The notes: generated by a model from the sequence alone, not told the origin. 64,000 bases of DNA from Bacteroidales bacterium (GCA_016707785.1 JADJGZ010000002.1:77033-141032), one strand, 5' to 3'. Shown: positions 1 through 64,000, counted from the stretch's first letter. A program made the numbers and translations.

Positions 1-1
1 A

Positions 2-286
2 CGCATCGGGAAAGAAATTGACAATGAAAAACAATGGCAGGTATTCAATACCCATGTTGAACAAGTCCATGAATCCCTTTTTCAAAAACTTAAACACGAT
101 TACCCGGATCTTACTCCAAGAGAACTCAGCTTATGTGCCTATCTGCGAATGAATATTTCCAGCAAAGAAATAGCTACACTTATGAATATCAGTACCAGAG
201 GGGTTGAAATAAGCCGTTATAGGATTAGAAAAAAATTGGGTCTGGATAGAAATGCAAATCTTATTGAGTTCATGATGAATATGTGA
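2..286 (+). CDS. 3' fragment of a LuxR/GerE-type HTH transcriptional regulator (N-terminus lies upstream of the window); probable sensor/regulator of the downstream beta-glucan PUL
   Basis: Frame 2 is open from the window edge to TGA 284-286. It translates to ...YPDLTPRELSLCAYLRMNISSKEIATLMNISTRGVEISRYRIRKKLGLDRNANLIEFMMNM, a LuxR-type helix-turn-helix of the kind that ends Bacteroidota propeller/Y_Y_Y glycan-sensing regulators. It is missing from the ORF track because it has no start codon in the window. Confidence 0.8.
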   Translation, partial: RIGKEIDNEKQWQVFNTHVEQVHESLFQKLKHDYPDLTPRELSLCAYLRMNISSKEIATLMNISTRGVEISRYRIRKKLGLDRNANLIEFMMNM

Positions 287-484
287 GTCTTCTATTGAGT
301 AAATTAATTACTCGTTTAAATATGCGGTTACCCAGCTTAAATCCTGCTAAGTCTTAGTTCGTTTTTAGATAACGCTCCTGATACAAATACATAAATGGTG
401 CTTTTTATACGCTGTGTAGTGATTGATGTATTAACAATTGGGAAATAAAAAATATAATAATTTGATATTCTATGATTTAATTTC

Positions 485-560
485 ATATTACATTACTTTT
501 GATGTAATATACATGTAATATTTCAGGCATGTTTGATGCATATTTGATGTACATTGATTT
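485..560. promoter_or_regulatory. Cluster of short direct and inverted repeats upstream of the first susC-like gene; candidate operator/promoter region
   Basis: ATATTACAT (485-493) is the reverse complement of ATGTAATAT, which occurs twice (502-510, 513-521). TTTGATGYA occurs three times (498-506, 532-540, 543-551). The cluster lies in the AT-rich gap between the regulator stop (286) and the SusC start (635). Confidence 0.35.
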
Positions 561-634
561 TTTGTTTACTATGAATGCTGAGTCTATCTTAGCATTTCTT
601 TAAATCTGGCAACCTCAACAACAAAACCAACCAT

Positions 635-3600
635 ATGAACAGAAATCTTTACTATGTACCAAGACACATATTAAATAGGTATGTTTACCTATGCCTGATA
701 TTGAGTTTTGGATTACTTAACCCTCTCTTTGCCCAAACAACATATACTATCAGTGGGACAGTAGCCAATCAGTCAGGCGAAACTCTTCCAGGGGTGAATG
801 TTATTATTAAGGGCGATGTATCCCATGGTACTTCTACAGATATTGACGGTAAATTCAGTCTGACCGCTCCAAAGCCGGAAGTAACCCTCGTATTTTCCTT
901 TGTTGGTACTGACACAAAAGAAATGCAGGCATTTGCAGGTGTTCCTCTTTCAGTAGTTCTGGAAGAAAAGAGCATCGGCCTTTCCGAACTCGTGGTAGTT
1001 GGTTATGGCACCCAGAAAAAAAGTGTTGTAACGGGTGCTATTTCCAGTGTTAAATCTAAAGATCTGGAGAAAGCTTCAATTTCAAGAATTGAGAATGCGT
1101 TGCAAGGACGGACTTCCGGACTCACAATTGCTTCAAGTTCAGGTCAGCCCGGATCTTCTGCTACCGTCCGTGTCAGGGGTACTACAACCATCAACGACAG
1201 TGATCCTTTATTTGTAGTAGACGGTATTGTAGTGGATAATGGCGGCATAGATTACCTGAATTCAGCCGATATTGAATCCATGGAAGTACTCAAAGATGCT
1301 GCTTCCTGCGCAATCTATGGAGCACGTGCTGCCAATGGAGTAATCCTTGTTACAACCAAAAAGGGGAAAGCCGGAAGTATGATTGTTAATTACAACGCAT
1401 ATTTTGGCACACAATCACCAGCTAAAAAACTTGATCTTCTGAATGCAACTCAATATGCTACGCTTCAGAATGAAATGGTTAAAAATTCGGGATCTTCAGC
1501 AATCCCTTATCCCAATCCTGAATCTTATGGAACCGGCACCGATTGGCAGGATGCTATCTTCAATAATAGTGCAGGAATCCAGAAACATGAACTTAGTGTA
1601 AGTGGTGGAAATGAAAAATCAACCTTCTATACTTCATTCGGATATTATGATCAGGAAGGGATTGTAACCACTTCACTATCCAATTACAACAGGCTCAATT
1701 TCCGGGTAAATTCTACTCATAAAGTAAAGGATTGGATAACCTTCGGAAATAATATCGGTTACTCCCATATTAAGAGCAAAGGATCCCTGAATACAAATTC
1801 TGAGTATGGCGGACCATTGGCTTCTGCTATTAATCTTGATCCCATTACTCCTCTCGTAGAAACTGATCCTGATAAAATTGTCTCTCCCAATGAGTTATAT
1901 CTTGGACATAATGTAATCCTGGATCCAAACGGATATCCTTATGGAATCTCTAAGAAAGTTGGACAAGAAATGACAAACCCTCTGGCTTATGAACAAACAC
2001 AACAGGGTAATTATGGTTGGTCCGATAATATTGTAGGTGATGTTTATGCAGAATTAGAGCCAATCAAAGGACTCAAATTCAAGTCAGACCTTGGTACCAA
2101 ACTGGCTTTCTGGGGTGGTGAAAATTTCTCACCATTGTTCTGGTTAAATCCTTCTTATTCCAATGAAGAAACAAGGTATTCAAAAAATACAAATACCGGT
2201 TTCATCTGGAGTCTTGAAAATACAGCCGCCTATAATAAGACATTTGGTAATCACAACGTTACTTTACTCCTTGGACAAAGTTCCTATGTTAGCAATTCAA
2301 AGGGAATGGGTGTAACCTACCAGGGAATACCAGCCTCAACATTTGAAGAAGCTTCAATGAATTTCAGTGTTGCTGATGCCGACAAAACCAGCTATGGATA
2401 TGAAAATCCCGAATATAAACTGACCTCTTTATTTGCACGTGTCAATTACAATTTCTCTGAAAAATACCTGTTTACAGGAATTATTCGCCGTGATGGTTCT
2501 TCCAGGTTTGGCGACAATAATAAGTTTGGTATTTTCCCTTCAGTATCCTTTGGATGGGTTCCTTCTCTGGAAAAATTCTGGCCAAGCAATGATGTCGTTG
2601 ACTTCCTGAAATTAAGAGGATCTTATGGAGTAACCGGGAACGACAGGCTCAAAGATTTCGCCTATCTGGCTATTGTTGGAGGTGGCAGAAACTACACCTA
2701 TGGTTATGATAATCAACTTATTGGTTATAGCCCTGATGCACCTCCCAATCCTGATTTGAGATGGGAACAAACCATTCAAAGCAATATTGGTGTCGAAGCA
2801 ACCCTTTATGAGAATATTACCCTGGTATTGGATTTCTTCTCAAAAAACACTACCGATATGCTAATGGTTGTTGATCTGCCGGGATATGTTGGAGCTGAAG
2901 GTGGACAATATCAAAATGTTGCCTCTATGACTAACAAAGGATTTGAATTAGAACTAGGATATACCCGTCAATTGGGAGGTGTTTTCCTTGATATTAAAGG
3001 AAATACATCCTATGTTAAAAATGAAGTAACCGATATTGGTGAAAAGGAATATATTGATGGAGCAAGTTTCCAGGCAAGTGAATACACTATCAGCCGCACT
3101 GCTGTTGGCCATGCAATTGGATCATTCTATGGTTATGAAGTTTTGGGCGTCTTTAGAAAACAATCAGAAATACTGGGATACACTGATCCTCTCACAGGGA
3201 ACACGATTCAACCCAATGCAAAGCTTGGAGACTTCAAATTTGCCGACATCAATGAAGATGGAAAAATTACTGGTGACGACAGAACATTTATTGGAGATCC
3301 CACACCAAACTGGTCATTTGGATTAACGGCTTCAGCCACTTATAAAGGATTTGACCTGATGGTCTTTGCTCAGGGCGTGGCTGGTAACCAGGTTTTCAAT
3401 GGCTTACGCCGACTTGACATTCCTTATGCAAACTGGACAACCGATGCCCTGGATCGCTGGACAAGTGAAAATCCGCTTACTGATTTCCCTAGAATTGTAT
3501 CTGGTGATCCAAATAAGAATTTTAGCAGACCTTCCAGTTTTTACCTGACAAGTGGCACCTATGTAAGGATTAAATCCATTCAAATTGGATATTCTGTACC

Positions 3601-3784
3601 TGCTAATATGAGGGAAAAAATCGGTCTAAAGAAAACTCGTCTTTATATGGGAGCAAACAACCTGCTTACTTTCACTAAATACCAGGGATTTGACCCTGAA
3701 ATCGGTGGCGGTAGTTATGGTATCGATCGCGTTGTTTACCCACAAGCCCGTTCGTTTATTGTTGGTATTGATGTAACCTTTTAA
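635..3784 (+). CDS. SusC-family TonB-dependent outer-membrane glycan transporter (pair 1)
   Basis: 1049 aa with a signal peptide and a carboxypeptidase-regulatory-like domain (TISGTVANQSGETLPGVNVIIKG...DGKFSL). It has the SusC plug motif LSELVVVGYGTQKK and the terminal beta-strand ...FIVGIDVTF. A SusD gene follows 11 nt downstream. Confidence 0.95.
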   Translation: MNRNLYYVPRHILNRYVYLCLILSFGLLNPLFAQTTYTISGTVANQSGETLPGVNVIIKGDVSHGTSTDIDGKFSLTAPKPEVTLVFSFVGTDTKEMQAFAGVPLSVVLEEKSIGLSELVVVGYGTQKKSVVTGAISSVKSKDLEKASISRIENALQGRTSGLTIASSSGQPGSSATVRVRGTTTINDSDPLFVVDGIVVDNGGIDYLNSADIESMEVLKDAASCAIYGARAANGVILVTTKKGKAGSMIVNYNAYFGTQSPAKKLDLLNATQYATLQNEMVKNSGSSAIPYPNPESYGTGTDWQDAIFNNSAGIQKHELSVSGGNEKSTFYTSFGYYDQEGIVTTSLSNYNRLNFRVNSTHKVKDWITFGNNIGYSHIKSKGSLNTNSEYGGPLASAINLDPITPLVETDPDKIVSPNELYLGHNVILDPNGYPYGISKKVGQEMTNPLAYEQTQQGNYGWSDNIVGDVYAELEPIKGLKFKSDLGTKLAFWGGENFSPLFWLNPSYSNEETRYSKNTNTGFIWSLENTAAYNKTFGNHNVTLLLGQSSYVSNSKGMGVTYQGIPASTFEEASMNFSVADADKTSYGYENPEYKLTSLFARVNYNFSEKYLFTGIIRRDGSSRFGDNNKFGIFPSVSFGWVPSLEKFWPSNDVVDFLKLRGSYGVTGNDRLKDFAYLAIVGGGRNYTYGYDNQLIGYSPDAPPNPDLRWEQTIQSNIGVEATLYENITLVLDFFSKNTTDMLMVVDLPGYVGAEGGQYQNVASMTNKGFELELGYTRQLGGVFLDIKGNTSYVKNEVTDIGEKEYIDGASFQASEYTISRTAVGHAIGSFYGYEVLGVFRKQSEILGYTDPLTGNTIQPNAKLGDFKFADINEDGKITGDDRTFIGDPTPNWSFGLTASATYKGFDLMVFAQGVAGNQVFNGLRRLDIPYANWTTDALDRWTSENPLTDFPRIVSGDPNKNFSRPSSFYLTSGTYVRIKSIQIGYSVPANMREKIGLKKTRLYMGANNLLTFTKYQGFDPEIGGGSYGIDRVVYPQARSFIVGIDVTF

Positions 3785-3795
3785 TTTAAACTGAA

Positions 3796-5295
3796 ATGAA
3801 AAGACTCGCAATATATATTTTCTTATTCCTTGCTGGAATTCTGTTGATTACAGCCTGTGGCAAGGATTTTCTTGAAGTAACTCCCAAGGGTACCAATCTT
3901 GAGCCCAACTACTATAAAAATGAGGCTGAAATCATGTCAGGCATTGTTGCCATCTATGATGCATTAGGAAAGGAGATAGAAAACAATAAATATTCCTGCA
4001 GGATAGGGATGTTAAATTGTGCTTCTGATGATTGCTTTGCCGGAGGAGGAGATGCCTCTGATATTCCAGACTGGCAAGCCTGGAGTAACTATTCCATTGA
4101 TCCGGGAATTGGTCCTCAGGGACAATTCTGGGATAGAAGTTATAAAGGTATTTTCCGGGCGAATGTACTCTTATCCAAAATTGATGGAGTTAAAGACCTG
4201 ACAGCCTCCAAGAAAGCCCGCTACCTTGCCGAAGCAAAATTTCTGAGGGCTTACTTCTATTTTGACCTTATCAGGCTCTTTAAAAATATCCCCCTCGTAC
4301 TTACACCTCTGTCTGCCTCTGAAATGTATGCTATCACCCAGGCAAAACCAGAAGATGTATGGGCACAGATCGAAAAAGATTTGAAAGAAGCAATTCCTGA
4401 TCTTCCAGAAGTAGTTTCCGCAGACGAAAATGGACGCGTAACAAAAATGGCAGCCATAGCCTATCTTGGGAAGGTTATCCTCACTCAGAATGATGAATCA
4501 AGAATGCTTGAAGTTGCAGTATTACTTGAAGAAGTAAATACTTCAGCCAACTATTCATTAGTAGCTGATTATGGCACTCTTTTCCGTCCGGATAATAAGT
4601 TCAACAGTGAATCATTGTTCGAAATTTCCCATACTTCCTTATCAAATGAATACTGGGGTGGTTATTCCAACCTCAGTGAAGGGAATGTCCTGGTGCAAAT
4701 GATAGGCCCCCGTGGCTATACAGGCCCTACTTATAAAGAAGGTTATGGTTTTAATGTAATTACGCTGGATCTGGTAAATTTACTCAAAACTGATCCCCGC
4801 TACTCCCATACTATCATAAACGTTGATAGTCTGAAAGTTGCCGGTGTTGCCAATTACGTAGCCGGATATCAGAATACGGGATTCTTCATGAAAAAATATG
4901 CCCCCCTTATTGAATTCTTCTCAACCGGTGGAGGTGACCTCGTTCTGAATTATCCATATAACATCATTGAAATGAGGCTTGCAGATACTTATCTTATGGA
5001 AGCTGAAGCGCTTGTTCGTGGAGGTGGGGACCTGACAAAAGCTGAATTTTATCTGAATAAAGTCAGGGAACGTGTAGGTTTAGGCCCGGTTGCTGCTACC
5101 CTTGAAAATATTTACAGGGAACGCAGACTTGAACTTGCCACCGAAGGACAACGGTATTTTGACCTGATTCGCACAGGAAAAGCCGCTTCTGCATTGGCAT
5201 TTAAGAATTTTGTAGCCGGCAAACATGAAATTCTGCCAATTCCGTTATCGGAACTCAATAACACTAAAATGCAGCAAAATCCTAATTATAATTAA
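3796..5295 (+). CDS. SusD/RagB-family glycan-binding outer-membrane lipoprotein (pair 1)
   Basis: 499 aa with lipobox LLITAC-GK. SusD-like sequence is present (FLRAYFYFDLIRLFKNIPL, RERRLELATEGQRYFDLIR) and the position immediately after SusC fits. Confidence 0.93.
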   Translation: MKRLAIYIFLFLAGILLITACGKDFLEVTPKGTNLEPNYYKNEAEIMSGIVAIYDALGKEIENNKYSCRIGMLNCASDDCFAGGGDASDIPDWQAWSNYSIDPGIGPQGQFWDRSYKGIFRANVLLSKIDGVKDLTASKKARYLAEAKFLRAYFYFDLIRLFKNIPLVLTPLSASEMYAITQAKPEDVWAQIEKDLKEAIPDLPEVVSADENGRVTKMAAIAYLGKVILTQNDESRMLEVAVLLEEVNTSANYSLVADYGTLFRPDNKFNSESLFEISHTSLSNEYWGGYSNLSEGNVLVQMIGPRGYTGPTYKEGYGFNVITLDLVNLLKTDPRYSHTIINVDSLKVAGVANYVAGYQNTGFFMKKYAPLIEFFSTGGGDLVLNYPYNIIEMRLADTYLMEAEALVRGGGDLTKAEFYLNKVRERVGLGPVAATLENIYRERRLELATEGQRYFDLIRTGKAASALAFKNFVAGKHEILPIPLSELNNTKMQQNPNYN

Positions 5296-5418
5296 TTGTT
5301 TGTAATCACTCCTGCTTATATCAATACGATCAACTATTGATGACTACAGGAATTTAAGATAGAGACTGGAATTTAACGATTGTTAAGACTGGTTTTGAGG
5401 TTGAATTTGTTGTTGATC

Positions 5419-5447
5419 GGGACTGGCTGACCATTTCAGCCAGTCCC
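5419..5447 (+). terminator. Hairpin downstream of SusD-1 (putative intrinsic terminator/attenuator)
   Basis: Perfect 12-bp stem GGGACTGGCTGA (5419-5430) / TCAGCCAGTCCC (5436-5447) with a 5-nt loop. The T-tract after it is only weak (TTG). Confidence 0.5.
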
Positions 5448-5707
5448 TTGTCAAGAAAGAAAAAATGGAATTGTGCAAAAAGCCTTGCTACTAATAAATG
5501 ATTTCATGTTTTTTAAACAACTAAATAGATGGCTAAAAAGGAGTAGATAATTCAATTATTTTTAAGCCAATCTGTAATTTGATTCTATCATAATCCGCAG
5601 TATAATTGATAATTAAGCCTTGACAAACCAATCCGCTTGCAAACCGATATAAAAAAATTGTACTTTTATAGTGATAAAATCCAACTCAGACGTTATTATT
5701 ATAACCA

Positions 5708-7180
5708 ATGAGTAATAAAATAATGAGGAAAACTTGTCCATACTTTCTGATTGGTCTGATGCTTTTATTTATTGCATCGGGCTCAGCTTTCAGTTGTGGA
5801 AAATCAGGAAATCCAAATACGGAAGATCCGGATACAAATATATCCGTTGCAAATCGGGATATTGAAGCCTGGATAACCTATTCTGACAAGACTTTCCTTC
5901 TTAGAAAGCAGTTACAGGCATTATCCTTCGGAAGTGTAAATACCCAATTCCCAACCATTATAATTGATACAACACAATCCTTTCAGACCATTGATGGCTT
6001 TGGATTTGCAATGACAGGCGGAAGTGCATATGTTCTGAATAATTTACCTGAATCAGCCCGTGAATCCATTATGCATGAGTTGTTTTCTTCTGATAGCGGA
6101 TGTATTGGCATCAGCTACCTGAGAATAAGCATAGGGGCCTCAGATCTTGATGCCACTGTGTTCTCATATGATGATGTCCCTTCTGGCCAAACTGATCCTG
6201 AATTAAAGAATTTCACATTGGATAAAGACAGGGAAAACCTGATTCCAATGCTTAAAACCGCATTAAAGTACAATCCCGGACTTAAAATTATGGGATCTCC
6301 CTGGTCGGCTCCTGTATGGATGAAGTCCAATAAATATTCTGTTGGAGGCAGTCTTAAACCAGAATATTATGATGCCTATGCCAGGTATTTTGTTAAATAT
6401 ATTAAGGGGATGGAAACAGAAGGAATCCTGATTGATGCCATTACTCCTCAGAATGAACCTCTAAATCCAAATAATAACCCTAGCATGGTGATGACTTCAG
6501 ATGAACAGAAAGTGTTTATCCGTGATTTCCTCGGTCCAGCCTTTCAGAATGAGAACATCAAAACGAAGATCATTGTCTATGACCACAATTGTGATCACCC
6601 TGAATATGCTACCAATATTCTTGATGATTCAGAAGCTCGGAAATATATTGATGGATCCGGTTTCCATCTTTATGCCGGGAACATTTCAGCATTAGGACAG
6701 GTGCATACCAAACATCCTGACAAGAACGTTTACTTTACCGAACAATGGGTAGGCGGACCCAGCAATTTTGGTCCGGATCTGCAATGGCATATTAAGAATC
6801 TTATCATTGGAGCTACAAGAAACTGGAGTAAAAATGTAATTGAGTGGAACCTTGCCTCTGATCCATATTATAAACCTCATACAAATGGCGGATGCACCAA
6901 TTGCGAAGGCGCATTGACTGTTCACCTCTCCGTGAGCCGAAATGTTTCCTATTATATTATTGGGCATGCTTCCGGATTTGTAAAAAGTGGTTCAGTGAGG
7001 ATTGGATCTTCAATGCCATCAAAATTGTCAAATGTTGCATTTAAAACACCAGATGGAAAAACCGTGTTAATAGTTTTAAATGAAAACACCGATTCCCAAT
7101 CATTCAGTATTCAATCCGGAACCAGGAAAGCAACTACAACCTTGCCGGGTGGTGCTGTAGCGACTTATGTATGGAAATAA
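5708..7180 (+). CDS. Glycoside hydrolase family 30 lipoprotein (likely beta-1,6-glucanase type)
   Basis: 490 aa with lipobox AFSC-GK. GH30 motifs are IDGFGFAMTGGSAY, GSPWSAPVWMK, ITPQNEP (acid/base Glu) and YFTEQW (nucleophile Glu). Confidence 0.85.
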   Translation: MSNKIMRKTCPYFLIGLMLLFIASGSAFSCGKSGNPNTEDPDTNISVANRDIEAWITYSDKTFLLRKQLQALSFGSVNTQFPTIIIDTTQSFQTIDGFGFAMTGGSAYVLNNLPESARESIMHELFSSDSGCIGISYLRISIGASDLDATVFSYDDVPSGQTDPELKNFTLDKDRENLIPMLKTALKYNPGLKIMGSPWSAPVWMKSNKYSVGGSLKPEYYDAYARYFVKYIKGMETEGILIDAITPQNEPLNPNNNPSMVMTSDEQKVFIRDFLGPAFQNENIKTKIIVYDHNCDHPEYATNILDDSEARKYIDGSGFHLYAGNISALGQVHTKHPDKNVYFTEQWVGGPSNFGPDLQWHIKNLIIGATRNWSKNVIEWNLASDPYYKPHTNGGCTNCEGALTVHLSVSRNVSYYIIGHASGFVKSGSVRIGSSMPSKLSNVAFKTPDGKTVLIVLNENTDSQSFSIQSGTRKATTTLPGGAVATYVWK

Positions 7181-7303
7181 GCCATTCAGAAAAATAAAAT
7201 ATCGTTAACCAAATTAATTTGCATGAAACAAATCATAACCTAAACCAAAGAAAATTCAATCAAGTACTATTTTTTTATTACTAACCTCAAAAACCAATTA
7301 AAC

Positions 7304-9079
7304 ATGAAACACTTACAGAAGTACACATGGGCAGTATTGCTGCTCCTGGTTATTCCCTTAATCTATTCTTCCTGCAAGAAGGAAGAAGAAGCTGAGGTAA
7401 TTGCCAGTTTCACCTTTCAAGTTGATGCCAGCAATTATAAACTGGTAAAATTCACGAATACCTCTCAGAATTACTCTACTGTTTCCTGGGCTTTCGGTGA
7501 TGGAACTACCTCAACAGAAGTTAGCCCGGAACATACCTACACCGCTGAAGGAGATTTCAATGTTTCTATGACAGTTACCTCTTCAGGTGGTGCCACTGAT
7601 ACTTATGCACAGAAAATTACCATTTCTGACCCTAATGTAATGCTGACAAAATTGGTAGGTGCAACCTCCAAATCATGGAAGCTTTTAAGGGATGTAAGCA
7701 CCGGAGTTTTCCCACTGGAAGTTGGACCAATTGACAGGTCAACCATTTGGTGGGCTGTTGGAAATAATAATGATGAACTCGCCAATCGTCCTTGTATTCT
7801 TAATGATGAATGGACTTTCAACCGTGATGGTTCATTTACATTTGCCGCTGGTGGTAATTTCTGGAGAGAGGGTGATGGTATTTTCGATCCGGCAAACACT
7901 TGTGGAGAAACAACTGATATGGTTGGAGCAACAGGTGAAGACCTTTCAGCTTGGGGAGATGGTTCACACCACTTCAGAATTGATGCTCAGCAAAACAAAA
8001 TTACCGCTATTGGTAAAGGCGCCTACATCGGATACTATAAAACTTCAACAGATTGTGAAGTATATGAGTTAACTCCAATGATGCAGGATTCTGTTACTTA
8101 TAACATCGTAAGTCTTTATGATGGAGCTGTTGATACTCTTGTGATAGAAGTACAATATAAAGATAAACCAGCTGATCCTGCAGTATTAGGATATTGGAGA
8201 TATGTTCTTGTTCATTATGATGATCCTTCACAGGAGCCTCCAATTCCAGGGAACAAACCAAGTGTTGGTTTCACCGTGGATGTAACAGGTTTAACCATTA
8301 ACTGCACTAATACTACTACCGGTGCTGTTACCTATGAATGGAATTTTGGTGATGGAGCAACTTCAACTGCAGCCAACCCAACTCATACATATGCCGGTGG
8401 TGGACCATACACTGTTACCCTTACTGCAACCAATACCAATGGCTCTTCAACTGCATCCAAAGCACTTTTCGTAACATCTGATGTCCTCACTGAAGCTGAT
8501 CTTCAGGGTGGTGCATGGAAAATTATTGTTGACAACTTGACAATATTTGTTGGTGGTGGAATGGGTGACGCTGGCTGGTGGAGTGTTCCTAAAGCTAACC
8601 TTGATGGAACTATGGCCGGTACTGCTGATGATTGGTCATGTATGGCTGATGATGAGTTTATTTTCTCAGCAGGTGGCGTATATGAATACAAAACCAGTGG
8701 TTCTGCCCGTAATGATGGCTGGTGGGGTGATCCACACGGCTGTATTGATGACGCAGCTATAGCCGCAAGTGCAGGCAATGGCCCGGCATTCGGAAGTGGA
8801 ATCCACTCCTATGCCTTCACTCCTGCTTCAGGTGGAAACAGGGCTATCATTGAACTGACAAACGGTGCTACAGGTGCTGCATTTATCGGTTTCATGAAGG
8901 GCTTCTACGGTGGTGAAAACACCAGCAGCGCAAACCTGCCAAACGGTGGAATTACTGTCAATAAATATGAAGTAATGGGTTATGCTAAAAACGGTGCTAA
9001 AGAATACCTTTTCGTAACTTGTGATATCAGTGTTGACCATAATGGTTCAGCTTCCTGGTCAACAATCCTGCAAAGATAA
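7304..9079 (+). CDS. PKD-domain surface lipoprotein with internally duplicated architecture; putative surface glycan-binding protein
   Basis: 591 aa with lipobox YSSC-KK. Two PKD modules are present (WAFGDGTTSTEVSPEHTYTAEGDFNVSMTV and WNFGDGATSTAANPTHTYAGGGPYTVTLTA). Each is followed by a ~200-aa module sharing WK...WW...C..DE..F...G.. landmarks. Its position inside a PUL between two SusC/D pairs fits a glycan-binding role. Confidence 0.75.
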   Translation: MKHLQKYTWAVLLLLVIPLIYSSCKKEEEAEVIASFTFQVDASNYKLVKFTNTSQNYSTVSWAFGDGTTSTEVSPEHTYTAEGDFNVSMTVTSSGGATDTYAQKITISDPNVMLTKLVGATSKSWKLLRDVSTGVFPLEVGPIDRSTIWWAVGNNNDELANRPCILNDEWTFNRDGSFTFAAGGNFWREGDGIFDPANTCGETTDMVGATGEDLSAWGDGSHHFRIDAQQNKITAIGKGAYIGYYKTSTDCEVYELTPMMQDSVTYNIVSLYDGAVDTLVIEVQYKDKPADPAVLGYWRYVLVHYDDPSQEPPIPGNKPSVGFTVDVTGLTINCTNTTTGAVTYEWNFGDGATSTAANPTHTYAGGGPYTVTLTATNTNGSSTASKALFVTSDVLTEADLQGGAWKIIVDNLTIFVGGGMGDAGWWSVPKANLDGTMAGTADDWSCMADDEFIFSAGGVYEYKTSGSARNDGWWGDPHGCIDDAAIAASAGNGPAFGSGIHSYAFTPASGGNRAIIELTNGATGAAFIGFMKGFYGGENTSSANLPNGGITVNKYEVMGYAKNGAKEYLFVTCDISVDHNGSASWSTILQR

Positions 9080-9101
9080 TCTTGCAATTAATCCATCTAT
9101 A

Positions 9102-9141
9102 ATCAAGAGTGAGTGGGATACTCCCTCACTCTTGATTTTTT
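9102..9141 (+). terminator. Rho-independent terminator after the PKD lipoprotein gene
   Basis: ATCAAGAGTGAG (9102-9113) pairs with CTCACTCTTGAT (9125-9136), plus a 3-bp GGA/TCC extension with a 2-nt bulge and a 3-nt loop. TTTTT follows at 9137-9141. Confidence 0.75.
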
Positions 9142-9232
9142 AATAGAGGGTTTCATTAACAAAAGTTCTAACACAAATATCTGTATTTCAGCTTTTTGTG
9201 ACTTACGGATCAATAATTAAAAAATAAAATCC

Positions 9233-12157
9233 ATGATGAAATATTTATCACTGATAATTCTCCTGACCATTTCCCTCACAGCCCTGGCTCAGGAAAGGCT
9301 GATTTCCGGGAAGGTTACTGATGAAAGTGGCATGGGTCTGCCAGGTGTTACTGTTCAACTTAAAGGCACTTCAACCGGAACAACAACCGATCTGGATGGT
9401 AAATACAAAATCAACCTGAATGCAGGTATTTTACGATTCAGCTATATTGGGTTTGTGCCCCAGGAAATTACTATCACTAATCAATCAAGTATAAATATTG
9501 TATTGCTCGAAGAAACCAAACAATTAAATGAAGTGGTGATCATAGGTTATGGCACCCAGAAAAAAAAGGATTTAACAACCGCAGTTTCAGTTGTTGGTGA
9601 AAAAGAAATAAGGGACCGTCCATTGGTATCTGCAGCCCAGGCTTTGCAGGGAAAAGCAGCCGGTGTACAAGTGACACAACCATCAGGGAAACCAGGTTCC
9701 AGTTTGTCGGTTCGTGTTCGAGGAGCCACATCAGTTTTAGCCGGGAATGAACCGCTTTATGTGGTGGACGGCCTCCCAACCACAGATATCAGTGGATTAA
9801 GCCCAACTGATATTGCGTCTATGAGTGTTCTCAAAGATGCTTCTTCTGCAGCTATATATGGAGCAAGAGCTGCTAATGGGGTTGTCCTCATTACCACCAA
9901 GCGTGGTGAAACCAATAACCAAAAGGTTAGTTTCAACACTTATTATGGTGTCTCCAAATTAAGAAAAACAGTTGAAGTCCTTGGTACAAAAGACTATCGG
10001 GATTTACTGGAAGAAATTTCACCGGGAAGTTACAGCCCCCTCTGGACCAAATATACCAATTGGAGTGAAGAGGTCTTTGGAACTGGGTTTAACCAGTCCT
10101 ATCAATTATCTGCTACCGGTGGCAGTGAAAAAATGAAGTATTTTGTTTCAGGTGGTTACCTTTCAGAACAGGGAATAGTACAACCTGCCAAATTCGATCG
10201 GTATTCATTTAGGATTAATCTTGATAATGATCTGAATCCCTGGTTGAAAATTGGAACCAATATCAGTATCTTAAGTCTGAAGTCGAAGGACACTCCTGAT
10301 AATCTTAGCTCCGGCAGGGGTGGTGTAATTATGAGTGCCCTGAATACTCCTCCATTTTTGCAGATATACAAGAGTGATGGTAGCGGATGGTTTGACCCCA
10401 ATCCCTTCCAACCTTCATGGGAAAACCCGGTAGCATATATGGAAGGCCCTGATCAGGAAGCCTCTGATAATAAGGTTTTTGGAAGTTTTAATGCTGAGGC
10501 CAAATTATACAAGGATGTGTTTCTTAAATCGCGTTTAGGTGTGGATCTGAATACTCACCAATGGGATTATTACCTGGATCCGTTCCGGACCAGCTATGGC
10601 CGCAAAGAGCATGGAATAGGAACATCCTCTAAAGGTAATAGCAGCTCCGTTCTTTGGGAAAACACCCTTGATTATTCTCTGCGTTCAGATAATCATACTT
10701 TCACTGCTCTAATTGGTAGTAGTATCCAAAAGTATGCATACAAAGAATCTTATCTCTCAGGAAGCAATTTCCCTGAAGATGTGTCGATTCAAACCTTATG
10801 GGCTGCCAATACGATTACAGGAGGTACTTCAGGACAGCAATGGGCGCTTGCTTCCTTTTTTGGAAGGGCATCCTATGATTATATGGGCAAATACTATCTT
10901 ACTGGCAGCATTCGTCGTGATGGTTCTTCAAAACTAGCCAACCCCTGGGGAACGATGCCATCATTCTCAGCAGGATGGAGGATTTCATCTGAAAAATTCA
11001 TGCAAGGCATTGATTTCATTGATGACCTAAAGATACGTGGAGGCTGGGGTAAAACCGGCAACCAGGAAGGAATCCCAAATTATACTCAGTATGGACTTGC
11101 CAATTTCTCAAGAATTACACTTGGACCCAATGACCCATTGCTAGGCCCGGCATTTTACCAGTATACCTATGGAAATCCCGATCTCAGATGGGAAACTACC
11201 TCTCAAACCAATATTGGCATCGACCTTACCGCATTTAACTCAAGACTTGTATTAAATCTTGATGTATATATGAAAAAAACAGTTGACGTGCTGATGAATG
11301 TTCAACTTCCATCCTACCTGCCTATTACAACAATTCAAACAAATGTCGGGGAAATTGTGAATAAAGGATTGGAATTAAATATTAGCACTGTCAACATCGA
11401 CAAAAAGATCAGGTGGAACAGCGACTTTAATATTTCCTTCAACAAGAATGAAGTGACCGCATTAAAGTATACTGATGTCTACTATTTTGGGAGAATTTAT
11501 AGCAATAATTCAGATGTTGCCATTGTAAAAGTTGGGTTACCACTGGGTTCCTTCTATGGTTACATTTCAGAAGGTGTTGATCCGTTAACTGGTAACCTGA
11601 AGTATAAAGATGTTAATGACAATGGCATTTTTGATACCGGCGACCGTACTGTAATTGGTGATGCCCAGCCTGATTTCATCTTTGGGTTCACAAACAATAT
11701 CAGCTATAAGCGATTTGACCTCAATATCTTCTTCCAGGGAAGTTATGGAAATGATATCTATAATGCTACCCGAATTGATCTTGAAGGAATGTTCGATAGT
11801 AAAAACCAATCAACTGCTGTACTTCGTCGCTGGACTACGGAGAATACTGACACGGATATTCCTAAAGTTGGTAATATGGACAATGTACGCAATTCCTCCC
11901 GTTTTATTGAGGATGGTTCTTATGTAAGACTAAAGTCATTGACCCTATCCTATAAAGTCTTTACTCCTAATGAAATAAAAGCCTTTAACAAACTATCGGT
12001 TTATGTTACCGGTCAGAACCTGCTGACATTCACAAATTACAGTGGATTTGATCCTGAAGTAAATGCTTACGGAAATAGTGCTACAGAAATGGGAATAGAT
12101 TATGGGACCTATCCTCAATCCCGGTCATTGATTATTGGTCTTAACGTTGAATTCTAA
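9233..12157 (+). CDS. SusC-family TonB-dependent outer-membrane glycan transporter (pair 2)
   Basis: 974 aa with a signal peptide and a carboxypeptidase-regulatory-like domain (ISGKVTDESGMGLPGVTVQLKG...DGKYKI). It has the motif LNEVVIIGYGTQKKKD and the terminal ...LIIGLNVEF. A SusD gene follows directly. Confidence 0.95.
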   Translation: MMKYLSLIILLTISLTALAQERLISGKVTDESGMGLPGVTVQLKGTSTGTTTDLDGKYKINLNAGILRFSYIGFVPQEITITNQSSINIVLLEETKQLNEVVIIGYGTQKKKDLTTAVSVVGEKEIRDRPLVSAAQALQGKAAGVQVTQPSGKPGSSLSVRVRGATSVLAGNEPLYVVDGLPTTDISGLSPTDIASMSVLKDASSAAIYGARAANGVVLITTKRGETNNQKVSFNTYYGVSKLRKTVEVLGTKDYRDLLEEISPGSYSPLWTKYTNWSEEVFGTGFNQSYQLSATGGSEKMKYFVSGGYLSEQGIVQPAKFDRYSFRINLDNDLNPWLKIGTNISILSLKSKDTPDNLSSGRGGVIMSALNTPPFLQIYKSDGSGWFDPNPFQPSWENPVAYMEGPDQEASDNKVFGSFNAEAKLYKDVFLKSRLGVDLNTHQWDYYLDPFRTSYGRKEHGIGTSSKGNSSSVLWENTLDYSLRSDNHTFTALIGSSIQKYAYKESYLSGSNFPEDVSIQTLWAANTITGGTSGQQWALASFFGRASYDYMGKYYLTGSIRRDGSSKLANPWGTMPSFSAGWRISSEKFMQGIDFIDDLKIRGGWGKTGNQEGIPNYTQYGLANFSRITLGPNDPLLGPAFYQYTYGNPDLRWETTSQTNIGIDLTAFNSRLVLNLDVYMKKTVDVLMNVQLPSYLPITTIQTNVGEIVNKGLELNISTVNIDKKIRWNSDFNISFNKNEVTALKYTDVYYFGRIYSNNSDVAIVKVGLPLGSFYGYISEGVDPLTGNLKYKDVNDNGIFDTGDRTVIGDAQPDFIFGFTNNISYKRFDLNIFFQGSYGNDIYNATRIDLEGMFDSKNQSTAVLRRWTTENTDTDIPKVGNMDNVRNSSRFIEDGSYVRLKSLTLSYKVFTPNEIKAFNKLSVYVTGQNLLTFTNYSGFDPEVNAYGNSATEMGIDYGTYPQSRSLIIGLNVEF

Positions 12158-12170
12158 AATAGCTGCCATC

Positions 12171-13634
12171 ATGAAAAAATATATATACCTACTGATTGTA
12201 ATTCCTGTAATGGCCTTACAATTAACTTCTTGCGATAAATTTCTGGATCTCAATCCTCAGAATGATAAAATCATTGTGAATAATGAAGATTCAACTTATT
12301 TCACTTCAGCAGGGGATGTTGAATCAGCCCTTCAGGGAGTATATGGGGATTTGCGAAATGAGTATTTCGAACTCGATTATTTTGTGAATGGTGATGCTCA
12401 AAGTGATGATGCTTATGCCGGTGCAGATAATCCTGCAAATTTCCAGATCGATGATTACAATATTGATGCCTTGAACACCAATGTTAGTCGTGACTGGGGT
12501 TACTTGTATGCAGCTATTGGGAAAGCCAATGCAGTAATAAATAACATTGAGGATGTTACAGATCCGGAACTTACCGAGTCCAGGAAGAATGAGATCATCG
12601 GTGAAGCTTCATTCCTTCGGGCATTCATGTATTTTCAGTTAGTGCAGCTTTGGGGCGATGTCCCTTTGCAGCTTCAGGAAATCAAAACAATCAGTGCCGA
12701 GCTATTACCTGAAATATACCCTATCATGTTCCCTGCGCGTGACCCTAAGGAAGAGGTTTATGCCCAGATTATCAAGGATCTGGAAGTAGCCGTATCATCT
12801 GCCAAAATTACAGCCCAGGATAAAGGTTATGTTACCAGGGGGGCCGTAAATACTTTGTTAGCCAAAGTATATGCCACCGTTGAACCTCATGACTGGAATA
12901 AAGTGCTGAAATATTGTAATGATGTAATTTCCGGCGGCTATTCACTCCTCCCTGAATATGATCAACTATGGGATAATAGCATTGAAAACTCTTCAGAATC
13001 AATCTTTGAAATCAATTATGCAGGCACCAGCAGCAGTGGCAACTGGGGAGCCAGTATGTTTATGGGACTGGACTGGAAAAAGTTTAATATTCCCTCCAAT
13101 GACCTCGTGAAAGCCTTTAATGACGAAGGTGATGTGATCAGGAAGAATTCTTCTATAACATTCATGGATGTAACCGGTTCATGGACCGATCAGCATTGGC
13201 CACAAACCAATTATCCTTTTGCCTATAAATACAGGGCCTATACCTCTCCCAGTCCACAGAACTACATTTTCTTCAGACTGGCAGATGTCATTTTATTGAA
13301 AGCTGAAGCCCTCAATGAAACCGGCGATACTCCGGGTGCTGCTGCACTTGTTAATCAAATCCGGTCCAGGGTTGATCTTCCAAATACTACAGCCTCCACA
13401 CAGGATGCAATGCGACTGGCGATTGAAAAGGAAAGAAGATTAGAGCTGGCTTTCGAAGGACATCGCTGGTTTGACCTAAAGCGCACCGGCCGGGCTATCG
13501 CTGTTCTCAATGCAGTATCAGAGTTCGGTGGCGTTAATATGAGCTATAACCTGAACGAAAACAGGTTATTGTGGCCTATCCCACAATCGGAACTTGATAA
13601 AAATACTAAACTGATTCAAAATCCGGGATACTAA
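12171..13634 (+). CDS. SusD/RagB-family glycan-binding outer-membrane lipoprotein (pair 2)
   Basis: The ORF-track start 12135 overlaps SusC. ATG at 12171 gives MKKYIYLLIVIPVMALQLTSC-DK, a proper lipoprotein signal. SusD-like motifs are FLRAFMYFQLVQLWGDVPL and ERRLELAFEGHRWFDLKR. Confidence 0.92.
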   Translation: MKKYIYLLIVIPVMALQLTSCDKFLDLNPQNDKIIVNNEDSTYFTSAGDVESALQGVYGDLRNEYFELDYFVNGDAQSDDAYAGADNPANFQIDDYNIDALNTNVSRDWGYLYAAIGKANAVINNIEDVTDPELTESRKNEIIGEASFLRAFMYFQLVQLWGDVPLQLQEIKTISAELLPEIYPIMFPARDPKEEVYAQIIKDLEVAVSSAKITAQDKGYVTRGAVNTLLAKVYATVEPHDWNKVLKYCNDVISGGYSLLPEYDQLWDNSIENSSESIFEINYAGTSSSGNWGASMFMGLDWKKFNIPSNDLVKAFNDEGDVIRKNSSITFMDVTGSWTDQHWPQTNYPFAYKYRAYTSPSPQNYIFFRLADVILLKAEALNETGDTPGAAALVNQIRSRVDLPNTTASTQDAMRLAIEKERRLELAFEGHRWFDLKRTGRAIAVLNAVSEFGGVNMSYNLNENRLLWPIPQSELDKNTKLIQNPGY

Positions 13635-13696
13635 AATGATGTGTTACTTGTATTACTGGAATTTCTCAAATAACTCATAAAAAGCTAGTCTGAATA

Positions 13697-16486
13697 ATGA
13701 CAACATCCTTTGTTTCCTTCGAAATAAAACAAGCATTAAGATCAGCAGGGATCCTCGTATTCCTGCTGATAATTAATGTTTTGAGTGCTCAAAACCTCAA
13801 AACCAGTGGTAAAAAAATTGTTGATGAAGCCGGCAATGAGGTAATCCTTCGGGGTATGGGATTAGGTGGCTGGATGCTCATGGAAGGTTACATGATGGAA
13901 ACCAGCAGTTTCGCAAATCCACAAAGAGAGATCAAAGCAAAAATTCAGAGCCTGATAGGCCCTCAGAATACTGAAAATTTTTATAAAACCTGGCATCAGA
14001 ATCATTGTACTAAAACAGATATCGATTCTTTAGCTTCCTGGGGTTTCAACTCCGTCAGGCTCCCAATGCATTATAACCTTTATACTCTTCCCATTGAAGC
14101 AGAACCCGTTGCCGGTGAGAATACCTGGCTGGAAGAAGGTTTTACCCTTACTGACAGTCTTCTGAAATGGTGCTCGGAGAACCAGATTTACCTTATTCTT
14201 GATTTGCATGCAGCACCCGGAGGCCAGGGCAAGGATATGGCAATTTCAGATTATGACCCGGCTAAACCTTCTCTTTGGGAGAGTGAAGCCAATAAACAGA
14301 AAACCATCGCACTTTGGAGAAAACTGGCTGAAAGATATGCTAATGAACCATGGATGGGTGGCTATGACCTTATCAATGAAACGAACTGGAACTTCACAGC
14401 TGGAGCTAATCAAAACGGATGTTCTGAATCCAGCAATGTTCCTCTTCGTCAACTACTGGTAGCAATTACACAGGCCATTCGCGAGGTTGATCAGCAGCAC
14501 ATGATCATCATAGAGGGAAATTGCTGGGCAAATAATTATAATGGACTGCTCCCTCCCTGGGATAACAATATGGTTGCCAGCTTCCACAAGTATTGGTCAA
14601 CCAACGATCAGAATTCTATCCAGGGAATGATCAATATCCGGAATACCCATAACATACCTCTTTGGCTTGGAGAATCCGGTGAAAATTCAAATCATTGGTT
14701 TACTGATGCTATTCAGTTGTGTGAAAAAAACTCAATTGGATGGTGCTGGTGGCCGATGAAAAAGGTCAGTTCAGTAGTAAATCCCCTTACAATACCAAAG
14801 AACAGTGATTACCAGGTTTTACTGGATTATTGGCAAAACGGGGGTGCCACACCGGGTACCGAATTTGCTAAAAATGCCATGATGCAACTGGCTGAAAATT
14901 CTAAAATTGAAAACTGCATCTTCAGGAAAGATATTATTGATGCAATGTTCCGACAGGTTAATGATGCATCAGCCAAACCATATGCCAATCATCATATCCC
15001 CGGACTCATCCATTTCTCCGATTTTGATATGGGCAAAAATGGTGTTGCTTATAAAGATAAAGAGTTCGCAGATTATCATGTAAGTTCCGGCACCTATACC
15101 TCCTGGAATAATGGATGGGTGTATAGAAATGATGGAGTGGATGTTGAAACCTGTTTCGATTCCGATCCACAGTCCAATGATTACAATGTGGGCTGGACAG
15201 AGGATACTGAGTGGATTCAATACACAGTTCAAATCGACTCCTCGGCTGCCTATAATATGGATCTCAGATATGCTTCTTCTTCTTTGGCAACTCCAAGGAT
15301 CCGAATAAAAAGCAATGGAAGTGATATCTCCGGAACCCTTATGCTAACTTCAACAGGTGGAAATCAAACATGGAAGACCTTACAGGCAGGAGACCTGATA
15401 CTATATAAAGGTATTAATCAACTCCAGGTATACATTGATAAAGGAGGAGCCAATTTGGGATATATGAGGTTTTCTCTGTCAAAAAAGATTGAAGATGTTC
15501 CCCTTCGCTCCTTATCCGCTGAAACATACCAGGAAACACAAGACATTTATCTTACCCTCAACAAATCAATTAATCCTGCAACTATCAGTAGTACCGGTTT
15601 CGAGGGCAATGTGAATGGCCAGACTGTATCCGTCAGTTCGGTAAAAATCAATAGCCTCAACCCTCAACAGTTAATTATTCGTTTATCTGAAGAATTAATG
15701 GATGGGGATAATATCAAGTTGAATTATTCCGGTTCCGGGATTATGGCCTTAGATGAATCCCTTTTAGCAACTTTTACTGATCTGCAGGTAATCAATAATC
15801 TTCCTGTTCACTTGGCTGTTCCGGGAAAAATTGAAGCAGAAGCATTCAGTTATAACCGGGGATTACAGCTTGAAACCACAACAGATGCAGGGGGCGGACA
15901 AAACATCGGATATACAAATACCGGGGACTTCCTCGATTACAAAATCCGGGTTTCAAAAAGCGGCACCTATACCCTTGATGCCCGTGTTGCTTGTCAAAGT
16001 TCGGCTGGCATTCTTGAGTTCCAGCAACTTGATAAAAGCGGAACACTACTGAATTCTGCAACACTGGATGTTCCTGTTACAGGAGGCTGGCAAACCTGGG
16101 CTACCCATTCTGTTATAATGAACCTGAATGAAGGAATGGGAATCCTCCGGGTAAAAATTATGAAACCTGAATTCAATATCAATTGGTACAGGTTTACAAA
16201 GATTGCAGAAGAAGATACAGTAGTAAACCCGAATAAGAACATCCGGATATTCCCTAATCCTCTGAATAAAAATGAGAATAAGCTGAAAATCGAGATGCCA
16301 GAATCCAAAGGGAATGATAAAACCCTTTCTATTATGTCATTAAATGGAGCCCTGCTGAGGCAAGAAACCCTGGAAAGTGCCGATGAAAATTATACCATCA
16401 TGTTGAATACTCTTTCTTCCGGACTATACATCCTTGAACTTACAAATGGAAACGAAACCTGGCGTTCAAAACTCACAATTCTATAG
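13697..16486 (+). CDS. Secreted GH5 beta-glucanase with two CBM6-like modules and a T9SS C-terminal sorting domain
   Basis: 929 aa. The GH5 core has RGMGLGGWMLMEGYM, GYDLINETNW (acid/base Glu) and WLGESGE (nucleophile Glu). The CBM6-like module reads GKIEAEAFSYNRGLQLETTTDAGGGQNIGYTNTGDFLDYKIRV...TGGWQTWAT...FNINWYRF. The C-terminus IRIFPNPLNK...GLYILELTNGNETWRSKLTIL matches Por-secretion tails. Confidence 0.85.
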   Translation: MTTSFVSFEIKQALRSAGILVFLLIINVLSAQNLKTSGKKIVDEAGNEVILRGMGLGGWMLMEGYMMETSSFANPQREIKAKIQSLIGPQNTENFYKTWHQNHCTKTDIDSLASWGFNSVRLPMHYNLYTLPIEAEPVAGENTWLEEGFTLTDSLLKWCSENQIYLILDLHAAPGGQGKDMAISDYDPAKPSLWESEANKQKTIALWRKLAERYANEPWMGGYDLINETNWNFTAGANQNGCSESSNVPLRQLLVAITQAIREVDQQHMIIIEGNCWANNYNGLLPPWDNNMVASFHKYWSTNDQNSIQGMINIRNTHNIPLWLGESGENSNHWFTDAIQLCEKNSIGWCWWPMKKVSSVVNPLTIPKNSDYQVLLDYWQNGGATPGTEFAKNAMMQLAENSKIENCIFRKDIIDAMFRQVNDASAKPYANHHIPGLIHFSDFDMGKNGVAYKDKEFADYHVSSGTYTSWNNGWVYRNDGVDVETCFDSDPQSNDYNVGWTEDTEWIQYTVQIDSSAAYNMDLRYASSSLATPRIRIKSNGSDISGTLMLTSTGGNQTWKTLQAGDLILYKGINQLQVYIDKGGANLGYMRFSLSKKIEDVPLRSLSAETYQETQDIYLTLNKSINPATISSTGFEGNVNGQTVSVSSVKINSLNPQQLIIRLSEELMDGDNIKLNYSGSGIMALDESLLATFTDLQVINNLPVHLAVPGKIEAEAFSYNRGLQLETTTDAGGGQNIGYTNTGDFLDYKIRVSKSGTYTLDARVACQSSAGILEFQQLDKSGTLLNSATLDVPVTGGWQTWATHSVIMNLNEGMGILRVKIMKPEFNINWYRFTKIAEEDTVVNPNKNIRIFPNPLNKNENKLKIEMPESKGNDKTLSIMSLNGALLRQETLESADENYTIMLNTLSSGLYILELTNGNETWRSKLTIL

Positions 16487-16519
16487 CACTGATCACACAA
16501 TCCAATAATTCACTCACAG

Positions 16520-17698
16520 ATGAAAAACATAGCTCTAATATTATCAGCCCTTCTGATTGGAGGAGTATTATTTCTTTCCTGTAAGAAAGAATCAGAAGCA
16601 CCCCCTGTAATCCCTAAACTTGTTGCTGAAGATGTTGTAGTGACAGAAGGCAATATCGACGGGAAAAAGGCTATAATTACTGTAGACCTGTCAGAAGCTA
16701 CTACCGTTGATGTATCTCTCAATTGGTCAACAGAGGATGCAACTGCCAAAGCAGGAGAGGATTTTGTTGCAGTTACTGATCAACCACTCATCTTTTTAGC
16801 TGGTGAAGTTTCCAAAGTAATTGAAATTAGCATTCTTTCAGATACCTATCTTGAATTAGATGGTGCTTTTGTGGTCAAATTCAGCAATTTACAGAATACA
16901 ACAATGCTGATTCCCCAGGTTAAGGTTACCATTGAGGACGACGATAATTATGTACCACTTCAGGATGCAGATGGGTATATTACACCTGATAATTACCCCG
17001 GGATGAGCCTGATCTGGAGTGATGAATTTGATGATGCTACATTAAATACAACCTCCTGGAACTATGAAATTGGTGGCGGTGGCTGGGGGAATAATGAGTT
17101 GGAGATTTATACCGATTTACCTGCTAATTCGAATCTACAGAATGGTTTTCTGACTATTACGGCTTTGAAGAATCCTTATAATGGAAATTACACATCTGCT
17201 AGACTTACCACTAAAGGGAAAGAAGAATTCACGTATGGAAGGATTGATATACGTGCCAAAATGCCAATCGGACAAGGGATCTGGCCTGCATTATGGATGC
17301 TGGGCGGGAATATCTCCAGTGTTGGCTGGCCAGCTTGCGGGGAAATTGATATTATGGAATACCTTGGACATGAATCAGATAAAGTACATGGTACCATCCA
17401 TTACAATGATGGCGGGCATAAATATATCGGAGGCTCCTACAAGGTAAACCAGAGTGAAAACTATCATGATAAGTTTCATGTATTTACCATCTTATGGCAG
17501 GAAAATTCAATTGAATGGTTTGTTGACTATAAACGTTATTATACCGTGACACCTTCAACAATAAAATATGATGCATTTCGCTTGCCTCAGTTTTTCATCT
17601 TCAATGTAGCTGTTGGGGGAAACTGGCCCGGAAGTCCAAATGCTTCCACAGTATTTCCTCAATCGATGATCGTCGATTATGTCAGGGTATTTCAATAG
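16520..17698 (+). CDS. Calx-beta domain / GH16 endo-beta-1,3-glucanase (laminarinase) lipoprotein
   Basis: 392 aa with lipobox FLSC-KK. The Calx-beta motif is WSTEDATAKAGEDFVAV. The GH16 catalytic motif is GEIDIMEYLG, with WPALWMLG just upstream. Confidence 0.9.
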   Translation: MKNIALILSALLIGGVLFLSCKKESEAPPVIPKLVAEDVVVTEGNIDGKKAIITVDLSEATTVDVSLNWSTEDATAKAGEDFVAVTDQPLIFLAGEVSKVIEISILSDTYLELDGAFVVKFSNLQNTTMLIPQVKVTIEDDDNYVPLQDADGYITPDNYPGMSLIWSDEFDDATLNTTSWNYEIGGGGWGNNELEIYTDLPANSNLQNGFLTITALKNPYNGNYTSARLTTKGKEEFTYGRIDIRAKMPIGQGIWPALWMLGGNISSVGWPACGEIDIMEYLGHESDKVHGTIHYNDGGHKYIGGSYKVNQSENYHDKFHVFTILWQENSIEWFVDYKRYYTVTPSTIKYDAFRLPQFFIFNVAVGGNWPGSPNASTVFPQSMIVDYVRVFQ

Positions 17699-17735
17699 AC
17701 ATTAAAATATAAGCAATAACAAAATCTACAACGAT

Positions 17736-19190
17736 ATGAAGAAGAATTTCAGCATTTATTTATTCATGTCAGCCCTGGTGCTTTTCCTGGGTTGTAAATC
17801 AGGAAGCCAGGAAGGCAATAACGGTGCCACTTCCTCAACAATGAAAACTGCCGAGATTTATGTAACGGCTCCTGCTGATTCATTGCGTCTGACACTCATG
17901 CCTCAGCTATCATTTGAAGAGCTGAAACAACCTTCGGAACATGTTCCAACAATAATGCTGGATCCGAATAAGTCGTTCCAGACCATCGTAGGCATTGGTG
18001 GAGCCCTTACTGATGCTTCAGCCGAAACCTTTTACAAGCTTCCAAAAGCAAAACAGGATGAATTGATTCAGGCTTACTTCTCTGTAGATAAAGGAATCGG
18101 ATATTCACTCTGCAGGACTCATATCAATAGTTGTGACTTCTCCAGTGAGAGTTATGCTTATGCAAATGCAGGTGACAAAGAGCTCAAATCCTTTAATATC
18201 GACCATGATAAGAAATTCAGGATCCCATTAATAAAAGCCGCTTTGGATAAAGCAGGAGCAGAACTGCAAATGTTTGCTTCTCCATGGAGCCCCCCGGCCT
18301 GGATGAAGGATAATAATAATATGTTAAAGGGTGGCAAGTTAAAAGAAGAATATTACCAAAGCTGGGCGGATTACTATATCCGCTTTATGGAATTCTATAA
18401 AAAAGAGGGAATAGATTTTTGGGGATTATCTGTTCAGAATGAACCGATGGCCGTTCAAACCTGGGAATCCTGTATTTATACCGCTGAAGAAGAGCGTGAT
18501 TTTGTGAAAAATTTCCTCGGCCCAACCATCAGAAAGTCTCCTTTGAGGGATACAAAGATCGTCATCTGGGATCATAACCGTGGGCTTATGTATCAAAGGG
18601 CAAAGGTGATGTATGACGATAAGGATGCTGCCAAATATGTTTGGGGAACCGGGTTCCATTGGTATACCGGCGATCATTTCGAAAATGTAAAGTTGCATGC
18701 TGAAGCTTTCCCCGATAAGGCAATGCTATTTACTGAAGGATGCGTTTATCCTTTTAATTACGATAGCATTTTTGAATGGCATTGGGGTGAAACCTATGGC
18801 CGGTCAATGATTCATGATTTCAATAATGGTGCTGCCGGTTGGATTGACTGGAACATACTTCTGGATGAAACCGGTGGGCCAAATCATGTGCAGAACTTCT
18901 GTTTTGCCCCTGTGATTGGAAATACCAAAACCGGAGAGTTACATTACATGAATTCCTTTTACTATCTGGGCCATTTTTCGAAATTTGTCCGCCCCGAGGC
19001 TAAGCGAATCATTTGTTCATCAAATGACGATGCCTTACTGGCCACTGCCTTTGTGAATACTGATGGAAGCATTGTTTCTGTAATCCAGAATGAAACGGCT
19101 GCAGAAAAGGAGTTTTATGTATGGTTGGATGGAAAAGCCGTGAAAGCTAAAAGCCCGGCCCATTCGATAATTACGGTTGTACTGAAATAA
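17736..19190 (+). CDS. Glycoside hydrolase family 30 lipoprotein (glucosylceramidase-like)
   Basis: 484 aa with lipobox FLGC-KS. Motifs are VGIGGALTDASAETF, ASPWSPPAWMKDN, LSVQNEP and LFTEGC. It is strongly diverged from the first GH30, so not a recent duplicate. Confidence 0.88.
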   Translation: MKKNFSIYLFMSALVLFLGCKSGSQEGNNGATSSTMKTAEIYVTAPADSLRLTLMPQLSFEELKQPSEHVPTIMLDPNKSFQTIVGIGGALTDASAETFYKLPKAKQDELIQAYFSVDKGIGYSLCRTHINSCDFSSESYAYANAGDKELKSFNIDHDKKFRIPLIKAALDKAGAELQMFASPWSPPAWMKDNNNMLKGGKLKEEYYQSWADYYIRFMEFYKKEGIDFWGLSVQNEPMAVQTWESCIYTAEEERDFVKNFLGPTIRKSPLRDTKIVIWDHNRGLMYQRAKVMYDDKDAAKYVWGTGFHWYTGDHFENVKLHAEAFPDKAMLFTEGCVYPFNYDSIFEWHWGETYGRSMIHDFNNGAAGWIDWNILLDETGGPNHVQNFCFAPVIGNTKTGELHYMNSFYYLGHFSKFVRPEAKRIICSSNDDALLATAFVNTDGSIVSVIQNETAAEKEFYVWLDGKAVKAKSPAHSIITVVLK

Positions 19191-19226
19191 TTTCATATTG
19201 GGAAAAGCCTGGGGTCCACGAATGCG

Positions 19227-19254
19227 CACGAATCCGCCGCCTGGCGGATTCGTG
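19227..19254. terminator. Perfect hairpin between convergent genes (putative bidirectional terminator)
   Basis: CACGAATCCGCC (19227-19238) / GGCGGATTCGTG (19243-19254) forms a 12-bp perfect stem with a 4-nt loop. It sits between the GH30 stop (19190) and the stop of the minus-strand gene (19272). CACGAAT is also repeated at 19217-19223. Confidence 0.6.
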
Positions 19255-19271
19255 GATAAACTTTGGCTATA

Positions 19272-19754
19272 TCAGGGTTTTTCCTTAACGATTAAGCCTT
19301 GCCTGGCCCAGAAACCCGTGAGGTTGCCCCATTGAACAATCAGGCGCTTGGCATCCGGGGAATTCCAGTCCTTTTCAATTTCAGCATGGCATTCCAGGCC
19401 TTCACCTTTTCTTTCATGGTGACAAAATCTGCATTCCAGTGGCTCATGTCCTGTGCCGAATAATTCACATAAGCCCCCACTAAAAAAAGTACAGCCTTGT
19501 GTGGCATACACCTCAAGTGCGAAATTTACTTCATTGCCTTTGAAGGCGGGTGATAATACACTAAAGGTACCTTCGGGTGCCATTTCCAGCATCATCCTGT
19601 TTGCGAAACCGGCTGCAATAGCATCTGACGCTTGTGCAACTGTCCACCAGCCGGGACGCTGGCAATAACTCTGACAAATCTCACAACTGCAGGCTTCACT
19701 GGGTGGGAACTTTTGGAGCAGTAAGGAGTGGTTTTCCCTGATTGTCTTTAACAT
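19272..19754 (-). CDS. Cysteine-rich hypothetical protein (possible metal/Fe-S binding)
   Basis: 160 aa with a single long ORF and no signal peptide. Cys clusters are EACSCEICQSYCQRPGWW, GCTFFSGGLCELFG and ECRFCHHERKGEGLECH. I cannot assign a family with confidence. Confidence 0.55.
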   Translation of the reverse strand: MLKTIRENHSLLLQKFPPSEACSCEICQSYCQRPGWWTVAQASDAIAAGFANRMMLEMAPEGTFSVLSPAFKGNEVNFALEVYATQGCTFFSGGLCELFGTGHEPLECRFCHHERKGEGLECHAEIEKDWNSPDAKRLIVQWGNLTGFWARQGLIVKEKP

Positions 19755-19816
19755 ATATCGGCTTAATAATCCTGCAAAGTAAAGTAAAATAACGGGAAGC
19801 AGTTCCTTCTTATATA

Positions 19817-20713
19817 TTACTCACTCAGAAAACCAAATTTACCAGCTTCCACATCTGCATAAGCCTGAATCAATTCATCGCGGGTATTCATCACAAACGG
19901 CCCATAAGCAGCAATGGGTTCATTAATCGGTTCGGCACTCATTACCAGAACGATTGAAGGTGAAATAGCCCGAAGGGAGAATTCATTACCATCATTTGCC
20001 ATCAGGACGAATCTGTTCTCTTCAGCAAGTTTTTGTTCGTTAACGATGATCTCTCCTTCGATAACAAGCAAAGCTGTAAGATAATGCTGCGGAAATGAAA
20101 ATATGGCTTCTCCTTCAGCCTTGAGATTTGCATTCATCAGGTGAACCGGGGTAAAAGTAGTTGCCGGTCCTTTGACCTCTCCATACTCTCCGGAAATCAC
20201 TTCCACAGATCCTGCTTTACCCGGCAACTCATGCCGGCTTATCATCTCTTTCGTAATAGCCTGGTATTTAGGTGGTGACATTTTATGTGCTGCAGGCAGG
20301 TTTACCCATAATTGCACCATCTGGAAATTACCACCCATCCGGCTGAACTCCTCTTCATGGTATTCCTTATGTAATATTCCCGATGCAGCAGTCATCCACT
20401 GAACCTCTCCTTCCCCGATAATACCGCTATTGCCGGCACTATCATGGTGAGCGACCTTACCCTGGTAAGCAATGGTAACGGTTTCGAAACCCCTGTGAGG
20501 ATGTACACCAACACCCCGGGGTTTTTCGCTGGGTGGAAAATAATGCTTCGATCCATAATCAAGCATAATGAAAGGATTGGTTCTCTCCATCCCACCGGGA
20601 ATGGCACCCGGAATAAAATTGTGCACCCTGAAACCATCCCCAACCATATGGGGTGCCGGAGGAGCTATAATCCGGTCGATGGAACGGATTGGAAGTTTAT
20701 TCTGCGTTGTCAT
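19817..20713 (-). CDS. Pirin-family bicupin protein
   Basis: 298 aa. The N-terminal cupin metal site is GVGVHPHRGFETVTIAYQGKVAHHDSAGN, and the length and bicupin layout are typical of pirin/YhhW. Confidence 0.88.
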   Translation of the reverse strand: MTTQNKLPIRSIDRIIAPPAPHMVGDGFRVHNFIPGAIPGGMERTNPFIMLDYGSKHYFPPSEKPRGVGVHPHRGFETVTIAYQGKVAHHDSAGNSGIIGEGEVQWMTAASGILHKEYHEEEFSRMGGNFQMVQLWVNLPAAHKMSPPKYQAITKEMISRHELPGKAGSVEVISGEYGEVKGPATTFTPVHLMNANLKAEGEAIFSFPQHYLTALLVIEGEIIVNEQKLAEENRFVLMANDGNEFSLRAISPSIVLVMSAEPINEPIAAYGPFVMNTRDELIQAYADVEAGKFGFLSE

Positions 20714-20843
20714 TTCAATAAAATTGAAAATTCTTGGATTCTTGAATTCAGAAATTTTGGAACAGTTATTTGTGGATATAAACAGTCAAGGTGCCATTCT
20801 CGTCTATATAAACCAGAATGGCACCTGATGACTATCTAAAGCA

Positions 20844-21428
20844 TTAATCTTTTGAGAACTCAGCATTACAAATGATCTGAACCTCATCACTCACAATGGC
20901 TGAAGGAGTTTCACCACCAATTCCAAAATCGGACCTTTTCAATGACCCGGTAATTTTAAAACCGGCAATTTCTTTTTTACTGTAAGGATTCACACCTGTT
21001 TTGGCAACTACATTCAGTCCAACAGGTTTTGTTACACCATGCATAGTAAGATTGCCTTTCACATAATAAGTATTTGCAGTCTTGGTCTTCTTGAAGTAGA
21101 AGCTCTTAAATGTAATGGTCGGATATTTCTGAGCGTCAAAAAAATCCGCCGATTTTAAATGTTCATCCCTCTTTTCGTTATCTGTGAAAATGGAGGATGC
21201 ATCAGCTGTTAATTCGACAACTGCATCTGTGAAATCGGGATTAGTGGTGGTAAGTGTGGCAGTGGCATTTTTGAAATAGCCTTCCACATCGGAGATCATC
21301 ATATGTGTTACGCTGAACCCGACTTTTGCGTGGGCTTTATCATAGGTCCAGGTAGATTTTTCAACTACTGTAAAGGATAAATATCCAAGAGCCAGCACGA
21401 TTACGGTTATTATTCCTGCTTTTTTCAT
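20844..21428 (-). CDS. YceI-family periplasmic polyisoprenoid-binding-like protein
   Basis: 194 aa with a signal peptide. YceI-like sequence is DKAHAKVGFSVTHMMISDVEGYFK...FTDNEKRDEHLKSADFFDAQKYPTITFKS. Confidence 0.85.
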   Translation of the reverse strand: MKKAGIITVIVLALGYLSFTVVEKSTWTYDKAHAKVGFSVTHMMISDVEGYFKNATATLTTTNPDFTDAVVELTADASSIFTDNEKRDEHLKSADFFDAQKYPTITFKSFYFKKTKTANTYYVKGNLTMHGVTKPVGLNVVAKTGVNPYSKKEIAGFKITGSLKRSDFGIGGETPSAIVSDEVQIICNAEFSKD

Positions 21429-21547
21429 AGTACAAAGATTTAATTGGGTTACTTGATTAGATTTTGTCTCGATTCCGAAATATTAAGATGATAGTTCTAT
21501 GAATTCTAACATTTCGGAAGTGAATAATGTTTTGTTTCGTTGCGATC

Positions 21548-22417
21548 TTATCCTTCCTGGTATACAGCCTTCAGATAATCACTTATCGAAACGGGTTTTC
21601 TGTTTAGTAAGGTTTCCAGGTCATTATTTTCAAAATCGAATTCCCCTTGTTTAATTGCTTCACTGAAGCCGCCAAACATGGCAATGATTCCTTCGGGTAC
21701 ACCTGAAGAAGTAAGGGTTGTTTTGAACTCTTCAGGGGAAGCATCAGTATATCTTACTGGTGCTCCAGAAATCTCAGATAGAATTCCAGCTACATCTTCA
21801 AAAGAAGACGTCTCATTTGCAGCTGTCTGGTAGATCTTGTTTTCATGTCCTTTCCCAACCAGGATATTTGCAGCTGCTTCGGCCATATCATTGCGCAGTG
21901 TGAATGCTGCTTTGCCATTACCCGCCGGTAAATAAATACCGGTTTCAAACACTTTTTCTCCCAGGAACCAGGGAATAATGTCTGCATAAAGTCCGTTTTG
22001 CAGAATGGTATAAGTCAGTCCGGAGGCTTTGATTTCTTTCTCAGCTACAAGGTGAGCTTCTGAAATAAACTGTATAGGTGAATTTACTTCGTTCTTACGT
22101 TGGAAACTTGTGTAGATGATATGACCGACTCCTGCTTCCCTGGCAGCTTTTATAGCATTGGTGTGCTGGCTAGCCCTGTCATTAATATCAGAAGATGAAA
22201 CCAAAAGCAGTTTGTCAATATCTTGAAAAGCTTCAACTAATGAAGAATAATCGCGATAATCTCCTAACCTGAGTGAAATTCCTTTCTGTGTCAGGTCTTT
22301 TGCTTTTTCAGTATCACGCACTAAGGCCGTTATTTCTGTGGCTGGAACACCCCTGGCCAGGAGAAAGTCGATAGTGGCTTTCCCGAAGTTTCCTGTTGCG
22401 CCTGTAATCATTATCAT
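21548..22417 (-). CDS. NmrA-family / SDR-type NAD(P)H-binding oxidoreductase
   Basis: 289 aa. It has an N-terminal Rossmann motif ITGATGNFG and an NmrA-like layout. It is divergently paired with an HxlR regulator. Confidence 0.85.
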   Translation of the reverse strand: MIMITGATGNFGKATIDFLLARGVPATEITALVRDTEKAKDLTQKGISLRLGDYRDYSSLVEAFQDIDKLLLVSSSDINDRASQHTNAIKAAREAGVGHIIYTSFQRKNEVNSPIQFISEAHLVAEKEIKASGLTYTILQNGLYADIIPWFLGEKVFETGIYLPAGNGKAAFTLRNDMAEAAANILVGKGHENKIYQTAANETSSFEDVAGILSEISGAPVRYTDASPEEFKTTLTSSGVPEGIIAMFGGFSEAIKQGEFDFENNDLETLLNRKPVSISDYLKAVYQEG

Positions 22418-22462
22418 AAAATATTTTTTTCAATTGTTTTGTGATTGCAAAAATACATACCT

Positions 22463-22516
22463 TTGCTATACTTTTGTAACCACTATACTTTTGTATAGCA
22501 CTATACTTTTGTATAG
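22463..22516. promoter_or_regulatory. Tandem 18-bp operator-like repeats in the NmrA/HxlR divergent promoter
   Basis: CACTATACTTTTGTATAG occurs as two perfect adjacent copies (22481-22498, 22499-22516). A degenerate third copy TTGCTATACTTTTGTAAC lies at 22463-22480. Each unit contains the inverted repeat CTATAC-TTTT-GTATAG. The block ends 21 nt before the HxlR ATG. Confidence 0.55.
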
Positions 22517-22537
22517 CGATCTTAATATCAATTAATT

Positions 22538-22909
22538 ATGAGCTCAATAGAAGACCTGAATAAAGTAAAGAGTTGCCCAACTCATTTTGTTTTAGCCATC
22601 AATGATACCTTAAATGTACTGGTAGGCAAATGGAAACTACCCATTATTGGTTCCTTATTGTTCGGGAAGAAGCGATTTAGGGAATTGGAAAGGGAAATAC
22701 CGAGAATTACCCCACGAATGCTTTCAAAAGAGTTGAAAGACCTTGAAATCAATGGCATTGTCAAACGAACGGTTTTTGATACCATCCCTGTTATGGTAGA
22801 ATATGAACTTACCGAGTCAGGGCGCTCCTTACATAGCGTGTTGGATGCAATGATTGCCTGGGGACTTGACCATCGGAAAATGGCCATTTCTTCGGAAAAA
22901 GCTGCTTAA
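22538..22909 (+). CDS. HxlR-family winged-helix transcriptional regulator
   Basis: 123 aa. It has the HxlR signature VLVGKWKLPIIGSLLFGKKRFRELEREIPRITPRMLSKELKDLEINGIVKR...VEYELTESG. Confidence 0.9.
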   Translation: MSSIEDLNKVKSCPTHFVLAINDTLNVLVGKWKLPIIGSLLFGKKRFRELEREIPRITPRMLSKELKDLEINGIVKRTVFDTIPVMVEYELTESGRSLHSVLDAMIAWGLDHRKMAISSEKAA

Positions 22910-23004
22910 TTGAATTTTCACTATTACTACAGTCTCCCTCTTCTTCTTTTTTGTATTACTTTACACTATAATTTGTCACTGATCTTCAAACAAAACCAAT
23001 AAAG

Positions 23005-24484
23005 ATGAAAAATGCGATTCTGTTCAGTTCGTTAATTCTTCTCATAGTCGGCTGCAAGCAAACCTCCACAACTCAAAAGAATCCGGACGACAAGTCAGTA
23101 TCCGGCATAGAGGTTATCAATAAAGGAAACCCGGCGTATGAAACCTTCTTTGCAGCAAATACTCTGCGCCTCGACTATTTCCACAACGGTAATCAGAAAG
23201 AAGAGCATTTTTCTGTAGATAAGGTGGTATCAGATGGCAGTTGGCCCGGGAGCAAAACACAACTTATCGACGCGCTGGAATTAGGGCTTTACCTGTTTAA
23301 GGTTGTTGATAAAGAAACCCATCAGCTCCTCTATTCAAGAGGCTTTGCCAGTGTATTTGGCGAATGGCAGACTACTCCTGAAGCCGACAGCACCTGGGGC
23401 ACATTTCACGAGTCCATTCGGTTTCCCTGGCCTCTGAAACCAGTTATCGTTCAAATGGAGAAAAGAGATGCTGAAAACAAATTCAAACCCATCTGGTCTA
23501 CCATTATTGATCCGGCATCCCGACAGGTTACCAATGCTGAATTGCCACACACTTTTCAATCGCAGGTAGTATTCGAAAACGGCCCGGCTGAATCGAAGGT
23601 AGACCTGGTGATTCTTGGTGATGGATATACTACACAGGAGATGGGTAAATTCCAGCAGGATGCTAAACGATTAACAGAGGCATTATTTTCTGCTGAACCT
23701 TTTAAATCGAGAAAGGCTGATTTTAACGTTCGAACGGTTGAAACCCCAGCCATGGAATCAGGTGTAGCCAAACCACACCATCATATCTTTAAACGCACTC
23801 CACTTTCCGCTCACTATAGTAGTTTTGACTCGGAAAGATATGTACTGACCTACGATAACAGAACCGTCAGGAATGTGGCTTCTGCCGTTCCCTATGATTT
23901 CATGGTCATACTTGGTAAATGAACAAACCTATGGAGGTGGCGGGATTTATAACCTCTACACTACCGTTTCTTCTGATAATAAATTTGCTGAGTATATCAT
24001 GATCCATGAGTTGGGGCACCATATTGCCGCCCTCGCCGATGAGTATTATACTTCTTCTGTAGCCTATGAAGTTCCGGCAATCACTGTTGAACCCTGGGAA
24101 ACCAATATCACTGCCCTTTTCGACAAGAATAACATCAAATGGAAAGACCTGGTTGAACCGGGAACGCCTCTTCCCACCCCCTGGGAGAAGGAAGCCTTTG
24201 ACAAATTTGGCTATGAGATACAAAAGTCCCGTGATAGTATCAGGGCTGCTTTATTGCCGGAATCAGTTATGGAAGATCTTTTTGTAAGGCAAATGGCCGG
24301 TGAGGATGCCTATTTTTCTAAAGAAAAGTATAAGGACAAAGTAGGCGCTTTTGAAGGAGCCGGTTATACTCCCAAAGGCTTATACCGTTCGCAGCTCGAT
24401 TGCATCATGTACACCCGTCATATGCAGTTTTGCAAGGTGTGCCAACGCAGCTTGGGAAACGTTTTCGATCAATACTCAAAATAA
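23005..24484 (+). pseudogene. M64 (IgA-peptidase-like) zinc metallopeptidase lipoprotein, interrupted by a +1 frameshift as assembled
   Basis: ORFs 23005-23922 and 23873-24484 are two halves of one M64 protein. The first ends ...VPYDFMVILGK* and the second continues ...LVNEQTYGGGGIYNLYTT...IMIHELGHHIAALADEYY (HExxH). Removing one G at 23914-23915 restores ...DFMVILVNEQTYGGGG.... The lipobox is LIVGC-KQ. Confidence 0.85.
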
Positions 24485-24505
24485 TTATACCTCTTACCGG
24501 CTTAA

Positions 24506-26083
24506 TTAATGCCGGATTATCAGTTTCCTTGTGTATACCTCTGTTCCACAGACGATTCTTGCCAGGTAAATTCCATTTGGCAGTGCTGAAAGATCAAGGG
24601 TGCAAACATGGTTTCTGAAATCCACAGGATAGTTCCGGACTTGTCCACTGTTGCTGATGATTTGGATACTTTGTACTGAAGTGCTTTTTTTTGCCTCCAG
24701 TACAAAGGCTGTCAGACCGGAAGTGGGATTTGGAAATATTTTGAATGCAGATTCATCCTCCGGGCTTTCATCTGTTCCACCAATAAAATCGACACAGCCT
24801 TCCTTGATATCCGGGAAATCCTGAACCACCGGTAGTGATAAATGATTCTGAGTAAAACCTGATTGCCAACTGAAGGTTATTGAAGCGGTATCCATTGAAA
24901 CATTCTTAAGCCCTCCCGAGAATTCATAGGTGCAATCAACTCCTTTCCCATTCGAGTCAGCCAAAATGATACCAATATGAGGATTCGGATTGGCCCCCTT
25001 TTTCACTCCATATATGGGTCCAGTGCCAACAATCATTAGACCTCCATCATGGTTTTCAAGTACATCTACCGGTTCCATAAATAGGCTGCTCATCCAGGAT
25101 AAGCTTCCATCCATTCCAATCTTCATTAATATTCCAAATTGCCCAGGCGTCACTAAAACAAAGTGATTGTCAGAGGTCTTGTGTAATTTAGGAAAGTTAT
25201 TATTAAAATTAAATGAATACATAGCTGAATATTTCTTACTCCACAGAACATTCCCTGAGAGATCCATCTTCATTACGATAGGTTCGAAATAATTATATGA
25301 AAACAGATTGATAAACATAGCATTACCATCGATTATCAAACCACTGCCAGTATAAAAGTCAGAACTGGAAACTTCATAAGATTTTGACCAGATAATATCC
25401 CCCTGGTCAGAAATTTTCATTACAAAAGGCTTTGCCATAAAAGGATTAAGGTTTTCAACGATGCCGGTAAGGACAAATTCACCCCCGGCTGTTTCATTGA
25501 TAGAATTCACCTTGTTTTCATTATTAAACGCAGTATAATTCCTTGCCCAGAGTACATTTCCATCGGCGTTCAGCCGGGCGACAAAAATCCTCGAGTACGG
25601 ATTTGTCGAATAACCCAGATTTCCAGACATGATAAATCCGTGATCGGCAGTTTGCTGAAGGCTGGTTACATTGCACCATGAACCAAAGTCGATGGATTTT
25701 GCCCATAGGGTATCGCCATCAATATTGATTTTGACATAGTAAACAACAGCATTGGGGTCAACCTCTGCATAACTTTCGCCTGCCACCACAAAGCAGGAAT
25801 CGTGGGTGGGCGCAATAGCCCAGAACTCTTCATAGAAATCATCCCCAATTTTAAATGCCCAGTCCAGGTTGGCTTCAGCATCCAGTTTCATAATAAGGCC
25901 GCTACCCGAGTGCTGTCCGCAAAGCAGGAAACCCTGATCATAGGTGTTTACGATTGCATTGGCCTTAACCGGATTTGACATATCATAAAAAACTCTGGAG
26001 ACCTTGGGCTGCTGAGCGTTGAGAATGTGTCCCATAAAAAGTAAAAACACAAAAAGGTTGATAAACTTCAAATGTATATTCAT
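24506..26083 (-). CDS. Secreted repeat (beta-propeller-like) protein of unknown function with T9SS C-terminal sorting domain
   Basis: 525 aa with a signal peptide. It carries reiterated ~45-aa segments with G(D/N)xLW(A/S)K motifs (GDTLWAKS, GNVLWARN, GDIIWSKS, GNVLWSKK). The C-terminus FKIFPNPTSGLTAFVL...NGIYLARIVCGTEVYTRKLIIRH is a Por-secretion tail. Confidence 0.7.
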   Translation of the reverse strand: MNIHLKFINLFVFLLFMGHILNAQQPKVSRVFYDMSNPVKANAIVNTYDQGFLLCGQHSGSGLIMKLDAEANLDWAFKIGDDFYEEFWAIAPTHDSCFVVAGESYAEVDPNAVVYYVKINIDGDTLWAKSIDFGSWCNVTSLQQTADHGFIMSGNLGYSTNPYSRIFVARLNADGNVLWARNYTAFNNENKVNSINETAGGEFVLTGIVENLNPFMAKPFVMKISDQGDIIWSKSYEVSSSDFYTGSGLIIDGNAMFINLFSYNYFEPIVMKMDLSGNVLWSKKYSAMYSFNFNNNFPKLHKTSDNHFVLVTPGQFGILMKIGMDGSLSWMSSLFMEPVDVLENHDGGLMIVGTGPIYGVKKGANPNPHIGIILADSNGKGVDCTYEFSGGLKNVSMDTASITFSWQSGFTQNHLSLPVVQDFPDIKEGCVDFIGGTDESPEDESAFKIFPNPTSGLTAFVLEAKKSTSVQSIQIISNSGQVRNYPVDFRNHVCTLDLSALPNGIYLARIVCGTEVYTRKLIIRH

Positions 26084-26144
26084 CTTGCTATAATTTAATA
26101 GATTGATTGACGACTTTATTGTTTTGAAATTATGGGAAGGGCGG

Positions 26145-26231
26145 ATGGCTAATGTCGAATGTCGGATGTTGGATGGCGGATGTTGGTGAATGTTGGATTG
26201 TGGATGTTAGATTTCAGAATTCAGAGGTCAG
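26145..26231. repeat. Degenerate heptanucleotide tandem array (ATGTYGG family)
   Basis: Twelve phased 7-mers are present: ATGGCTA ATGTCGA ATGTCGG ATGTTGG ATGGCGG ATGTTGG (TGA) ATGTTGG ATTGTGG ATGTTAG ATTTCAG AATTCAG AGGTCAG. The unit is the same as in the arrays at 42.6-42.8 kb. Confidence 0.8.
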
Positions 26232-26434
26232 ATTAGCCTGATTATCAGGTATTAATATCGCCAACGGTTTTTCTCCATTTCTTTCTCAACTTTTCTAAAA
26301 TATTTAAGTTCAATCATTCTGAATTCTCCCGAAGGGAAGCCTTTGGCTTGAATTCTTGAATTCTAAGCCACAGATGCTCATTCAGGCCTGATTTTTAAAG
26401 ATACGAAGAATCCTGTCTGGATGGTGTTGGTTCA

Positions 26435-27469
26435 TCAATAACTTGTATCATCGAGTTTAACCTTTCCGCGGAATGTGCGATAGACAAAAAGGGTATAGAT
26501 TCCTACCATTGGAGCACCGATCAGCACAATAATCAGCATGGTTTTGAGTGCCTTAATCGAAGAGGCAGCGCTATAAACTGTGATATTATAAGCAGGGTCG
26601 ATCGTTGATAATAATAATACCGGGTAAAGTTCAATAGCCACGAGGATTAGCAGTAAACTCATGGTAAGTGAAGAAAACAGGAATGCATTCCTGAATTTGC
26701 GCTTGCTAACCAGTCGGGGAATGTTTGCTATACTGAGAAAAGCCAGGACAGGAACAATCCAGAGGATCGGATTTCCCAGCAGGTGATCCGACAGATGAGG
26801 AATACTTAGAAGGGTTAATATTGTGGTTACAACAAAAGTGACCACAAAAAACAGGATAGCCTTTTTGAGTAAAACATAGATTTTAGCAAAAAGTCTTCCT
26901 TCTGTTTTCATTGCCAGGTAGATGGCACCATGAACCATAAATAAGGCCAGGGTAGTCAAACCCACCAGTATTGCATATGGATTCAGGAATTGCAGCCAGT
27001 GGCCTTTAAATTCATAATCCGGACCAATGGCAATCCCTTGTAAAACATTCCCCAAAACAACACCCAGCAGAAAAGCCAGCATTGCGCTTGAAATGCAATA
27101 AGAAATATCCCAAAGCATCCTCCACCATGCCATGGGTTCCTTGCTGCGAAATTCAATAGAAACCGCCCTGAAAATCAAAAAGGCCAGGAAAAGCATGAAA
27201 GGAATATACATTGCAGAAAAAAGAGTGGCATACATTACGGGGAAGCCAGCAAAAAGAGCACCTCCTCCAATCACCAGCCATACTTCATTACCATCCCATA
27301 CCGGCCCGATTGCATTTATTGCGATCCTTCGGCTTTCTTCCTTCCGGAAAAAAAGATGCCAGGCTCCGGCTCCCAGGTCAAATCCATCCAGGATGGCATA
27401 TCCCGAAAAAAGTGCTCCTACTACCAGGAACCATAAGGTGGGATAATCGATACCAAGAAATGTTTCCAT
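26435..27469 (-). CDS. cydB: Cytochrome bd ubiquinol oxidase subunit II
   Basis: 344 aa polytopic membrane protein. The N-terminus ...LWFLVVGALFSGYAILDGFDLGAG...GPVWDGNEVWLV is typical of CydB. It lies 12 nt downstream of cydA. Confidence 0.92.
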   Translation of the reverse strand: METFLGIDYPTLWFLVVGALFSGYAILDGFDLGAGAWHLFFRKEESRRIAINAIGPVWDGNEVWLVIGGGALFAGFPVMYATLFSAMYIPFMLFLAFLIFRAVSIEFRSKEPMAWWRMLWDISYCISSAMLAFLLGVVLGNVLQGIAIGPDYEFKGHWLQFLNPYAILVGLTTLALFMVHGAIYLAMKTEGRLFAKIYVLLKKAILFFVVTFVVTTILTLLSIPHLSDHLLGNPILWIVPVLAFLSIANIPRLVSKRKFRNAFLFSSLTMSLLLILVAIELYPVLLLSTIDPAYNITVYSAASSIKALKTMLIIVLIGAPMVGIYTLFVYRTFRGKVKLDDTSY

Positions 27470-27481
27470 CTTCGTTATTTA

Positions 27482-28858
27482 TCAGGATTCTACAATTTCA
27501 GCTATTTCATGCTGGCGCGGGCGATCTTCAATTTCAGATTCATCATAGGGGCCATGTTTGATCTTTCTATCCAGCAAATAGATAAAAAGAGCAAATAATA
27601 ACACATAGATAAAGGTAAACATGACCAACGAAAAGATGATCTGGTTGGCTGTGACTGATTTGGAAAAAGCATCGCTGGTTCTTAATAAACCATAGACTAC
27701 CCATGGCTGACGGCCCATTTCGGCAGCAAACCACCCTGCCTGGTTTGCCAGTTGTGGCAAAAGCACAGCCCACACAAAGATTGTCAGTAACCATCGGCTG
27801 GTAAATAATTTTCCCCTCCACCATAACCAGCTAGCCAGGAGTGTTAAGCCAATCATAGCCATTCCAATGGCAATCATAAGGTGATAAAATTGAAACACTG
27901 CATTTACGGCTGAGGGGCGATCTTTTTCAGGGAAAGCATTCAGTCCGGTTACCGGCTTTTTAAAATCGAAATTTGTCAGGAAGCTTAATCCTCCCGGAAC
28001 TGCAGGGCCATAAACCTTCTGATTCTCTTTGTCGACCCAGCCAAACAGGTACATATCAGCTACTGCCAGGCTATCAAAATGGCCTTCAAAAGCTGCAAGT
28101 TTAACCGGTTGGTTTTTAGCCACCCCAATAGAGGATTGGTGGCCGGTAAGCAATTGAGAGACAGAAAAGAGGGTGGCAACTACCAGGGCAATCTTAAAAG
28201 CTTTTTGTGATAATTCAACATAGCGGTTTTTCAGCAGGTAATACCCATGAACACTCAATACCAGGAATGCACCTGCAAGGAGAGCCCCTATCCATACATG
28301 TAACAATCTCTCAACGCTGGAAGGATTAAAAACCATCGCCCAGAAATCAGTAATTTCAGCACGGGCATTTATACCTTCACCTACAATATGATATCCTGCC
28401 GGAGTTTGCTGCCAGCTGTTGGCTACTACTATCCAAACAGCTGAAAACATTGATCCCAGCCAGACTCCCAGGGTTGCAATAAAATGAACAGGGGGTTTAA
28501 CGCGGTTCCAGCCAAAGAGCAAAACCCCCAGGAAACCACTCTCAAGGGCAAAGGCAAAGATTCCTTCTGCTGCCAGTGCACTGCCAAAAACATCGCCGAC
28601 ATACCTGGAGTAAGTTGCCCAGTTGGTCCCGAATTCAAACTCCATGACAATTCCTGTGGCTACCCCAATTCCAAAAGTCAGGGCAAAAATTCGCGTCCAG
28701 AACCGGGCCATCTGCTCATATATCTTCTGACCAGTTTTCAGATACATGCCTTCCATGATCACCATGATCAATCCAAGCCCAATACTTAAAGGGGGATAGA
28801 TATAATGAAATGAGATTGTGAAAGCAAATTGTATTCTGGCCAGAATTTCAGTTTCCAT
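27482..28858 (-). CDS. cydA: Cytochrome bd ubiquinol oxidase subunit I
   Basis: The CydA N-terminus is [29 protein letters not shown], with downstream [16 protein letters not shown] and [16 protein letters not shown] chose ATG at 28858 rather than the ORF-track start 28957. The extra 33 aa have no CydA counterpart. Confidence 0.92.
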
Positions 28859-29042
28859 TGTGCAATATGTTTTAATATTATGCCACCCCCACCATACTGT
28901 TAATGAAATAACAAACGGTGTGTTGAAGATGTTCGCCATCAATGTATCAATTATCAAAATTATTCAATACTGATGATAATTTCTCAATGACATATTTAAT
29001 TCAGGTAAATAAATTGTAGGATTCTTTTTATTTTTATTGCGT

Positions 29043-31049
29043 ATGCTACGAAAGTCTCTATTGCTCTTGGCCTTATGTTTTTTATATTTTCAGTTTCTAC
29101 AGGACGCTGAATGTCAGACTATTAAAATTAGATCAGAATTAGCATATGCAAAACTGGCCAGGTCAGCGGGTTCAGAAAAAGTGCAGTTGTTGTCTGAACT
29201 GGCTTACTATCGATCAAGCGATTCGATGAGCAGGGCCAAAGAATTGGCCTGGGAAGCTTACAATTATTCCATTCAAACCAAACAAGAACCCGATATTGCC
29301 AATTCACTCTTAAGCCTTGCAAGGGTTTATTACGATGCCGGAAATATTGACTCATCAAAAATCTTCCTCTTCAATTCGCAAAAGATTAAAAATGAAATTG
29401 AAGACATATCTGGTCTTGACAGGATTTATTTTTATTGGGGCATGATTCTTCAAAAGGATGGCAAATATCGGGAGGCAATTAAGAAGTACCAGATAGCCCT
29501 TCAATATGCCAGACTAAGCAGTAAAACTACGCTGCAGGCCCGTTGTTATACAGAACTGGCTAATTGTTACAAATTTCTGAACGAATCCGCTAAAATGAAT
29601 CAGTCGATAGAGGCTGCGCTCCTTACATTAAAAAAAGGAGGAGATTCCTTGCTGCTTTCCAATGCCTATTGTCACCTTGGGATTTTACAAAATGATCTCG
29701 GCCAGCTGGAAAATGCAGTGTCTTCATTTATTCAGTCTATCAGAATTGCAGAAGTACTGTGTGATAGTCTTGGACTAGGTTACCTCTGCTCTAATCTTGC
29801 AGGTGTATATGGTGCTTTCGCATTACCAGAGAAAGCTAATGAGTATAATCTGAAAGCTTATAATGTCTTTAAAAATACAGGAAATAAGAGGGGTATGGCC
29901 TATGCTTTGAATAGTTTAGGCATTACAGCTTCAGGATTAAAAGAAAATTCAAAAGCACTAAAGTACTATCTGGAAGCCGGGCAACTCAAAGTTGCGGTAG
30001 CTGACTGGCAAGGGGCATGTTTCATTTATAATAATATTGCTGATCTCTATATCAACACAAAGGAATTGACACTCGCAGGGAAATACCTGAAAATTGCAGA
30101 ATATTTTACCGGAAAGGCAGGTGATATGCTGTCAACGGTAGTATTCTACAATACATCCGGTCATTATCATTCAGCCAGGTATGAACATTCAATAGCCCGC
30201 AGTTTTTTTGAAAAGAGCCTTTACCTTGCTGAGACTGCAAAACTGCATGATTTTATCACGTCAAACCTTGAATCCATATCCGCCGAATATGATGCCGAGG
30301 GCAAACCCGGAGAAGCCCTGGCCTTCTTTAAAAGATACACTGCCAGGAAGGATTCGGTAGCCAGTTTAAATGACAGGAAAGCCATTGCTGAGATGCAGGT
30401 AAAGTACGATTCTGACAGAAAGGAGTCCCAGCTTAAGGAAATGAGTAGGTTGATCCTGAATAGCTCCCTGGAAAACCGTTCATTTCTCGCCGGAAATATT
30501 ACAATTGGATTGATGATCCTGCTGATTTCAGTTTTATTCCTTTATAGGATGAAATCTAAAATGAGACTAGCCAGCCAGGCTTCCGGAGCTGTCCATTCAG
30601 ATTTCCCGGGATTGGATCTTAAGAAAATCACTTTTATTACTGACCAGGCATCCAAACCAACCCTCACACCAGATCAGCAGCAATGGATCTGGTCAGAACT
30701 TAACCAGATCATGGATAAAGAAAAGTTGTTTCTCAACGGGAACCTGAAATTATCTGATCTTGCTCTCAGGCTGAATACAAATACCAGCTATCTTTCCAGG
30801 GTAATTAATGAGATGTCGAGGGAAAACTTCTGTAATTATCTCAATCAACTGCGTATCCGGGAGGCTCAACTACTGCTTTCTGATCCGGACAATTTATATT
30901 TGACGATTGAAGGGATTGCTCTTTCAGTAGGATTCAATTCCAAAAGTGCCTTCAATACCTCCTTTAAGAAATATACCTCAAAAACACCTTCCGAATACCT
31001 GAACAAGGTTCCATCTAAGGATAGAAAGCCTGTCTCAAACCCCAATTGA
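29043..31049 (+). CDS. Membrane-spanning TPR sensor fused to an AraC-type HTH domain (one-component regulator)
   Basis: About 668 aa from ATG 29043 (the ORF track begins at TTG 29037). It has a signal/anchor sequence and about 450 aa of TPR-like repeats. A single TM segment follows (FLAGNITIGLMILLISVLFLY), then a C-terminal AraC HTH (LSDLALRLNTNTSYLSRVINE...SVGFNSKSAFNTSFKKYTSKTPSEY). Confidence 0.8.
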   Translation: MLRKSLLLLALCFLYFQFLQDAECQTIKIRSELAYAKLARSAGSEKVQLLSELAYYRSSDSMSRAKELAWEAYNYSIQTKQEPDIANSLLSLARVYYDAGNIDSSKIFLFNSQKIKNEIEDISGLDRIYFYWGMILQKDGKYREAIKKYQIALQYARLSSKTTLQARCYTELANCYKFLNESAKMNQSIEAALLTLKKGGDSLLLSNAYCHLGILQNDLGQLENAVSSFIQSIRIAEVLCDSLGLGYLCSNLAGVYGAFALPEKANEYNLKAYNVFKNTGNKRGMAYALNSLGITASGLKENSKALKYYLEAGQLKVAVADWQGACFIYNNIADLYINTKELTLAGKYLKIAEYFTGKAGDMLSTVVFYNTSGHYHSARYEHSIARSFFEKSLYLAETAKLHDFITSNLESISAEYDAEGKPGEALAFFKRYTARKDSVASLNDRKAIAEMQVKYDSDRKESQLKEMSRLILNSSLENRSFLAGNITIGLMILLISVLFLYRMKSKMRLASQASGAVHSDFPGLDLKKITFITDQASKPTLTPDQQQWIWSELNQIMDKEKLFLNGNLKLSDLALRLNTNTSYLSRVINEMSRENFCNYLNQLRIREAQLLLSDPDNLYLTIEGIALSVGFNSKSAFNTSFKKYTSKTPSEYLNKVPSKDRKPVSNPN

Positions 31050-31074
31050 TCAACTAATTGATTTTCTAAATCAT

Positions 31075-31110
31075 GAAGCCTGTTCGGATTTATAAATCCG
31101 AACAGGCTTC
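31075..31110 (+). terminator. Perfect 36-nt palindrome (strong hairpin terminator/insulator)
   Basis: GAAGCCTGTTCGGATTTA (31075-31092) is followed directly by its exact reverse complement TAAATCCGAACAGGCTTC (31093-31110). It lies 26 nt after the regulator stop and is followed by GTTTG. Confidence 0.7.
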
Positions 31111-31220
31111 GTTTGCATTGACCCTTCAGGGCCCTCTACATTTGTGGCATCAATCCGACAGAAAACCAAGTTGAAACTTTCATAAACCAAATCAATTCTT
31201 ATCACTAAACAATTACAACA

Positions 31221-31580
31221 ATGGCAGAAGAAAAAATTTTTCTCGATGAAAAAGGTGTTAAAGTAACTAATGCCCGTTTCCTAACTTTTGGCAAAACCCA
31301 TTCCATGTCGGGGGTCACAGCTGTTAGTTCTTACATCATCAAACCCAATAGAAAGCAGCCCATCATCCTGGCTGTTATCGGACTGATCATTACTATTTTC
31401 CACTGGGCCGGGCTTATCCTGGTTGCCGGAGCCGTTGCTTTCTGGTTCCTTCAGAAGAATAAATACACCGTCTCTTTAAGTTCAGCCTCCGGAAATGAAG
31501 ACGCACTCACTGATCTTGACAAGGATTTCATCTTCAGGGTAGTGGATGCTTTAAATGAAGCCATTGTGTACAGGGGATAA
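31221..31580 (+). CDS. Small membrane protein of unknown function (soluble N-terminal segment plus hydrophobic hairpin)
   Basis: 119 aa. The sequence is KGVKVTNARFLTFGKTHSMSGVTAV... then PIILAVIGLIITIFHWAGLILVAGAVAFWFL, then ...YTVSLSSASGNEDALTDLDKDFIFRVVDALNEAI. It resembles small PH-like membrane proteins, but I cannot name the family securely. Confidence 0.6.
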   Translation: MAEEKIFLDEKGVKVTNARFLTFGKTHSMSGVTAVSSYIIKPNRKQPIILAVIGLIITIFHWAGLILVAGAVAFWFLQKNKYTVSLSSASGNEDALTDLDKDFIFRVVDALNEAIVYRG

Positions 31581-31708
31581 TCCTTTGAATTTTTATATGT
31601 GAATTCTATATCAGGCAGGCTTGTAATACCCACCATTGCAGGCCTGTTTTTTAACATCCCCAGACCCCGAAGCCACTATTTACAAATGTCAGTACCAATC
31701 CTCCTCTC

Positions 31709-33400
31709 ATGAAAGCCATTTCCTTTTTTTCCTTTTTATTTCTTTTACTGCTCAGCCAGATCAATGTTTGCGGACAAGAAAAAAATAAACCATCTATACC
31801 TGCACCGGTAGCAGCCTATCTTTTCGATGGGAACACGCTCAATTCAGCACCTGGTGGAGGAAAAGCAAAAATCAAACAGGGAAACATTGCATCAGGTCAT
31901 GATGGAAAGGCGCATTCCGCCTATTCTTTTTCAATCCATCCAAAAACATATAACAGTTCTGTTCAGAATATGAACTTCCCTATCGATATCAATCCCTCTA
32001 AATTCCCTTTACTCACTATCACTGCATGGGTCAAAGCCACTAACTGCTTTCGCAAAATGCTTGTGCTGGTGAATGGGACCGATAAATATGCCCGCGGGCT
32101 AATTATTGATAAGCATGATGATAATTTCAGGTTTGGAATGAACTGTGGCAAAGATGGGATTTTGTATGGCCCGCCTTTAATTGATGAATGGACCTTTATT
32201 GCCATGATTTACGACAGCAGAAACCAGGCAGCAAGGTTTATCATTAACGACCAGGTTTATTCATCAAGGGCAACTACACGTGATAATGCAGATAAAGCTT
32301 TTGTGGGAGCCTTCAACGGTACAATTGACGATATCCGGTTCTTTGATAAGATACTCACCCAGGCAGAAATTGAGCAACTGTCAGGAAAACCAATAACCGG
32401 AAACCTCTCTGAACTCGAAATCAAAGACCGTTACAGCTACAAAGAGAAAAGGAAACTTAAGGAAGAGAATAAAATCAAAGTGGGGGATATTTATATTGTC
32501 GATGCTCCGGAATACAAACTATTTGACACAACCAATCAAACAAATGCCACAAAAATTCTTGGTGAAGGAGATACCCTTTATGTGATCAGTAAATATGATG
32601 ATGGATGGTATAAAGTAACGGTTAATGGGGGTGCATCCGGTTTCACAACAAGAGGCACCATTATAAAATATGCCTATCCATCCGGGGGAAGTTCCTTCCT
32701 TCATAAACTCTCATATGAGTTCAGTCACATCTTCGATTTTACAAAACTTCGTTCATGGATCATTGTGGCCATCTTTGCAATTATCCTCTTTTTTGTCAAA
32801 CGCTATTTTATTAAACTGGACCTTTTACTTATCCGGCTAAGAAAGGGCGGGGATGAATTCGCGGGTGGCGGAGGTAAAAATGAGACCTCCTCACATTCAC
32901 AAGGCATTAACTTCCTGCACAAGATTTACCCGGTTAAAGCTTTTCAGTGGTATCCCCTGCTCTCGGGCTTAATGCTTGGTGCTACTCTATTCATAGGCTC
33001 ATTCTGGGATGGATACGAAATGGAATGGTTCTATAATGAAGGATTCAATATCCTTCCCATTGGGTACGACCGCCCGATACATTGGTTTTTTTACGGGATG
33101 ACTTTACTCACCATCCTGCTGACGATAAGCTGGTGCATAGAGAGTTTTGTAGTTGCCGGACCCTGGGTTGGTTTACTTCGGATACTTATCTTATTCATTC
33201 TGAATTTCATGTCGTTACTGGTATCCTTCTTTTTATTGGTGCTGGTGGCAGCCTTCATTCTCATCATGATAGGGTTGTGGGTGTTCGGGAATACTGTTGG
33301 ATCCGGTTCATACAAATGCCCTAGTTGTGGCCGCTCATTCAGTGCCTCTGCCGGAAGTTCGGTTTCCTGCCCGGGATGTGGAGCCAGTCTATCAACTTAG
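31709..33400 (+). CDS. Exported LamG-like / SH3-like domain protein with polytopic membrane region and C-terminal zinc ribbon
   Basis: 563 aa with signal peptide MKAISFFSFLFLLLLSQINVCGQ. The LamG/concanavalin-like region ends ...FNGTIDDIRFFDKILTQAEIEQL. The SH3-like stretch is VGDIYIVDAPEYKLFD...GDTLYVISKYDDGWYKVTV. About 5 hydrophobic helices follow, and the C-terminus is YKCPSCGRSFSASAGSSVSCPGCGASL. Confidence 0.75.
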   Translation: MKAISFFSFLFLLLLSQINVCGQEKNKPSIPAPVAAYLFDGNTLNSAPGGGKAKIKQGNIASGHDGKAHSAYSFSIHPKTYNSSVQNMNFPIDINPSKFPLLTITAWVKATNCFRKMLVLVNGTDKYARGLIIDKHDDNFRFGMNCGKDGILYGPPLIDEWTFIAMIYDSRNQAARFIINDQVYSSRATTRDNADKAFVGAFNGTIDDIRFFDKILTQAEIEQLSGKPITGNLSELEIKDRYSYKEKRKLKEENKIKVGDIYIVDAPEYKLFDTTNQTNATKILGEGDTLYVISKYDDGWYKVTVNGGASGFTTRGTIIKYAYPSGGSSFLHKLSYEFSHIFDFTKLRSWIIVAIFAIILFFVKRYFIKLDLLLIRLRKGGDEFAGGGGKNETSSHSQGINFLHKIYPVKAFQWYPLLSGLMLGATLFIGSFWDGYEMEWFYNEGFNILPIGYDRPIHWFFYGMTLLTILLTISWCIESFVVAGPWVGLLRILILFILNFMSLLVSFFLLVLVAAFILIMIGLWVFGNTVGSGSYKCPSCGRSFSASAGSSVSCPGCGASLST

Positions 33401-33456
33401 CACTCAGCTGACAGCATATCAAATAGTTATCCCATTTTTATAAATACAACAAGATA

Positions 33457-36400
33457 ATGAGAATCGATCGCTTTTTCCTCTCCAAAGCATTCCCGGATAA
33501 AGAAATTCAGCAATCATGGAATGCAGGACATGCTATTAATGAAGCCTCATATGGCAATGGAAGCTGGGCATTGACCGTTGCCTCCGTTAGTGAATATACA
33601 GGACAACAATGGAACACTGATGGTGAATTTCCTGTTGAAGAAATAAAAAACGGATGGAATGCGGGGAAGGATGTGACGTTCCTGGGGTATGGCGATGGAC
33701 GGTGGGTACTGTTCATGTCGGAAAACTCAGGTTATACTGACCAGATCTGGAGAACCAGTTCCCGCTTTCCTGAAAAGGAAATTCAAACAGGGATTAAGGA
33801 TGGATATTTTGTGACTCAACTGGCCTTTGGTTCTGATAGATGGGGTCTTATCATGTCAAAAGGAAGCAGTTATGATGAGCAGCTATATAACAGTTATAAT
33901 GAATTTCCGAAAACCGCAATTCAAAAAGGATGGGATTCGGGATATGATATCACCTCTTTAGCTTATGGGAATGGCAAATGGGGCCTTATCCTCACCAAGG
34001 GAACTGGTTTTGGTATGCAGCAATGGTACACAAACCCGGAATTCCCTATGAATGATATCAATGATAAAATCAGGGAAGGATATAGCATCAGCACCTTAAC
34101 ATTTGGCAATGATGCATGGGCCCTGGCAATGACAGAAATGGAAGCGGATTCAGAGGAAGAAAGTGAAGAAGAAATTGAATCAGGTGGAGGTAAAGTTGAC
34201 AAGGTAGCGGTAAATATAAATCCTGAGTCTGAACGATTATCGGCTGTAGGCAGCCAGTTTTTCAATAAAGGGGATTATGATAAGGCGATTGTTCAGTTCA
34301 AAAAGGCCATTGACCTGGACCCGAAGAATGTGGATGCACTGGCCGGAATTGCAACTACTTATACATGGAAAGATGATTTTGATACTGCCTTAGTCTATTA
34401 TGAAAAAGCCTTTGCCCTGGATAAGAACTCCCCTATTCTTGCTTCCAATCTTATAAGCACATATAACTATAAGGAAAATGATGAAAAGGTACTGGAAACA
34501 GTAAACCTGGCAACTCCCGGTTGTATCGACCAGATTGAATTTGCTGAAACCTTTAATGCAATCGGTGTTGCATTTTTTAATAAAAATCAGTTCGAAAAAG
34601 CCATCCACTATTACAAAAAGGCGATAAAAATTGATCCAAAGAATGAGTGTTACAATGATAACCTGGAGCATGCAGAAGAAAACCTTAAACAGCAACCGGC
34701 CCTTCAGTCGGAAACGGTTGCTCAGCCGGCCATTTACCAGGTGCCTGATATAGGTGATGAAGAGTTACTGAACCTGTCGCTGAAGGAATTAAACGGACTA
34801 ACCGGCCTTGACACGATTAAAAGGGATGTTGAAGACCTGATGAAGTATATCAGGATTGAAAAGCTTCGTCAGCAAAGGGGCCTAAATGTTAACCCGGTAG
34901 CACTACATTCTGTTTTCTCAGGCCCCCCGGGAACCGGAAAAACTACTGTAGCCCGATTGCTAGGGAAAATATTCAAAGCCATGGGATTATTGAAGAAGGG
35001 GCATGTTGTGGAGGTTGACCGCTCAGGACTGGTAGCTGAATATATTGGGCAGACGGCATTAAAAACGAATAAAATCATTGATACGGCACTTGATGGCATC
35101 CTCTTTATTGATGAAGCCTATAGCCTGGCCCCGGAAGAAGATCCGAGGGATTTTGGGAAAGAAGCCATTGAGACATTGTTAAAAAGAATGGAAGATAGCC
35201 GGGACCGGTTGATCGTGATTGTTGCTGGATATACCCAGGAAATGAAACGTTTTATTGAAGCAAACCCAGGGTTACAATCCCGTTTTACCCGCTATTTTTT
35301 CTTTGAGGATTACAGCCCTCAACAGTTATCTGATATATTCATCGAAATCACCAAATCGCGTGATTTCAGGATTGAACAGGAGGCCATTGATAAACTGCTG
35401 CGATACACCGGGTTTCTTTATCAATCAAGGACAAAAAGCTTTGGAAATGCCCGGGTGATGCGGAACCTGTTTGAGGAAGTGGTCAGGTTACAGTCGGGAC
35501 GATTGGCAATGCTTCCACATATCAGTGATGATGACCTGGTTACATTCACTGAGTCAGATATCACTGAAGCAGTAAAAGATGAGTTTGCAGATGAAAAACA
35601 GGAAACCCTTGAGGATGTTCTCAAGGAATTGCAACTACTTACCGGGCTAGGAAATGTAAAGAAAGATGTTTCTACCCTGATCAATTATATAAAAATTGAA
35701 AAGATGCGGAGGGAGAAGGGGTTGGGATCCAACTCCATTAGTCTGCATACTGTTTTTTATGGGCCTCCGGGAACCGGAAAAACCACGGTTGCCCGCATGC
35801 TTGGACGAATCTTCAAAGCGATGGGTATCCTCTCAAAAGGCCATGTGGTAGAAGTGTCGAGGGCCGATCTTGTTGGACAATATATTGGGCATACAGCACC
35901 CAAAACTATGAAAGTGATCGACTCAGCCATTCATGGCATTCTCTTTATTGATGAGGCCTATATGCTCACTCCTGCTGACTCATCCAATGATTTCGGGCAA
36001 GAAGCTGTCGACACCCTTCTAAAACGTATGGAAGATGACCGGGACAAGCTCGTAGTGATTGTAGCCGGATATACTGAAGAAATGAATCATTTCCTGGAAT
36101 CCAACCCCGGCCTCCGATCCAGGTTTAACAGGAATTTTTATTTCAATGACTATGAATCTCTAGAATTGACAGAAATCTTCCTCGGAATGTGTAAGGCAAA
36201 CCACTTCCAGGTAACCCTGAAGTGCCGGAAATAGTACAGGAATACTTCAGTACCTTATATGAATCAAAGGATCATAGCTTTGGAAATGGCAGAATGGTCA
36301 GGAACTATTTTGAGAAAATGATCCAGGTGCATTCCGACAGAATTTCTCTGTTGCCGGAAGTGGATGAGGCTACATTAAACACCTTCGCCCCTGAGGATGC

Positions 36401-36467
36401 GGAAAAGGCAATGGATAGACCCCTTTCCGGCGGTGGAGGAAAGAAAGCAATCGGATTTAAACACTAA
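33457..36467 (+). pseudogene. Large repeat-TPR-tandem AAA+ ATPase (CbbX/SpoVK/EccA-like modules); reading frame broken by a 1-nt frameshift near 36215-36217 as assembled
   Basis: ORF 33457-36234 (925 aa) plus ORF 36222-36467 (81 aa). It has five 46-aa repeats, an acidic linker and TPRs. Two AAA+ modules each carry GPPGTGKTTVAR (34921-, 35761-), ILFIDEAY and VIVAGYT.EM..F...NPGL.SRF. The 81-aa ORF (PEIVQEYFSTLYESKDHSFGNGRMVRNYFEK...) aligns with the lid of module 1 (EAIDKLLRYTGFLYQSRTKSFGNARVMRNLFEE...). One extra C in the CCC run would fuse the frames. Confidence 0.85.
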
Positions 36468-36475
36468 AGCATCGT

Positions 36476-37708
36476 ATGATCAAGTACCTTGAAAACCGGG
36501 TCTGGGCTTTAAACGCCCGGATTGTCCAGACAGACGCAGATCCAATAATTATCAATGAACAGATTCAGGGAAAAATTACTTCCGGGCTCTTTTCAGAGGG
36601 TGGTATTCAGTTTGCTTACAGTGAAAACCCAATAGGTAACTATTCCTTCAGGCCTATTGAAATAACTATGAAATGCACAGAGGTGGCAATTGCAAAATAC
36701 CAGGAATTACTGGACAAAAAAGAAATTCCTTTCCTGTTGACCTCCTTCCGCTTCATTATAAACACTTTTGGATTCCTTAATATCCTTCCCATCTTTGAAT
36801 TCAAGGGTAAGATAGAAGAAGAACAACTTTCAGCTATTGAATCTTTTGGAGATGCTTCAGCAGAAGTATTAGACGGATTATTTGAAGAAATTTCCCGTGT
36901 GATTGATATCCTGGATGAAATAGGCATACTGAAAAAATCGGCTTTTTATCATTTTGGTGTTCCATCAGGCATCGAAAAGTACCAGGTCCATACCAAAGAC
37001 GACAGCTATAACTACCTCGTTCATCAGTTCTATATTAATGATTCCGAACAATTATTGAAAACAGTAACTCATTACCAGGTAGAAGAACAGTCCAACACCT
37101 TTGAAAATCATCAGTATTATGCGGTATTCCCTATTTATTTCTGGGAACTGAAACAGCGGGTAGATGATGAAGAGTTGGTCAGATTAACTTCCATCGACAG
37201 CTATATGATCTGTGAAACCGTTGCGATTAATAACTCCCTTCATGTTTACAATTCCTTCCTGGATTGTTTGAATCAAAACCTGGAAATTGACTCCAACCAT
37301 CTTCGGAATATTTTCAATTATAACACCTGGCAAATTCAGAACCTTCGACTGTTCAATCCCAATTTCACCTTGCACCAGTTCCGTTTCATGAAGACTTATC
37401 GCAAGAATTCAGATATTGAATCAAAATATGAATTATACAAGGATGCTGAGAAATCCCTATCCTTTGCCATAGAAGGAATGGAGGTATCCCGAACCCAGCA
37501 ATCGGAACGGGTCATGCAATTCATTCTTGCCCTGTTTACGGCACTAACCCTATATTCAGTTATTACAGATGTTTATGCGCTTATCACATCGAGTGTGGAT
37601 TCGGTACCTTTTTCCCTTCACTCTATGCAAAGTATCATTTTTATCCTCGAAACCCTGGTGATTATCTCCTTTATCCTGTTTTTCAGAAAAATCAGCAGGA
37701 AGTTATAA
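36476..37708 (+). CDS. Hypothetical protein with soluble N-terminal domain and two C-terminal TM helices (CorA-like topology, no GMN motif)
   Basis: 410 aa, starting 8 nt after the AAA+ gene. The C-terminus reads ...SERVMQFILALFTALTLYSVITDVYALITSS (TM1), then a short loop, then IIFILETLVIISFILFFRKISRKL (TM2 with a basic tail). Confidence 0.7.
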   Translation: MIKYLENRVWALNARIVQTDADPIIINEQIQGKITSGLFSEGGIQFAYSENPIGNYSFRPIEITMKCTEVAIAKYQELLDKKEIPFLLTSFRFIINTFGFLNILPIFEFKGKIEEEQLSAIESFGDASAEVLDGLFEEISRVIDILDEIGILKKSAFYHFGVPSGIEKYQVHTKDDSYNYLVHQFYINDSEQLLKTVTHYQVEEQSNTFENHQYYAVFPIYFWELKQRVDDEELVRLTSIDSYMICETVAINNSLHVYNSFLDCLNQNLEIDSNHLRNIFNYNTWQIQNLRLFNPNFTLHQFRFMKTYRKNSDIESKYELYKDAEKSLSFAIEGMEVSRTQQSERVMQFILALFTALTLYSVITDVYALITSSVDSVPFSLHSMQSIIFILETLVIISFILFFRKISRKL

Positions 37709-37725
37709 TTGTCCCTTGCCGGATA

Positions 37726-38604
37726 TTAATAATAAGCCATGATTCTTTCAACATCCGAAATATATCCTCCTCCGAAAAGGTTTACATGAACCAATAAGGG
37801 GTAAAGATTGAAAATATCTATTCGTTTCTCCCAGCCTTTTTCCAGGGGAAATTCTGCATGATAGGCTGAATAAAATTCTTCAGAAAATCCCCCGAAAAGA
37901 CGGGTCATTGCAAGGTCAACTTCCCTATGTCCAAAATATACGGCCGGATCGATCAGGCATGGGTTACCGGTTTCATCCACCAGGAAATTCCCATTCCATA
38001 AATCGCCATGTAACAGGGCTGGTTTTTCCAATGGTAACAATTCAGGCAATAATGAGTAAAAAGACTCAAATTTCCTGACCAGTGCCGAACTTGTTTTCTT
38101 TTGATCAAGGGCAAGTTTCAACAATGGTTCCAGTCGTTCCAGGATGAAAAACTCATTCCAATCCGGGTGTTCATGATTGCTTTGAGACAAAGATCCGATG
38201 TAATTATCCTGCTCCCATCCAAACATTTCCCCTGGCTGCTTGTGTAGTTTAGCCAATGCCCTGCCAAATGTATCCCAGAAATGCTTTCCCTTGTTTTCTG
38301 TCCGGATAAACTCCAGCAAAAGATAGGTATACGGTCCGGCCTCAGCATTATTCACAACCCCTGGAATCCGTATGCTTCCGCCTTCGGATAGTTTTATTAA
38401 CCCGGCAGCCTCGGAGGCAAACATTCCAGGATATTTTTCTGCCTGGTTGTACTTTAAAAAATAAAAGCCAAAAGAGGTCTCAATTCGAAATGATTCATTG
38501 ATGCATCCGCCTCCAAGGGAGGTGACAGAAGTAATACTTACCGGCCTATGATGAAGACTTGTAAGATACTCAACCAAATGCCGCTCAATGTTGGAAGGTA
38601 ACAT
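37726..38604 (-). CDS. Fructosamine/ketosamine-3-kinase family protein
   Basis: 292 aa. Motifs are GGGCINESFR, PALLHGDLWNGNFLVDETGNPCLIDPAVYFGHREVDLAMTRLFGGF. Confidence 0.88.
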   Translation of the reverse strand: MLPSNIERHLVEYLTSLHHRPVSITSVTSLGGGCINESFRIETSFGFYFLKYNQAEKYPGMFASEAAGLIKLSEGGSIRIPGVVNNAEAGPYTYLLLEFIRTENKGKHFWDTFGRALAKLHKQPGEMFGWEQDNYIGSLSQSNHEHPDWNEFFILERLEPLLKLALDQKKTSSALVRKFESFYSLLPELLPLEKPALLHGDLWNGNFLVDETGNPCLIDPAVYFGHREVDLAMTRLFGGFSEEFYSAYHAEFPLEKGWEKRIDIFNLYPLLVHVNLFGGGYISDVERIMAYY

Positions 38605-38675
38605 CGTATTCTAATAATAACGTGATTTCAATACAATTTGGCATTAAACTTATTTTAAATGAATGACTTGCTGTC

Positions 38676-38758
38676 TCCTTTGTGATACTTTGTGACTTTG
38701 TGGCTTTGTGTCAGAAAAATTTGACACGAAGGAACAAATACACAAAGGAACACAAAGA
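38676..38758. repeat. Short-period CTTTGTG repeats arranged as an imperfect long palindrome
   Basis: The left arm has CTTTGTG x4 (38679-38710). The central hairpin is GTGTCA-GAAAAATT-TGACAC (38708-38727). The right arm has CACAAAG x2 (38741-38757), the reverse complement of the left unit. Confidence 0.7.
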
Positions 38759-38888
38759 TAATCAGTCCAAAGATTGCAGGAATCAACAATATTATGTACT
38801 CACATTATCATAGTAATATTGGCAAAGAACCATGCATCTGAAGAGATACAGGAATTAAGGCAGGGCAAAGAAGATGGAAGAAATTAGG

Positions 38889-39317
38889 TTAAGCCTGGCT
38901 CGTTTTATGAGTTGGTCTTTTAAAAGCCTGATCCAAAGCTACCAGGAGGAGCAGGGCAACTGATACCGGCAAGAGATACATCATTTTGCCCATGCTACCC
39001 AACCTGCTCAGGGCCTCACCCAACCAAACGGATGTCATTCTGAAGCCTTCTGCTGCATAGTATAATATAAATTGTGCGGGAGTAAATTCAATCCCAAACC
39101 AACTCCAAACCGGGAAAAACAATAATCCTACTGCAACGGTGAATGCAAAAACAAGAATCATCCACTGATAACGGAACATCCAGCCTTTAGCAGGTTCAGG
39201 TGCCGTTTCAATTCGTTCCATGAGCCTTGATGTGAAATCAAGGGAAGGAGTTTCTAGCTTTGAATGGCGGAGCAATTTGCGGATCGCTTCATCATGCTGT
39301 AAATCCTTAGTTTTCAT
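38889..39317 (-). CDS. Membrane protein downstream of ECF sigma factor (putative anti-sigma factor)
   Basis: 142 aa with a cytoplasmic N-terminus followed by hydrophobic helices. It starts 34 nt after the sigma-factor stop on the same strand. Confidence 0.55.
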   Translation of the reverse strand: MKTKDLQHDEAIRKLLRHSKLETPSLDFTSRLMERIETAPEPAKGWMFRYQWMILVFAFTVAVGLLFFPVWSWFGIEFTPAQFILYYAAEGFRMTSVWLGEALSRLGSMGKMMYLLPVSVALLLLVALDQAFKRPTHKTSQA

Positions 39318-39351
39318 CTGAGTCGTTTTAGTAGTTTACAAAAATACAGTT

Positions 39352-39921
39352 TTATACCATAGCAGCCTTCATCATCATTCCCTGCAGTTCATCATAGAGC
39401 TTTTTCCTGATCCTGTGCAATTTCACCTTTACATTTGAAACGCTCAACCCGGTAATATGACTGATGTCATCTATTGAATTCTCCTCCATATAGAACAAGG
39501 TAACCAAAGCACTTTCATCGGGTGGTAAGCGATCAATGGCCTGATTTACCAGTTTTGTCTGCAAATCACCATCTACCCTTTCCAGGTCTTCCAGTATGTC
39601 GTCTTCTGTTGTATCACTCATCACCCTGTCATCAATCTGTGTAAACTCCTGCTGTTTCTTGCGGGTATGTGAGATGGCTGCATTATAGACAATCCTGTAG
39701 AGCCATGTGCTGAATTTTGAATCCCCTTTAAAAGAACGTAATGATTGGTATGCTTTCATAAAGGCATCCTGTGCAATTTCTTCTGCATCCTCTCTATGCC
39801 TCACTATTTTCAGGGCGATATTAAATGCCAGATCTTTATGTTTGTCGACCAGAACGGCGAATGCTGCGGTGTTTCCCGCAAGCACTCTCTGCACATGGTA
39901 GATATCGTCCTGTTCTTTCAT
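39352..39921 (-). CDS. ECF-type RNA polymerase sigma-70 family factor
   Basis: 189 aa. Region 2 is DAEEIAQDAFMKAYQSLRSFKGDSKFSTWLYRIVYNAAI. Region 4 is LPPDESALVTLFYMEENSIDDISHITGLSVSNVKVKLHRIRKKL. Confidence 0.9.
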   Translation of the reverse strand: MKEQDDIYHVQRVLAGNTAAFAVLVDKHKDLAFNIALKIVRHREDAEEIAQDAFMKAYQSLRSFKGDSKFSTWLYRIVYNAAISHTRKKQQEFTQIDDRVMSDTTEDDILEDLERVDGDLQTKLVNQAIDRLPPDESALVTLFYMEENSIDDISHITGLSVSNVKVKLHRIRKKLYDELQGMMMKAAMV

Positions 39922-40036
39922 GTGGGGGTTTGACGCAATCTGTTGATTAAGGTTACAACTAAGGTACGAATATGTGAAAGCAGAGTCAACAATCTTTGTA
40001 ACCTGACAGAAAAGCTTGCGTCAAAGATTTCACAAA

Positions 40037-40420
40037 ATGAAACTTACAATCTTAATACTTCTCAATATGAATGCAGAAATATTAGTGCCCATTTCAGCTT
40101 TTGCCATGATTCTTGGGATCATCTATCTTTCCTACCGCAAAAAGGAAAGAATGGCTTTAATCCAAAGTGGAAAGGATTCCTCCATCTTCGGACAGGATAA
40201 GCAATGCTATTCTACCTTAAAGTGGGGATTACTGCTTTTCGGAGTAGGTCTAGGACTTCTGATTGCTGAAGGCCTCGCCAAATATGATGTGCTGAGTCCT
40301 GAAGTTGCCTATTTCTCCATGGCTTTCATTTTTGGGGGAGCAGCATTAATAGTTGACTTCCTTATTGAAAAAGCAAGGATTCAGAATCTGCCTGAAAATC
40401 ATGTGAAAAAGGAAGAATAA
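40037..40420 (+). CDS. Small integral membrane protein of unknown function
   Basis: ATG 40037 (MKLTILILLNMNAEILVPISAFAMILGIIYLSYRKKERMALIQ...) is preferred over the upstream ORF-track start 40016. It has three hydrophobic segments and is divergent from the ECF sigma gene. Confidence 0.55.
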   Translation: MKLTILILLNMNAEILVPISAFAMILGIIYLSYRKKERMALIQSGKDSSIFGQDKQCYSTLKWGLLLFGVGLGLLIAEGLAKYDVLSPEVAYFSMAFIFGGAALIVDFLIEKARIQNLPENHVKKEE

Positions 40421-40475
40421 AACTCATTCAGGAGATTCTGCAAATTTGAATTCAGTCCGTATGTTCCTAATGATG

Positions 40476-41042
40476 TCAGAGACTTGCCTGTAGTTGAAAG
40501 GTAGCAATCTTAAGATAAAGTGGCCCTTCTTTCCTAAGGATGCTTTCATAGAGATGGATTTCATTAATGGCTTGTTCCTGGATGAATCGGTTCCTGTACT
40601 TCTGAATTTCCTCCTGGAATAAATCTTTATCCTTTAGTTCCTTTATTCTGCCAATGGTGAGATGCGGAACAAAATTCTGCCGGTCTTTTTCCCAGCCTGC
40701 CTTTTCCAGTGCATCCAGTACTTGTCCGGCCGTATTCTGCAATGCTTCATTAATGTCGATTCCGAACCAAATGACCCGCGGATCATACCGGCTGCCAAAA
40801 ATCCCTGCTTTATTAATTTTTATCACCGTAGATTCCGACCTGGAAACCGCTAATTGAAGCGCCTCTTTTATACCCGGGATACGTTTTTCATCGGTTTCAC
40901 CAAAAAATTTCAGGGTGAGGTGTATGTTTTCCGGTTCCACCCATTTGATACGTTCATGGCGTAGCCCGGACCTGATTTGGTTGAAGACTTCCATAAATTC
41001 GGCATTGGGTGAAATTTTGATGGCTGCAAATAATCGTTTCAT
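40476..41042 (-). CDS. thpR: 2H-phosphoesterase (RNA 2',3'-cyclic phosphodiesterase / 2'-5' RNA ligase family)
   Basis: 188 aa with the two HxT/Sx motifs of the 2H superfamily: NIHLTLKFFGE and VPHLTIGRIK. Confidence 0.88.
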   Translation of the reverse strand: MKRLFAAIKISPNAEFMEVFNQIRSGLRHERIKWVEPENIHLTLKFFGETDEKRIPGIKEALQLAVSRSESTVIKINKAGIFGSRYDPRVIWFGIDINEALQNTAGQVLDALEKAGWEKDRQNFVPHLTIGRIKELKDKDLFQEEIQKYRNRFIQEQAINEIHLYESILRKEGPLYLKIATFQLQASL

Positions 41043-41138
41043 AGTAAATTGTTGTGATGGCCAAAATTACGATAGAGTAAACATAAAAAATGTGTGGGTT
41101 TATTTGTAAAAAAAGTTTTACATTTGCCACCTCTTACC

Positions 41139-41212
41139 GGGGCGTTAGCTCAGTTGGCTAGAGTGTTAGACTGGCAGTCTAAAGGTCATGGGTTCGACTC
41201 CCATACGCTCCA
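41139..41212 (+). tRNA. tRNA-Ala (anticodon GGC)
   Basis: A cloverleaf was folded by hand. The acceptor stem is GGGGCGT/ACGCTCC with the G3:U70 alanine identity pair. The D arm is GCTC-AGTTGGCTA-GAGT. The anticodon arm is TTAGA-CTGGCAG-TCTAA (GGC). The T arm is ATGGG-TTCGACT-CCCAT and the discriminator is A. No CCA is encoded. Confidence 0.9.
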
Positions 41213-41220
41213 CGGAATCT

Positions 41221-41256
41221 AAAGCAGCTTTGACGTTCGTCATGGCTGCTTTTTTT
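41221..41256 (+). terminator. Rho-independent terminator after tRNA-Ala
   Basis: AAAGCAGC (41221-41228) pairs with GCTGCTTT (41245-41252). An inner TGACG/CGTCA stem is present. The element runs into TTTTTTT (41250-41256). Confidence 0.75.
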
Positions 41257-41823
41257 GTGTTCCACAAAATGCACACCCAAAAATGGTTTTGAAAAAACAT
41301 ACTAAAATAATTACTGTGGAAAAATAAAATACCCTTCGATTTGTACCCATGAAATGATTGAATTGTAAAATAATCACGATCATTTAAAAATTTTCCAGGC
41401 TATATATTTTCCTGGTTTAAGGGAGGATGAATGATCTGAGATACCCTTTGTTTTTCAATATTAAAGTCTGATTTTCTGATATATAAGACAACTTTTATAG
41501 GTTTTGCTTATTGACAATTTGTCTGTATTATAACACCCATTGAGCTTTCTTCCGAACTCATGACATCGGTAAACATGGTATTACCTTTTTTGAAAAAACG
41601 GATAATATGCGTTATGTCAATCATTGAAGAATGAGAATGGCATATGGAAAAGAACTATTAACTCGTGGACTGCCACACTTTTAGAAAGAAAAATTAAAGT
41701 TCAATAAGTGTAAACTAAAACAAGCTGAATGAGAAATTCAAGAGATGCCCCAGCTATATAGCTGTAAAGAAACTGCCAGAGATAAAAAAGGCAGTATTTC
41801 AATGATTAAGTAAAACTAAAAAC

Positions 41824-42513
41824 ATGAAAAACAACCTCAAATTATCAAACGGTGTGGAGCTATCCCTTACGGATGAATTGAAGCTTTCACGCAGCATTGA
41901 TAACGCCCTTAAGCAGGACGATATCATTGATTTGAGGATGAAACTGCTGGCCGTTTACAATGAAAATAAGAAGGCACAGCCTGAGGTTCCAGTAATACGA
42001 CTGTTTGTGAAAAAGTTCTGGTATGCAGCAGCATCCCTGATTTTACTGGCAGCCATCGGGTCCACCTTATTCTTCAATATGCAGGGTAGTTCCCCAAATG
42101 AACAGTTGTTCAAGGAATACTACAGCACGGAGAATCTTATCAATGTAACACGTTCAGGTGATGCCAATATCGTGGAAGCCGTTATGAAGTTCCAGGAAGG
42201 CGATTACACCACTGCAGAACAATTATTCAGGCAAATTCTTGATGCAGAACCTGCAAATTACAGCAGCTGGTTCTACTATGGAATCTCCTGCATGGAGACT
42301 GGTCATTATGATCTTGCTGAAAATGCTTTCAGCACTATTATAACCGAAGAACAGAATCTTTATGTAGAGCATGCCGAATGGTACCTCGGACTGAGTGCTT
42401 TGAAGAGCAACCAGACTGACAGGGCTAAAGAGCAATTGCAAAAGATCGCTCAGAATCCTGACAATATCCATTCAAGAGATGCCAGGAAATTGCTTGCAGA
42501 ACTTGGTAAGTAG
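41824..42513 (+). CDS. Membrane-anchored tetratricopeptide-repeat protein
   Basis: 229 aa with a single TM segment (FWYAAASLILLAAIGSTLFF). The C-terminal TPR-like repeats include GDYTTAEQLFRQILDAEPANYSSWFYYGISCMETGHYDLAENAFS. Confidence 0.65.
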   Translation: MKNNLKLSNGVELSLTDELKLSRSIDNALKQDDIIDLRMKLLAVYNENKKAQPEVPVIRLFVKKFWYAAASLILLAAIGSTLFFNMQGSSPNEQLFKEYYSTENLINVTRSGDANIVEAVMKFQEGDYTTAEQLFRQILDAEPANYSSWFYYGISCMETGHYDLAENAFSTIITEEQNLYVEHAEWYLGLSALKSNQTDRAKEQLQKIAQNPDNIHSRDARKLLAELGK

Positions 42514-42532
42514 CAGTTTTATCTTAAATTTT

Positions 42533-42572
42533 AATCCCGGTTCATGAGAAATCAAATGAACCGGGATTTTTT
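42533..42572 (+). terminator. Rho-independent terminator after the TPR gene
   Basis: AATCCCGGTTCAT (42533-42545) pairs with ATGAACCGGGATT (42556-42568) across a 10-nt loop, followed by a T-run. Confidence 0.8.
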
Positions 42573-42576
42573 ATTT

Positions 42577-42676
42577 ATGTCGGATGTCGATGTTGGATGT
42601 CGGATGTCGGATGTCGGATGTTGGATGATGTCGGATGTTGGATGTCGGATGTTGGATGTCGGATGTTGGATGTTAA
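42577..42676. repeat. Heptanucleotide tandem array A, (ATGTYGG)n, 14 units
   Basis: Phased units run from 42577 with ATGTCGG and ATGTTGG alternating. One unit is a 6-mer (42584-42589) and there is one 3-nt insertion (42625-42627). The final unit is ATGTTAA. Confidence 0.9.
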
Positions 42677-42738
42677 TGCCTAATTAAGGTTGACTTTTTT
42701 CACTATTAAACAGAATTATTTGGTCAGAAGGGCGTGCG

Positions 42739-42780
42739 ATGTTGGATGTCGGATGTTGGATGTCGGATGTTGGATGTTAA
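42739..42780. repeat. Heptanucleotide tandem array B, (ATGTYGG)n, 6 units
   Basis: 42739-42785 (47 nt including the TGCCT tail) is an exact copy of 42635-42681 at the end of array A. The two are separated by a 57-nt unique spacer. Confidence 0.9.
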
Positions 42781-42850
42781 TGCCTATCACACCTCCTTCG
42801 GCTAAGCTCAGGAACATGTACATTTATCCCCTCAACTCCAAGCCATAGGC

Positions 42851-43117
42851 TCCCCTTCGTGGCATCCCCTCTCTCTCCCCCTCTCCTCTCCCCTCTCTCG
42901 CCCCTCTCTCGCCCTCTCCAATTCAGTGGCATCCCCTCATCCCTCTCATCCGCCCTCTCCCCCTCTCCCCCTCCCCTCTCTCCTCTTCTCGCCCTCTCCC
43001 CTTCTCGCCCTCTCCAATTCTGGCATCCCCTCCCTCGCCCTCTCCCCTCCCCCTCTCCCCTCTCCCTCTCCCCATTCCTCTCCCCATCTCACCCTCTCCC
43101 CATCTCGCCTCAACCCG
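42851..43117. repeat. About 270-nt polypyrimidine (C/T) low-complexity tract; G/A-rich on the minus strand
   Basis: The + strand is almost only C and T, with many C3-C5 runs. It is punctuated by three copies of TGGCATCCCCT (42860, 42927, 43021) and two copies of GCCCTCTCCAATTC (42911-42924, 43007-43020). It abuts the stop of the minus-strand SGNH gene at 43137. Confidence 0.85.
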
Positions 43118-43136
43118 GCACTTCACCACGTCAACA

Positions 43137-43811
43137 CTACTTTAGAATCATTTCCATCAGACTGTCGCACACCAGTTGATTTCCTTTTTCATTCAGATGC
43201 ACCCCATCAGTCGTAAGAATTCCCTTATTGAGGTTTTCGGGGTTATGTTTCAGGGAATATTCATGAAAGATTGTCCTGAAATCGCAAAGTTGACACTGGT
43301 GTTTTTCCGCAAGGGACCGAATGATTTTTGAATATTGATTCAGATCACCATCCTGTGTATTGGAGAAATCGTTGCGCTCACCAATACTTGCAGGGGTACA
43401 GAGAATGATCTCAATCTTCTTTTCTTCCAGTTTTTTAATAATGGCTTCATAGAATTTCTCAAACTTATCAATATCGGTCCCGGTTCCCATTGATGACTTG
43501 TGCCAGACATCATTAACACCAACCCATATCACCACTTTATCCGGAGATTTGGATAATACATCCTCCTCCAGCCTCAGGTAAAGGTCATATACTTTATTGC
43601 CCCCAATTCCGGCACCTTTCAACTCAAAGGCATCAGACTTTCCTTTTGCAACAAGGGCTTGATTCATCCGATCGATGTATCCCCCCGGGTCAACACCCAT
43701 TTGAGTGATAGAATCACCGAAGAAGATTATTTTAACCGGTTTATCCATGGTGAAGGCAAACATGATAAAAAGCAGGGATATCCACCCAATGGGTTTTAAA
43801 AGAGATTTCAT
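43137..43811 (-). CDS. SGNH/GDSL-family hydrolase (esterase/lipase)
   Basis: 224 aa with a signal peptide. Block I is IIFFGDSITQMG, block III is WVGVNDVW and block V is TTDGVHLN. Confidence 0.88.
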   Translation of the reverse strand: MKSLLKPIGWISLLFIMFAFTMDKPVKIIFFGDSITQMGVDPGGYIDRMNQALVAKGKSDAFELKGAGIGGNKVYDLYLRLEEDVLSKSPDKVVIWVGVNDVWHKSSMGTGTDIDKFEKFYEAIIKKLEEKKIEIILCTPASIGERNDFSNTQDGDLNQYSKIIRSLAEKHQCQLCDFRTIFHEYSLKHNPENLNKGILTTDGVHLNEKGNQLVCDSLMEMILK

Positions 43812-44382
43812 GGAAATGTGGATTAGGACTCAATTAGTGATTATTGGCTCAAAATTAACAATTGATCAGGATTATAAACTATTCAGGGTTTTCAAAAAGC
43901 CAAATTAATGTTTTGTGCTGAGGAGAACAGTTAATTGCTTTTAGATTGTATTTTTGATTGACTGAATGAGGCGTTGGAATTGTGAGTTGATGTAATAAAT
44001 TATTTAGGCCAATATCAAAAACCTAAAAACACAAATTAAGAGATATAAGAATATTTAAAAAACTGAATTTGATCCGATGACGTTTTGAAAATTTCAAATG
44101 ACAATTACAAACAAGAGAACTCAACACTTGAATAAAACTGCTATCGTGCTTGGATGGGGCATAGACTTGAACTCGCTGAATATTGAATTTATAAGAAAAA
44201 ATAAAGACAAATTTTAACTCAATGGAAAGAAGGGCAGCCCATAACAGCACCTACCCGCCACCAGGCTTTCGCTCGTGCTTCTCTTGAAAACTATTACTAA
44301 ATTCGTGTTCTGTGCTTCTTGGGAAGCTAGTTGAATAAAAGCCTGGCAGCATGTAGCCCGGGAACGTTTCCACCACCTCCCC

Positions 44383-45579
44383 CTACCCCATCCTTTTTAT
44401 CACCTCCAAACACATCCTTGAATTATGATAAGGACACTTCCAGAAACCGGCCTTATCCTCTTCACGATTCACTGTGCCATCCGAACGGATACTCCAGTGC
44501 CATTCACCGTTTGATGGATCCACGAGCCTGTATTGGATGAATTGGAAACACTTTTCGGCTTTATCAAGATACCTGCTATCATTTGTCAATTCCCATGCAT
44601 TCAGGAATCCTACCACTGCTTCCGACTGTGGCCACCAATGCCTGTCAGCATCCAGGTGCCCGGTTTGGTTATTTCTTTCATAAATGAGACTTCCTTCTTC
44701 TGTTAATCCTTCCGTTACTGCCTCCGCTACAAGCAGACTAACTTTCCTTACCTCCACCAGCAGTTTGGGATCGTTTAGCACCACGGCAGCTTCATACAAC
44801 AACCATGAACACTCAATATCATGGCCATAGGAGGTAATATCCAGCTTTGATTCCCAGTTTTCATTAAAAAAGAGAATTAAATGCCCGGTTTGGGGATTGA
44901 TAAAGCGATCGAGAAATAGCCTGATAAGGTTGTGCAGCCTCTTTTCCAGCAAAGGATCCTTCCACACCCTGAAAAGATTGGTATATGCTTCCAGGATATG
45001 CAGGTGTGTATTCATGGTCTTCTTCTCATTGGCATCTTTATCACTAAGCCGGAGATCATCCAGTATCTTCCATTGCCTGTCGAAGGCTTCCAGGTACCCG
45101 TTATACTGTTCATCGAAACTGTATTTTTCAACCAGGTGGAAGAGCTTCCTGGCTTGTTCAAGGGGTTCCGGTTTACCACAAGCAAGGTGGTATTCGGTTA
45201 GGGCATAGATGAAAAAAGCCTGGGAATACACCTGCTTTTTAGTGTCCAGGGGTTCTCCAAGATGACCCAGGCTCCAGTAGGTACCGCCCTCCAGTTTATC
45301 GATGAAATGTTCGGTTATATAATCAGCGGACCTCCTGGCCATCTCCAGGTATTGCTGATCTTTCAACAAGTTATAAGCTGCTGAAAAGGTCCAGAGTATG
45401 CGGGCATTCAGGATTCCCCCCTTGGGAGCGTCGGGGATGATGCGATTCCGGCCATCCATTCGTCCAAAGAATCCACCTTTTTCATGATCAACCATGAAGT
45501 TCATCCAGAATGGCAGGATGTGCCCTGTGAGTTCATCAAAGGCCTTTTCCCTGAGGATTATTGCTCTCTTCTCATTCAT
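44383..45579 (-). CDS. N-acylglucosamine 2-epimerase superfamily protein, cellobiose/mannobiose 2-epimerase type
   Basis: 398 aa with an AGE-family (alpha/alpha)6 barrel-like sequence (ILPFWMNFMVDHEKGGFFG..., WPQSEAVVGFLNAW..., FWKCPYHNSRM). It is the last gene of a GH26-GH130-symporter-epimerase operon. Confidence 0.85.
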   Translation of the reverse strand: MNEKRAIILREKAFDELTGHILPFWMNFMVDHEKGGFFGRMDGRNRIIPDAPKGGILNARILWTFSAAYNLLKDQQYLEMARRSADYITEHFIDKLEGGTYWSLGHLGEPLDTKKQVYSQAFFIYALTEYHLACGKPEPLEQARKLFHLVEKYSFDEQYNGYLEAFDRQWKILDDLRLSDKDANEKKTMNTHLHILEAYTNLFRVWKDPLLEKRLHNLIRLFLDRFINPQTGHLILFFNENWESKLDITSYGHDIECSWLLYEAAVVLNDPKLLVEVRKVSLLVAEAVTEGLTEEGSLIYERNNQTGHLDADRHWWPQSEAVVGFLNAWELTNDSRYLDKAEKCFQFIQYRLVDPSNGEWHWSIRSDGTVNREEDKAGFWKCPYHNSRMCLEVIKRMG

Positions 45580-45624
45580 CTTTCAAAGATAATCCATTGC
45601 TATTTCAAAGGATCGGTTCCGCTT

Positions 45625-47025
45625 TTATGCAATCTCCGCTTTTGCCCGCCGTAAAGCGAGTTCGTTACTGATTACGGCCATCTTTTTTTCATTGAGGGGG
45701 TAAAACGCAATAAAGGCTACAGAAAGGACGGTTCCTATAGCAGGAAGGAAACTCAGCATTAAACGGATACCGGTCAGGGCATTTTCTGATTGTTCAATAT
45801 TGGCTTTGAATCCGTAATACCCCAGTAGCCACCCTGTGAGGGCGCCACCCAGGGTCCAGCCGAATTTCTGTGACATGGAAGAGGATGAAAATATCAATCC
45901 TGTAGCCCTGCGGCCTGTACTCCATTCGGAATAGTCGGTAATATCGGCATACATCGACCAAAGCAAGGGGAAAATGCTCCCGGCACACATACTGATCAGG
46001 CATTGAATCACCATCATCATGGCGATGTTTCCCTGTCCGACGGTATAAAAAGCCAGGCTAAATATGGTGGCAAATATCATGGCCCACAAATAGGTTGTTT
46101 TCTTGCCAAAGCGGTTGGAGAGCGGGGAAACAATAATAATACCGACAATGTTGAATACCTGTCCGAGTACCAGGTACAAGGTCGTCAGGGTCAAAGAAAC
46201 ACTGATCAGCGGCATTTGAACGGTATTTTGTTCCAGCACATAATATTTGAAATAATAAACTGCGGCACCATCGCGGATTGAATTGAAAATGAGCGCTGCA
46301 ATGCCTGATCCAAGCAATATCCACCAGGGTCGGTTATGTAACAGGTCCCTGATATCTTGTTTCAGGGAATCGTTTTTGGCATCAATAGGTTTCACCCGTT
46401 CCCTGGTAAGCCAGAAGCAGCCCAGGAAGAAAATAACGCAAAGGGCTGCTATCACCATCACTCCAAAGGTCCAGCCCGTTTGAATATTACCGTTGGCATT
46501 GGATGTAAAATATCTCACCAATGGGTCGATCAGGATAAGGGCAATGAAACTGCCGATAAAAGCGAATACCATCCTATAGGAAGAAAGTACATTTCGTTCC
46601 CTGCTATCCGGCGACATCACTCCAAGCAGGGAGGCATAAGGGACATTGATCATGGAATAAACCATCATCATCAATGAGTAGGTGATATAGGCATAGATAA
46701 GTTTCCCGGTTACTGAAAAATCCGGGGTAATAAACATCAGGGTGCCTATGAGTCCAAAAGGGAAAGCAAACCAAAGAAGATACGGGCGGAATTTCCCCCA
46801 TTTTGATTTTGTCCTGTCGCCCATCACGCCTACCACCGGATCGAAAACGGTATCCCATATCCGGGTGATCAGGAACATGGTTCCAACCGCAGCTGCCGGA
46901 AGGCCGGCTACATCTGTATAGAAAAACAGGAGATACATCCCGAAAATCTTCCAGAACATGGATGAGGCGAGATCCCCAAAACCGTATCCAATCTTTTCCT
47001 TCAGTTTCAGCTTATCTGTTATCAT
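45625..47025 (-). CDS. GPH-family (glycoside-pentoside-hexuronide) sugar:cation symporter, MFS superfamily
   Basis: 466 aa with about 12 TM segments. The N-terminus is [34 protein letters not shown]...[13 protein letters not shown]. Its start overlaps the GH130 stop by ATGA (47022-47025). Confidence 0.9.
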
Positions 47026-48200
47026 TTCCCAAGATATGACCTGTTATGTTCAACCATTTCCTTCACTGTATTCATGGATGTAGCAGAGCGATATCCGTCT
47101 GTCCGGCTATTCAGGCAATAGTCGGTGAGCCGGTTAATGGCAGAAACGGCTACATGAAGCCGTGTATCGGAAGAGGCGTAATAAATATAGACAGTTCCAT
47201 CCTCATCCGCGATCCAGCCGTTTGAAAAGAGCACATTTGACACATCTCCAACCCGTTCATCACCTTCGGGGGCAAGGAAATATCCTCCCGGCTGGGCAAT
47301 GATCCTGTCGGGTTCTTCGAGAGAGGTCATGAACATATATAACACATATCGAAGTCCTGCAGCACAGCCTCTTACACCATGGGCAAGATGAAGCCAGCCG
47401 TTGGCGGTTTTTATGGGAGCCGGGCCCAATCCATTTTTCAATTCCTTAATGGTATGGTATTTCCGGTGATCAATAACCTTTTCCTGATTGATTTGTGCAT
47501 TGGTGATATCGTCAATAAGTGCCCAGCCAATAGCTCCACCGGCTCCGGCTTCAATAAAACCATCCTGGGGACGGGTGTACAATGCATACTTGCCATTCAC
47601 AAATTCAGGATGCAGTACCACATTTCTTTGCTGATGGGCAGATTTCAAATCAGGAAGCCGCTCCCAGGATTCCAGGTCGTGGCTCCTGATGATTCCTGCG
47701 GAGGCTTTCGCTGAAAATTCGTCACCAGCCGGGGCGGAAGGGTCTTTTCTTTCAGAACAAAAGACTCCGTAAATCCACCCGTCTTCATGCGCCGTGAGCC
47801 TGATGTCGTAAACATTTGTTTCCGGATTATCGGATTCTGGTAAAATGAGCGGCAGTTCCCTGAATCTGAAATTATCGATACCATTTTCACTTTCGGCAAC
47901 AGCAAAGAAGGATTTCCTGTCACTTCCTTCTACACGGGCAACAAGCACATATTTATTCCTGAATTTGATAGCACCGGCATTAAAAACAGCATTAATTCCG
48001 AAGCGTTCCAGGAAATTCGGATTTGTGGTGGGATCGAAATCGTACCGCCAAATCAGTGGAGCATGCGCTGCTGTGAGGATGGGATTTTCACATCGGTTAA
48101 AAATTCCATTACCGGGTTCAATAATTTTGTTTTTCCTGCTAAGGAGTGATTCCTGTAGTTCTGACAGAATCAATACCCTTTCCTGGTAATCTTTATTCAT
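47022..48200 (-). CDS. GH130 glycoside phosphorylase, 4-O-beta-D-mannosyl-D-glucose phosphorylase type
   Basis: 392 aa and cytoplasmic (no signal peptide). The N-terminal region is [62 protein letters not shown], typical of GH130_1 enzymes. Synteny with the symporter and epimerase supports the call. Confidence 0.88.
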
Positions 48201-48223
48201 TGGATTCTTTTAAGTTCATCTTT

Positions 48224-49330
48224 TCAATTCAGGTCTTTTCGGAAGAGCGTCTCCGGAAAAGAATATAATTTGAGGAAGTCCTTTTCACTGGGGTGTCCGG
48301 GATAGGGCATATAATAGTGATTCGGACGGTTGGCAGCATTTCTCCAGAAAAGTACATAAGAGAGTCTGAAATCCTTAATGGTGGGCCAAAGTACGTTGGT
48401 CCACCACAAAGAATCAGGAATCTGCTCATAACCCATTTCTGTGATGGCCGGGATTTTACCTGTTTTACGAGCTGCTTCTTCAAGGAAACTAAGCTTCTGC
48501 TTTACCAGGGCCATAAATTCATCATTTTTCATTTTCGGAGATTGATAGAAATCAAATCCGATCATATCTACATAATTATTCCCCGGGTAACGGTCGAGAA
48601 ACCCTTCGCAACTATTGAAATTATCCGCATTGGAATAGACGGTAATGATATTATGTACCTCTTTAATTTGAAGGAGGTAATTGATGGTAAAGATGTAGAG
48701 TTGTTTGAATTCGTCTGAAGAGCAGTGGGCTTTCCCCCACCAGAACCAGTCTCCTTCAAGTTCATGAAAGGGCCTGAATAATACGGGGATAGGCTTACCA
48801 TTCTCATCCGTCAGGCTTTTTAAAAACGATGCAAGTTTATCAAGCCATTCAGTATAGAGGATATTTTTAGCATTTCCCGGAAGGATACTTTTTACTGCCC
48901 CGGGATCGGATATATCCCAGGAGCTCCCCCCTGTTAAAGGGTTATTGCAATGCCAGCTATACTGGTTGATGCCACCCATGTTATGCACTGTAAGGGCAAA
49001 CTCCTGCATCTGAAGAAATGAAACAGAATCCAGGTTATACGCTGATCCGGTTTCGATATGACCCAGGTCCCAACCGAAAACTGCAGGATAATCACCAAGA
49101 ATCCTGAACACATCTGATTGTCCGGAAGGGTATTTCCAACCTATTCCATAAGCCAGGTCATCCTGGTGGCCAAACATGATGCCTTTTTGGGTAGTTGATA
49201 TTAATTTCTTATAAAGCTGTTGAGTTTCAGTTGTAGCTTTTTTATCTGCCAATGTATTTACACCCTGAGCCTGGAGGAAACCTGAATAAAGCAGGACACT
49301 GGAAAGGATAAAACATAGCATTATTTTCAT
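48224..49330 (-). CDS. GH26 endo-beta-1,4-mannanase
   Basis: 368 aa with a signal peptide. GH26 landmarks are IMFGHQDDL, SWHCNNP, FRPFHELEGDWFWWG and ITEMGYE. Confidence 0.9.
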   Translation of the reverse strand: MKIMLCFILSSVLLYSGFLQAQGVNTLADKKATTETQQLYKKLISTTQKGIMFGHQDDLAYGIGWKYPSGQSDVFRILGDYPAVFGWDLGHIETGSAYNLDSVSFLQMQEFALTVHNMGGINQYSWHCNNPLTGGSSWDISDPGAVKSILPGNAKNILYTEWLDKLASFLKSLTDENGKPIPVLFRPFHELEGDWFWWGKAHCSSDEFKQLYIFTINYLLQIKEVHNIITVYSNADNFNSCEGFLDRYPGNNYVDMIGFDFYQSPKMKNDEFMALVKQKLSFLEEAARKTGKIPAITEMGYEQIPDSLWWTNVLWPTIKDFRLSYVLFWRNAANRPNHYYMPYPGHPSEKDFLKLYSFPETLFRKDLN

Positions 49331-49405
49331 GGAATTGGCTTTAAATGATGACCAGGCTTCTGGAAGGTTTCAAAAATTGAGTGATAAAAGAAAGAATCGG
49401 AATGG

Positions 49406-50698
49406 TTATTTGACCTTTTTTAATACTTCCGATATTTTCTGATTGAATACATTGATCAATGGTATCGTGGAATCAGTATTGAAGACAGAGTTTAGGCCCT
49501 GTTCCTCATTAGGAGGATCACCTACATAATCATCATTAGGTTGCCAGTAAAGGTTTGAGGGGCGGCCTTCTCCACCCATTCCCCAGAAATTGCATCCGGC
49601 TAAAACATCCTTGGTTTTAGCATGTTCCACCACCTGCATGAAGGCATTTCTATAATATTCGTCACGAGCATTTGTTGTTTCACTTAACTGGTAACCATGA
49701 AAATCCCTGGGAAGGCCAAATTCTTCCAGGACAATAGGTTTGTTCAGTTTTCGTGCCACCTTTATGTGTCGTTGCATGTATTGATTTGTGCTATCGATGC
49801 TCAATTGCAGGGTGCCGCTGATATTTTTAATATCGAGCCAGCTCCAGTTTTTAGGCCAGATATGCATGGTGAGGTAATCGACATTAGGATCCGCATGGAT
49901 TTGTTCAAAATATTCGAGTGATTTTTCGCAGCCATGCTGGCCCTCTGTACCTGTGGTAACAAGGTGGTTTGGATCCAGTTGTTTGATATATGCTGCTACA
50001 TCACTGATCCATGCCTTGAGTGCAGGAAGATTTTCAGTAGAAAAAGCCCGTGGCTCATTACCGATTTCCCAGGTCATGATTGCCGGGTCATTTATGTACT
50101 TAAGTCCGCTGTAACGATTCGTCCTGCTGAGGATAAAAGTGATGAAATCCTTGTATTGCTTCTTGCAGTTCTCACAATTCATAAACTGTCCGGAGAATTG
50201 CATAAACTCCTGCCAGGTATTGGGTTTTACCATTGGATAGGGGATTTTTCCGTACCCGTTCCAATTGAGGTATTGAGCAAATCCTCCTGACCAGTCCCAA
50301 CTGTTGTTTAGGAAAAGAATGGCTTTCATTTCACGTTTTCCTAACTCAGCCATCAGATAATCCAGTCCATCAAGCATATCTTCATTATACACTCCCGGTG
50401 AGATTTGTAAAACCGGGGTAACGCGGAAAGGCTCGCCAGCGGGGCCTTCTGCACCTACCTGAATCCTCAGGTTATCAATTCCGCATTGCTTCATGAAATC
50501 AAGTTCCCTTTCCAGGCGTGGCCGGTCGCCGGTAGGAGAAGCCAGGATCGTTCCGTACCAGTAGTTTGCCCCTATATAGTAATAGGGCTTCCCTTCCAGT
50601 TGAAATGTATGGTCATTGATGCTGATGAATGAATGATCCTGGGCTTTCAGCGAAAGAATGGAGAAAAGAAGTAATCCGGTTATCAAAAGCCATTTCAT
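49406..50698 (-). CDS. GH5 glycoside hydrolase, probable endo-beta-mannanase
   Basis: ATG 50698 (MKWLLITGLLLFSILSLKAQ, a signal peptide) is preferred over ORF-track start 50731. GH5 motifs are MTWEIGNEPR (acid/base Glu) and VLEEFGLPRD (nucleophile Glu). It is the first gene of the mannan operon. Confidence 0.85.
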   Translation of the reverse strand: MKWLLITGLLLFSILSLKAQDHSFISINDHTFQLEGKPYYYIGANYWYGTILASPTGDRPRLERELDFMKQCGIDNLRIQVGAEGPAGEPFRVTPVLQISPGVYNEDMLDGLDYLMAELGKREMKAILFLNNSWDWSGGFAQYLNWNGYGKIPYPMVKPNTWQEFMQFSGQFMNCENCKKQYKDFITFILSRTNRYSGLKYINDPAIMTWEIGNEPRAFSTENLPALKAWISDVAAYIKQLDPNHLVTTGTEGQHGCEKSLEYFEQIHADPNVDYLTMHIWPKNWSWLDIKNISGTLQLSIDSTNQYMQRHIKVARKLNKPIVLEEFGLPRDFHGYQLSETTNARDEYYRNAFMQVVEHAKTKDVLAGCNFWGMGGEGRPSNLYWQPNDDYVGDPPNEEQGLNSVFNTDSTIPLINVFNQKISEVLKKVK

Positions 50699-51135
50699 CA
50701 TAAATACAAGGTTAAGCAATAACTTTGTCAATAATGCTGACCCAATTATTACTCTTGGACCAGGTTTTATTCATTCCAGGAAAATCCGAAATAATTCAAC
50801 AGATTCCTTAGGGGAATCGTAATATGATTCAAAGGTAGGCAGAAGGATGATTTTTCAATTATATCATTTTTTTAAATCATGGTATTATAATGACCTCTTT
50901 AAAGTCTGATGAGAAATGTATTATTATACTCATTATTAATACTATTTTATCTTCTTTATTAAAATAATATCAATCTTTGAAAAGTCATTATTTTTTACTG
51001 GTTGATTATTAGTGTGTTATGCAGTTACTTTATTAATACAATATTAACAGAATCATATATTAACAGTGATATTAGTTTTGCATATACTATATTTGAGTCT
51101 GTTTTCGTCAGTTATTAACCCTAAATGATAGCATC

Positions 51136-52017
51136 ATGCGCGACAACATTCTCAGGGAAATAACGCCTCTTACTCAGGGGGATTGTTTTACTATGTTCAC
51201 CCGAAAGAAAGCTGCCTTTGATTTTCCCTTGCATTATCATGAAGATATAGAATTGAATCTTATTCTCAATGGAGCCGGTGCAAAACGATTGATCGGGGAT
51301 CATATGGAAGAGATAGGGGATTATGAACTTGTGATGATTGGCCCTAATCTTCAGCATGCGTGGTTTGGGGAAGGATTTAAGGAGAATCAGATTACAGAAG
51401 TTACTCTTCAGTTTCACAAGGACTTCCTGGATGAGAAATTCCTTTATCGGAATCAACTTAGATTCATAAGGATCATGATTGAAAAGTCAAGCCGTGGTAT
51501 CTTATTCTCAAATCATACTACAAAGCTATTGGCTCCAAGAATAATGGACCTGGGTAAAAAGCAGGGCTTTGATTCCGTCCTGGAATTATTGTCGATTCTG
51601 CACGACCTTTCTGTTTCCCGAAATTACCGGTTACTATCTGACATGTCCTTTAATAATACTGAAAAGCTTTCTTTTAATAGTCGGCGCATTGATAAGGTAA
51701 TGACCTATTCGAGACTGAATTTCCAGAAACAGATTTCATTATCAGAGGTGGCCCGGATAACGAATATGACAGAATCGGCATTTAGTCGGTTCTTCAAACT
51801 CAGAACGGGAATGACATTCATTGACAGCCTGATTGAGATTCGGCTGGGTCATGCTTCACGAAGCCTTATTGAAACAACGGAATCCATTTCCGAAATCGCC
51901 TATAATTGTGGCTTTAATAACATATCCAATTTCAACAGGATCTTCAAAAAGAAGAAGGGTTGTACGCCTAAAGAATTAAGGGAAAGCTACGATCAGGGGA
52001 GCAGGGTGTTCGTTTAA
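51136..52017 (+). CDS. AraC-family transcriptional regulator (cupin sensor plus HTH)
   Basis: 293 aa. The N-terminal cupin is FDFPLHYHEDIELNLILNGAG. The C-terminal HTH pair is SLSEVARITNMTESAFSRFFK...ISEIAYNCGFNNISNFNRIFKKKKGCTPKELR. It is divergent from the mannan operon. Confidence 0.9.
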   Translation: MRDNILREITPLTQGDCFTMFTRKKAAFDFPLHYHEDIELNLILNGAGAKRLIGDHMEEIGDYELVMIGPNLQHAWFGEGFKENQITEVTLQFHKDFLDEKFLYRNQLRFIRIMIEKSSRGILFSNHTTKLLAPRIMDLGKKQGFDSVLELLSILHDLSVSRNYRLLSDMSFNNTEKLSFNSRRIDKVMTYSRLNFQKQISLSEVARITNMTESAFSRFFKLRTGMTFIDSLIEIRLGHASRSLIETTESISEIAYNCGFNNISNFNRIFKKKKGCTPKELRESYDQGSRVFV

Positions 52018-52193
52018 TAAATGGGTTGAGTGGAATAGGTTATGGGCATGGGCTGGAAGGATGATCTTTTTTCACCGCAAGGACGCAAGGAAGGCGCTAA
52101 GACGCAAGGGGAGCAGGGTGTTCGTTTAATCTTTATTCGCTCTGTTCATTTTACCGCTAGGACGCAAGGGGGGCGCAAAGACGCTAATGAAGG
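51996..52193. repeat. Imperfect tandem duplication that includes the last 23 nt of the AraC gene plus GACGCAAGG-rich units
   Basis: GGGGAGCAGGGTGTTCGTTTAAT occurs at 51996-52018 (the end of the AraC CDS including its stop) and again at 52108-52130. Related units lie at 52073-52110 (CACCGCAAGGACGCAAGGAAGGCGCTAAGACGCAAGG) and 52152-52193 (TACCGCTAGGACGCAAGGGGGGCGCAAAGACGCTAATGAAGG). Confidence 0.85.
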
Positions 52194-52255
52194 AAAGGTT
52201 CAGAGGGGATGAAAAAATCGGGGAGGGAACTAAAAAAGTTGAATATCAAAAAAGC

Positions 52256-54247
52256 TTATTCTTTTACGAGCAGGCAGGTTTCACGGCCTGATGGCGATGT
52301 GAGGCAACAGATGTAGATGCCGCTTCCAGCTTCTGCCCCGGTTGCAAAACGGCCATTCCATGCGATTTTATTTACCCCTTTGCACAGGAAACCTGTTTCC
52401 ACTACACAGCATTTCACTCCGCAGGCATTAAAAATTTCGACTGTAACCTCTTCCGCTGCAGGCAGAGCAAAGGTGATTGTTGTCAGGTTCTTCATTGGAT
52501 TTGGTGCAACGCCAAGATGAAAGGGTTTATATTCTGCTAACCTTTCGAATCCCAGGGTGCCATTCTCTCTAACAATGGCAGTATCGAGATTTGTAATGGT
52601 AATATTATCAAACCAGATTTTATTTCCACTCGTGCCACCATATTCAGTAGAGAATTCAAACTTGTCTAAGGCAGCCCAATCAAATTTTCCTTCGGCATTA
52701 AACCAGGATCCGTTATCCCATGACCCGCTTTCAACAAATTCAGAAAGAGGGATATGCACATGATGCCAGCGGTTGTCCCAGGCTGCCCGGCTGGCATCAA
52801 TCGTGACCCCAATGCGCCAGGGATGGTCATTGGGGTCTTCAGTTTTTGTATCCAGGAATCTTGCATCAAATTTGATATCTGTTTCATTCCCTCTTACCAT
52901 GAAATCAAGGGCATACCCATTTTCAACCAGCCAGGAGAAATCCCGATCAGGGAGAAAATCAAACCCTAAAGCATTGTATTGACTAAATCCTTTCCATTCG
53001 AGGCAATACTGGTTATTATTGGGTAATAAGGAAGAATAAAAGTCGATAGTCCCGGCAGAATAACTATTATTCACTAAGTTGATCTCAATATAATCGGAAT
53101 ACACCTTCATTCCAGTGGTATCGGGTATCATCGACCAGGAGGTCTGAGGCGGGACATTAAAGCCCAATCCCTGTAATAATGATATATTCAGATCATGATT
53201 AAACATTTGATTGGATCCTTTTTTGAATAAACCAAAACCACCCTGGTAATCCCATGTTGTCCAGGGGATATCGTTTTCCTCCAGGTATTCCCTTACGACC
53301 TGGTACCAGTAAACCCTGTCGGAGGTGTCACAATTGGGGATATACACTCCGAATTCACCGCAAAAAACCTTGACATTCCTGCTGTTTCTGAAATTGATGG
53401 CATAATCGATCAGCGATTTCACTTTTGCCACAGTACCATCAACAGGGTAATTGTTCAGGGCTGATTCCACCCAGGTGCCCAGTAAATCGTTTGGACAAGG
53501 TGGCATGGTCAGCGGATCGTATGGAAATGGAACACCCGATAGTGAAGCCATTGAGGGCGTATTCCAGGTGGCTCCCTGGTGAGTAAACATAAATGGGTCG
53601 TAAAAATGGAAGGTATATAGCAGGTTGGTATCAGCATATGCCGGCAGATTCTGAAGTTCGGAATAGGTATTGTAGCCCGATCCTCCCACAACAATGGTGT
53701 GTTTTGTATCAACAAGCCTGATGGCATCAATTACATTTTTTTGAATGATACCCCAGGCCTGGGTTGATATTCCATGGGGTTCGTTCAATACTTCATACAG
53801 GATATAATTACTCCTGTCTTTGTAATGAGCAGCCATTTGAGGCCAGACTTTCTTGAGAACGGTTTCAACCTGTGGTGAGGTATTCACTGATGGGTCAAAA
53901 CTATGGTCATCGAGGATCAGGTACATTTGAAGTTGCTCCGACCATGTTACCACTGAATCAAGGAAGCTGAAAAAGAGCGGATTCAGGGTATAATCGGGGC
54001 CGCCGGAACTCATTTCATGCAGACTGATGGGTAGACGGATCACATCACAACCCAGACTCTTGATATTGACCAGGTCTTGTTTGGTGTATTTGGTAAATTG
54101 AATTTCGCCGGGGCTATTCACCTGGAACCAGCCGGTAAGATTGACCCCTTTGCTGAACGGAGCCTGGGCTGTGCTGCTGAATGCAAGAAGAAATACATTC
54201 AGGAACAATACAATTGTTTTGAAGTTTCTCATGGCAAAATATCTCAT
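52256..54247 (-). CDS. Secreted GH5 glycoside hydrolase with C-terminal binding-like module and T9SS sorting domain
   Basis: 663 aa with a signal peptide. The GH5 core has KGVNLTGWFQ, LYEVLNEPHG (acid/base Glu) and VFCGEFGV (nucleophile Glu). The C-terminus LGVAPNPMKNLTTITFALPAAEEVTVEIFN...GIYICCLTSPSGRETCLLVKE is a Por-secretion tail. Confidence 0.82.
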   Translation of the reverse strand: MRYFAMRNFKTIVLFLNVFLLAFSSTAQAPFSKGVNLTGWFQVNSPGEIQFTKYTKQDLVNIKSLGCDVIRLPISLHEMSSGGPDYTLNPLFFSFLDSVVTWSEQLQMYLILDDHSFDPSVNTSPQVETVLKKVWPQMAAHYKDRSNYILYEVLNEPHGISTQAWGIIQKNVIDAIRLVDTKHTIVVGGSGYNTYSELQNLPAYADTNLLYTFHFYDPFMFTHQGATWNTPSMASLSGVPFPYDPLTMPPCPNDLLGTWVESALNNYPVDGTVAKVKSLIDYAINFRNSRNVKVFCGEFGVYIPNCDTSDRVYWYQVVREYLEENDIPWTTWDYQGGFGLFKKGSNQMFNHDLNISLLQGLGFNVPPQTSWSMIPDTTGMKVYSDYIEINLVNNSYSAGTIDFYSSLLPNNNQYCLEWKGFSQYNALGFDFLPDRDFSWLVENGYALDFMVRGNETDIKFDARFLDTKTEDPNDHPWRIGVTIDASRAAWDNRWHHVHIPLSEFVESGSWDNGSWFNAEGKFDWAALDKFEFSTEYGGTSGNKIWFDNITITNLDTAIVRENGTLGFERLAEYKPFHLGVAPNPMKNLTTITFALPAAEEVTVEIFNACGVKCCVVETGFLCKGVNKIAWNGRFATGAEAGSGIYICCLTSPSGRETCLLVKE

Positions 54248-54280
54248 ATTAAAGAGGTTAACAATGATTGATTGGGATCT

Positions 54281-55477
54281 TTATTCAGAAAGCCGAAGAA
54301 ATATTACATCGTGAGAGGGAATGACCGCCTTCAAAGGTACTGCAGTGGTACCAGCTGATTTGTGCTGCCATACATCCCTGATTTTATACTCATGACTATC
54401 GAATTCAAAATTCTTTCCGGATAGGGCATCCCGAACCGGATAATGCTTCCAGTCGAAATTAACGGGCAGGTCTTCATCTCCCCTGTTGAGAAAGCAAATA
54501 GCTATCTCATTATTGCTTAAGGGTTTGGCATATACCTGTAGGTTGCCAAAATCGAGGTATTTAAAACACTGAATTCCAAGGGCATCCTGATCAATGGCAA
54601 TTGCCTCCCTGTTGGTAAGAATTTCGAGTGTTTCCTTTGACACCGACCTCAGGTCATTCCCTGCAATGAGTGGGGCTGCAAGCATACACCAAAGTGAAAA
54701 GTGCGCCCTGTCTTCACTCAATGTCATTCCATTTCCTACTTCCATCATATCAGGATCATTCCAGTGGCCCGGGCCTGCATACTTCCTCAGGTCCTTTTGC
54801 TTATCGAGAATCTGAAGCACCCCCAGTGATGACCAGTTTCCATATCCTTTCTCGCAGTTGAAACAGTTGGCAATATCACCGGTTGTCCGCCACATATGCC
54901 CGACATCCTTTGCCCAAAGCCAGGGTTTATTATCACCCCATTCGCAAATACTGAACAGAATCGGCCTTCCGGCATCGTGAAGGGCATCCCGCATGGTTTT
55001 ATAGGCATTTTCGGCATTGATTCCGGTGGTATTACACCAATCATATTTCAGGTAATCGATTCCCCATGAGGCATAGGTGATGGCATCCTGGTATTCATGT
55101 CCGTGACTTCCCGGTTTACCTCCGCAGGTCTGGGTTCCTGCATCGGAATAAATTCCAAGTTTAAGTCCTTTTGAGTGAACATAATCGGAAAGGGCTTTCA
55201 TTCCTGAAGGAAACCTTATCGGATCAGGATGAATAAAACCAAGGCTGTCGCGGCTTCCATGCCAGCAATCATCAATATTGATATACTCATACCCTGCAGC
55301 TCCCATTCCGGTTGACACCATGGCATCTGCTGTTTTCCGGATGAGATCCTCATTAATTTCACAACCAAACTTATTCCAGCTGTTCCATCCCATAGGAGGG
55401 GTTTGTGCAAGATCATATTTTTGAGCTGAAAGGCCCTGGCAGAGGAGGATAAAGGCAATTATTACAGATATTTTCAT
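54281..55477 (-). CDS. GH27 alpha-galactosidase
   Basis: 398 aa with a signal peptide. Motifs are TPPMGWNSWNKFGCEINE, YEYINIDDCW and LKYDWC. Confidence 0.92.
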   Translation of the reverse strand: MKISVIIAFILLCQGLSAQKYDLAQTPPMGWNSWNKFGCEINEDLIRKTADAMVSTGMGAAGYEYINIDDCWHGSRDSLGFIHPDPIRFPSGMKALSDYVHSKGLKLGIYSDAGTQTCGGKPGSHGHEYQDAITYASWGIDYLKYDWCNTTGINAENAYKTMRDALHDAGRPILFSICEWGDNKPWLWAKDVGHMWRTTGDIANCFNCEKGYGNWSSLGVLQILDKQKDLRKYAGPGHWNDPDMMEVGNGMTLSEDRAHFSLWCMLAAPLIAGNDLRSVSKETLEILTNREAIAIDQDALGIQCFKYLDFGNLQVYAKPLSNNEIAICFLNRGDEDLPVNFDWKHYPVRDALSGKNFEFDSHEYKIRDVWQHKSAGTTAVPLKAVIPSHDVIFLRLSE

Positions 55478-55482
55478 ATTGT

Positions 55483-57912
55483 TTATTTTGACTCAAGTGT
55501 AACAACGGCTGATTCAAGGTTTTCAGAAGTAGCTGTGATTTTAATCGGGCCCGGAGATTTACCGGCCTGAACCACCAACAGGCACATCCCGTTAAAAGCC
55601 TTCCTGGTATCGGATTTAAAGGGTTCAAGACTGATCTGGTTCCCATTATCAACTCCTGCTATGATTGCAGGCCCTTCTACATTGAATTTCACTGTCTGAT
55701 CTGCTTGGGGCACCATGTTGTTATTTTCGTCAACAATTTTTACTGTGCAGAAAGAGAGGTCTGTTCCATCCGCTTTAAGGATTGTCCGGTCTGAGATCAG
55801 CACAATACGGGCAGGTTTTCCTGCGGTAGTGACCTCTTTCTGAACAAGTGTTTGTCCCCTGGTACGGCCGATTGCCTTTATGTTTCCTGCTTCAAACGGT
55901 ACTTTCCAGGATAAATGGAGCTCTCCGTTTTCCTTTCTTTTGGTGCCCAGGGATGTGCCGTTAAGAAACAATTCGGCTTCCAGGCAATTGGTATATACCC
56001 ATACATCGATAAGCTGGCCTTCTTTCCAGTTCCAATGAGGCATCAGGTGCAGCATAGGCTTTTTTGTCCACTCACTTTGGTACATATAATAGCAATCCTT
56101 TGGAAAACCACATAGATCAAGGATTCCGAAATAGGAGCTATGTGCAGGCCAGTTGTATGGGGTGGGTTCTCCAAGATAATCAAAGCCCGTCCAGATGTAT
56201 AAACCTGAAAGAAAGTCGTGGCTTCTCATTATTTTCCAGGTTTCTTCGTGTGTGGAGCCCCAGGGAGTTGAGCAGTTGTCGTAGGAAGAGCAGGTGAAAT
56301 CCGGGTTGCCTTCATTAAAGGGAACATCCCATTTAACGGGCCATCTTCTCACTGAGTCGGCAGGAAAATCATAACTTCCTCTTGAAGCTAAAGCCGATGT
56401 GGTTTCTGAAGCAATGAATTTTTGTCCGGGAAATGTCTTTGGAAATTCTGCGAAAGTGTTGAGTTTATAGTTATAGCCTACCAGGTCGAGTGCCCCGGAT
56501 TTAATGATATTATTCCAGGGTGCCGGATCATTACATGCTGAAGTTATCGGACGGGTTGGGTCGAGTTGGCGGACAACAGAGGCCAGCTGTGTTGCAAGAG
56601 GCGTCCCTGTTGAATCCCACTGCTCTATAATCTCATTGCCAATGCTCCAGATGAAAACGGAGGGGTGATTGCGGTCGCGTAACACCATATCTTCAAGATC
56701 CCGTTTATACCATTCGTCGAAATCCAGTCCATAATCATTGGCAGTTTTGTTCTTTTTCCACATGTCGAAGGCTTCATCCATCACGATAAATCCCATCTTA
56801 TCGCATAGGTCAAGGAGTTCGGGAGCGGGAGGATTGTGAGATGTCCTGATACCATTGCACCCCATTTCCTTTAATAATTCAAGCTGTCTTTCCAGGGCCC
56901 GGGTATTGATTGCAGAACCAAGGCATCCCAGGTCATGGTGATTACAGACACCCCGGATTTTAACAAAGTCGCCATTCAGAATAAAACCTTTCTCCGGATC
57001 AAATTCGAACTTGCGAAGACCCAATGGAGTTTCATAGGTATCGACCACTTTCCCCTTCTGCTCGACAAAGGTTATTATCTTGTACAAATAAGGCGATTTA
57101 TCGGACCACAACCGTGGCTGTAACATCCTAATTTCCTGGTAATAAACATGAAGGCTATCCGGCTGCTCTGCCTGGACAGGCTCTGTTTGGGCCACCACAT
57201 TGTTATCGTTGTCGAGGATGATGGAGCGGTGTGAAATTTTCACTGAATTTCCGGTATGATTCCTGACTGTTGCCTGGATATTTACCACTGCACTCTCCTC
57301 ACTTACATCTGGGGTTGTAACATAAGTACCCCAGTGATCAATGGCTACGGAACCGGTGAGCACAAGCCATACATTGCGATAAATCCCTGAACCGGAGTAC
57401 CACCTGGAGTTAGGCTGTTTGGAATTATCCACCCGAACGGCCAGGACATTGTTTTCATTTATCCTGATGTAAGGGGTAAGATCGTAACGAAAAGAACTGT
57501 ATCCATAAGGCCTTTTGCCCAGGTAATGCCCGTTGATCCATACTTCTGAATTGCGGTACACCCCATCGAAATCAATGTAGATTTGTTTGCCTGCCTGTGG
57601 TTTTTTAATTGAAAAGGTTTTCCTGTACCAGCCGAAACCACCCGGAAGGGCACCTCCACCGGTTGTTGCCGGATTTGATTCACTGAAAGTCCCTTCAATA
57701 CTCCAATCATGTGGCAAATCCAGTGATCGCCAGCCTGAATCATCAAAATCAGGTTTCGATGCATTCGGTTCATCAGCCAACAGGAACCTCCAGCCTTCAT
57801 TGAAATTAATCTTTTCCCTCAGACTGGAAGAATTGCGAGGTTGTGCAATTACTGAAAGGCTCACTAACATTAAGGAAATGATGAGGTAAGCCCTGAAACC
57901 CTTATTTTTCAT
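55483..57912 (-). CDS. GH2 glycoside hydrolase (beta-galactosidase/beta-mannosidase-like)
   Basis: 809 aa with a signal peptide. The sugar-binding N-domain is FNEGWRFLL...DDSGWRSLDLPHDWSIEG and FDGVYRNSEVWINGHYLG. The TIM-barrel motif is RNHPSVFIWSIGNEI. The exact specificity cannot be read from the sequence. Confidence 0.85.
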   Translation of the reverse strand: MKNKGFRAYLIISLMLVSLSVIAQPRNSSSLREKINFNEGWRFLLADEPNASKPDFDDSGWRSLDLPHDWSIEGTFSESNPATTGGGALPGGFGWYRKTFSIKKPQAGKQIYIDFDGVYRNSEVWINGHYLGKRPYGYSSFRYDLTPYIRINENNVLAVRVDNSKQPNSRWYSGSGIYRNVWLVLTGSVAIDHWGTYVTTPDVSEESAVVNIQATVRNHTGNSVKISHRSIILDNDNNVVAQTEPVQAEQPDSLHVYYQEIRMLQPRLWSDKSPYLYKIITFVEQKGKVVDTYETPLGLRKFEFDPEKGFILNGDFVKIRGVCNHHDLGCLGSAINTRALERQLELLKEMGCNGIRTSHNPPAPELLDLCDKMGFIVMDEAFDMWKKNKTANDYGLDFDEWYKRDLEDMVLRDRNHPSVFIWSIGNEIIEQWDSTGTPLATQLASVVRQLDPTRPITSACNDPAPWNNIIKSGALDLVGYNYKLNTFAEFPKTFPGQKFIASETTSALASRGSYDFPADSVRRWPVKWDVPFNEGNPDFTCSSYDNCSTPWGSTHEETWKIMRSHDFLSGLYIWTGFDYLGEPTPYNWPAHSSYFGILDLCGFPKDCYYMYQSEWTKKPMLHLMPHWNWKEGQLIDVWVYTNCLEAELFLNGTSLGTKRKENGELHLSWKVPFEAGNIKAIGRTRGQTLVQKEVTTAGKPARIVLISDRTILKADGTDLSFCTVKIVDENNNMVPQADQTVKFNVEGPAIIAGVDNGNQISLEPFKSDTRKAFNGMCLLVVQAGKSPGPIKITATSENLESAVVTLESK

Positions 57913-57942
57913 TGAATCAACAGGATTAATACGTGTTTTGAA

Positions 57943-60252
57943 TTATTGGTTCACTGTAAAAACTGCCTTGTCGAGCCGCTCTGAATCAGGTCCGGTGAAT
58001 ATTTCAAACTCTCCCGGTTCCACTACCCTTTTCATATCACGGTTATAAAACCATAGCTTTTCAGGAGTGACTGTGAAAACAACCTCCGCTGTTTCCCCCG
58101 GTTGCAGGGTGATTTTTGCAAAGTCTTTCAGTTCTTTTATTGGCCTGGTTACCGAACTGATCTTATCATGAATATAGAGTTGAACGATCTCTGAACCGGT
58201 AACTGTGCCGGTATTTTTCACTTGAACAGTAATCTTCAGGTTTTCACCAGGCTTTATTGCAGCTTTTTCAACTACCGGTTTTCCATATTCGAAGGTGGTA
58301 TAGCTTAAGCCATAACCAAATGGAAATGCAGGTTTCATATCGGAATTCACATAATTACGGTTCCTTGAAGGCTTTTTGCTGTAATAAACCGGTAATTGTC
58401 CGATATTCTTCGGGAATGTGACAGTAAGTTTCCCTGAAGGATTCACTTTGCCAAAAAGGACATCAGCAACGGCTGTTCCGGTTTCCTGTCCGAGGTACCA
58501 TCCCTCCAGCAGGGCTGGCATTTGCTGAGTAATGAAATCAGAGACAATCGGTCGTCCATTGATCAGGAGCACAACCACCGGTTTCCCTGTTTTAACCAGT
58601 TCCCGGGCAAGTTCTTCCTGCCTTCCCCAAAGGGTAAGGTCGTCGCGGTCGCCACGGTGTTCTTCGCTCCAGCCTTCGCGGCAGATCGATTCATTTTCAC
58701 CAATTACCAGCAAAACAACATCACTCTTCTTAGCAACCTCCACTGCTTCGGCAATAAGTTTTCGGTCAGAATCAAGATCATTTAATGCTGTATTATTGTT
58801 ATCCCAGAAGGAACCCGGACTGGTGGTAATTTTGCATCCTTCGGCATAAAGAACTTTAAATTGCTCTCCTGCGAAATTCCTGATTCCATCGAGGACTGAA
58901 ACTCCTACCCTGGGTTCAATAGTGTAACCTCCAAGGTGAAGGTCGGCAGCATTGGGGCCGATTACTGCCATGGTTTTTATTTTGGAGGCATCAAGAGGCA
59001 GGAGCTTATTGTCGTTTTTCAACAGGATGATTGATTTATGGGCGGCTTCCAGGGCAATTGCCTTATGTTCTGCACAGTTGGTCACTTTCCTGGTTCTATC
59101 AACATCGGCATAAGGGTTTTCAAAAATGCCCAGCCTGAATTTGTTGAGAAGGACATTTCTGACGGCCTCATCCAATGTGCTTTCGGCGATATACCCTTTT
59201 CTTACGAGGGGGGCTACCAGGCGGTAATAACTGCTCACATCCATAATTTCAAAATCCACGCCTGATTCAAGGGCGAGTTTGATGGCTTCGGCGGTGTCGG
59301 CAACCACAAAATGCTTACGGTTCAGGTCTTCAATTCCTCCCTGGTCGCTGATCACATGTCCCTTGAATCCCCATTCCTCACGAAGCACTTCCTTTAGCAG
59401 CCAGGGATTGGCATGATTAGGAATAGCTGACCATTCGTTGTAAGAGGGCATTACGCTGAGCACTCCTGCTTCCTTTACGGCAATTTCGAAAGGATAAAGG
59501 TGGTTTTCCCTGAAATAGCGTTCATCGCAGAAAATGGGGGCTGTATTGTTACCCCCTTCACCCTGCCCGTGCCCGGCAAAGTGTTTAAGGGTGGCAATTA
59601 CATGTGAACCATCAATTAGAGGGGAGCGTCCCTGAAGGCCCAGGATAGCCGCTTTGCCAATCCTGGCAGTCAGGTAGGGATCTTCGCTATAGGTCTCTTC
59701 TGTCCTGCCCCAACGTGGTTCCCGTGCCAGATCAATAACCGGTGAGAGTGCCTGGTGAAAACCACGGGCTCTCATCTCAAGTCCGGTTGCGGAAAATACC
59801 TTCTCAATAAGTATTGTATCCCAACTACTGGCCAATGAAATAGCCTGGGGGAAACTGGTGGCTCCCACTCCCATAAAACCATGAAGTCCTTCACCAATAA
59901 ACAGGCAGGGAATTCCAAGCCTTGTTTTACTGATCAGTATTTTCTGAAGGGCATTATCAAGACGCATGGCTTGTTCCATGGGCATTTTTACCTGGAAAAA
60001 GGTGATAGCACCAATTCCGTCGGGGAAGGATTTCAATACCTTGTTTTCATCAATTTCACCTTTCTCATCAAAAAGGGTATTTCCAACATTGATAAAACAG
60101 AGTTGTGCTGCCTTTTCTTCGATGGTCATCTGTTTCATTAACAGATCAACTCTTTCTTCTATCGGCAGGTTCTTGCCGGGAACCGGTTTTGTGGTTTGTG
60201 AAGCCACGATGAATGAGATTAGCAGGAAGCCTGTAACCAGGAGTGTTTTCAT
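57943..60252 (-). CDS. GH3 beta-glucosidase (BglX-like)
   Basis: 769 aa with a signal peptide. Motifs are LKHFAGHGQGEGG and GFKGHVISDQGG (nucleophile Asp). A C-terminal Fn3-like domain reads ELKDFAKITLQPGE. Confidence 0.9.
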   Translation of the reverse strand: MKTLLVTGFLLISFIVASQTTKPVPGKNLPIEERVDLLMKQMTIEEKAAQLCFINVGNTLFDEKGEIDENKVLKSFPDGIGAITFFQVKMPMEQAMRLDNALQKILISKTRLGIPCLFIGEGLHGFMGVGATSFPQAISLASSWDTILIEKVFSATGLEMRARGFHQALSPVIDLAREPRWGRTEETYSEDPYLTARIGKAAILGLQGRSPLIDGSHVIATLKHFAGHGQGEGGNNTAPIFCDERYFRENHLYPFEIAVKEAGVLSVMPSYNEWSAIPNHANPWLLKEVLREEWGFKGHVISDQGGIEDLNRKHFVVADTAEAIKLALESGVDFEIMDVSSYYRLVAPLVRKGYIAESTLDEAVRNVLLNKFRLGIFENPYADVDRTRKVTNCAEHKAIALEAAHKSIILLKNDNKLLPLDASKIKTMAVIGPNAADLHLGGYTIEPRVGVSVLDGIRNFAGEQFKVLYAEGCKITTSPGSFWDNNNTALNDLDSDRKLIAEAVEVAKKSDVVLLVIGENESICREGWSEEHRGDRDDLTLWGRQEELARELVKTGKPVVVLLINGRPIVSDFITQQMPALLEGWYLGQETGTAVADVLFGKVNPSGKLTVTFPKNIGQLPVYYSKKPSRNRNYVNSDMKPAFPFGYGLSYTTFEYGKPVVEKAAIKPGENLKITVQVKNTGTVTGSEIVQLYIHDKISSVTRPIKELKDFAKITLQPGETAEVVFTVTPEKLWFYNRDMKRVVEPGEFEIFTGPDSERLDKAVFTVNQ

Positions 60253-60273
60253 TTGAACGGATTTAATGATCAG

Positions 60274-62421
60274 CTATAATTCTATTTCCTTTTCCAGCAA
60301 AATTTGATCAGATGATGAACCTACCTTCAGCATGAATTTGCCGGGTTCGAGCACCCAGTCTTTCTTATCAGGGTCGTAAAACTGGAAAGCCCTTTGATTG
60401 AGAGTGATCTTAACTTCTCCTGATTCGCCGGGTTTTAGGCTGATTTTTGAGAAGCCTTTGAGCTCTTTAGCCGGACGACTCACTGATGATTGGGGGTCAG
60501 TAACGTAAACTTCAGCAATCTCCTTACCTGCAACCTTTCCGGTATTTTTAATCATAAAAGTTAGTGTACACATTTCTTCCGGGTTGCCTTTACTGGTTTT
60601 AACCCTGAGGTCAGAATATGCGAACTGTGTATAGGAAAGTCCAAAACCAAACGGGAATAGTGGCTTAACAGCTTTTGTATCGAAATAACGGTATCCGACA
60701 AGTAACTCGTCTTTGTAATTTACGGTTCCATTACTTCCCGGGTATTCTCCAAATACTACTGAGGGTGAATCTTCGAGTTTTCGGGGAAGGGTATAGGGCA
60801 TTTTTCCTGAAGGATTTACGTCACCGGTAATTATCCTGGCCAGGGCTGTCCCGGTTTCCATGCCTATATAGCTGGTATAGAACAGGGCATTGGCATTATC
60901 AATCCAGGAACTCATATCTACCGGGCTTCCTGCTATCATAACAATAATAGCATTGGGCTTCACTTCAAGGATGGCACTGATAAGTTCATCCTGTCCATAA
61001 GGCAGGGACATATCCGGCTTATCATCACCTTCACAGTCGTTTCCGGGTTCATGATTGAGACCACCGAAAATAATGACCTGTTCGCATTCTTTGGCAAGAT
61101 TAACAGCTTCGGCCCTGAGTTTGGCATTGGAAGACTTAAGATCTTTGGTTACTTCATAACCCTGGGCATATTTCACTTCTATTTCATTACCCAATCTTTT
61201 CTGCAGTCCTTCGAGAGGCGTGATTTCATACTTAGCTTTAATTGTGGTACTCAGTCCGCCATATGCATGTTTACGGGTAGCATTATCACCGATCACAGCC
61301 AGTTTTTTAACATTGCTTGCCTGTAATGGCAGAATCTTGTTGTTTTTTAGCAGCACAACCGCTTCTTCCGCTATTTTCAGTGTGGCAGCAACTCTTTCAG
61401 GGGTGGCAAGTTTGGCTGCCATCCCGGTTGTATCCGGTTCTGCTTTGCCAATAAGGTTTAACTTCACCATTACATACAAAATCCTTCGAACCTTATCATC
61501 CACCACTTTGGCATCCACTTTACCGGCTTTGATGGAATCGAGGAGTGCTTGTCCCATGTAGTAATTGCCTTTTTTCCCATCGATAGGGTACATTTCAAGA
61601 TCCAGCCCGTTATTTGCTGCCTCGAGGGTATTATGAGCTGCACCCCAGTCGGTCATCACCAAACCTTTAAACCCCCATTCCGTTTTCAGGATATCCTGGA
61701 GCAGGTATTTGTTTTGACTGGCATACTGACCTCTGAATTTATTATAAGCCCCCATAATACTAAGGACACCCCCTTCTTTAACAGCAGCTTCAAAAGCCGG
61801 TAAATAAATCTCGCGCAAAGCTCTTTCGGATACTTCAACATTGATTGTACCCCTATCCTTTTCCTGGTTATTAAGGGCAAAATGTTTGGCACATACTGCG
61901 ATTCCACCAGCCTGTGCTGATTTGATAAACTCTACAGCTATCTGCCCGGTAAGGAAAGGATCCTCACTCATATACTCCCAGTTTCTTCCATTTAAGGGTG
62001 TACGGTGAATATTGAGCCCGGGAGCCAGCATAATATCTTTCCCTCTGATTATGGCTTCTTCGGCAAATACCTTTCCGAAATCTGTTGCCAGTTGAGGATT
62101 CCATGTGGAGGCCAGGGCTGTAAGACAGGGGAAATAAGTAACTGCATCATTTTTACAATTAGCAACACTCCAGTCGTGTGGGCTCATTTCCTCCCTTATT
62201 CCATTGGGTCCATCAGAAAGATGAAGTGCGGGGATACCCAGGCGGGGAATGGCCGGAGTGGTAAAAAAGGTATTCCCGTGAATGAGGGATATTTTTTCTT
62301 CAAGGGTAAGCTGTTTCAGGAGGTCGTCAACCTGCTGGTCGATTTTATCCTGTGTTTTACACGAACAGATAATCATTGTAAGTACGCTTGCAAGGGTTAA
62401 AAAGATTAATTTGGATTTCAT
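60274..62421 (-). CDS. GH3 beta-glucosidase/exo-glycosidase lipoprotein
   Basis: 715 aa with lipobox MIICSC-KT. Motifs are AKHFALNNQE and GFKGLVMTDWGA (nucleophile Asp). A C-terminal Fn3-like domain reads ELKGFSKISLKPGE. Confidence 0.9.
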   Translation of the reverse strand: MKSKLIFLTLASVLTMIICSCKTQDKIDQQVDDLLKQLTLEEKISLIHGNTFFTTPAIPRLGIPALHLSDGPNGIREEMSPHDWSVANCKNDAVTYFPCLTALASTWNPQLATDFGKVFAEEAIIRGKDIMLAPGLNIHRTPLNGRNWEYMSEDPFLTGQIAVEFIKSAQAGGIAVCAKHFALNNQEKDRGTINVEVSERALREIYLPAFEAAVKEGGVLSIMGAYNKFRGQYASQNKYLLQDILKTEWGFKGLVMTDWGAAHNTLEAANNGLDLEMYPIDGKKGNYYMGQALLDSIKAGKVDAKVVDDKVRRILYVMVKLNLIGKAEPDTTGMAAKLATPERVAATLKIAEEAVVLLKNNKILPLQASNVKKLAVIGDNATRKHAYGGLSTTIKAKYEITPLEGLQKRLGNEIEVKYAQGYEVTKDLKSSNAKLRAEAVNLAKECEQVIIFGGLNHEPGNDCEGDDKPDMSLPYGQDELISAILEVKPNAIIVMIAGSPVDMSSWIDNANALFYTSYIGMETGTALARIITGDVNPSGKMPYTLPRKLEDSPSVVFGEYPGSNGTVNYKDELLVGYRYFDTKAVKPLFPFGFGLSYTQFAYSDLRVKTSKGNPEEMCTLTFMIKNTGKVAGKEIAEVYVTDPQSSVSRPAKELKGFSKISLKPGESGEVKITLNQRAFQFYDPDKKDWVLEPGKFMLKVGSSSDQILLEKEIEL

Positions 62422-62455
62422 AGTGTTGAGTTATTTATGAATCACGTGAGAGATG

Positions 62456-64000
62456 CTATTTATTGGATGGGAGATTAAATTTCTCCCGAAACCATTTCAT
62501 TTTCAATGCATAATGAGGATTCGGGAGACTATGCCCGGCTTCGGGATAAATCACATAACTTTTTTCTGCCCGAACTTTATTGAAGGCTGCGAAATTGATG
62601 ACCGGAGGACATACTTCGTCACATAAACCAACCCCCATAAGCATAGGAGCTTTGATCATTGGAGCAAGGTTTTTAATATCAAAGTAACTCAATGTCCGGT
62701 AAACCTGTTCCCAGCTTTGTTTTTTTTCAACCTCCACATAATTGGTGAACTCGTTAGCAGGCCAAGCAGCTACTTTGAAATAGTTAGGGAAATCAGAGAG
62801 AAATGGAACCTGGGGAGCACAAACAGCTATCCTGTCGGCAGCTAAAGCTGCTGTTGCAAAAGTGAGGGCACCTCCTTGACTTGCACCTTCAACGCCTACT
62901 CTGGTGGTATCCACTTCAATTCGCGAAAAAAGGAAGTCCACAGCCCTGAGACAGTCCATGTAAGCTCCCCTGTAAATGTATTCATCTTTATCGTCAAGAT
63001 GATAGAGCAAATAACCGGGAAATCCGGGGTTCACATCATCTTTGCTGTTACCATGTCCCCTGATATTAATTCCGAAACCAATGATATCTTCTCCATAGTT
63101 CACATAGGATGGGAAGATGGTTGAACTGTATCCCTGAACCTGCAAAATAGCAGGGTATCTGCCGGGAGCTGATGGAACCGAATACCAGCCCCTGATAAGT
63201 ACATCGCCGAGTGAATGCATTTCCACAAGGTAAATGTTTCGGCTTGGGGTACATAAACTATCTATCCTGATTAACTTATACCGGGGATCAACATTTTTCA
63301 AATCTGCCTTAGCTTTACTCCAGAATTCCTCAAAATCAGTGGGTCGGTCGTTCTTTGAAACAATCTTTTCAGGCTCATAACCAAACCGGATGTCCATTTG
63401 CTTCATAAACAACCCTGATTCTATTTTTACCGAGGCTTTATAGAAACCAGGCACTACTCTATCCAGGTTAATTTCTGTTTCAGTTTCTGAGCCGGAGGCA
63501 CTCCTAAGAGGCTGATGATGTGTTTCCAGTTGATCTCCATATTGATTGGTAATCCTGACATTCATAATGCCATCAATATCAAGTCCTGATTTGTTTTCAA
63601 CGGTAATGGGCAGCTTGATTACATCCTCACCCGAAAAGACATGGTCTCCCTTTTTAAACTGCGGAATGATGCTGATTTTTTCAAATAGCTCTTTAATCAC
63701 CAGGGCCGGAGGGCCGGCATATATTCCACCATTTCCTGTACCATCGAAAACCCTTATTGCAAGAGTGTTGGGCTTATCCCACCTGACAAGTTTCCAGGCA
63801 ATTTCGTAAGACCTGAATTTATCATGAGCCGTAACTGTTTCAGGTGGGAATGTGCCGGTTGTTCCTATAATCTTACCGTTGAAGTATGTTTCATCACAAT
63901 CGTCAATCATTCCGAGGTTCAAAAGAAATGAACCCTTCTTGCCCAGGTATTTTTTATAAGATGAAGGAATTACAAAGGTGACCCTATACCATGCAATTCC
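62456..64000 (-). CDS. CE7-like acetyl esterase (AXE1/cephalosporin-C deacetylase fold) with N-terminal galactose-binding-like module; 5' end beyond window
   Basis: The ORF track starts at TTG 63922. The frame stays open to position 64000 (GIAWYRVTFVIPSSYKKYLGKKGSFLLNLGMIDDCDETYFNGKIIG...), so the gene is truncated by the window edge. The esterase motifs are NIRGHGNS, VEGASQGGAL (GxSxG) and YPEAGHSLP. Confidence 0.85.
   Translation of the reverse strand, partial: GIAWYRVTFVIPSSYKKYLGKKGSFLLNLGMIDDCDETYFNGKIIGTTGTFPPETVTAHDKFRSYEIAWKLVRWDKPNTLAIRVFDGTGNGGIYAGPPALVIKELFEKISIIPQFKKGDHVFSGEDVIKLPITVENKSGLDIDGIMNVRITNQYGDQLETHHQPLRSASGSETETEINLDRVVPGFYKASVKIESGLFMKQMDIRFGYEPEKIVSKNDRPTDFEEFWSKAKADLKNVDPRYKLIRIDSLCTPSRNIYLVEMHSLGDVLIRGWYSVPSAPGRYPAILQVQGYSSTIFPSYVNYGEDIIGFGINIRGHGNSKDDVNPGFPGYLLYHLDDKDEYIYRGAYMDCLRAVDFLFSRIEVDTTRVGVEGASQGGALTFATAALAADRIAVCAPQVPFLSDFPNYFKVAAWPANEFTNYVEVEKKQSWEQVYRTLSYFDIKNLAPMIKAPMLMGVGLCDEVCPPVINFAAFNKVRAEKSYVIYPEAGHSLPNPHYALKMKWFREKFNLPSNK

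Follow-up and report, generated by a model that had tools for sequence, protein, structure and literature searches.

An uncharacterised gene pair for a LamG/SH3 membrane protein and a DUF7477-bearing tandem AAA+ ATPase in environmental Bacteroidia, with a candidate AraC-TPR regulator

Gene content and conservation of the locus

The window, that is, the whole stretch of 64,000 nucleotides analyzed from a Bacteroidales bacterium (GCA_016707785.1), contained a cassette of four genes together with an upstream regulator gene and a palindrome. The features were as follows.

29037..31049, + strand: AraC-TPR regulator gene (Pfam, hydropathy, neighbourhood of homologues)
31060..31072, no strand: imperfect upstream copy of the motif, GATTTTCTAAATC; a small first hairpin in the fold
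31075..31110, no strand: perfect palindrome of 36 nt; core GATTTATAAATC at 31087-31098
31111..31144, + strand: putative Bacteroidetes-type promoter; -33 element TTTG at 31111-31114, -7 element TACATTTG at 31137-31144
31221..31580, + strand: gene 1, DUF6232 small membrane protein; optional operon start (Pfam, hydropathy)
31709..33400, + strand: gene 2, LamG-SH3-TM core member (Pfam, AlphaFold2, Foldseek, family alignment)
33457..36467, + strand: gene 3, DUF7477-TPR-2xAAA+ core member; 1-nt frameshift at about 36215-36217
36476..37708, + strand: gene 4, 410 aa, orphan family; accessory

An earlier sequence-only reading had proposed four consecutive open reading frames. Those at 31221-31580, 31709-33400, and 36476-37708 were found again, as were the gaps of 128, 56, and 8 nt between genes 1 to 4 and the 17 nt between the cassette end and a convergent gene, which is a fructosamine-kinase gene; Pfam also upheld the domain calls for genes 1 to 3. 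Gene 3, however, had been taken for a single frame of about 1000 aa, whereas the frame from 33457 stopped at a TAG codon (36232-36234; 925 aa) and the last 81 codons resumed in the -1 frame (36222-36467), a frameshift that the reading had missed. The addition of one base at the CCC run at 36215-36217 yielded a protein of 1003 aa, with no further stops or indels, that aligned without gaps to the intact orthologue P0266 (35 mismatches, 96.5% identity). The 81 codons behind the shift were about as conserved as the remainder of the gene, with 5 differences. An indel of the assembly or a very recent mutation, and not decay, is the likeliest cause of the frameshift. That gene 3 is instead a true pseudogene in a decaying cassette, leaving the locus non-functional in this organism, is unlikely: the frameshift is present in the deposited sequence, and in a 96%-identical relative (L028) gene 3 is likewise split and gene 4 truncated, but the breaks in L028 occur at different sites from that of the window, and each removes a single base, in two cases within a homopolymer or dinucleotide run. 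Another gene within the same 20 kb of L028 is split as well, and this pattern points to assembly errors; the existence of an intact 1003-aa orthologue likewise argues against decay.

The synteny sample comprised 33 distinct loci, 31 of which were informative for the adjacency of genes 2 and 3, and the two genes were adjacent in all 31. When gene 2 served as the anchor, gene 3 came next on the same strand in 30 of the 31 distinct loci having downstream sequence; in the remaining locus, L032, the two were adjacent and divergent. When gene 3 served as the anchor, a gene 2 homologue was located directly upstream of every true orthologue, and a TPR-AAA-AAA relative that lacked DUF7477 had no LamG neighbour in the one context examined. 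The outer flanks of the pair varied between lineages. The conserved unit is gene 2 (LamG-SH3-TM) with gene 3 (DUF7477-TPR-2xAAA+), and not genes 2 to 4: the expected synteny of the three genes held for genes 2 and 3 and failed for gene 4, which adjoined gene 3 in just 6 of 33 loci, all of them close relatives. The pair is uncharacterised and found in environmental Bacteroidia, and the proposal of an undescribed conserved unit that joins an extracytoplasmic LamG/SH3 membrane protein to a tandem AAA+ ATPase of the CbbX/SpoVK/EccA type was upheld.

The remaining two genes were less constant. Gene 1 matched DUF6232 (Pfam, E = 2.4e-15) and contained one hydrophobic stretch of 34 residues (hydropathy); the small membrane gene directly before gene 2 was a DUF6232 gene in 11 of 33 loci, and its place was taken by a gene for an unrelated membrane protein of about 340 aa in another 11. 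Gene 1 had been considered less tightly linked than genes 2 to 4, yet it was linked at more loci than gene 4 (11 vs. 6 of 33). Gene 4 (39 homologues; 76 representatives) had no match in Pfam, NCBIfam, PADLOC, or PDB, and no Pfam family, CorA included, was detected at E <= 0.01 in gene 4 and 56 relatives (57 family members). The CorA topology attributed to it holds as far as the two C-terminal TM segments (hydropathy), and the likeness is topological only. The loop between TM1 and TM2, TSSVDSVPFSLHSMQS, lacks GMN; a CorA-type Mg2+ channel was rejected, as there was neither a CorA Pfam domain nor GMN and only the two C-terminal TM helices were shared. In the clade of the window, gene 4 was located -4 to 77 nt downstream of gene 3 on the same strand; on the other hand, it was absent from 27 of 33 loci and stood alone in unrelated contexts in L002-L005, which does not fit its supposed role as a pore-like partner. 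Gene 4 is a clade-specific accessory gene and not a core member.

The synteny result therefore largely refutes the view of a four-gene cassette with a CorA-like pore that acts as an abortive-infection, defence, or secretion module behind a palindromic insulator, and this view is now scarcely credible. The same-strand position of gene 4 behind gene 3 in this clade, the order of TPR and CbbX-like AAA+ domains, which resembles EccA, and the PADLOC matches of gene 3 to IetA and TRIP13 would suit it. However, a search of defence systems in PADLOC-DB 2.0 gave no matches for genes 1, 2, and 4, and those of gene 3, none with an E-value below 1e-17, covered only the generic AAA+ core of proteins such as IetA and TRIP13. 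Furthermore, the flanking genes were housekeeping genes (cytochrome bd, LepA, ValRS, PriA, and LpxD), the GC content of the cassette was that of its surroundings, and the palindrome core was phased with the promoter.

Features of the two core proteins

Gene 2 encodes a signal peptide, a periplasmic LamG jelly roll, an SH3-like domain, TM helices joined by conserved loops (family alignment), and a C-terminal Zn ribbon. Pfam identified Laminin_G_3, with weak matches for the SH3 and Zn-ribbon regions, and the AlphaFold2 model (pLDDT 83.8) resembled LamG/ConA-like lectin domains (Foldseek). The earlier count of about five TM helices is better given as 4 or 5, residues 485-529 being modelled as a single long helix. 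The Zn ribbon was missing from about one third of the gene 2 homologues, and gene 3 showed no matching change; where the ribbon was lacking, the tail was short and basic, and the C-terminus is assigned to the cytoplasm on this ground. The protein appears to be an inner-membrane protein with periplasmic LamG and SH3-like domains, for which TM number and topology are tentative. The 50-residue loop 1 and the C-terminal tail, which carries the Zn ribbon here, would be on the cytoplasmic side.

Gene 3 contained DUF7477 repeats, TPR, and two AAA modules with AAA_lid_6 (Pfam), with an acidic linker after the five-repeat barrel and no TM segment in the N-terminal region scanned (hydropathy). Its best matches among solved structures were CbbX (7.6e-59) and EccA1 (6.5e-54), with Cdc48/VAT far behind at only about 1e-13 (PDB). 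NCBIfam models for spore_V_K (524.9 bits, cut-off 423) and EccA (497 bits, cut-off 467) were matched with scores that are sums over the two modules. Both modules contained Walker A, Walker B, a GY sensor-1, and a sensor-2 Arg, all of which were kept across the relatives inspected, and a Y/F-I/V-G pore loop that was found in most of them. The sensor-1 motifs (LIVIVAGY in module 1, LVVIVAGY in module 2) were conserved in all relatives inspected, and the second Arg finger (sensor-2) was retained in module 1 (FGNAR) and in module 2 (FGNGR), both aligning with FANAR of CbbX. The Arg-finger region read NPGLRSR in module 2 (Arg at +4 and +6) and NPGLQSR in module 1 (Gln at +4, Arg at +6). In the family as a whole, position +4 was Q, K, R, or E, and the Asn and the Arg at +6 were invariant. 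One criterion of the SpoVK-EccA-like AAA+ clade is a conserved Asn that precedes the first Arg finger by four residues (PMC11513918). Judged by motifs and profiles, gene 3 belongs to the specialised AAA+ chaperones of the SpoVK/EccA/CbbX clade, with two modules that are predicted to be catalytically complete.

The N-terminal domain matched DUF7477 with E = 4e-37 (Pfam), and its AlphaFold2 model (pLDDT 95.7) consisted of five EHEE (strand-helix-strand-strand) repeats. The sole PDB match was the N-domain of 7tpu_A (Foldseek probability 1.0, TM-score 0.60), a fungal polyglycine hydrolase in which five E-H-E-E repeats of about 44 residues form a barrel (PMC9912923). As modelled, gene 3 has this rare polyglycine-hydrolase N-domain fold. 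DUF7477 was a constant N-terminal feature of gene 3 relatives, TPR being absent from those of about 820 aa, and was also fused to caspase and astacin proteases at other loci.

Candidate regulator and putative palindromic operator

The perfect 36-nt palindrome noted earlier at 31075-31110 was confirmed, and folds at -30.5 kcal/mol (z = -7.9). Its 12-nt core, GATTTATAAATC, was invariant in 8 diverged intergenic regions in which the rest of the spacer had diverged. Exact copies were present in 27 fetched loci, only upstream of the first gene of the module save for one intragenic copy in L032, and in relatives the proximal copy was often preceded, at a distance of 39-53 nt, by another exact one. 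Bacteroides promoters follow a -33/-7 consensus. TAnnTTTG occurred once on the + strand between 30903 and 36274, at 31137-31144, and the -7 box was conserved at the same place in relatives. In most loci carrying the motif, the core started at a distance of exactly 50 nt upstream from the -7 box, and these included loci whose AraC gene was kilobases away. The palindrome had been thought to insulate the cassette; an invariant, promoter-phased core ties the cassette instead to the upstream AraC-TPR gene, which that account had left out.

The AraC-TPR gene product has an N-terminal signal/anchor, an extracytoplasmic TPR region, a TM segment (481-507), and a C-terminal AraC-type HTH (Pfam TPR_12, HTH_18, and HTH_AraC). 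Of the 33 distinct loci, 16 had a homologue of it in the neighbourhood of the gene pair, and the arrangement varied. The motif, with at most one mismatch, was present in 17/17 AraC-positive loci, the window included, and in 4/15 AraC-negative loci (Fisher p ~1e-5); one locus with the motif, L011, lacked an AraC gene within 8 kb. In the Lentimicrobium clade, the gene pair was kept without regulator or motif, and regulation is therefore not intrinsic to the pair. The core is conserved beyond background, lies at a fixed distance from the promoter, and co-occurs with the regulator gene, as would be expected of an operator. The AraC-TPR protein thus looks like a candidate activator with the palindrome core as its putative operator, although another factor could bind there; the AraC family typically recognises direct repeats that are asymmetric, and a perfect palindrome would be an uncommon site for it.

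Alternatively, the palindrome could be merely the intrinsic terminator of the AraC-TPR gene, conserved through shared ancestry and not through binding, which is very unlikely. It begins 26 nt past the AraC-TPR stop codon with a stem of 16-18 bp, and in L009/L013 and L033 the arms are longer and show compensatory changes. The stem is nevertheless followed by the tail GTTTGCATTG and not by a T-run, and a terminator scan did not list the site, although Bacteroidetes terminators may depart from the rule of a GC-rich stem-loop and T-run. Descent alone also fits poorly with a core that is invariant in an otherwise diverged spacer, with the fixed 50-nt spacing where AraC is not the upstream neighbour (L030, L045, L048, and L011), and with the near-random complementarity beyond +/-5 of the core (19 loci). 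A dual role as operator and terminator is possible in this clade, where the long arms may also terminate the regulator transcript.

Proposed function and relation to known systems

The locus is held, with slightly more confidence than doubt, to be a regulated envelope module with an obligate two-gene core (genes 2 and 3) under AraC-TPR control. The AraC-TPR protein would sense a periplasmic cue and bind GATTTATAAATC, the centre of which lies about 55 nt before the start site. Binding would activate transcription of genes 2 and 3 along with gene 1 or the gene that replaces it, and in this clade of gene 4 as well. The gene 3 ring would dock through DUF7477 and TPR on the cytoplasmic face of gene 2 and spend ATP on remodelling either gene 2 itself or an assembly nucleated by it, thereby linking ATP hydrolysis in the cytoplasm to the state that the periplasmic lectin/SH3 domain adopts. 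The contact between the products of genes 2 and 3 is itself putative.

A localised chaperone, in which the role of gene 2 is confined to anchoring the ATPase at the membrane or regulating it there through LamG/SH3 sensing and the clients are cytoplasmic enzymes of envelope biosynthesis, is a tentative alternative that is judged somewhat unlikely. SpoVK acting on MurG and EccA1 acting on mycolate enzymes are analogues for such clients, and the obligate pairing suits gene 2 as an anchor no less than as a client. However, no candidate client gene was conserved beside the pair, and DUF7477 tracks the presence of gene 2, which is explained more simply if gene 2 is what DUF7477 binds. In a further reading, gene 3, acting as a cytoplasmic double-ring unfoldase, might grip a loop or tail of the polytopic gene 2 protein and pull, thereby actuating the periplasmic lectin/SH3 module from the inside out. 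This is speculative and rather improbable, as is the associated view that DUF7477, if general, would be a polypeptide-recruitment domain common to proteases and unfoldases; if true, the pair would represent a new kind of envelope-spanning, ATP-powered device with an AAA+ motor, induced by AraC-TPR. In mechanotransmission of the FtsEX type, a cytoplasmic ATPase drives a periplasmic domain via a membrane protein. Only this proposed logic would be alike, with no relation in sequence or fold, FtsE being an ABC ATPase and not AAA+.

The AraC-TPR regulator resembles membrane-bound one-component transcription factors of the ToxR/VtrA type in combining an extracytoplasmic sensor, a TM helix, and a cytoplasmic DNA-binding domain within a single polypeptide, and in its gene position beside the target operon, whereas its DNA-binding domain is C-terminal and of the AraC type, its sensor is a TPR array, and its putative operator is a perfect palindrome. 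It may also resemble the SusR-like regulators of Bacteroides, for which a faint Pfam match was seen in one homologue only.

Gene 3 shares with the SpoVK-EccA-like clade (PMC11513918) the GY sensor-1, Asn-x-Gly-x(3)-Arg, and the sensor-2 Arg, as well as a variable N-terminal domain presumed to recruit the client and the lack of a partner peptidase. In contrast to the single-module SpoVK, CbbX, and EccA, it has two modules (three or four in relatives) with 54% identity between them, has an obligate partner in a polytopic membrane protein, belongs to a host lineage within Bacteroidia, and is not set among genes for RuBisCO, sporulation, or type VII secretion; its N-terminal DUF7477, with or without TPR, is not listed in PMC11513918. 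Identity with CbbX, the red-type RuBisCO activase, was rejected because TIGR02880 scored 427.7 bits, below the cut-off of 459.25 even with two modules; no RuBisCO genes were found near gene 3. Like gene 3, EccA of mycobacterial ESX systems has an N-terminal TPR followed by a CbbX-like AAA+ and is a cytoplasmic protein that serves a membrane machine, whereas gene 3 has the extra DUF7477, a second AAA+ module, and a TPR that is dispensable in relatives of about 820 aa. EccB-E, MycP, and Esx were absent from the window flanks and the gene tables of related loci examined, and gene 3 was rejected as the EccA of a type VII secretion system for lack of ESX/T7SS locus partners. The N-domain of fungal polyglycine hydrolase (7tpu; PMC9912923) likewise consists of five E-H-E-E repeats of about 44-46 residues arranged in a barrel and fused to an enzyme that acts on polypeptides. 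The fungal domain is carried by a secreted protease, whereas that of gene 3 is cytoplasmic, is fused to an unfoldase-type ATPase, and, unlike that of Fvan-cmp, has repeats that are clearly similar in sequence.

A conserved gene pair and its variable neighbours

Four plus-strand ORFs, which the sequence-only reading had taken as one cassette, were found with spacers of 128, 56 and 8 nt, followed after 17 nt by a convergent fructosamine-kinase gene. Apart from the frame of gene 3 (see below), their limits were as proposed.

31221-31580 (+), gene 1: Pfam DUF6232; one 34-residue hydrophobic stretch by hydropathy.
31709-33400 (+), gene 2: Pfam Laminin_G_3; SH3 and zinc-ribbon matches weak.
33457-36467 (+), gene 3: Pfam DUF7477 repeats, TPRs and two AAA + AAA_lid_6 modules.
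36476-37708 (+), gene 4: two C-terminal TM segments by hydropathy.

The domains proposed for these proteins were mostly recovered by Pfam, except that gene 4 matched no Pfam family; its two TM segments were as described. No TM segment was predicted by hydropathy in the scanned N-terminal part of the gene 3 product, and no paralogue of gene 2 or gene 3 was found elsewhere in the window.

Relative loci were gathered in two separate sets, anchored on gene 3 and on gene 2, and neighbours were scored by BLAST of called ORFs. There were 33 distinct gene 2 loci, 31 of which had at least 400 nt of downstream-side sequence. At 30 of the latter, gene 3 directly followed gene 2 and was codirectional with it; at the 31st (L032), a three-module gene 3 relative was adjacent to the gene 2 homologue (34% identity) and divergent from it. 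Genes 2 and 3 were therefore adjacent in 31/31 informative loci, in line with the proposed synteny, and form an obligate pair. The outer flanks varied between lineages (cytochrome bd, LepA/ValRS, PriA/RecQ, caspases/CsgG), and the pairing is thus not plain collinearity. Metagenome-assembled genomes (MAGs) of Bacteroidales and Lentimicrobium commonly encoded gene 3 orthologues of ~1000 aa, and forms of ~820 aa lacked the TPRs. A Flagellimonas TPR-AAA-AAA relative without DUF7477 had no LamG neighbour.

For gene 4, the proposed synteny is refuted: only 6 of the 33 loci had it beside the pair, and in each of these gene 2 was ≥55% identical. It had only 39 homologues in an index of 5.8 billion proteins, among them copies at 60% and 43% identity in unrelated settings, downstream of a Por_Secre_tail esterase gene or a TetR gene. 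Among 1.84 billion representatives, a profile search recovered 76 members, a very small orphan family in which no member had a Pfam domain or a PDB relative. Proteins of this family are ~400 aa long, have two TM helices at the C-terminal end and occur in several gene contexts that are unrelated (window 36476-37708; fetched loci L002-L005); for one distant relative, the context was confined to a 1.7-kb contig.

Immediately upstream of gene 2, the 33 loci divided equally into 11 with DUF6232, 11 with a ~340-aa membrane protein and 11 with neither. The ~340-aa protein, which had no Pfam match, occupies the position of DUF6232 next to the LamG gene (L007, 5307-6296; L029, 6935-7927; L030, 6971-7981; eight more loci), and no sequence similarity between the two was detectable. 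At L029 (278-6746), the pair adjoined two caspase genes, a gene for a Fib_succ_major protein and a CsgG/SH3_3 lipoprotein gene, a neighbourhood that was found at no other locus. The ECF sigma genes close to certain loci were regarded as coincidental, given how abundant such genes are.

The tandem AAA+ protein and its LamG partner

Gene 3 had been read as a single ORF, and a frameshift had been missed: the frame opened at 33457 comprises 925 codons and ends at a TAG (36232-36234), and the final 81 codons continue in frame -1. One base added at the CCC run at 36215-36217 gives a product of 1003 aa. An intact 1003-aa relative (P0266), a member of the truncated product's protein cluster, aligned to the repaired protein without gaps and with 35 differences, and its junction sequence was HFQLMPEVTEIV. 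The locus from the closest genome fetched (L028, GCA_016708515.1, 96% nucleotide identity) is in frame at this break and has a single-base deletion of its own at another point of gene 3, within a T6 run. The likeliest cause of the frameshift in the window is an indel in the assembly or a mutation of very recent date. Programmed frameshifting is improbable: 36195-36232 contained no slippery heptamer, and the full-length relatives inspected were uninterrupted, with the exception of L028 and its differently placed break. Aligned to window positions 21689-42575, L028 showed at least four single-base frame-breaking deletions in ~20 kb, located in gene 3, gene 4 and a 492-aa gene, which points to indel errors in the L028 assembly. 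The contig name of a related MAG (L001) is of the long-read "tig" type.

The gene 3 product belongs to the SpoVK/EccA/CbbX clade. Among solved structures, its AAA+ region was closest to CbbX (3syk, 7.6e-59) and EccA1 (9lur, 6.5e-54), and with the scores of the two modules added together it passed the NCBIfam thresholds of both SpoVK and EccA. [quoted passage not shown] The Asn ahead of the first Arg finger was there too, and the +4 position was Arg in module 2 only. The two modules (34759-35574 and 35600-36467) were 54% identical to each other. Relatives with three or four AAA+ modules (P0061, P0042) were also observed, indicating that module number changed repeatedly in this family.

The DUF7477 region has the fold of the polyglycine-hydrolase N-domain. 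Its AlphaFold2 model, of very high confidence (pLDDT 95.7), consisted of five strand-helix-strand-strand repeats, and the sole PDB match was the N-domain of a Fusarium polyglycine hydrolase (7tpu), described as a novel five-repeat EHEE barrel that possibly functions in substrate positioning (PMC9912923). A one-peptide-pattern scan of genome contigs yielded 18 loci, 10 of which had other DUF7477 architectures. At other Bacteroidota loci, DUF7477 lay behind signal peptides, fused to a caspase or astacin protease, and thus recurs beside enzymes that act on polypeptides. The fusions comprised caspase (Peptidase_C14) joined through an Ig-like domain, an astacin-type metalloprotease (Haliscomenobacter) and a Cys-rich DnaJ-like zinc-finger region (L017, L019, L021, L023, L024; L018, L020, L022; L026, L027). 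Together with the fungal hydrolase, these make four independent fusions of DUF7477 to polypeptide-processing or polypeptide-binding modules.

The AlphaFold2 model of the gene 2 product (pLDDT 83.8) contained, in order, a signal helix, a LamG jelly roll, an SH3-like barrel, helices (347-365, 415-444, 456-483 and a long one, 485-529) and a zinc ribbon. Foldseek returned lectin-type LamG/ConA-like domains only; the LamG matches dominated, and none was informative on the TM domain. In the family alignment, the loop motifs were conserved and the zinc ribbon was highly conserved in 23 of 27 sequences. Homologues without the ribbon had a short, basic tail, which places the C-terminus in the cytoplasm. 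Presence of the ribbon was not linked to presence of TPRs in gene 3.

A promoter-phased operator-like site and the co-occurring regulator

The region upstream of the pair contained the following features.

29037-31049 (+), AraC-TPR gene: N-terminal hydrophobic segment, TPR region, TM 481-507 and C-terminal AraC-type HTH (Pfam, hydropathy).
31087-31098, invariant block 1: GATTTATAAATC, the core of the perfect 36-nt palindrome at 31075-31110.
31137-31144, invariant block 2: a TAnnTTTG (-7) box.

From its four-part layout, the AraC-TPR product is a membrane-bound one-component regulator with the TPRs facing outward. Of the 33 loci, 16 had a homologue close to the pair, placed directly upstream, several kb upstream or convergent downstream. 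The two blocks were the only invariant ones when eight diverged regulator-to-operon spacers were aligned. The exact 12-mer of block 1 occurred in 27 of the 57 fetched loci, and every copy lay upstream of the module's first gene, except one intragenic copy in L032. In most carrier loci the 12-mer started exactly 50 nt before the -7 box, including L030, L045 and L048, where the AraC gene was kilobases away, and L011, where none was found within 8 kb. A second copy was often present 39-53 nt further upstream. All AraC-positive loci carried the 12-mer (L029 as one-mismatch copies), and the Lentimicrobium clade and others among the regulator-less loci lacked it (Fisher p ~1e-5). The site is therefore conserved, phased with the promoter and co-occurring with the AraC-TPR gene, and the palindrome core resembles an activator operator set in phase with a promoter of the Bacteroidetes type. 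From the co-occurrence, we infer that the AraC-TPR protein is the factor that binds the 12-mer.

The palindrome itself is real; it had been viewed as an insulator of the cassette, whereas the conserved 12-mer links the cassette to the AraC-TPR gene. Outside the core and the invariant ±5 G/C, the arms showed near-random complementarity across 19 distinct loci, so the long hairpin is confined to the window's clade. The palindrome may double as a terminator in the window; no T-run followed the stem, and Rfam detected no known RNA element in 30900-31800. A sigma-70 promoter and terminator scan gave counts near those of shuffled sequence and is uninformative for this phylum. TAnnTTTG was not enriched across the whole window, and only its conserved position counts as evidence. 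Five TAnnTTTG occurred within 64 nt at 22448-22511 (plus strand, 22458, 22469, 22486 and 22504; one on the minus strand). At L007, L045, L047, L049 and L053, which are loci with the ~340-aa upstream gene, CAACCTATAAATACTT lay to the right of the 12-mer as a partial direct repeat of TATAAAT, and this suggests a composite site.

Proposed function and relation to known chaperones

The AraC-TPR regulator would sense a periplasmic cue and activate the operon. DUF7477 and the TPRs of the ATPase may then dock on the cytoplasmic face of the gene 2 protein, and the docked ATPase would remodel either that protein or a complex nucleated by it. The genome context points unambiguously to gene 2 as candidate client or anchor of gene 3. 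The main rival explanation is that the gene 2 protein merely anchors or regulates the ATPase, whose clients would be other, cytoplasmic ones. Readings of the cassette as a defence system, a secretion pore (gene 4 having been considered pore-like) or a decaying locus are poorly supported.

In the library searched, no paper of relevance was found on DUF7477, DUF6232, the 12-mer, or SpoVK with LamG and Bacteroidetes, and LamG, Bacteroidetes and tandem forms are unmentioned in the account of the clade (PMC11513918). The carriers are MAGs of Bacteroidales and Lentimicrobium, whose contigs are recorded from metagenomes of activated sludge and other sources; as these lineages are poorly studied, practical impact will be modest until a phenotype is found. 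The regulator and operator pair could be used for finding the inducing signal, and the locus places the polyglycine-hydrolase N-domain fold (DUF7477) in a bacterial genomic context for the first time. The chaperones of the SpoVK/EccA/CbbX clade probably serve one dedicated client each, and very few clients have been identified. The pair described here is new in its architecture and partner set inside this recognised chaperone clade, and it comes with a testable regulator and operator.
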